Of a stretch of DNA of 28,177 nt, positions 1-28,177 are shown piece by piece. Position 1 is the stretch's first letter. Each line of letters starts with the position of its first letter. A program made the translations under genes and the position numbers. The DNA comes from Planctomycetota bacterium. Its GTDB lineage: Bacteria; Planctomycetota; UBA1135. The notes beneath the pieces were generated by a model. It ran no database searches, was not told the origin of the DNA, and saw only the letters and a program-made list of their open reading frames with translations. The stretch spans positions 1-28,177 of the forward strand of contig JASFYO010000056.1 in assembly GCA_045047305.1 (NCBI GenBank), in the 5' to 3' direction.

Positions 1-393
1 TTGAAAACTATAAACTGATCCAGTATTGTGCTTAGTGGAAGCAGTATCGCAAATCTGGATTTCATAACCTTGATTCACAGCGACATAAGGCTCTTGCCCA
101 GGATCTGGGAAACGCACGAATACCCCAGAGTTAAAACTAGCATCAGTCACCATCCATTCCAGCTCCAAATCAAAATCCTCAAAATCCTCCGCGGCATACC
201 ACAACATACCCATACCCCCAGTGGTTTTGAGGACTCCACCCTCAACTACAAATTCTCCTGGGCCACACATACGCCATCCGGAATCCAGCGGATTTCCACC
301 CACCCAAAGAGCGGAAGTAGAACAGCTTTGCTGTGGCATTTGACATGCGCCGAGGCAGAGCAGAAGAAAGGTAGTAACGATGAGGCGTTGCAT
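1..393 (-). CDS. DUF1080 (3-keto-disaccharide hydrolase-like) lipoprotein; runs off left edge
   Basis: Not in the ORF track. Manual translation from ATG at 393 gives MQRLIVTTFLLLCLGAC (lipobox), then GWRMCGPGEFVVEGGVLKTTGGMGMLWY..FEDFDLELEW..NSGVFVRFP..GYEIQI..TGSVYSF, which are typical DUF1080 motifs. Confidence 0.85.
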   Translation of the reverse strand, partial: MQRLIVTTFLLLCLGACQMPQQSCSTSALWVGGNPLDSGWRMCGPGEFVVEGGVLKTTGGMGMLWYAAEDFEDFDLELEWMVTDASFNSGVFVRFPDPGQEPYVAVNQGYEIQICDTASTKHNTGSVYSFQ

Positions 394-402
394 GGAGTTT
401 TA

Positions 403-2868
403 TTAGAGGCTGCGGTATTCGAGGTTCTCGACCTCGAGCTGTGTGCCAGGGATGACGGCGCTGTTAATGCGGAAAATCCCAGGGGTCGATGCTGGCGGAA
501 TCATGCCGCGCTGCACTTGAATGCCGTTCAGGAAAACTTGAAGTTGATCCCCTTGCCTACGAAGCATTAATTCAAAAGGGACACCCGGTTGCAGGAACTG
601 AGTGGTGAGGGGCTCTAATCCACTGATACTACCTGTACGCGCGCTTCCTGAACTGGTGTGGTCTAGAAGCACACTCCAACTGGCGGATTCCTCACCCGGT
701 ACAGCAAATTCTAGAGCGGCAGCCCCGCCATCGGATAAGGTAAAGCGCCCACGCATTTCAAAATCCTGCAACTCGACAGCGGCTAATTCAAGTGGATGCC
801 ATTTCCTGACATCGGCGGCTAATTCACCATCCAGAATCAGTTTCACACGCACATCACCAAGCGCAACCAAACCGGCTGTGGCCTGAAAGCGTAAGGGTCC
901 AAGCGCAACTTCCTGCTGTGAAATAGCGCCGCCAGTTGGGCCATTGCATTCCGTCGCACCAACCACCATGACACCATCGACGGTGATTTGCTCGAAGCGT
1001 GCATTCGCTGTCTTGTTGCCTTTAGCATCAAAACGGGGAGCATAGAATTTCCCTTCTACCTTATGCCACTGACCCGGCCCACGATAGCCTTTTACACGTG
1101 GGCCTTTTGCGCCGATGATACCGCAGCAGGATCCAGCATCATCATTCAACTGCAATTCATAACGGTCCATGAAGTACAGACCGGAGTCCCCGCCTTCCGG
1201 CAGCATAAAGTTGAAGCGGAAAGCTATGTCGCCAAACTCAGCCTTGGAGCGAAAATCGCTTAACGGCGAGCCGGTGTTGACCAAAGCTCCATTCCCAGGA
1301 GTCTCCATAAACTCCCTTGGATTATCTGGATTTAAAGTGACATCGGTCAGTTTCCAGCCGTCGGCCTCCCAAGCATCGAAAGGGTCTGACCAAGTCAAGG
1401 TCAACCAACCTTCTTCATCCGATTCACGAGCCTCCGGTGGCGCTACTTCCTTTGCGACGAAAACGGAACTGCGTGGGCCTTCCGGCATTTGGTTGATGGT
1501 GTAATCAAACTCGTCGTGCAGTAATCCAATCCCAGGAATGCTCAGGCGGAGGTTGCGCCCAGCTTTAATCTGTGGGATATGAACCGTTAAGCTACGCCGG
1601 TCATCAGACAGCTCCACTGCGCTTACTTTCAAATCGCGAGAACGCATTTCGGGGGAGCCATAATCCCACCACCAGTTGTAGTCATAATCACGTACAAGAA
1701 TGCTGCTAGCTTCAGGCAAGCTTGCGAGTGGGCGAGTAAACCCAAGCGTAAAGCCATCTTGCAGCAGATGAATCGTCTGGTACTCCAAGGGAGTTTCTCC
1801 AGTCCAGCGCAGACGGGCGATGCCATAGCCTGGCGCTAATCCACCCCAACCACGATTGGTCATGCCGACAAACAGACTGTGGTCTGGCGCAAAGCGTACT
1901 CGCAGAGCACTCCCCACACCGTGTCGGAACAAAACAACAGCACCCTGTTGCTCGCCTTGGACCTCTTCTAGCAAAGCTCGAAAAACCAAACCATTGGTGA
2001 GCTCTGCAACAAACAGTTGGCCTTCAAACGGACCAAATCCACCTTCCGTAGTATCGGTTACCAAACTTCCTGTTGAGCGAGAATACTCATAAGGAATCCA
2101 AACCGCCGGAGGTGTGCGCTTCACCGATGGCGGCACAGTGCTGCTTGGCACTGTTTCTCCGTTGCCATAGGCGTCGGTCCAACGCAAGGAAGCCGGGTGG
2201 CCAAAAAAATCACCTTGTTGAACGTGAAACAAGCCACACACAGGCATCCAGTCGCCCTGATTGTCGGTGTAGAAAAGTTCGCCCTCGGAATCGAAGCCTA
2301 AACCTGCCGGGCTACGCGCGCCACTGGCCAAAGGGGTCATGCTGCCATCGGGCGCAATCTTCATCACCCAACCGCGATAAGGTTGCTTACTGATTCCATG
2401 CCACCATTCGGGGGACCAAAAACCGACATTCGTGCTGATGTAAAAATTGCCTTCTGCATCAATCGGCAAACCAAAGGCAAACTCATGATAATTGCCGCTC
2501 ATACCCCAAGCCTGAGAAATGGTTTCCACCCGATCACAAACTTGGTCCCCATCTAGGTCGATGAGCTGGGAAAGTTCCCCACGTTGCATGACATAAATGC
2601 GGTCATCCACCACCTTCAAGCCAAGGCCTTCATGCAAACCTTCGGCATAGATATGGAAACGGGCTGCGGAGGGGTCCTCCGCCATGGCATTTTCAATCCA
2701 CCAAACGCGGCCACGTCGTGTGCTGACTAAGAGGGTGCCATCGGCGAGGAAATCCATGCCGCCAACTTCTAGGACCTCCCCGTTTGGAGGGGTCAGGTAA
2801 TCCACCGTGTAAAAGTCTTCTTCCGCTTGAGCGCAAGGCAAGGACAAGCAAATGAGGAGTGGTATCAA
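403..2868 (-). CDS. Secreted multidomain protein: N-terminal beta-propeller (glucose/sorbosone dehydrogenase-like) plus C-terminal DUF1080-like domain(s)
   Basis: 821 aa with signal peptide. Propeller motifs GLHEGLGL, NYHEFAFG, ASGARSPAG, FYTDNQGDW. DUF1080 motifs FGD..F..GGDSGLYFMDRYELQL and GQWHKV. The TTG start overlaps the upstream stop (TTGA) and has GGAGG upstream. Confidence 0.75.
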   Translation of the reverse strand: MIPLLICLSLPCAQAEEDFYTVDYLTPPNGEVLEVGGMDFLADGTLLVSTRRGRVWWIENAMAEDPSAARFHIYAEGLHEGLGLKVVDDRIYVMQRGELSQLIDLDGDQVCDRVETISQAWGMSGNYHEFAFGLPIDAEGNFYISTNVGFWSPEWWHGISKQPYRGWVMKIAPDGSMTPLASGARSPAGLGFDSEGELFYTDNQGDWMPVCGLFHVQQGDFFGHPASLRWTDAYGNGETVPSSTVPPSVKRTPPAVWIPYEYSRSTGSLVTDTTEGGFGPFEGQLFVAELTNGLVFRALLEEVQGEQQGAVVLFRHGVGSALRVRFAPDHSLFVGMTNRGWGGLAPGYGIARLRWTGETPLEYQTIHLLQDGFTLGFTRPLASLPEASSILVRDYDYNWWWDYGSPEMRSRDLKVSAVELSDDRRSLTVHIPQIKAGRNLRLSIPGIGLLHDEFDYTINQMPEGPRSSVFVAKEVAPPEARESDEEGWLTLTWSDPFDAWEADGWKLTDVTLNPDNPREFMETPGNGALVNTGSPLSDFRSKAEFGDIAFRFNFMLPEGGDSGLYFMDRYELQLNDDAGSCCGIIGAKGPRVKGYRGPGQWHKVEGKFYAPRFDAKGNKTANARFEQITVDGVMVVGATECNGPTGGAISQQEVALGPLRFQATAGLVALGDVRVKLILDGELAADVRKWHPLELAAVELQDFEMRGRFTLSDGGAAALEFAVPGEESASWSVLLDHTSSGSARTGSISGLEPLTTQFLQPGVPFELMLRRQGDQLQVFLNGIQVQRGMIPPASTPGIFRINSAVIPGTQLEVENLEYRSL

Positions 2869-4031
2869 AAAAGTTCCTCCAACAGATTGGCTAAGTTGTC
2901 TTCTGTTGGCGCAATTCCAAACAACAGGTCCTCAGTCAGGGTGAAACGGTCTTGCGCATGCACGGTCATCCAACGCTCACGATGCGCCACAAGCGGTCCG
3001 AAGTTAGGGTCATCAAACACCGTGGTCTCGCCGACGGTCCCATCAAAAATCGATCGAGAAGAAGCTGTGCTTGGTCGGGATAAATACAGAACTGGTAGCT
3101 CATCCTCCACGCTCACAACTTCAAAGATGCGGCGAAAGCCGTTCCATTCAGCATAATGAACTGCTTTCCCGCTTTCCCGCACCGTTGCAAGAGGGACTTG
3201 ACCCTGAAACAACTTATACTCGACCCAAGCGCTGCCATCGGCAATCTCGGTAGCAAGAAGTTGTGCGCGTAAAGGAATTCGGCTTCCGGTTGCATCTTCG
3301 GTTTCCCACATAGGACCAGGGCTTCCTGCAGCGAACAGAAAAATGATTTTACCTAGTGGCTTCAAGGTAGCGCCACCTCGATCCCCCCAATCGGCACGAT
3401 CCACAAAGGCGCCTTGGCGCACTGCAAGTAAGCGCAAATCGGAAGCATCATATTGAAAACTTAGCCCGTCCAGTCCGCCGAGAAGCAGGCCGCGCGGAGT
3501 CATGCCAACGCCTTCCACGACTGGAGGAAAACCGCCACGGATTACTTGAGGACGTTCCTTCACCACAAGTACCGTTGCCTCTGCATTCACCACAATTTGC
3601 TCAGGCCCAAAAGCAATCACATAATCGGTGACTGCCCGGCGCTCATCTTCACTCAGCACGGAACTAAATCCAGGCATAGGCGTGCCTCCGATTCCATTTG
3701 AGATGGTCCGATAAATAGCTTCTGGAGTATTTCCGAAGGAAAATCCTCCTTGTAAAAAACTGCGCGCAGGGCGGTCCAGCGCCACTAACCCGACGCCATC
3801 CCCATGTTCTCCATGACATGCCGAGCAATGCACGGAATAAACATCCTCTCCAGTTTGAACCTGGCCCACAGATTCAGGGGGCGGCTCTGAGGCTAGCCCG
3901 CCTTGGCTGTGCAAATCCGGCTCGGCATCACCGCAGGCCCAAGTAAGTCCGCACATGGCGAGCAAAAGAAAAGGCAGGTTTTTTATTGGTAGGGTAGCCA
4001 TCAAAGCAAAAAGGAGTCGTGGCGCAGGCAC
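2865..4031 (-). CDS. c-type cytochrome domain-containing lipoprotein
   Basis: Single CxxCH (CSACH), candidate axial Met in GTPMPGF, lipobox-like LTWAC. C-terminal domain of unknown function. Start codon uncertain. Confidence 0.8.
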   Translation of the reverse strand: MPAPRLLFALMATLPIKNLPFLLLAMCGLTWACGDAEPDLHSQGGLASEPPPESVGQVQTGEDVYSVHCSACHGEHGDGVGLVALDRPARSFLQGGFSFGNTPEAIYRTISNGIGGTPMPGFSSVLSEDERRAVTDYVIAFGPEQIVVNAEATVLVVKERPQVIRGGFPPVVEGVGMTPRGLLLGGLDGLSFQYDASDLRLLAVRQGAFVDRADWGDRGGATLKPLGKIIFLFAAGSPGPMWETEDATGSRIPLRAQLLATEIADGSAWVEYKLFQGQVPLATVRESGKAVHYAEWNGFRRIFEVVSVEDELPVLYLSRPSTASSRSIFDGTVGETTVFDDPNFGPLVAHRERWMTVHAQDRFTLTEDLLFGIAPTEDNLANLLEELF

Positions 4032-4075
4032 GCGACGACTCCAAGGATAGCGACTGAGGCGCTATGCATGCGGCT

Positions 4076-5131
4076 TTAGCTGCGCTTGTTCTTCTTCTTT
4101 TTGGGCTTCTTGTTCCACTTAAGAGGCTTCTTCCACCACTTATGGAAACGGTCCATGAAGCCCTCTTCAAAGTTTTGCTCGAAGAGCTCTTGGGTAAACT
4201 CCACGCTGAAATCCGGGCGTCCGCCCCGGGGGTGGTTCGCTGCATACTCCGCTTGCAAGGCAGACAAAAAGCCATGAAGGCTTTCAGGTTCTTCAAGCAT
4301 GGCGAAAGTTGCAAACGCAAAACCTAAATGTGCCAGATCGTCGCGGTATGGATTCGCTGGGTAATCAAACAAGGATTCCAGGCTAACCGCCCGCTCCACA
4401 CCCTTTTGAGTGAGTTTGCCGCGCCATTCCGTGTGTGATGCGGTAAACACAAAGCCATTCAAATGCCATGGCGCATAGACTTCGCCGACAGCCATGTCCT
4501 CGACAGCAGTTGCAATCGACTCACGGATCCAGAGTGGCAAAATCCCATAACGACGATGCAAATCTAAATGCACCAAATTGTGGCCGATGGAGTGATCCGC
4601 CCGCGCCTCTTCCTGTATCGAAAGATCATGAAAATAAGTAGTGATTTCTGGCGCGAAAATGGTGAAGCCCGTCGTGTTCTTAGAACTCTCCATGAAGTTG
4701 GCCTGACTTGGACCAGCTTGACCAATGACATCACATAATGCGTAGTAAACATCTGGGCTCTTAATCATGAATCCAAGCAGAGGCCGTCCAGTATCGCCTT
4801 CCTCAAGCCCCTTTAAATCTTTAGGCACTCCCAAGGCCATATTGACCTTCCCCAACATGGCATCAATCCGCTTAAATGCATTCTTCGCCTGCCTAGAAGA
4901 AAAGTCCGAATAAACATGCGAGCGTCCGTCTTCCGAAACATAGAGTTTGAGGCCGCTGTCCTTCGACTCCGCGAACTCAAGAACTGCAGCCGCGATGGCT
5001 TTGGATTCACGGGCAACCCGCTCATCTACGGTTTCGATACCCTTGGTTGTGTCGGCTCCAAGCGCCAATGGTTGGCCGCCCTGTTGAGGCAACCATGTGG
5101 AAATAGCAAGCAATAGTGCTGCGGAGATCAT
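4076..5131 (-). CDS. Secreted hypothetical protein with degenerate zinc-metallopeptidase (MA clan)-like region
   Basis: 351 aa, hydrophobic N-terminus. HNLVH..LPLWIRES resembles HExxH..PxWxxEG. Lys-rich C-terminal tail. Confidence 0.55.
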   Translation of the reverse strand: MISAALLLAISTWLPQQGGQPLALGADTTKGIETVDERVARESKAIAAAVLEFAESKDSGLKLYVSEDGRSHVYSDFSSRQAKNAFKRIDAMLGKVNMALGVPKDLKGLEEGDTGRPLLGFMIKSPDVYYALCDVIGQAGPSQANFMESSKNTTGFTIFAPEITTYFHDLSIQEEARADHSIGHNLVHLDLHRRYGILPLWIRESIATAVEDMAVGEVYAPWHLNGFVFTASHTEWRGKLTQKGVERAVSLESLFDYPANPYRDDLAHLGFAFATFAMLEEPESLHGFLSALQAEYAANHPRGGRPDFSVEFTQELFEQNFEEGFMDRFHKWWKKPLKWNKKPKKKKNKRS

Positions 5132-5252
5132 GTTTGGTGTGGGGTTGGCGGCTCTAACACCGATGTATGCAGGTTCTTACGCACGAAATCGTGAAATGGT
5201 TGCAGAAATAGTCTGTTTCCAGGCTCCTATTTGACTCCAAAGAGCCTCAGTT

Positions 5253-7760
5253 TCAATCTCTTTGCAACATTTCTTTCAACTGGTCTTCCAACTGCTGGTT
5301 TTGTCGACGCACCTGCAGCAGAAGTTCTTCCACATCATTCTCGGTGGAACCAAACACCAACTGCGCCTCGAGCAAGCGTTGACGCCGAGCTTCTTCCAAC
5401 AACTGGGACAAATCATCGGTGGGTGGAGCCCAACGTGCTAAATCTGCGGTGCGATCAATCATGGCAACGAGCTCCATGACTTCAGGCTCACCGGCAAGCT
5501 CGCCAGCCAGGCGTTTGGCCTCATTGCGTAACACGGAGTAGCTGTCCTCTTGGGCATGCCAACTGCGACGCAAGACTTCTGCATATTGAGCGACCACAGC
5601 CATTTCACGCAAACGGACAGGCGCCAAATCCCAACGCCCCTTCCCAGCAGCCAAGTTCAAACGGTATTCCCTTTCAACCGCCTTATCTGACCCTTCTGGC
5701 TTCCAACGCAAGCGCACAGTCACGAAGCTCGATTCCAAATCTGCCTTGCGAGTGGGCTCTACTTCGTAAAGCGCAACCACTTCATGTCCGGCCCCTACCT
5801 CGCCAGCATCGACGGAATCATTACGGAAATCTTCATGAGCCAAGGAGCGATTTTCATAACCCAACTGGCGCCAGTGCAGCACCTGCTTGGGATCGAATTC
5901 CACCTGAATCTTTACATCGCGCGCCACGGTAATCATGGTGCCGAGGAAACCGTCGACCAAAACACGCTTGGCTTCTTGCAGGTCATCTAGGTAGTGGCAG
6001 GAGCCATTGCCATGGTCCGCCAGTTGCTCCAGGAAGGTGTCGTTATGGTTGCCCATGCCGACGCCAAGGGTGGTGAGATCCACCCGAGCTTCCGCGCGCG
6101 CAGTTACCTGCCTTAAGATTTGCGCCTGATCAGTCACCCCAGTATTGGCGACTCCATCAGAAGCCAGGACCACACGGTTGATGAACTTCGGGTCGTAGAC
6201 TTTCTCCATCATTTGATAACCCAATGCTAATCCCTCACCAGCATTAGTCGAACCACCGGTGCCGAGACTTCGGATGGCTTCGCGGATGCGGTAGCGTTCC
6301 GTTCCAGGAGTGGAATCTAGAACCACATGACCACCACTATCAAAGGTCACCAAGCCAATGGTGTCGGTATCGCGGATTTGGTCTACCAAGAGCATCAGGG
6401 CATCTTTCACCAACTGCATGCGCGTCCCTGCCATCGAGCCGGATTTGTCCAACACGAAAACCAAATTCATCGATGGGCGAGCCTCAGCAACAACATCCCG
6501 CGCTTTGATGCCAATGGAAAGTAAGATCTGATTCTGGCCACCGAACTTCGATGCAGTGGCTTGGATTTGCACCGCAAAATCATCTTCCTTGGGAGCAGGG
6601 AGAGCATAGTCAAAATAGTTCAAAAACTCTTCGGTACGAATCGATGCCTTGGGCGGAAGCTGGTTGTGAGCCAGGTATTGACGTGCCATTGGGTAACTCG
6701 CAGTGTCTACGTCTGCTGCAAAAGTGCTCAATGCTTCCTGCGAAGTGTAAGTTTGTGCGTTATCTCCATAAAACCGGAAAAACATATCCGCAGGGGATTC
6801 CTTTTCGTATTGAGGATGCAGGTACTTCAGGACATCTAGGTTCTGGAAACGACGACCATAACCATCCGTAAGAGTGCAGCTTAACTGTTGCTCCTGATCC
6901 ACATCGACATACAGGTTCTCGCTTCGCGCCAAGATGTTGGCCGAGTAACTATCCAGAATGTTCTCGGTGCGAGCACGCATGTCACCGTTTTCAAAATCAT
7001 CGAAGACGACTCCTGCAGAGGCGTTGGACTCTTTCCCAAACTCGGGAGGGATGGAATCACCAGGACCCAAATAGGTCCCGCGTCCTGCACCTCGTCCTTC
7101 CGGCTTGTACCAACGGTTACGTGCTTCAAACTCAGCTGGTGGGATTGCAGGTGCAGAGATTCCAGCGACAACAAGGCCAACCGAAGACCCTTCAGGCACA
7201 TCCCGAGTGAGGTTCCCTAACGCTTGGCTCAAAGAACCATCCTTCTGAGAATAATCCCATGCGTCATCGGCGTCATCGGATTGGTAGCCTAATGCACTCA
7301 ACGCGAATGATTCGTCCATGACCTCTTCAGCAGAATAACCTAAGTAGCCCATAGCTTCTGCATCCCTGTTGGAAGCCACCTGCGAAGACTCTGGCTTCAC
7401 TAGATTCCAGGGTTGCTGCCAAAGCGTAATCATGCCACCGAAAATCAATAACGCGGCGGCCACACCCCATTTGGGCATCGCGTAGACCTTGCCTGCAGGC
7501 ATCGATGGCGCTTGCCCCGCTGCTGCAGCGGAACGCAAAACAGCACGGCGGTCATGACTGAGAGCAGGCTGTAATTGTGGTTGGCGCAACAGGTCTAGAG
7601 CGCGCACCAACTCTTCCTGTTGCGCACGGAGAACGCTGTCGTCCGCCAATGCCAACTCAACCTCACGCGTGGTTTCAGCATCCGCTTCCCCCATGACATA
7701 AAGCGTGAGTTTCGATTTCAAATCTTCTTGTGGTTCTTCCTTCCAGTTATCTTTCATCAT
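5253..7760 (-). CDS. YfbK-like von Willebrand factor A domain protein with N-terminal anti-sigma-like segment and TM helix
   Basis: STFAADVDTASY and RTEEFLNYFDY (YfbK N-domain); MIDAS VLDKSGSM, GGSTN, LASDG; DVKIQVEF and DAGEVGAGHEVVALYE (DUF3520-like). TM helix WGVAAALLIFGGMITLW. Lies 7 nt downstream of the ECF sigma gene. Confidence 0.88.
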   Translation of the reverse strand: MMKDNWKEEPQEDLKSKLTLYVMGEADAETTREVELALADDSVLRAQQEELVRALDLLRQPQLQPALSHDRRAVLRSAAAAGQAPSMPAGKVYAMPKWGVAAALLIFGGMITLWQQPWNLVKPESSQVASNRDAEAMGYLGYSAEEVMDESFALSALGYQSDDADDAWDYSQKDGSLSQALGNLTRDVPEGSSVGLVVAGISAPAIPPAEFEARNRWYKPEGRGAGRGTYLGPGDSIPPEFGKESNASAGVVFDDFENGDMRARTENILDSYSANILARSENLYVDVDQEQQLSCTLTDGYGRRFQNLDVLKYLHPQYEKESPADMFFRFYGDNAQTYTSQEALSTFAADVDTASYPMARQYLAHNQLPPKASIRTEEFLNYFDYALPAPKEDDFAVQIQATASKFGGQNQILLSIGIKARDVVAEARPSMNLVFVLDKSGSMAGTRMQLVKDALMLLVDQIRDTDTIGLVTFDSGGHVVLDSTPGTERYRIREAIRSLGTGGSTNAGEGLALGYQMMEKVYDPKFINRVVLASDGVANTGVTDQAQILRQVTARAEARVDLTTLGVGMGNHNDTFLEQLADHGNGSCHYLDDLQEAKRVLVDGFLGTMITVARDVKIQVEFDPKQVLHWRQLGYENRSLAHEDFRNDSVDAGEVGAGHEVVALYEVEPTRKADLESSFVTVRLRWKPEGSDKAVEREYRLNLAAGKGRWDLAPVRLREMAVVAQYAEVLRRSWHAQEDSYSVLRNEAKRLAGELAGEPEVMELVAMIDRTADLARWAPPTDDLSQLLEEARRQRLLEAQLVFGSTENDVEELLLQVRRQNQQLEDQLKEMLQRD

Positions 7761-7767
7761 TCTTCCC

Positions 7768-8334
7768 CTAAATCGCTTGGGCCATGCGCAAACGCGCAGT
7801 CAATCGGTTCATGCCTGCATGCACAATCCAGCCAACTGTGCCAGCTTTCACACCAAGCACTTCGCCGATTTGCGCATAATCCCAGCCTTCGTGAACTTTT
7901 AGCCAAATAGCTTCGCGTTCGCGTTGCGGCAGGTTCTGCAACTCGCGCTGCACTAAGGACAGCACTTCTTGTTGCTCCGATTGGGCATCGGGAGTAAGCG
8001 GTTCTTCATAAACCACTTTCTCCCGCCGTGCCGCTTCACGCGTATCCATTTTTCTCATGTCGTAAGCCAAGTTGCGGCAGACACGAAACAACCATGGTCC
8101 TAGAGAGGCCTCGCTGCCGAGATCAGGCCCCTTACGGAGCAAGCGCAGAAAAGACTCCTGGACGATGTCCTCGGCCTTCGTCGCCTCATGCAAAATGCTG
8201 GTCGCGAACCGCAGTAGCGCGGCCTCATGGCGGTCGACTAATAAGTCAAACGCTGAGACATTGCCGCTTCGATAATCCGCCAGCACGCTGCCATCGGCAG
8301 GGCCAGGGTCAGTTTTCCTGTCACTCACGCCCAA
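7768..8334 (-). CDS. ECF-type RNA polymerase sigma-70 factor
   Basis: Region 2 AEDIVQESFLRL and WLFRVCRNLAYD; region 4 LPQREREAIWL..YAQIGEVLGVKAGTV. Confidence 0.93.
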   Translation of the reverse strand: MGVSDRKTDPGPADGSVLADYRSGNVSAFDLLVDRHEAALLRFATSILHEATKAEDIVQESFLRLLRKGPDLGSEASLGPWLFRVCRNLAYDMRKMDTREAARREKVVYEEPLTPDAQSEQQEVLSLVQRELQNLPQREREAIWLKVHEGWDYAQIGEVLGVKAGTVGWIVHAGMNRLTARLRMAQAI

Positions 8335-8397
8335 ATGACGCCGCCTACGTCCCTACCTTGGGATTTTATTTGCCGAAATCCATAGTAAGGGAGGGGT

Positions 8398-9621
8398 TTA
8401 GCCCAACTTAACGCCATGTTTCTCGAATATGCGATCGCGATAATCAAGAATCTGACGGACGTAGGCGCGCTTTTCACGATACTCCCCGGGGAAGAAGCTT
8501 CGTTTAAAGCCATAAACCAGTTGGTCACTGAGTTCCTTTGGCTTCAAATGGAAGGTGTCAATCGCCAAGCGGTATTCCTTGGAGACCGTGGTGCGCGAAA
8601 CCAGACGATTGTCGGTACACAAAGTGGTGGATAAACGCTCCTTCAGCATACGCTTAAACGGATGATTTTTCAGCGCGCCAAGTTCGGGCAAGGTCTGCAG
8701 GTTGGAGGTCAGGCATACCTCCAAAGTTAAACGCCGATCGGCGACGTACTGCACCAACCGATTCACATACTGCTTGCGCTGGTCGGCTGGCATGTCGGGG
8801 AGACGTTTGGTGCTAAAAATCCAAGTCCCGTGACCGATGCGGTCAGCGTGACAATCGGTAATCGCCTGGAAAATAGATTCGGGCCCATAATCTTCTCCGG
8901 CATGCACCGTTTTCCCTAGGAATGCATCATGTGCAAGTTGATAGGCAGCTTGGTGATCTTTTGCCGGGAATCCGCGCTCTGCTCCTGCAAGATCCACACC
9001 CACCACGGGCAAACCGAATTCGTCGCGGGCTTGGATTGCGGCGTTGACTAAGGCCTCGGAGGCAAGGCCAAACAGTTCGCGGTCAGGCAATTCGCCGAAG
9101 GCTTCAAACATGCGTGCATAGGTTGCACTGAAGGGAGCGGCGAAGAAACGCATGGCGCAGACAATGATGGCTGCGCGGAAGGGAGGGTCAATTCCATTCG
9201 CGATGGCGGCTGCTTTATTCCATTTCCGCTCCGCGCGCTGGATTCCTTTCGAACATGCCTTCAAGACTTCTGCGATACTCATGCCATCGCCGGTGAGAAG
9301 TTGCGGCGCAAAACGCATTTCAAAGTAGCGCACCCCTTCTTCAAAATTATCCTCACATAACTCAAAAGCAATGCGTTCAATTGCAGCAGGGGTACGCATG
9401 ACCGCACAGGTGTAGGCGAAACCCTGAAGGTAGTCCATCAAATCGGTGTAAGATTCCTTAAACACTTTTTTGTACAGACCCTTCACGCTTTTCGCCGGCA
9501 GCTTCACGCCGTGCTCTTCGGCAAGCTCCAAAAGAGTTTCCGGGCGCAGCGAGCCATCGAGATGAAGGTGAAGATCTGTCTTAGGCAGCTCGCGAATGAG
9601 GGCGTCGGTTAACGTTTTCAT
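8398..9621 (-). CDS. add: Adenosine deaminase family protein
   Basis: LPKTDLHLHLDGS, GVRYFEMRFAP, VGVDLAGAE, TVHAGE, RIGHG, LEVCLTSN, TDN. Start moved to ATG 9621 (MKTLTD) because the longer ORF overlaps the divergent gene. Confidence 0.9.
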   Translation of the reverse strand: MKTLTDALIRELPKTDLHLHLDGSLRPETLLELAEEHGVKLPAKSVKGLYKKVFKESYTDLMDYLQGFAYTCAVMRTPAAIERIAFELCEDNFEEGVRYFEMRFAPQLLTGDGMSIAEVLKACSKGIQRAERKWNKAAAIANGIDPPFRAAIIVCAMRFFAAPFSATYARMFEAFGELPDRELFGLASEALVNAAIQARDEFGLPVVGVDLAGAERGFPAKDHQAAYQLAHDAFLGKTVHAGEDYGPESIFQAITDCHADRIGHGTWIFSTKRLPDMPADQRKQYVNRLVQYVADRRLTLEVCLTSNLQTLPELGALKNHPFKRMLKERLSTTLCTDNRLVSRTTVSKEYRLAIDTFHLKPKELSDQLVYGFKRSFFPGEYREKRAYVRQILDYRDRIFEKHGVKLG

Positions 9622-9639
9622 CGCCGAATACCGTAATCT

Positions 9640-10305
9640 ATGCAGGTGAAGAATCAAGGGCCAGAAACCATCATCCTTTGCGATTACGGCCAAGTTTTGG
9701 CTGGATTCGACCGTGGATTGTGCGCAATTGAGTTTGAAAAGCGCTTAGGTCGCCCCATTCCGGCGGCGGGCGCGCGCTTATTGGAAGACCTACTCGCTCC
9801 CTTTGAAGCTGGCGGCATCAATGAAGAAGCCTTTCTTGGAGAGCTGCGCGGCCCCCTAGGCTTCAAGCATTCTCAAGAAGAGAGCGAGTTCCGCATGGCT
9901 TGGTGCTCAATTTTATGGCCGCTGGATGATACGGTTACGGTGATACGGGCTTGGAAGGCAAAGCCGGGGGTGGAAGTGCATATCGTCACCAATACAGACC
10001 CATGGCGTTATGCATACGCGTCTTCTCATTTAGGCTTGGGCGATTTATTCCAATCAAGTACCGCATCCTTTGAGCGACGAGTCGTCCCAAAAGGAAGATG
10101 CAGTTCAATGTGGAGAGAGGCGCGGAAGCGGGCGGAAGCGAAAACGGGGTGGCGCTCCCCCATGGTCATAGGAGTGGATGATTTAGCAGCGAACCTAAAT
10201 CCAGCGCTGGCCGATGGCACCCTGCACCACGGAATCGTGTTTCGTAATGCAGAGCAACTCAATGAGGACCTATGCTTATTGCACAGCCTGACTGATCGGC
10301 CCTAG
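9640..10305 (+). CDS. HAD-superfamily hydrolase (YihX-like)
   Basis: Motif I ILCDYGQVL (compare FDLGNV), motif II IVTNT, motif IV GVDDLAAN. Confidence 0.7.
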   Translation: MQVKNQGPETIILCDYGQVLAGFDRGLCAIEFEKRLGRPIPAAGARLLEDLLAPFEAGGINEEAFLGELRGPLGFKHSQEESEFRMAWCSILWPLDDTVTVIRAWKAKPGVEVHIVTNTDPWRYAYASSHLGLGDLFQSSTASFERRVVPKGRCSSMWREARKRAEAKTGWRSPMVIGVDDLAANLNPALADGTLHHGIVFRNAEQLNEDLCLLHSLTDRP

Positions 10306-11421
10306 ATAGGCGTTGTCATCCCAGTTGAGGTCATCAGGCCCGAGACGGATCACGATGAGGTCTTGGCTCGGCACTACATAAATGCGTTTCACAAAGGCAC
10401 CTGCGGCGTAGAAAGCATCTGCAGGAACATCTTGCATCGCCATGGCGCCCGTATTCAGCCACCATAAATATCCATAGAAAGGGTTTTCGGTTTGCGATGG
10501 ACGTGCCGACTGGTGAACCCATTGCTGAGGAATCACCTGCTGTCCATCCCACTCTCCACCACGCAAGTAAAGGTAACCGAATTTGGCAAACTCACGCGCA
10601 GAGGCAAATACCGAACGGTAAGTCAAGGTGTTACCGGAAAAATCCTTCATCCAAGTAGCATTATGCATACCGATCACCGAGAACAAACGTTGCCGCGCAT
10701 ATCGCTCAAGCTGCACCCCAGTGCGACGCTCAAAAACGGCCGACAATACTTGGCAAGCCGAGTTGTTGTAGACCCAAGTTGCGCCTGGGAAGTGGTCCAT
10801 ACTCAGGTCAATCGCAAATTGGCTCTGGTCAAAGGCTAACCCCAGCAACAAATAATCAGTGATGAAATCCCAATGTAAACCAGAGTTCATGTTCAACAGG
10901 TTGCGCAAACTGACCTCTTGATTCCAAGGACTATTCCACTCTTGAATATAATCCGAAGCCTTGGTGTCGATATCGGGGAAAATGCCGTCGGCAAGTGCAG
11001 CGCCGTACAGCGCACTGGAAACAGACTTGGCCATCGAGAAGCCATCCTCTTTTTCATTCTGATTCCATGTGGACGAATACCATTCAGCCACGATATATCC
11101 GTTGCGAATGACCAACATAGCATTGCTTCCATGCGCGGCTCCATATTGAAAAGCAGTGCGAATACCAGCTGGATCCATGCCCTGGGCCCGTGGCGTGGAG
11201 GTACTCCAATCATTCGTCGGCCACGGTGCCATGAGAGATGCACTTGGAGGCAGCGCCGATGGCGCGGCCAGACTCTGCCAGTTTTGCGGGACAGCCGCTG
11301 GCAATCGAATACCTAACTCGGTGGCCGCACGCACCACCTCTACACTTAGAGCTTGCACGTTTTGTGCATCCGCAGAATTGGATTGCGGAATCAGAAGAGC
11401 AAGGATGGCAAGACTTAGCAT
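10276..11421 (-). CDS. Secreted serine hydrolase, beta-lactamase class C/NylB-like family
   Basis: SxxK (FSMAKS), LLNMNSGL, YxN (WVYNN), YGYLWW; signal peptide. Start is ATG 11421 or GTG 11427. Confidence 0.88.
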   Translation of the reverse strand: MLSLAILALLIPQSNSADAQNVQALSVEVVRAATELGIRLPAAVPQNWQSLAAPSALPPSASLMAPWPTNDWSTSTPRAQGMDPAGIRTAFQYGAAHGSNAMLVIRNGYIVAEWYSSTWNQNEKEDGFSMAKSVSSALYGAALADGIFPDIDTKASDYIQEWNSPWNQEVSLRNLLNMNSGLHWDFITDYLLLGLAFDQSQFAIDLSMDHFPGATWVYNNSACQVLSAVFERRTGVQLERYARQRLFSVIGMHNATWMKDFSGNTLTYRSVFASAREFAKFGYLYLRGGEWDGQQVIPQQWVHQSARPSQTENPFYGYLWWLNTGAMAMQDVPADAFYAAGAFVKRIYVVPSQDLIVIRLGPDDLNWDDNAYLGPISQAVQ

Positions 11422-11465
11422 GGTCACGCCATCCTAGCAGAGATTTGCATACCTTCTATTTCCTT

Positions 11466-12872
11466 CTAGAACTGGAAGTAGATAAACGGAGGATGGTCCA
11501 CGCGACTAAAAGCAAAAGTCAATGCAAACAACACCCCATAAACGAAGGCAAAAAGCCAACTTGGCGTGTGTTGAAGAACATCCACCTTACGCAAGCGTTG
11601 AGCAACTTCGTGAGCCACAAGCAAAACAGCAAACAGATAAACCCAATCCGTATCGAGGCTTTCCGTTCCAGTGCTCTGGAACAGAACAAAGGCTTGCAGG
11701 CTGGTCCACGCGCTTTCAAAGTCCGGCGCACGGAATAAAATCCAACAAATGCAGACGAACCAAAAGGTAAACACCGTGGAGAGGATTCGCCGTAAGGCCG
11801 AGTCGGGAAGGCGTCCGCCAAGGCCTCGATGCCAAAGCCGATGGAAAGCCAAAGCGATTCCGTGAAGCCCGCCCCACAACACAAAGTTCCAAGAGGCACC
11901 GTGCCATAAGCCACCAAGCAACATGGTGATCATGAGATTACGGTAGGTTGCAAAACTGGAACCTCGGCTACCGCCCAGCGGAATGTAGAGGTAGTCACGA
12001 AGCCAGGTGGAAAGACTAATGTGCCAGCGGCGCCAGAAATCCTGGATATCGACAGCAAGATAAGGTGCGTTGAAATTCAAACAGAGTTGATAACCGAGCA
12101 TCGCGGCGCAGGCAATCGCCATGTCGGAGTAGCCTGAAAAATCGCAGTAAATCTGCACCGCATAGGCCGGAACCGCAATCCACGCAGCGCCAACAGCCCA
12201 GTTTCCGGGATCGGAAAAATAAGCGTCAACCATGGGCGCCAAGTTGTCCGAAATGACAGCCTTCTTGATAAATCCTGAGAGGAAAAGGAAGAGAGCCGGC
12301 TTGAAGGCAATCCGTGCAATTCTCCTTGGCGTCTTTAACTGAGGTAGGAAGTCGGAGGCGCGAACAATCGGGCCAGCGACCAACTGCGGAAAGAAGCCTA
12401 CGAACAAAGACAAGTCGAGTAAGGACCTCGTGGGCTGCAGGCGTCGATAATAGATATCGAGGGAATACGACATCGTTTGGAAGGTGTAAAAGGAAACACC
12501 GACAGGCAGAATAATCTGTAAGGTCCCGATGTGGGGTTCAAAACCTAGACTCGTCAACAAACCAGCTGCAGAGCTTAGGAAGAAGTCGCAATACTTAAAG
12601 AAACCGAGAATCCCAAGGTTGACAAAAAGCGATAAACGCAACCACCACTTGCGACTACGGTCATTGGAGGCATCATGAATCCGCATTCCAGCGACATAAT
12701 CCACCAAAGTGGAGCCCACGATTAAGCCAAGAAAGCGCCAATCCCACGCCGCATAAAACGCATAGCTGGTAAGAAGTAGCCAAGCTTTGCGCGCTTTCAC
12801 ACCGCGCAAACACCAGTGCACCACAAAGACTAGTGCAAAGAAAGCAAGAAAACGGAACTCAGTGAACAGCAT
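11466..12872 (-). CDS. MBOAT family O-acyltransferase (AlgI/PatA/DltB-like)
   Basis: LPVGVSFYTFQ, FFPQLVAGPIVRA, QIYCDFSGYSDMA, FWRRWHISLSTWLRDYLYIPLGG, GLWHGA (catalytic His), C-terminal FIYFQF. Confidence 0.95.
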   Translation of the reverse strand: MLFTEFRFLAFFALVFVVHWCLRGVKARKAWLLLTSYAFYAAWDWRFLGLIVGSTLVDYVAGMRIHDASNDRSRKWWLRLSLFVNLGILGFFKYCDFFLSSAAGLLTSLGFEPHIGTLQIILPVGVSFYTFQTMSYSLDIYYRRLQPTRSLLDLSLFVGFFPQLVAGPIVRASDFLPQLKTPRRIARIAFKPALFLFLSGFIKKAVISDNLAPMVDAYFSDPGNWAVGAAWIAVPAYAVQIYCDFSGYSDMAIACAAMLGYQLCLNFNAPYLAVDIQDFWRRWHISLSTWLRDYLYIPLGGSRGSSFATYRNLMITMLLGGLWHGASWNFVLWGGLHGIALAFHRLWHRGLGGRLPDSALRRILSTVFTFWFVCICWILFRAPDFESAWTSLQAFVLFQSTGTESLDTDWVYLFAVLLVAHEVAQRLRKVDVLQHTPSWLFAFVYGVLFALTFAFSRVDHPPFIYFQF

Positions 12873-12875
12873 GGT

Positions 12876-13910
12876 TTAGTTTTCCTCTTCCTGAATGAGA
12901 GTGACGAAGTCAAATGCAAAAGTCATGGTCATGCGCTCCGCTGCTTGACGGTTCAGATGGTACAAATCGAAGTGCGCTTCCACTCGATAGAGTTCCGGGT
13001 GAGCCTCGGAATCGTCGTAGGCAATGAAATGCTGAATGACTCCACTTGCCTTCATGTACCTCCAACCCATATAGCGCTGCAAGTTAGGGTGCATCCACCA
13101 AATCAACTCAACCTCGTGACTAGCAGCCAACGCTTCTAGCTCTTGGATTGCGGACAGCATTCCAGAGTCCGGCAAATTTCTTGGGCCAGGCCCCTGCATG
13201 GCTTTGGCGCCTGCAATCAACTTTTGCGGATTACGACGGAAATTCCTTCGCATGCCACGCTGTTTCTCCGAAGCTGTGGCGACCTCCAAAGGAAGGTAAC
13301 CATCACCATTTGCGCCCAGTGATGCAAAGTTGGCGAATGTCTCTAACGGCTCTTTACCCCAGCGCTGGACCAGCTCTACTCCACGAGCTAACTGCAAAGA
13401 ACGGCGCCACCAGTGTTCCAAATGGCGCTGCATCAATGCCCATCGATCTTGCCACGGTGCATCTTGCGCGTAAATTTCAGCTAATAGACGCCACGTGGTT
13501 GGGGAGTCGTGCCACTCAATGCGACGTAGACCGAAATCATTTTCATTCTGCATCTCCACGACATAAGGGAGCGCCTCCACGACAATCCATTTAAGGTTGG
13601 GAGCATCCTCCTTCAAAATTCGATGCAGCATGTAGTACTCTTCCCAAAACCCCATGCCGAGTGAAGCAAGATTGACCGAGCGTAAGCCCGATGGTTCATC
13701 CTGGCGTTGAGCATCGAAGAGAGCTGGATCAAACTGACGGAACACATGGCTGGATCCAAGAAAGATGACATCGATCTCGTCTTTCACGGTTTTATAAAAC
13801 TCAACCTTGATGCGCTCGCGCATGTTGGCTCGTAACCAAGCACCGACCATAGCGAACCCACCCACGAACAGAACGAGGTATAGACTTATGCGTAAAACAG
13901 TCCGAGGCAT
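12876..13910 (-). CDS. Membrane-anchored SGNH-like protein (MBOAT partner, DltD/AlgJ-like)
   Basis: N-terminal TM helix, VIFLGSSH (block I Ser), NLASLG, C-terminal DxxH (FDLYHLN). Adjacent to the MBOAT gene. Confidence 0.72.
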   Translation of the reverse strand: MPRTVLRISLYLVLFVGGFAMVGAWLRANMRERIKVEFYKTVKDEIDVIFLGSSHVFRQFDPALFDAQRQDEPSGLRSVNLASLGMGFWEEYYMLHRILKEDAPNLKWIVVEALPYVVEMQNENDFGLRRIEWHDSPTTWRLLAEIYAQDAPWQDRWALMQRHLEHWWRRSLQLARGVELVQRWGKEPLETFANFASLGANGDGYLPLEVATASEKQRGMRRNFRRNPQKLIAGAKAMQGPGPRNLPDSGMLSAIQELEALAASHEVELIWWMHPNLQRYMGWRYMKASGVIQHFIAYDDSEAHPELYRVEAHFDLYHLNRQAAERMTMTFAFDFVTLIQEEEN

Positions 13911-13913
13911 TTC

Positions 13914-14936
13914 CTAATCCTCACCTTCTGTAAAATCTAAGGCGGAGTCCAACGCTTGAAAGTCTTGCGCGAAGGCAGCGGTTAACTTCTTCGACCCCTT
14001 TTTCGTTAGGTGGAACAAATCAAAATGCCAGCCAACCTTGTAAAATTCAGGGAATCTCTCCGGGTCATCAAAAGCGATAAAGTGGTCAAGCACTCCATCT
14101 GTATCCATGCGATGCCAACCTGGGGTGCGTCCAAGATTGGGGTGCAACCACCAAACCACCTGGACTCCTTGCTGTGACGCCAGTTGTTGAATTCGGACCA
14201 CCGCCTCTACCAAGGCGGGGTCAGCCGCGCCTCCATCTCCTGCTTGGGGCAAGCGAGCACGTGCTGCAAAGAGCTTTTGCGGATTCGCCAAAAAGGATTC
14301 GCGATTGACGCGACCTTTTTCACCGACCTCGCTCACCACCAAAGGAAGAAATCCATCCCGGGCCGGGCCCAAATCCTTTTGATCGGCATAGGCTAACAAT
14401 CCTGGCTTCCTGAACGCGCGGATGGCATCCATTCCACGAGCTATATGCAAACTCCGACGCCACCAGTGCTGCAAGTGTCGCTGGACCTGATCCCAGCGAT
14501 CCGACCACGGTGCATCACCAAACCAAGCAGCCTTCACCGAAAATAAAGTTACCGAGGCATTGTGCCACTGCAGACGTCGCAAGCCAAAATCGTTTTCGAC
14601 TTGCATAGCGGCAGACCAAGGTAATCCTTCTAGCACCAACCAGTCCAATCTCTTCGGATGCATTGCCAGGATACGTTCTACCAAATACAGCTGCTCCCTT
14701 ACACCCATTCCGGAAGCGCCCATATTGAGCGAACGGCCTTCACCGCGGGCGGCATCAAAGGTGCTGGGATCAAACTGATGAAAAATGTGGCTAGAGCCGA
14801 GGAAGATGACGTCGACCTGGTCCTTTTGGGTTTTCAGCCATTCCAGTTTCTGGCTTTCCGGTAGCCAATGCCCTATGCCGGCATTTGCGAAAACAAAGCC
14901 GCAGACAAACAGAAGCAGAAAAAGAAGGATGCGCAC
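13914..14936 (-). CDS. Membrane-anchored SGNH-like protein, paralog of 12876..13910
   Basis: VIFLGSSH, ENDFGLRR, HWWRRSL and FDLFHL shared with the neighbour. Start placed at GTG 14936 (MRILLFLLLF), just after the DUF819 stop. Confidence 0.72.
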   Translation of the reverse strand: MRILLFLLLFVCGFVFANAGIGHWLPESQKLEWLKTQKDQVDVIFLGSSHIFHQFDPSTFDAARGEGRSLNMGASGMGVREQLYLVERILAMHPKRLDWLVLEGLPWSAAMQVENDFGLRRLQWHNASVTLFSVKAAWFGDAPWSDRWDQVQRHLQHWWRRSLHIARGMDAIRAFRKPGLLAYADQKDLGPARDGFLPLVVSEVGEKGRVNRESFLANPQKLFAARARLPQAGDGGAADPALVEAVVRIQQLASQQGVQVVWWLHPNLGRTPGWHRMDTDGVLDHFIAFDDPERFPEFYKVGWHFDLFHLTKKGSKKLTAAFAQDFQALDSALDFTEGED

Positions 14937-14950
14937 AACGAGAATGACTA

Positions 14951-16177
14951 TTAGCCAGCGACAAGTTCTAGCATCCAAGAGCATACGATGGCCGCAACCG
15001 TTCCGAGCAGATAACCAGCAATGGCGAGCAAGGCTCCGACCGGTGCCAATGCCGGATGAAATGCACTTGCTACCACTGGGGCTGAGGCGGCCCCACCAAT
15101 ATTTGCTTTGGACCCGACGGCAAGAAAAAAGATAGGGGCTTTGAGATAGCGGCGCAGGCCGAGCATCATCAAGGCATGAAGTAACATCCAAACGGCGCCA
15201 ACCACCACCAAGCCTAAGTTTTCTGGTTGCAGTACCTTCGAAAACTCGGCCTTCGCGCCAATCGTAGCGACAAGGAGATACAAGAAAACAGATCCGACTT
15301 TGCTCGCGCCTACGCCTTCGAGCTTACGCATCGGGGTAAAGGAGAGCAGAAGGCCAAACAGCGAAACCAATAAAACAATCCAGGTGAAGCCAGTGATGTA
15401 GTGGCCCAAGCCTGGCAGGTGTTCTCCAACCCAAATATCCAAATCTGCCCCCATGGCGCGCGCCAGGACTGTGCCGCCTAGGCCCAAAGCGCAAATCATG
15501 AGCAAGGAACCTAAGTCGGTTGGCTTAGAGACAGATGCCTCATAATCGGCCACTCGATTGCGCACTTCATCTAAGCTTGTGCGATCGGCTCCAATCGCGG
15601 CGTCGGCCTTTTTCTCGCGGCCAGCAAACCAAAGCAGGACAGCCATCCAAATATTGGCTACCGCAACATCGACCACGATGATGGCACCCATGATGTCGGC
15701 ATTGGCGCCGGCGTGCGCTTGTAAGGCAATCATATTGGCACCACCACCAATCCAGGATCCAGCTAGCGCCGACAATCCACGCCAAGCTTGATCCAAGTTT
15801 TCTTCTGGAATGAGCCCTTGACATAAAAAGAGAGCCATCGGTCCGGCAAGCACAATGGTGACCGTGGCGCCGAGGAACATCACCACTGCGTTACGCCCCA
15901 GCTTGATAATCCCTTTGATGTCTACGGATAAAGTCAACAACAATAAACTTGCGGGCAGCAAATAGGACTTCACAAAGTCATACAGCGAACTATCTAATGG
16001 AATCAATCCGGTGTTGGAAAAAAGTGTCGGCACAAAATATGCGAATACCAAAAGCGGCACTACGCGGAACATGGCACCGAATTTTGCGTGCGCATTCATC
16101 CAAAACAAAAGCGCAAGAAACCCAAGCAAAACAGCAAGGACCTGCATGGGGTCGGAAAGCAGAGCGGGTTCAGGCAT
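14951..16177 (-). CDS. DUF819 family multi-pass membrane protein
   Basis: About 10 hydrophobic helices. Motifs LLPASLLLL, ALAGSWIGGGANM, VGSKANIGGAASAPVVA. Confidence 0.88.
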   Translation of the reverse strand: MPEPALLSDPMQVLAVLLGFLALLFWMNAHAKFGAMFRVVPLLVFAYFVPTLFSNTGLIPLDSSLYDFVKSYLLPASLLLLTLSVDIKGIIKLGRNAVVMFLGATVTIVLAGPMALFLCQGLIPEENLDQAWRGLSALAGSWIGGGANMIALQAHAGANADIMGAIIVVDVAVANIWMAVLLWFAGREKKADAAIGADRTSLDEVRNRVADYEASVSKPTDLGSLLMICALGLGGTVLARAMGADLDIWVGEHLPGLGHYITGFTWIVLLVSLFGLLLSFTPMRKLEGVGASKVGSVFLYLLVATIGAKAEFSKVLQPENLGLVVVGAVWMLLHALMMLGLRRYLKAPIFFLAVGSKANIGGAASAPVVASAFHPALAPVGALLAIAGYLLGTVAAIVCSWMLELVAG

Positions 16178-16185
16178 TTTCGGTT

Positions 16186-17094
16186 CTACTCTTTAGGCTG
16201 CAGAAGATGATCCGCTTGTAGTCGCTGGGATGGCGACAAGAATCGCTTCCAGTCACCTTGTAAAGAAGCATTCACGCGGCATGCTTGGGCTTCGGATAAG
16301 TCCAACTTCTGCAATGGGGATTGCAGCAAGTAGTATTTCTGCTGCGCATCAAGGCGCATCGATTTAGCAGTGCGTAACTCTGCATGAGTCGAAAGCTGCG
16401 GGAGCGAGATGATTTCGGGGTCGTACCAAACTTGTACCACCTCATCCTTCCCCACCCAACCTTGACGGGTTTTCATGACACCGTCCACGAGGCCGAACTC
16501 GGCCTCACCTTCCCAGAATCATGACATGCCGAAGATGGCGCTTTCCACGCCACGCTTTTGCGCTAGTTCCTCGGAAGCGACTAACTGCAACCAAATGGGT
16601 ACTTCTAGCTTTGCCGCAGTGAGGCCATCCACCAGGGCAGATGCAAATGCGGCCGTAGTCCAATCCTTGGCCACGCGCGGGATGAGATTATCGCCGTTGG
16701 AGTCAACTACGCGAAGCACTTGGAAGTTCCAAGCGGGTTCTTCATAGCGCGCAAGAACCGCGGCATCGGCATCGCCTTCGGTATTGTTGTAGATGGCGAT
16801 TGGAACGAACAACTCTTCCGCTGCTTCTACCAGTAATGGGTGCGTCAAGACCTGGGCACCATAACTTTGACACCCCACTCAGCCCGGAACTTCCTGAAAA
16901 AGAAGAAGCACCGGTTTTGCGCTTTGCTTTGCCAGGACTAGCCCCTGCTCAAAATCGCGCCCCCACTTCACTTGACCCAATTCCACCGGTTGTTCCACAC
17001 GGCCCTTTAATGGGGACCATGCGGAATTTAAGGATTCGAGTTTCGACGTCTCTTGAGGCAAGAGCAGGACAGCCGTAAAAAGCAAACTCAGCAT
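16186..17094 (-). CDS. Probable two-selenocysteine protein: exported thioredoxin-like domain (VPG-U-x-x-C) fused to an MsrA-like domain (GMS-U-FW), 302 aa
   Basis: Track ORFs 16879..17094, 16519..16878 and 16186..16488 share one frame and are separated only by TGA at 16879-16881 and 16519-16521. Read-through gives LLLFQEVPG-U-VGCQSYG and AIFGMS-U-FWEGEAEFGLVDGVMKTRQGW..EVVQVWYDPEIIS..QKYYL. Confidence 0.88.
16489..16506 (-). promoter_or_regulatory. Candidate bacterial SECIS hairpin for the UGA at 16519-16521
   Basis: mRNA GAGGCCG-AGUU-CGGCCUC, a perfect 7-bp stem. The stem starts 12 nt after the UGA and the loop 19 nt after it. Confidence 0.7.
16854..16875 (-). promoter_or_regulatory. Candidate SECIS hairpin for the UGA at 16879-16881
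   Basis: mRNA GGGUGUCA-AAGUUA-UGGUGCCC, 8 bp including 3 G-U pairs, AGUU in the loop. A longer alternative fold pairs UGGGGUGUCAA with UUGACGCACCCA (16837..16877). Confidence 0.45.
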
Positions 17095-17103
17095 GCAGTC
17101 ATC

Positions 17104-17568
17104 TTAGTTCTGCGGAAAGTCCGGCAAAGGCGGCATTCCACTCGGACCAGCTTGCGCCGGCGCGCCACCTTGCTGCTGCGGAGCTTCCACGTGCTCCAAA
17201 ATGTGCCGTGGCCACTCCACTGGTGCACCATCCAAAATCAAGCGGAAGGTGTAAGTGCCGTATTCCTCGAAGGGCATCCCTGCAAGCCGGATGACAGCAC
17301 GCGCTTTGGCTTTACGGTCGGCAAGATTCACCGTAGGCAGCTTCATGTTCTGAGCTTTGCCGCTTGGCGCTTCAATCTGCAAGCCAACTTCGTAATCGCC
17401 GAGGCCATCGCTGAGGCCGAGGGCAACGCAAAGCATGGGAAGGCTGCCAGGAAGCTTCACCGAGGCAAGCGAATCGAAAAGTCCAATCATGCACAGCTTG
17501 CCAGCTTCGTCACGGAAGGCGTGGTCGCACACATGCAACCAGTCGAGGGTAGGGAGAGGTTTACTCAT
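17104..17568 (-). CDS. Conserved hypothetical protein (DUF6941-like)
   Basis: VCDHAFRDEAGKLCMIGLFD..P, F...GTYTF pattern; beta-rich, with a Pro/Gln-rich tail. Confidence 0.65.
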   Translation of the reverse strand: MSKPLPTLDWLHVCDHAFRDEAGKLCMIGLFDSLASVKLPGSLPMLCVALGLSDGLGDYEVGLQIEAPSGKAQNMKLPTVNLADRKAKARAVIRLAGMPFEEYGTYTFRLILDGAPVEWPRHILEHVEAPQQQGGAPAQAGPSGMPPLPDFPQN

Positions 17569-17571
17569 GAA

Positions 17572-18345
17572 TCAAGTTTCGCGGCGGTGGACTTTGCCAC
17601 AACTCGCTTGGTCGGAAGGCAATAAAAGAATCTCTGCGGCATTCACGTGTTTTGGTCGTGAAGCAACCCAAAGAACCGTTTCGGCAACATCTTTGCCGAA
17701 GAGTGGTGTCATGCCGATGTAAGTAGAATCAGCGCGCTCCGTATCGCCATGAAAACGTACGCTACTGAACTCCGTGTTTACCAAACCGGGATCGACCGTG
17801 CTGACACGAATGCCGGTGCCGTTTAGGTCAAGACGCATGCCTTTGGTGATGGCGTCGACCGCGTGTTTACTGGCGCAATAGACGGCGCCCCCAGGGTAGA
17901 CCTCGTGGCCAGCAATCGAGCCGATGTTGACCACCTGGCCTTCCCCCCGCGCAACCATCTTGGGAAGCAGGGTGCGGCTGATGTTCAGCAGTCCTTTGAC
18001 ATTAGTATCGAGCATTTCATCCCAATCCTGATAATTGCCTTCTTGCAGCGGTTCCAGTCCGCGCGAAAGACCGGCATTGTTGATCAGGATATCGATGTCT
18101 TGCCAGCCTGCTGGTAATGCAGCAAAGGCCTCTTCGACAGCACTGCGAACGCGTACATCGAGAGTGAAAACAAGGATCTCGGCGCTGTATTCTTCGCGTA
18201 AACGTCCGGCCAGCTCGCGTAAACGGTCTTCCCGCCGTGCGCAGAGCAAAAGTCTCGCCCCTGTAGCGGCAAAGGCCTCGGCGCAGGCTTCTCCGATGCC
18301 AGAACTGGCGCCGGTAACGAGGACGGTTTGTCGAGAGAAAGGCAT
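17572..18345 (-). CDS. SDR family NADP-dependent oxidoreductase (YdfG-like)
   Basis: TGASSGIG, ARR, NNAG, NIGS, YxxxK (YCASK), PGLVNTEFS. Start at ATG 18345; TTG 18372 is an alternative. Confidence 0.92.
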   Translation of the reverse strand: MPFSRQTVLVTGASSGIGEACAEAFAATGARLLLCARREDRLRELAGRLREEYSAEILVFTLDVRVRSAVEEAFAALPAGWQDIDILINNAGLSRGLEPLQEGNYQDWDEMLDTNVKGLLNISRTLLPKMVARGEGQVVNIGSIAGHEVYPGGAVYCASKHAVDAITKGMRLDLNGTGIRVSTVDPGLVNTEFSSVRFHGDTERADSTYIGMTPLFGKDVAETVLWVASRPKHVNAAEILLLPSDQASCGKVHRRET

Positions 18346-18389
18346 GGGATGTATGCGCAGAGCGCGCGGCAAGGATAACGTCGTCCTTG

Positions 18390-19724
18390 ATGCTCTCCCA
18401 CCTCACCCGCCGCGACTTCCTTGCCCTCACTGCAGCCGGAACAGCTGGACTTGCCGTTTCTTGCCAAACCCCAGGCCTCTTGCAACCCGGAGTCAAGCTA
18501 CGCCATGCGGCAGTCGGCGTAGGCGGCATGGGTGCAGGGGATTTGGAACAGATGAGTGCGCACCCCGATGTTCAAGTGGTGGCACTGTGCGATGTCGATG
18601 CCAACAACCTAGCCAAAGCTGCCGCTCTACACCCTACGGCACGCACCTACCGCGACTGGCGGGTCATGCTACGCAAAGAGAAGCGCGCGATCGATTCGAT
18701 TTGTGTTTCGACGCCCGACCACATGCATGCTCCGATCACGATGTCGGCGATGGCGATGGGCAAACACGTGTATTGCCAAAAACCACTCACCCACACAGTG
18801 ATGGAAGCGCGTCGTATTGCGGAGTTCGCGCGTAAAAGTGGCGTGGTCACGCAAATGGGGATTCAGAATCATTCGGGCGAGAATTATCTGCGGGCATTAG
18901 ATGTTTTCCGCTCTGGAATTTGTGGTCCGGTGGAACAAGCGCATGTGTGGACCGATCGCCCAGCCGGCTGGTGGCCGCAAGATATGGTGAAACCGATCGG
19001 CGAAGATCCGGTGCCAGAGAGTTTGGAGTGGGATTTGTGGTTAGGTGTGGCGCCATACCGCGCGTACAAGAAAGGTGCCTACCACGCGTTTGTTTGGCGC
19101 GGACGCAAAGACTTTGGCACCGGCGCACAGGGGGATATGGCTTGTCACTTAATGGATCCGGCATTGTGGTTTTTGGGATTGGGACAACCGCATTCCATCC
19201 GCTCCACCGGACCAAAACCGAAGGCCGATAGTTACCCCTTGTGGTCCGAGGTTCAATACCGCTTTGGCGCTACAGAACTCACCCATGCTGAGGGTGTGGA
19301 TCTGACTTGGCATGATGGCGGCCGCAAGCCTCAGGCTTTGTTTGACGAATATGGAATCGCCGATCCTTATGCCAATGGCAGTCTGTTTGTTGGGACCAAA
19401 GGCGCCTTCCTAGTCAGTCCCTATGAACCCTGCCGCTGGTTCCCAAGAGGCGGCGAAGAGCGCCAGCTACAACTCCCTGCTATAGCCGGACGCAATCACT
19501 GGCATCAATGGGTCGATGCCTGTTTTGGCCGGGTAGAAGCCACTGCCAGTTTTGATTATGCCGGACTGCTGACGGAAGTTGCTTTGCTCGGGAATGTGGC
19601 GCTGGAATTCCCAGGGCAAACTCTGAACTGGAATGCCAGCGCGATGGACTTTGGTAGCAATATTCTGGCAAATCGGTTCTTGGATAAGGATTACCGCAGT
19701 GGTTGGGAAGTGCGCGGGCTCTAA
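18390..19724 (+). CDS. Tat-exported Gfo/Idh/MocA family oxidoreductase
   Basis: TRRDFL twin-arginine signal, LAVSC possible lipobox, VGVGGMG, STPDHMHA, HVYCQKPL, DFGTGAQGDMACH. Confidence 0.92.
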   Translation: MLSHLTRRDFLALTAAGTAGLAVSCQTPGLLQPGVKLRHAAVGVGGMGAGDLEQMSAHPDVQVVALCDVDANNLAKAAALHPTARTYRDWRVMLRKEKRAIDSICVSTPDHMHAPITMSAMAMGKHVYCQKPLTHTVMEARRIAEFARKSGVVTQMGIQNHSGENYLRALDVFRSGICGPVEQAHVWTDRPAGWWPQDMVKPIGEDPVPESLEWDLWLGVAPYRAYKKGAYHAFVWRGRKDFGTGAQGDMACHLMDPALWFLGLGQPHSIRSTGPKPKADSYPLWSEVQYRFGATELTHAEGVDLTWHDGGRKPQALFDEYGIADPYANGSLFVGTKGAFLVSPYEPCRWFPRGGEERQLQLPAIAGRNHWHQWVDACFGRVEATASFDYAGLLTEVALLGNVALEFPGQTLNWNASAMDFGSNILANRFLDKDYRSGWEVRGL

Positions 19725-19732
19725 AACCTGCC

Positions 19733-20290
19733 TCACCAGTACTCGATTCTTTCGCCGCCGAAGCGCTGCACTAGAGAATCGAAGGCCGGCTCTGCGGTCC
19801 GATCTTCCATCACCCATGCAATAAGTTTGCCGGTGAGCGGAATGGTGTTGTCGAAGTATTGCCTCCAAACCACGAGAGAAGTTTCGTCGCTAAGAGCCTC
19901 AACGGTAAAGATACCAAGGTGATTCTGAATGGGAATGAACTTAGTCGTGGCATCGAGGTCAATTTGATAAACATAAAAATAGCCATCTTCGATATAGAGA
20001 ATCGGCTCCACCATGGTGCTTCCCTTGTAGTTTCCCGTCCGCACCGACCCCGCCACGATGCGCCCGTTATCCGTCTTCGTCCACACGAATTCTTCGACAC
20101 CTGGAAACCACTCATGAATGCCGGTCAACATGAGTTGAAACGCTGCTTCGCGTGAAAGATGCACTTTGGCAATCACTACAGATCGCAGTGGTGCGAGGGT
20201 CAGAGCTGAAGTATCAAATCCCCCAACCACACGTTGGTTCAGGAAATACTTAGAACCTAACTCCTGCTCGAACTCTGCATGAATACTCAC
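19733..20290 (-). CDS. SRPBCC/polyketide-cyclase-like protein
   Basis: HEWFPGV..GSVRTG..MVE..YQI..FTVEAL..SLVVWRQYF pattern. N-terminal boundary uncertain (see findings). Confidence 0.65.
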   Translation of the reverse strand: MSIHAEFEQELGSKYFLNQRVVGGFDTSALTLAPLRSVVIAKVHLSREAAFQLMLTGIHEWFPGVEEFVWTKTDNGRIVAGSVRTGNYKGSTMVEPILYIEDGYFYVYQIDLDATTKFIPIQNHLGIFTVEALSDETSLVVWRQYFDNTIPLTGKLIAWVMEDRTAEPAFDSLVQRFGGERIEYW

Positions 20291-20419
20291 CGTGGAACAT
20301 GCTGTGAGGCATGAAAGGAGTAAAGGGAAGCGCGCTGCATTGATGAGTTGGATGCTGTGGATTGTAGCGCGAATGACTTCCGTTTGGCCGCGGCGGCGAA
20401 AAGAAGCTAGAGTGCAGTC

Positions 20420-21352
20420 ATGTTGCCAGCCCTTCTCCTATTGCTTGCCCAACACCAAGCTGACCCCAGCGATTTGGCTCCGCCAAGCCCCTCTGCCGAA
20501 AGCTTGGCCGAAGCTGCCCGAGAGAACCGCAGCTTATTGATAATTTCTTCGTCTGCGGATGAAACACGAAAAGCAGAGATGGCGGCGCTGTTGAACTATT
20601 CCACCATCCGCAGGGAAATTCAATATGAGTTCCTTGTGTCTTACCGGCCTGGCCCTGCGCGTCCGGGTGGTCCTCCATCAACCTCGATGAGTTTTTGGGA
20701 CAGTTCAGGAAAGTTGGGGAAATACGTTGCTTACGAGCAACTGCTTACTGCCGCTGGCAAACCAGACGCGCAAAAGTTCCTGCAGCTGCTGAAGCAAAAC
20801 GAATCGGCCCCACTCGATGCAATCAAGGTTCTGGAAAGTGCCCGCCAAACTGCGCTTCAAGAAAAAAAGCGGTTATTCATTCACCTTGGAGCTCCTTGGT
20901 GAGGTTGGTGCGTGCCCTTCGAGGAGTTCCTCGAAGACCCAGTGGTTGCTCCTATTCTGGAACGCGATTTTGTGCTGGTAAAAATTGATGTCGACCGCAT
21001 GATCAACGGAAAACGAGTTGGACTTGGTTTACGTGCTGGCAAAGACCGTGGTATCCCTTGGTACGTCATCATGACCGCCGAAGATTCCTTATTGCGCGCA
21101 AAGCCCACGGACGACGGCAACCCACCTGCAATAAATGCCGTATTACAACGACGTAAGTCTTCCATGCTCGCCAATGCTTACGATCCAGATGGGAACAATG
21201 TTGGCTTTCCAGCCAGCCCAGAGGAACGTGCCCATTTTATGCATACTTTGCGCGAAACCACTACTAGCATCACGGCTGAGGAGTTAGAGGTGATTGGAAA
21301 CGCTCTGTACAAGCTAGCGCATGAGCAGATTGGAGATGAGGCCGACGGCTAG
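20420..21352 (+). CDS. Probable selenoprotein: exported thioredoxin-family protein with W-U-G-W-C active site, 310 aa
   Basis: Track ORFs 20420..20902 and 20912..21352 are in frame across TGA 20900-20902. Read-through gives EKKRLFIHLGAPW-U-GWCVPFEEFL..DFVLVKIDVD..GIPW (cis-Pro loop). Confidence 0.9.
20917..20936 (+). promoter_or_regulatory. Candidate bacterial SECIS hairpin for the UGA at 20900-20902
   Basis: CUUCGAGG-AGUU-CCUCGAAG, a perfect 8-bp stem. The stem starts 14 nt after the UGA and the loop 22 nt after it. Confidence 0.7.
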
Positions 21353-21565
21353 CCCTTAAGCCCCCTCCACCCAACCGACGCACTCAACCAGCACGCAGCT
21401 GCGCCAGGGCAGGACGCTGCTGAAGTTCATCGTTAACCCTTGGATGTGGCCCAATCGGCATAAACACAACGCTGGAACGAAACGCATGCAGGGTGATTTG
21501 GAGGCCTTACGTTTATTTTGGGAGGAGGAGCAACCGTGCATCAACAGGCTGTTCCGCCTCCGCAG

Positions 21566-23857
21566 TTACTTTTCAAGATAAATCACAATCGGCTCTCCCG
21601 GCCGAGCAGGGTAGTAATACGCCAACGGGCGACGTGAGTCTTCATGAGTAATCGAAATCCGATGATCTCCTTCCATGAAGCTGCCAAGGTTAAATTCTCC
21701 TTGGGCGTCCGTAGTTGCGGTCAAAGCAAAACAGCTGCACGACAAACTTCCCGTAGCTGGCTCGATGACTACGGTCATGTCGGGGAGTGGGTTACCACTT
21801 GAATCCAGAACTGTTCCCCGGATTTCTTGCGGCGGTGCGGGCGCATCGACTAGAACCAGGGTTTCCTCGAGCGACTGCTCTTCGATCAGCTGAACACTCT
21901 TCGTCATCGGCGCATAAACACCAGAGATGTCCATCACTCTTAGTTCATAAACCCCAGGAGACATTCCAGAAAACCGGATTTCACCCATGGAATTCGCTAA
22001 GTTAAAAGTCCAATCAAAAAAGGAGGTCTTAGCTTTCGGCGTGTTGTCATTTTCAATGCGGATGAGTTGCGCTAGAGCTTTCCTAATCGGCTCTCCCCTC
22101 CGATTCTGCACCGTGAACTGCACTGGAACCTCAGATTCCCCTTGCGCCTTAATCACCAATTCAAGCGGACCAAGCTCCTCTCCTTCTTGCAAATGATAAG
22201 GGCCAAAGTAAGTACCTTCACACACGAGTTCAAAACCGACACCGGGAGCAAGCGCTTCCGGAAAAGAGGTCAGGAGAAACTCGCCTTCCAAGTTGGTGTT
22301 GGTCGATAAACCGGATACCTCGCTTTTTTGGCGCGGCACATCAATCGTAGTGTTCGCTTCGATCTTAAAATGAGTCGCAATCTTACCCAATGTCCGAATG
22401 CGCACCTCACTCACCGGCATTCCATTTTCGTGAATCACCCGCCCAAACACTTTTCCGGCCGGGTGCATGACGATGTCGCCCAAGTCCGTAACTTGCCCCG
22501 GAGGGCTGTCAATCTGATATAGAATTTGATTTGCGTATTGCTCTACGGAGAGCTGAAACTCATACCCCTTGGCTGGGTCAAGTTGCATGATCTCGAATCT
22601 CCCATCCTGGTTCGTTTTGGCAAAGAATCGGGAACGTGTGTAAGGAGAATGTTGGGGGGCAAGATCACTTGGACTTGGATAACCAGAGGCTTTCATTTCA
22701 TCCCAGGATGGCACAACGAGTTTAGTTTCATGGGGTAGGTTCAACAATTGTTCACCGTAAAACTCGACATTGGGGATGGGTTCGCCAGCCTTATTCACAA
22801 CCCGACCCACGACTCCACTCGCCTGGTTGCCTAAGTGAATATCCACCTCGATGCCATGCTCGAAATCTTCCGCGGTCAAGGTAGGCCAAACACTTTTCTC
22901 ACCGAAGCCTGAGGCGACCGCAGTGATCTCCAGACTCTGTCCTGGCTGAAATGCAAAATTTGATTCGTAACTTCCGTCTGAAGCACAAGCAATCCTTTCA
23001 GCACCAGAAAACCCGTCCACATATCCCCCGTCGAGATACACCATGCCACCCGAGGGGATTGCCTGATTCTGTCCCACGTAAACATGCCCGAACACGCGAA
23101 CGCCTTGCACCAAATGGACCTCAATTTTCTGATGCGGGGAAGAACTCGGCAAAACTTCGACCAGTTGCCCCGCATAAGAGGGGTGGCTGACTCGTAAAAA
23201 CCACTTTCCACTGGGGAAGTTATCAAATGTGGCAAAGCCCAAGGAATCAGTGGTTAGGGCATCTACTTGCCTCTGCGCAAAGCTTGCACTTTGGGTCTTC
23301 ACCAATTGAATTTTGGCCGAGGATACTGGTTGTTCCTGCTCATTCCAAACCTGGACACTTAAGCTTCTAGCCTTCTCCAAGCGAACCCAACGGAAGTCAC
23401 CGCTTTGCAAAGGCGCGTCTTCCCACTGCGCCATGCCAGGAACTTGGACCTTCAGTCTCCAATACCCTGCCGCAGCTGGGATTTGGAATTCACCCGCCCG
23501 ATTGGACAAAATGGCCTCTGCAGCATTTGCATCAGGGTTCGGCGCGGCTTCACGAAATCGAAATCCGTCTGGCGCTTTCAAACGAGACAACCCGCACTGT
23601 GCACCGGCCACTGGCTTGCCATCAGGGCCTAATACCACCCCTGAAACAAAAGCCGCTTTAGGCTGATGAACCTGAGACTGGACCGGCTTTCGCTCAACGG
23701 AAATGGGGCCAGGATCGTCAACCTGATCTGCCAAAGTCACCGCGGGAGCTTGAACGTTGGTTTGTATAGGAATATTTTGCTCCTCCGGCTTGAGGAATAC
23801 CCAAAGGCTCAGGATGAGCAAAATAACGAGAACAAGAAGGGGAGTGATTTTTTTCAT
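21566..23857 (-). CDS. Membrane-anchored protein with repeated carboxypeptidase-regulatory-like (prealbumin-like) domains
   Basis: N-terminal TM helix and several repeats of GxVxxxxGxPxxxA..TxxxGxF. Start placed at ATG 23857 (MKKITPLL) to avoid overlapping the upstream gene. Confidence 0.8.
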   Translation of the reverse strand: MKKITPLLVLVILLILSLWVFLKPEEQNIPIQTNVQAPAVTLADQVDDPGPISVERKPVQSQVHQPKAAFVSGVVLGPDGKPVAGAQCGLSRLKAPDGFRFREAAPNPDANAAEAILSNRAGEFQIPAAAGYWRLKVQVPGMAQWEDAPLQSGDFRWVRLEKARSLSVQVWNEQEQPVSSAKIQLVKTQSASFAQRQVDALTTDSLGFATFDNFPSGKWFLRVSHPSYAGQLVEVLPSSSPHQKIEVHLVQGVRVFGHVYVGQNQAIPSGGMVYLDGGYVDGFSGAERIACASDGSYESNFAFQPGQSLEITAVASGFGEKSVWPTLTAEDFEHGIEVDIHLGNQASGVVGRVVNKAGEPIPNVEFYGEQLLNLPHETKLVVPSWDEMKASGYPSPSDLAPQHSPYTRSRFFAKTNQDGRFEIMQLDPAKGYEFQLSVEQYANQILYQIDSPPGQVTDLGDIVMHPAGKVFGRVIHENGMPVSEVRIRTLGKIATHFKIEANTTIDVPRQKSEVSGLSTNTNLEGEFLLTSFPEALAPGVGFELVCEGTYFGPYHLQEGEELGPLELVIKAQGESEVPVQFTVQNRRGEPIRKALAQLIRIENDNTPKAKTSFFDWTFNLANSMGEIRFSGMSPGVYELRVMDISGVYAPMTKSVQLIEEQSLEETLVLVDAPAPPQEIRGTVLDSSGNPLPDMTVVIEPATGSLSCSCFALTATTDAQGEFNLGSFMEGDHRISITHEDSRRPLAYYYPARPGEPIVIYLEK

Positions 23858-23867
23858 TGATCCATCT

Positions 23868-24176
23868 CTAGCGCTGAAGACGATCGGGTTCATAACGACC
23901 CTTTTTCTCATTATAAAAGCACCCGGATGCGCCTGTCTTGCACTTGGTCACAGTCGTGGTCACAGTGATGGTCGAGCCATTAGGCAAGGTGATGACTCTA
24001 GTTTCCGAATAAGTCTTATCGACTTCCAATGTGGTTAATGCTGTTTCAAAACTCCAACCATCCGTTGTTCCCGGATCAAGCTGTAGTTGTGAAGAGTCGG
24101 AATCTATGCTTCCGCCCCCTGCTGCAAGTAGGCTGATAGCCAGCCAATGGACCATGTAAATTAGGATGTTGCTCAT
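23868..24176 (-). CDS. Small secreted hypothetical protein
   Basis: 102 aa, GAGG RBS upstream, hydrophobic N-terminus, Thr-rich beta-like segment, two Cys near the C-terminus. Ends 10 nt before the next gene. Confidence 0.55.
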   Translation of the reverse strand: MSNILIYMVHWLAISLLAAGGGSIDSDSSQLQLDPGTTDGWSFETALTTLEVDKTYSETRVITLPNGSTITVTTTVTKCKTGASGCFYNEKKGRYEPDRLQR

Positions 24177-24578
24177 TTTGGTTTCCTCGCCTTAAATCAA
24201 GGCATTGGTTTCAATAGGGATGACGGGGATGCCATGGTAGGGACATTCAATTTTCCTACCGAGAAACGGCCTATTTAGAAAATCCTACCTTCCGAGTGCC
24301 GCCCGGCTCCCATCGAAAAGCTTTGCCCTGAAGGCCGAACCTGACTCACCTCGTTTGCGCAAGGAAACGACAACCCAATCTTCCTCGGCTAGAAAGTATG
24401 CCGCCACTTCTCCATCCGGAGGGTCTTGTTCTCCCGAAGACAGCGCAAGGCCCGGTGATTCTCAGTCCTTCAAAACGCAAAGCAACACGAGATCTCTTCT
24501 ATTCATCTTTACAACCCTTAAGTGTGCAGCCCAAGGCATAATCCGTTCGTATCTTGCCCTGCTAAGATTCAGCCACCC

Positions 24579-25958
24579 ATGCAAACCTACGACGTACTCA
24601 TACTAGGCGGAGGCACCGCAGGCACCGCCGCCGCAAAAGCTGCAGTTCAAGCTGGCGCCCGTACCGCCATGTTCAACGACGGGGAACTTGGTGGCCTGTG
24701 CATCCTCCGCGGTTGCATGCCCACCAAAACCATGCTGCATGCGGCGCACTTACGGCACGAGGCGCAGCACCACCGTACGCCGGGCATTGGCAAGGAAAGC
24801 CTCTCTTCGGACTTTGCGGCGGTCATGCGCAACAAAGACGTGAAGGTTGCTCGGTTTAAGAATGCCAAGATTTCCGGGATTGAAAGTGGCGGTTACGCAG
24901 TCATCGATGCACGCGCAAAGTTCACCGGCCCCGACACGGTGGAAGCCAATGGCGAGAGTTATCGTTTCACTAAAGGTGCGGTGATTGCGGTGGGATCGGT
25001 CATTACCCAGCCACCCATCCCAGGAATGGAAAGCGTGCCATATTGGGACAGTGACGACGTCATGGCTCTTACCGAATGCCCTGAGTCCGTCGCGGTGATT
25101 GGCAGCGGCGCGATTGGCCTTGAGCTTGCGCAGTTTCTATCGCGCATGGGAACGCGGGTGGAACTCATCAGCCGACGTCCGGTGTTTGCAGATTGGGGTG
25201 CTTCGGTGATCGAAGAAATGGAGAAGGCGCTTGCCGATGAACCGAACTTCACCAATCATGCTCCAGCTACGCCATTGGCAGTTCGCAAACGTGACGACGG
25301 CGGAATCACGGTGGATATCGAAACTGCAAACGGAAGCAAAACGATTCACGCGCAGCATTTGTTGGTTGCTGCCGGACGTCGCGCGGCAGTCGACAGTCTC
25401 CACCTAGAACTTGCCGGTGTAGAAATGGATGGTCGTCAGGTAAAAGCGGAAGCGGTCATGCGCACCACCAATCCTAAGGTGTTTGTTGCTGGCGATGCCT
25501 CGGGCGAACGACTGCTGCTGCATGTGGCAAACTGGGAAGGCGTGGCGGCTGGGCAGGGTGCTGCAGGCATTGCAAATGTACCTGCTGTCGAACGACGGCT
25601 GAACATGGGCGTGGTATTTACTGACCCACCGCTCGCCACAGTTGGCATAACCGAAGAAGACGCAAAGGCCGATGGGATCCATGTCCTGGTTGCAGAAGCG
25701 CGTTTCCCGCAAACGGGTCGTGCGATCACCATGGATGTTGCCCACGGCGTCATGCGCTTGGTTGCTAGCGCTGCAAATGGCGAAATTCTCGGCGCGCAGA
25801 TCCTTGGCCCACGGGCAGATGACATCATCCATGCCGTGAGTGCGATTATGTACTACCGAGGCACTGCGGCGGACATGTTGGCGATGCCGTGGTACCACCC
25901 AACGTTGTCGGAGGTGCTGTTGGGATTAGCTAGGGAGATTTGTGGGCAGTCGGATTGA
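24579..25958 (+). CDS. Class-I pyridine nucleotide-disulfide oxidoreductase (dihydrolipoamide dehydrogenase-like family)
   Basis: GGGTAG (FAD), GGLCILRGCMPTK redox disulfide, GSGAIGLE, AGD, FTDP, C-terminal HPTLSE. Start at ATG 24579 (MQTYDV). Confidence 0.9.
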   Translation: MQTYDVLILGGGTAGTAAAKAAVQAGARTAMFNDGELGGLCILRGCMPTKTMLHAAHLRHEAQHHRTPGIGKESLSSDFAAVMRNKDVKVARFKNAKISGIESGGYAVIDARAKFTGPDTVEANGESYRFTKGAVIAVGSVITQPPIPGMESVPYWDSDDVMALTECPESVAVIGSGAIGLELAQFLSRMGTRVELISRRPVFADWGASVIEEMEKALADEPNFTNHAPATPLAVRKRDDGGITVDIETANGSKTIHAQHLLVAAGRRAAVDSLHLELAGVEMDGRQVKAEAVMRTTNPKVFVAGDASGERLLLHVANWEGVAAGQGAAGIANVPAVERRLNMGVVFTDPPLATVGITEEDAKADGIHVLVAEARFPQTGRAITMDVAHGVMRLVASAANGEILGAQILGPRADDIIHAVSAIMYYRGTAADMLAMPWYHPTLSEVLLGLAREICGQSD

Positions 25959-25975
25959 TTGGCGCTGCCATCTGA

Positions 25976-26199
25976 TTATTTAGGGTCGCGGCCTCCGTTG
26001 ACAAGGATTAGATTGTCGAATTCCCCTGCTGAGCAACGCTTGGCTGCTTCAGCAATGTAGAGTTTGTACTTGGCGCTAAAGGTACGGCGCTTTACACGTG
26101 GAGAAACTTCTGGGTCTGGCGCTGCAGGGCTTTCCCCCAAGGGAACTTTCCGCTAAGCCCCAAGTCCCTTTTGGGGAAAGGGTCTCACGGATATTGACA
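25976..26199 (-). mobile_element. Truncated IS3-family element: left end plus OrfA fragment
   Basis: The minus strand reads TGTCAATATCCGTGAGAC (TG-initiated, IR-like end). It is followed by 25976..26140, encoding PDPEVSPRVKRRTFSAKYKLYIAEAAKRCSAGE, like an IS3 OrfA HTH N-terminus, then an early stop. No OrfB and no right IR. Confidence 0.65.
26130..26180. repeat. Imperfect inverted repeat inside the IS end
   Basis: CTTTCCCCCAAGGGAACTT ... AAGTCCCTTTTGGGGAAAG. Confidence 0.5.
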
Positions 26200-26315
26200 C
26201 AGAGGTAAGGCTGGAGGAGAAAGTGAGCGTATTCTCACGGGGAAATAAATTTTCGCTATAACTGGATTCCGCGCCTCCGTTAGCCGCCGTTTCAAATTTC
26301 ATTGCATGATGCGCA

Positions 26316-28177
26316 TTGCCTCAATATATTAGGTTCCAAGCATATTCCTCCTGCTACACATCCCCAAGCCGATTCGATTCCTTGCAAACTCTAAATTCCA
26401 CAACTGATCCTGATCTGGATAAACCTGCGGCCAATTACCTTTCAATTCTTCTCGGACAACTTCCACTCTCCGTAGCAGAAGCCAAGGTTGTATTACGCTT
26501 ATCCCATGCGCTCGGCAAAGCCTTTTTTTCAATCCAAGATTTCCTCAAACTTGATGTAGAAGCTCTTGAGAAACTTGACGGGATTGGGGTTGGCTACCTT
26601 GATCGGATTGAACGATTGCAGCAAAGGATCCCAACCTTAGGATTGCGGCATTGGGCTGCACTTGGCCATGCAGAATCCAAGCAACTTCAAATTCTTGAAG
26701 CCAAATTGACTGCCCCCATGAGGAAATCCTTGGAGAAACTCAAACGCTGTGCTGACCGCGAACCATCCTCCATGACTTCTGCTGCATCCTTACTCGAAAT
26801 TAATTATGACGCACTAGAACTGGAAAGTAGTTGGGGAGGAATAACGGTATCGCCCTTGCGCGAACTCTGCCATGCCATTTGTCAAAGACTAGGAGGAATG
26901 CTATCGGAAGAAGCGGAATGTTCCCTCCCCCCATTCTTTCTTGAAGAAATAGATTTCAGCACTGCTGCTAAAATTGACGCTTATCTCGCCTCCTCGATTC
27001 CATCCTTTCTCGATGGGCTAAAAAACCCACGTTCTAAACTTGTTTTAGAAGCCCGCATGGGCATTTCTCGCGAAAGAGCGACTCTAGAAACTGTAGGCTC
27101 TCTGATTCATGAAGCAGGATGGTCAAAAGAGAAAATTACTCGCGAACGTGTACGACAGATAGAGCAAAAGGAAAGGGATCTACTTTATGGCTCCCTCCAT
27201 GTGCCATCAAAGGATGTAGTTGCAGCCGCAAACCCGAATCCCACTTCCAAACCAGCCGACTTTCTGCCCCAAACAGCCGCATTATTCCATAGCAATGAGC
27301 TGTTTTTAGACTTCCTTGCCGATTGGTCGGGGAAATCAAAGGATGACCTACGCAAACAAGAAACAGAGGGGGTTTTTCGATCTCTGTTCCCGCTGTTCGA
27401 AACCGTTTGCGGACCTTATTCCAAAAACACCTTGGTAGAGAATCTGCGCGAAGCGGAAAAGGATTCTGAGGAAAACTGTCGTGAAAAGATTCGGCTCATG
27501 GTGCAAGAGGGACTTTTGCATCAGTCTCCGGGGGGTGCTTTGACGCCAGTGCGTTTGCCCGTGCGCATTGCAGTACCCAATTTTTATTTGGAGACCGATT
27601 CCGGCCTGCATTGGGCCGAGGCCATGGAATACATGGAGGAAGCCGATTCCTTAAGCGAGCCATTCCCCGCCGAAAGAGCATTTCAAGTCAGAGTTCAGAG
27701 TCACCCACAGCTTTATTATTGTGGTCCTCCCGGCACCTATCGTCATCGTAAATACCATCAACTTCCGGACTCTTCTGCCCTTCCCTGGATTCGCTTCGTA
27801 AAGTCACGCCTTGGCGAAAAGGCCGAAAACCTCCGTTATTGGTTCCACAAACAAAACCTTTATGGAGTCGTGGACTATCATGAACTTCGTGACATCATCA
27901 ATCGTCTAGGTGAAAAGGAAGGACTTTATTTCTGGGGTCAATCACGTCGCGAAACACTCGCCTTAGACCCCAACGCTGCCTCCGTGCCCAACGATGCCGT
28001 AATCATTGACTTTCTCGAGACCGAAGCGCGCCCCTTAACTCGATTAGAGATTCACCAAGGACTGCCTTTCATCGAGGATTCGACTCTCGACATGCAACTC
28101 ACCGAATTAACTCAGGCTGGTCGGATTCGCAAAACCGATTTGAGACATTGGACTGCTGTACGATTGGGTGAGGCGGC
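26316..28177 (+). CDS. Large protein with RNAP alpha-CTD-like (HhH) and sigma70 region-4-like HTH domains; runs off right edge
   Basis: Not in the ORF track because no stop falls in the window. Manual translation is open for about 620 codons from TTG 26316 (alternative TTG 26382). It contains IQDFLKLDVEALEKLDGIGVGYLDRI and LVLEARMG..ATLETVG..ITRERVRQIEQK. Confidence 0.78.
   Translation, partial: MPQYIRFQAYSSCYTSPSRFDSLQTLNSTTDPDLDKPAANYLSILLGQLPLSVAEAKVVLRLSHALGKAFFSIQDFLKLDVEALEKLDGIGVGYLDRIERLQQRIPTLGLRHWAALGHAESKQLQILEAKLTAPMRKSLEKLKRCADREPSSMTSAASLLEINYDALELESSWGGITVSPLRELCHAICQRLGGMLSEEAECSLPPFFLEEIDFSTAAKIDAYLASSIPSFLDGLKNPRSKLVLEARMGISRERATLETVGSLIHEAGWSKEKITRERVRQIEQKERDLLYGSLHVPSKDVVAAANPNPTSKPADFLPQTAALFHSNELFLDFLADWSGKSKDDLRKQETEGVFRSLFPLFETVCGPYSKNTLVENLREAEKDSEENCREKIRLMVQEGLLHQSPGGALTPVRLPVRIAVPNFYLETDSGLHWAEAMEYMEEADSLSEPFPAERAFQVRVQSHPQLYYCGPPGTYRHRKYHQLPDSSALPWIRFVKSRLGEKAENLRYWFHKQNLYGVVDYHELRDIINRLGEKEGLYFWGQSRRETLALDPNAASVPNDAVIIDFLETEARPLTRLEIHQGLPFIEDSTLDMQLTELTQAGRIRKTDLRHWTAVRLGEA

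Follow-up and report, generated by a model that had tools for sequence, protein, structure and literature searches.

What does a bacterial reading frame encode when it is interrupted twice by TGA, once at a thioredoxin-like active site and once at a position resembling the catalytic centre of MsrA? The locus that raises this question lies in a 28,177-nucleotide stretch of planctomycete DNA (the window) on contig C56 of a genome assembly of 2.83 Mb that is 88% complete. A first-pass annotation of the letters alone had proposed that three consecutive ORFs at 16186-17094 form one reading frame split by two TGA codons and closed by TAA. The position is correct, while the strand, which had been left unstated, is minus. 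Translation of this strand bears out a single frame of 302 codons whose sole internal stops are TGA72 and TGA192, and all of the motifs quoted at first pass (VPG-U-VG-C, FGMS-U-FWEGE and others) are located in it; the final codon is TAG, not TAA. A plus-strand reading of the same interval was rejected, as it contains stops throughout and is non-coding. At the level of the gene, the features are:

16186..17094, minus strand: whole gene, 302 aa, with ATG at 17094, TAG at 16186-16188 and two in-frame TGA codons
16879-17094, 16519-16878 and 16186-16488, minus strand: the three ORFs under translation table 11, of 71, 119 and 100 aa
17050..17094, minus strand: short hydrophobic leader spanning about residues 1-15, at the peak of hydropathy and probably a Sec signal peptide
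16870..16881, minus strand: UxxC motif U72-V-G-C75 with TGA72 at 16879-16881, context QEVPG-U-VGC
16519..16521, minus strand: TGA192, predicted selenocysteine (Sec) at the MsrA catalytic position (M-S-U-F-W-x-G-E), context FGMS-U-FWEGE

Codon use is coding-like in all three segments of the frame. A hydropathy scan of the protein in steps of 11 residues peaks at the leader, and other loci with TGA at both sites (TGA/TGA loci) likewise begin with hydrophobic leaders, suggesting that this leader is probably a Sec signal peptide and the protein exported. A 77.8-kb contig of run X1, an assembled contig rather than raw reads and from a run possibly related to the source sample, covers the stretch with 15 differences, none of which falls inside TGA72 or TGA192. 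The genes on the same strand of the window are ordered SDR, DUF6941, the double-TGA gene and a DUF819 membrane gene. The upstream DUF6941 gene stops (TAA) in frame three codons before the ATG of the double-TGA gene (window 17095-17106, minus strand), and this ATG has no obvious Shine-Dalgarno sequence; translational coupling between the two genes is possible. Among 87 loci compared, no conserved gene neighbourhood was found, and common neighbours are confined to close kin, with the exception of short-chain dehydrogenase genes near seven loci.

The read-through protein scores 338.7 bits on the NCBIfam model NF041383 (VPGUxxT family thioredoxin-like (seleno)protein, type 2; curated cut-off 275 bits) in a match that spans both TGA codons, confirming the family resemblance that had been suggested at first pass. 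The model has 287 positions and covers both domains, the MsrA-like half included. The residue preceding C75 is G, as in 42/120 homologues, against the T of the family name. Protein databases yielded 192 homologues, and in an alignment of the 120 listed among them Cys occupies column 72 in 119 and, likewise, column 192 in 119, so the predicted Cys alignment at both TGA sites holds. C75 is retained in 114 of the 120, with CxxC lost in some. Trp or variable residues at the two columns, named at first pass as a sign against Sec, are not the pattern found: Trp is seen in only one of the 120. This sole non-Cys homologue, P0003, has Trp at both columns and shares 93% identity with a locus that carries TGA at both sites, for which reason it is probably a mistranslation of TGA as Trp.

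Could the organism nevertheless read TGA as Trp, or as another residue, in general? P0003 with its W at both sites would fit such a code, to which we give next to no probability: TGA terminates 403 of 1352 long coding-like frames in the source genome, only 9/402 of these stay coding-like for 40 more codons beyond the TGA, the only tRNA found with a TCA anticodon is tRNA-Sec, and no other of the 120 homologues has Trp at these columns. A TGA=Trp code was rejected, TGA being an ordinary stop here. The Sec machinery whose presence was to be checked is all in the genome (selA, selB, selD and tRNA-Sec, the product of selC); tRNA-Sec adjoins selD, which itself has one in-frame TGA. Other genomes with the TGA form carry selA in 15/15 and selB in 14/15 cases. 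Having the machinery is a prerequisite but does not tell the two forms apart, because relatives with Cys forms mostly carry it too (selA in 3/4, selB in 4/4).

Since protein databases can only contain stop-free forms, we tallied the codons at the two sites in DNA. Of 61 related genomes (the source genome included), 17 have a match above the NF041383 cut-off; the 20 strong loci in these 61 genomes comprise 14 TGA/TGA (including our own), three Cys/Cys and three cut by contig ends. In a collection of species genomes, the best 80 of 577 loci comprise 15 TGA/TGA, 59 Cys/Cys, one TGA/Cys and five that the site patterns did not resolve, and the nearest named loci are those of Planctomycetota MAGs at 57-66% identity. 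TGA forms are under-sampled in this second search because one of its three patterns required Cys at site 2. After four duplicates were dropped, the merged set holds 96 loci: 25 TGA/TGA, 62 Cys/Cys, one TGA/Cys and eight partial, with the Cys/TGA combination absent among all 96. The two TGA codons are 117-122 codons apart in the 25 TGA/TGA loci, always without an intervening stop. These loci belong to our genome, 13 relatives, 10 named Planctomycetota and one unclassified bacterium, and the Cys/Cys forms to Bacteroidota, Verrucomicrobiota, Planctomycetota and others.

Both sites are TGA in 25 of the 26 full loci with any TGA, a figure inflated by kinship; a joint Sec switch at both sites would fit a coupled pair. 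On a quickly built tree covering the 88 full loci, two changes are needed to account for the TGA/TGA label: 23 of the 25 TGA/TGA loci form a single group (support 86), and the other two sit in a separate group (support 99) alongside Cys forms and the TGA/Cys form. This distribution may reflect either two gains or one gain plus losses. The only TGA/Cys member, L064, has Sec at the thioredoxin site and Cys at the MsrA-type site and lacks the site-2 peptide signature described below; it is a natural intermediate.

The NF041383 score above cut-off, the Cys columns, the 24 other TGA/TGA loci and the X1 contig argue that the frame with its two TGA codons did not arise by chance. We conclude that the three ORFs very likely are one conserved gene in which both TGA codons encode Sec. 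The proposal of Sec in both domains is thus upheld by the Cys columns and the TGA/TGA relatives, together with the Sec machinery.

If both codons are read as Sec, a bacterial SECIS hairpin would be expected behind each. The consensus given in the Fig. 2 legend of PMC13188914 comprises a loop of 3-9 nt with G in its first two positions, a spacing of 16-37 nt, a stem of 4-16 bp and an energy of at most -7.5 kcal/mol. Two elements were located:

16489..16506, minus strand: SECIS hairpin for TGA192, with a 7-bp stem and compensatory changes in relatives
16839..16860, minus strand: candidate SECIS for TGA72, a hairpin conserved in TGA-bearing relatives

The TGA192 hairpin, with a 4-nt AGUU loop, a distance of 19 nt past the UGA and an energy of -14.3 kcal/mol (z -4.9), lies within every limit of that published consensus. 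The stem has its full seven pairs in 22/26 TGA loci against 0/67 Cys loci, and the fold beats synonymous recodings in 23/26 against 15/67. In a stem alignment of 23 of the 26 loci, 98.8% of cells are paired and five cells are changed on both sides; none of 500 shuffles reached this pairing, although the 23 loci include relatives that are non-independent. The hairpin also leaves its mark on the protein, as the peptide signature that SECIS imposes at site 2 is found in 21/25 TGA/TGA genes and 0/62 Cys/Cys genes. At site 1, 18/27 TGA loci have a region that folds better than its synonymous recodings, compared with 4/64 Cys loci, and the mean hairpin energy is -9.9 kcal/mol in TGA loci against -5.1 in Cys loci. 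The source copy reaches -6.4 kcal/mol, against the limit of -7.5, and is equalled by 20% of its synonymous recodings; a rival longer fold at this site reaches -19.5, with an apical stem of just 3 bp. Judged by the codons, the case for Sec72 appears equal in strength to that for Sec192.

The weak site-1 hairpin in the source copy would fit a locus in which a single TGA is read as Sec, a set of separate genes or a decaying pseudogene, and so would its C-domain, which is shorter than that of any other of the 25 TGA/TGA members and falls about 27 residues below most. We consider all of these readings very improbable. The two TGA codons fall exactly on invariant Cys columns and persist in 25 loci spanning an order, these loci have no other stops or frameshifts, all three segments retain coding-like codon use, and termination at codon 72 would yield a leader and only half of a domain.

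How, then, do such genes appear in protein databases? The site-2 peptide signature occurs in 1/268 database proteins, namely the one seemingly misread with Trp. Among the best 150 of 3639 profile matches are many N-terminally cut pieces, and no stand-alone C-domain was found among the seven of eight short matches that we inspected, all of which start past the second site. We read these seven as gene-caller fragments; that gene callers would break up the gene had been anticipated, and the database pieces beginning past the second site agree with it.

The family, including its MsrA-like half, is already catalogued, and the second Sec is absent from the sections of the catalogue covered. Table 1 of a 2026 review (PMC13188914) enters NF041383 as hypothetical protein OS_HP5 with one Sec and the motif VPGU, and gives no link to MsrA there; here and in the 24 other loci, a second Sec would sit at the MsrA-type catalytic site. 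OS_HP5 is listed without a motif in PMC9312934, as seen in part, and does not appear in the main text of PMC1976440, which is cited as its source; the main text of PMC12013277 likewise has no MsrA or VPG. Bacterial proteins with two Sec residues in one chain are known, among them MduS, MbdU, TsoB and the HUGP/GUXX-star fusion (PMC13188914, Table 1), and our protein would resemble them in this respect. In the sections of that table covered, no entry combines a UxxC thioredoxin and a Sec of MsrA type. Neither the second Sec nor the likeness to CoMsrA set out below is described in the literature searched.

The combination of a thioredoxin-like with an MsrA-derived domain, as suggested at first pass, is borne out by profiles and folds. 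A structure model of the full protein has a pLDDT of 91.7 and a pTM of 0.86, and the domains are placed as follows:

16603..16992, minus strand: thioredoxin-like domain, about residues 35-164, Thioredoxin_7 / DsbD-gamma-like fold
16327..16551, minus strand: catalytic domain of MsrA type in shortened form, about residues 182-256, keeping U192, F193, W194, E218 and Y254
16192..16326, minus strand: helical subdomain at the C-terminus, about residues 257-301, whose structural counterpart is the helical domain in CoMsrA

Profile matches are weak and cover residues 44-111 for Thioredoxin_7 (PF13899, E 6.7e-7) and residues 186-215 for PMSR. The predicted N-domain matches 3f9u (Z 15.2, rmsd 2.4, 121 aligned residues), and the VPG-U/C motif is present at its active site as QEVPG-U-VGC. 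The C-domain, modelled alone with a pLDDT of 94.6, matches the MsrA of Clostridium oremlandii (CoMsrA; 4lwj, chain 6-210) over 120/123 residues with a Z of 12.2 and an rmsd of 3.1. The next-best entry has a Z of 9.1, other MsrAs score 7.2-9.1 across about 80-90 residues, HMA metal-binding domains score 6-7 across about 60 residues, and the top six rows of a Foldseek search are all CoMsrA chains. CoMsrA is an MsrA with one Sec and no resolving Cys that is recycled by glutaredoxin rather than thioredoxin; a helical domain at its C-terminus, which other solved MsrAs lack, is needed to hold the active site (PMC4479559, PMC4333827). Because CoMsrA is matched over 120/123 residues and other solved MsrAs lack this domain, the tail of our modelled protein is most simply read as a CoMsrA-type helical domain. 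Within the tail, Q270, N275 and Q290 (LSPxQ290) are invariant.

Much of the catalytic centre is kept. The active site of CoMsrA comprises GCFWG, Tyr47, Glu55, Gln89, Tyr90, His137 and Tyr140 (PMC4333827), and in MsrA the acid is Glu94 and the proton donor Tyr82 or Tyr134 (PMC6210582). The catalytic Sec-Phe-Trp and the general acid are present as U192-F193-W194 and E218 (Glu94, or Glu55 of CoMsrA), the latter invariant (120/120 homologues and 68/68), and the pocket Tyr is kept as Y254 (Tyr140 of CoMsrA); the Gly before the catalytic Cys of MsrA is not kept. With its catalytic Sec, Glu, stacking Tyr and helical domain, and with no resolving Cys in the source copy, the C-domain thus resembles CoMsrA (4lwj, 4u66), although it is about 80 residues shorter and lacks Tyr47, Gln89-Tyr90 and His137, of which no counterparts exist family-wide. 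According to sequence alignments, the segments bearing the sulfoxide-binding Tyr82 and Tyr134 (Tyr47 and Tyr90 of CoMsrA) are both deleted: the loop of 13-17 residues bearing Tyr47/Tyr82 is cut to four residues in 201 of 208 sequences (five unmatched), and neither QYR[ST] nor HQxY occurs in any of the 208, a set combining 120 sequences from databases with 88 derived from DNA, between which there may be overlap. The position of His137, mapped by motif spacing, would correspond to Q251 here and is mostly Glu/Asp in the family, next to the conserved R247 and D249. The MsrA model TIGR00401 (cut-off 108.1) is not reached, with 24.0 bits for the whole protein and 27.4 for the C-domain, and PF01625 is barely reached (25.2 against 23.7, over 30 residues). 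By the tests made, the C-domain derives from MsrA but falls outside the MsrA family itself.

The first-pass annotation had gone further and proposed an exported enzyme of methionine-sulfoxide repair. This role is not established: the Tyr82 loop, the QY segment and the His are lost, and 24-27 bits compare with an MsrA cut-off of 108. The role may also already be filled, because the source genome has a canonical Sec-MsrA as well as MsrB. The former (L116, at C3:108509-108949) has a lipoprotein-like leader, G-U-FWG and all motifs, and an MsrA with one TGA was seen in 7/12 relatives having a match; the genome further encodes a three-part DsbD.

We lean slightly towards the reading that the protein is an exported relay, in which a DsbD-fed UxxC domain recycles Sec192 after the reduction of an S=O-type substrate. 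SelB and tRNA-Sec would almost certainly decode both UGAs via the in-frame hairpins, and the leader very probably directs export. Sec192 would then attack the oxidised substrate, with Glu218 as the acid, to form a selenenic acid. The C-domain of the source copy has no conserved resolving Cys. Sec72 is predicted, with reasonable confidence, to attack the selenenic acid of Sec192, after which Cys75 would resolve the bond and membrane DsbD re-reduce the UxxC. That the substrate is a sulfoxide is predicted with even confidence; that it is specifically peptide methionine-S-sulfoxide is doubtful, because the pocket has been rebuilt.

The same rebuilt pocket lends weight to another explanation, which we hold to be a serious possibility while rating it below even: the protein would be a true double selenoprotein whose C-domain no longer acts on sulfoxides and instead, supplied by the UxxC domain, handles peroxides, selenenic/sulfenic proteins, disulfides or metal(loid)s. 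Both sulfoxide-binding Tyr residues and the His are lost family-wide, with Arg247, Asp249 and an acid at 251 found instead; a canonical MsrA above cut-off is present in 12/19 genomes with the double-domain gene; and the core resembles HMA metal-binding domains. The latter resemblance, however, is at a Z level within the range of a common arrangement, the catalytic Sec/Cys, Phe-Trp, Glu and stacking Tyr are all retained, and an active MsrA gives the top structural match, the only one to span the full length.

What precedent is there for a thioredoxin-like domain serving a fused MsrA-type domain? The exported PilB of Neisseria joins a Trx-like domain to MsrA and MsrB and is fed by DsbD, and our protein would be like it in fusing an exported Trx-like to an Msr domain with DsbD as the electron source (PMC6210582, as seen in part). 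The MsrA and MsrB domains of PilB are complete, and its sites have only Cys; here the MsrA is cut down, both sites are Sec, the Trx domain is of the Thioredoxin_7/DsbD-gamma type, and profiles and structure reveal no MsrB domain in the 302 aa. The comparison with CoMsrA differs in that our C-domain is fused to its presumed reductant and likely exported, while CoMsrA uses a separate glutaredoxin. Because CoMsrA is not reduced by thioredoxin (PMC4479559), a Trx-like partner is an analogy to it and not a match. This requirement for glutaredoxin, and the observation that the Trx-like domain of PilB may not serve its MsrA domain (PMC6210582), leave some room for two real Sec residues in independent domains, the UxxC serving other exported proteins and Sec192 using a separate reductant. 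An extra Cys 40-61 residues past the catalytic one, found in 16/25 TGA/TGA and 53/62 Cys/Cys members, could resolve internally, and the loss of CxxC in some database members points the same way. We nevertheless find such independence quite improbable: both sites are TGA in nearly all full loci with any TGA, the source copy lacks the extra Cys, which falls in the roughly 27 residues missing from its C-domain, and the pTM of the full-length model suggests fixed packing.

Returning to the relay, a broader reconstruction can be offered as speculation that we regard as rather unlikely in its entirety. The protein would be a self-contained, exported Sec-to-Sec relay of a Sec-thioredoxin and a minimal CoMsrA-type domain, its pocket remodelled, through loss of two Tyr and the His and gain of Arg and acids, to take something else than methionine sulfoxide as substrate. 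Both Sec residues and their SECIS elements would have been gained or lost jointly at least two times in one Planctomycetota lineage, with the double-Sec clade nearly absent in full length from protein databases.

Apart from this gene, the source genome looks rich in selenoproteins, as far as a genome-wide TGA scan suggests that was a rough filter and no census, missing selD and TGA72. A second hidden selenoprotein lies in the window at 20420-21352 (plus strand): 310 aa with a hydrophobic leader, a Thioredoxin_7/DsbH-like domain and W-U-GW-C, with its TGA at 20900-20902 followed by an 8-bp hairpin with an AGUU loop as at site 2. Six of seven other genomes with a match (30 searched) have one TGA in its homologue, and no NCBIfam model scores it above cut-off. 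Elsewhere, D-[LV]-U-S-[SF]-FWR surrounds an in-frame TGA on contigs C63 (minus strand, near 569 and 3738) and C17 (plus strand, near 343), in three long frames whose TGA is each followed by a hairpin; further TGA candidates on C23, C82, C3, C44 and C7 read APUGPC, WUPLC, WUGPC, PTUSPC, TFVUPS and ATUHAP. The window also holds, at 11466-15191 (minus strand), an MBOAT (AlgI-like) acyltransferase gene after two genes for similar proteins (12876-13910 and 13914-15191) that have no Pfam match, a group we take to resemble an O-acetylation cluster. At 26316-28175 (plus strand), a 620-aa frame runs off the contig end; it has no Pfam match at E 0.001, and by eye contains stretches that we presume to be RNA polymerase alpha-CTD-like and sigma-4-like.

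These results reveal neither a new type of recoding nor a new family. They add a second Sec site to a family listed with one in the 2026 inventory (PMC13188914, Table 1), and they tie a family of unassigned function to a solved enzyme type, the one-Sec CoMsrA with its helical domain, which leads to a concrete assay. They also point to a blind spot in the databases, as a site-2 signature common in TGA/TGA genes is nearly missing from database proteins. If the relay is true, a single chain of 300 residues would offer a system for electron transfer from Sec to Sec, with natural Cys/Cys and Sec/Cys forms as controls.
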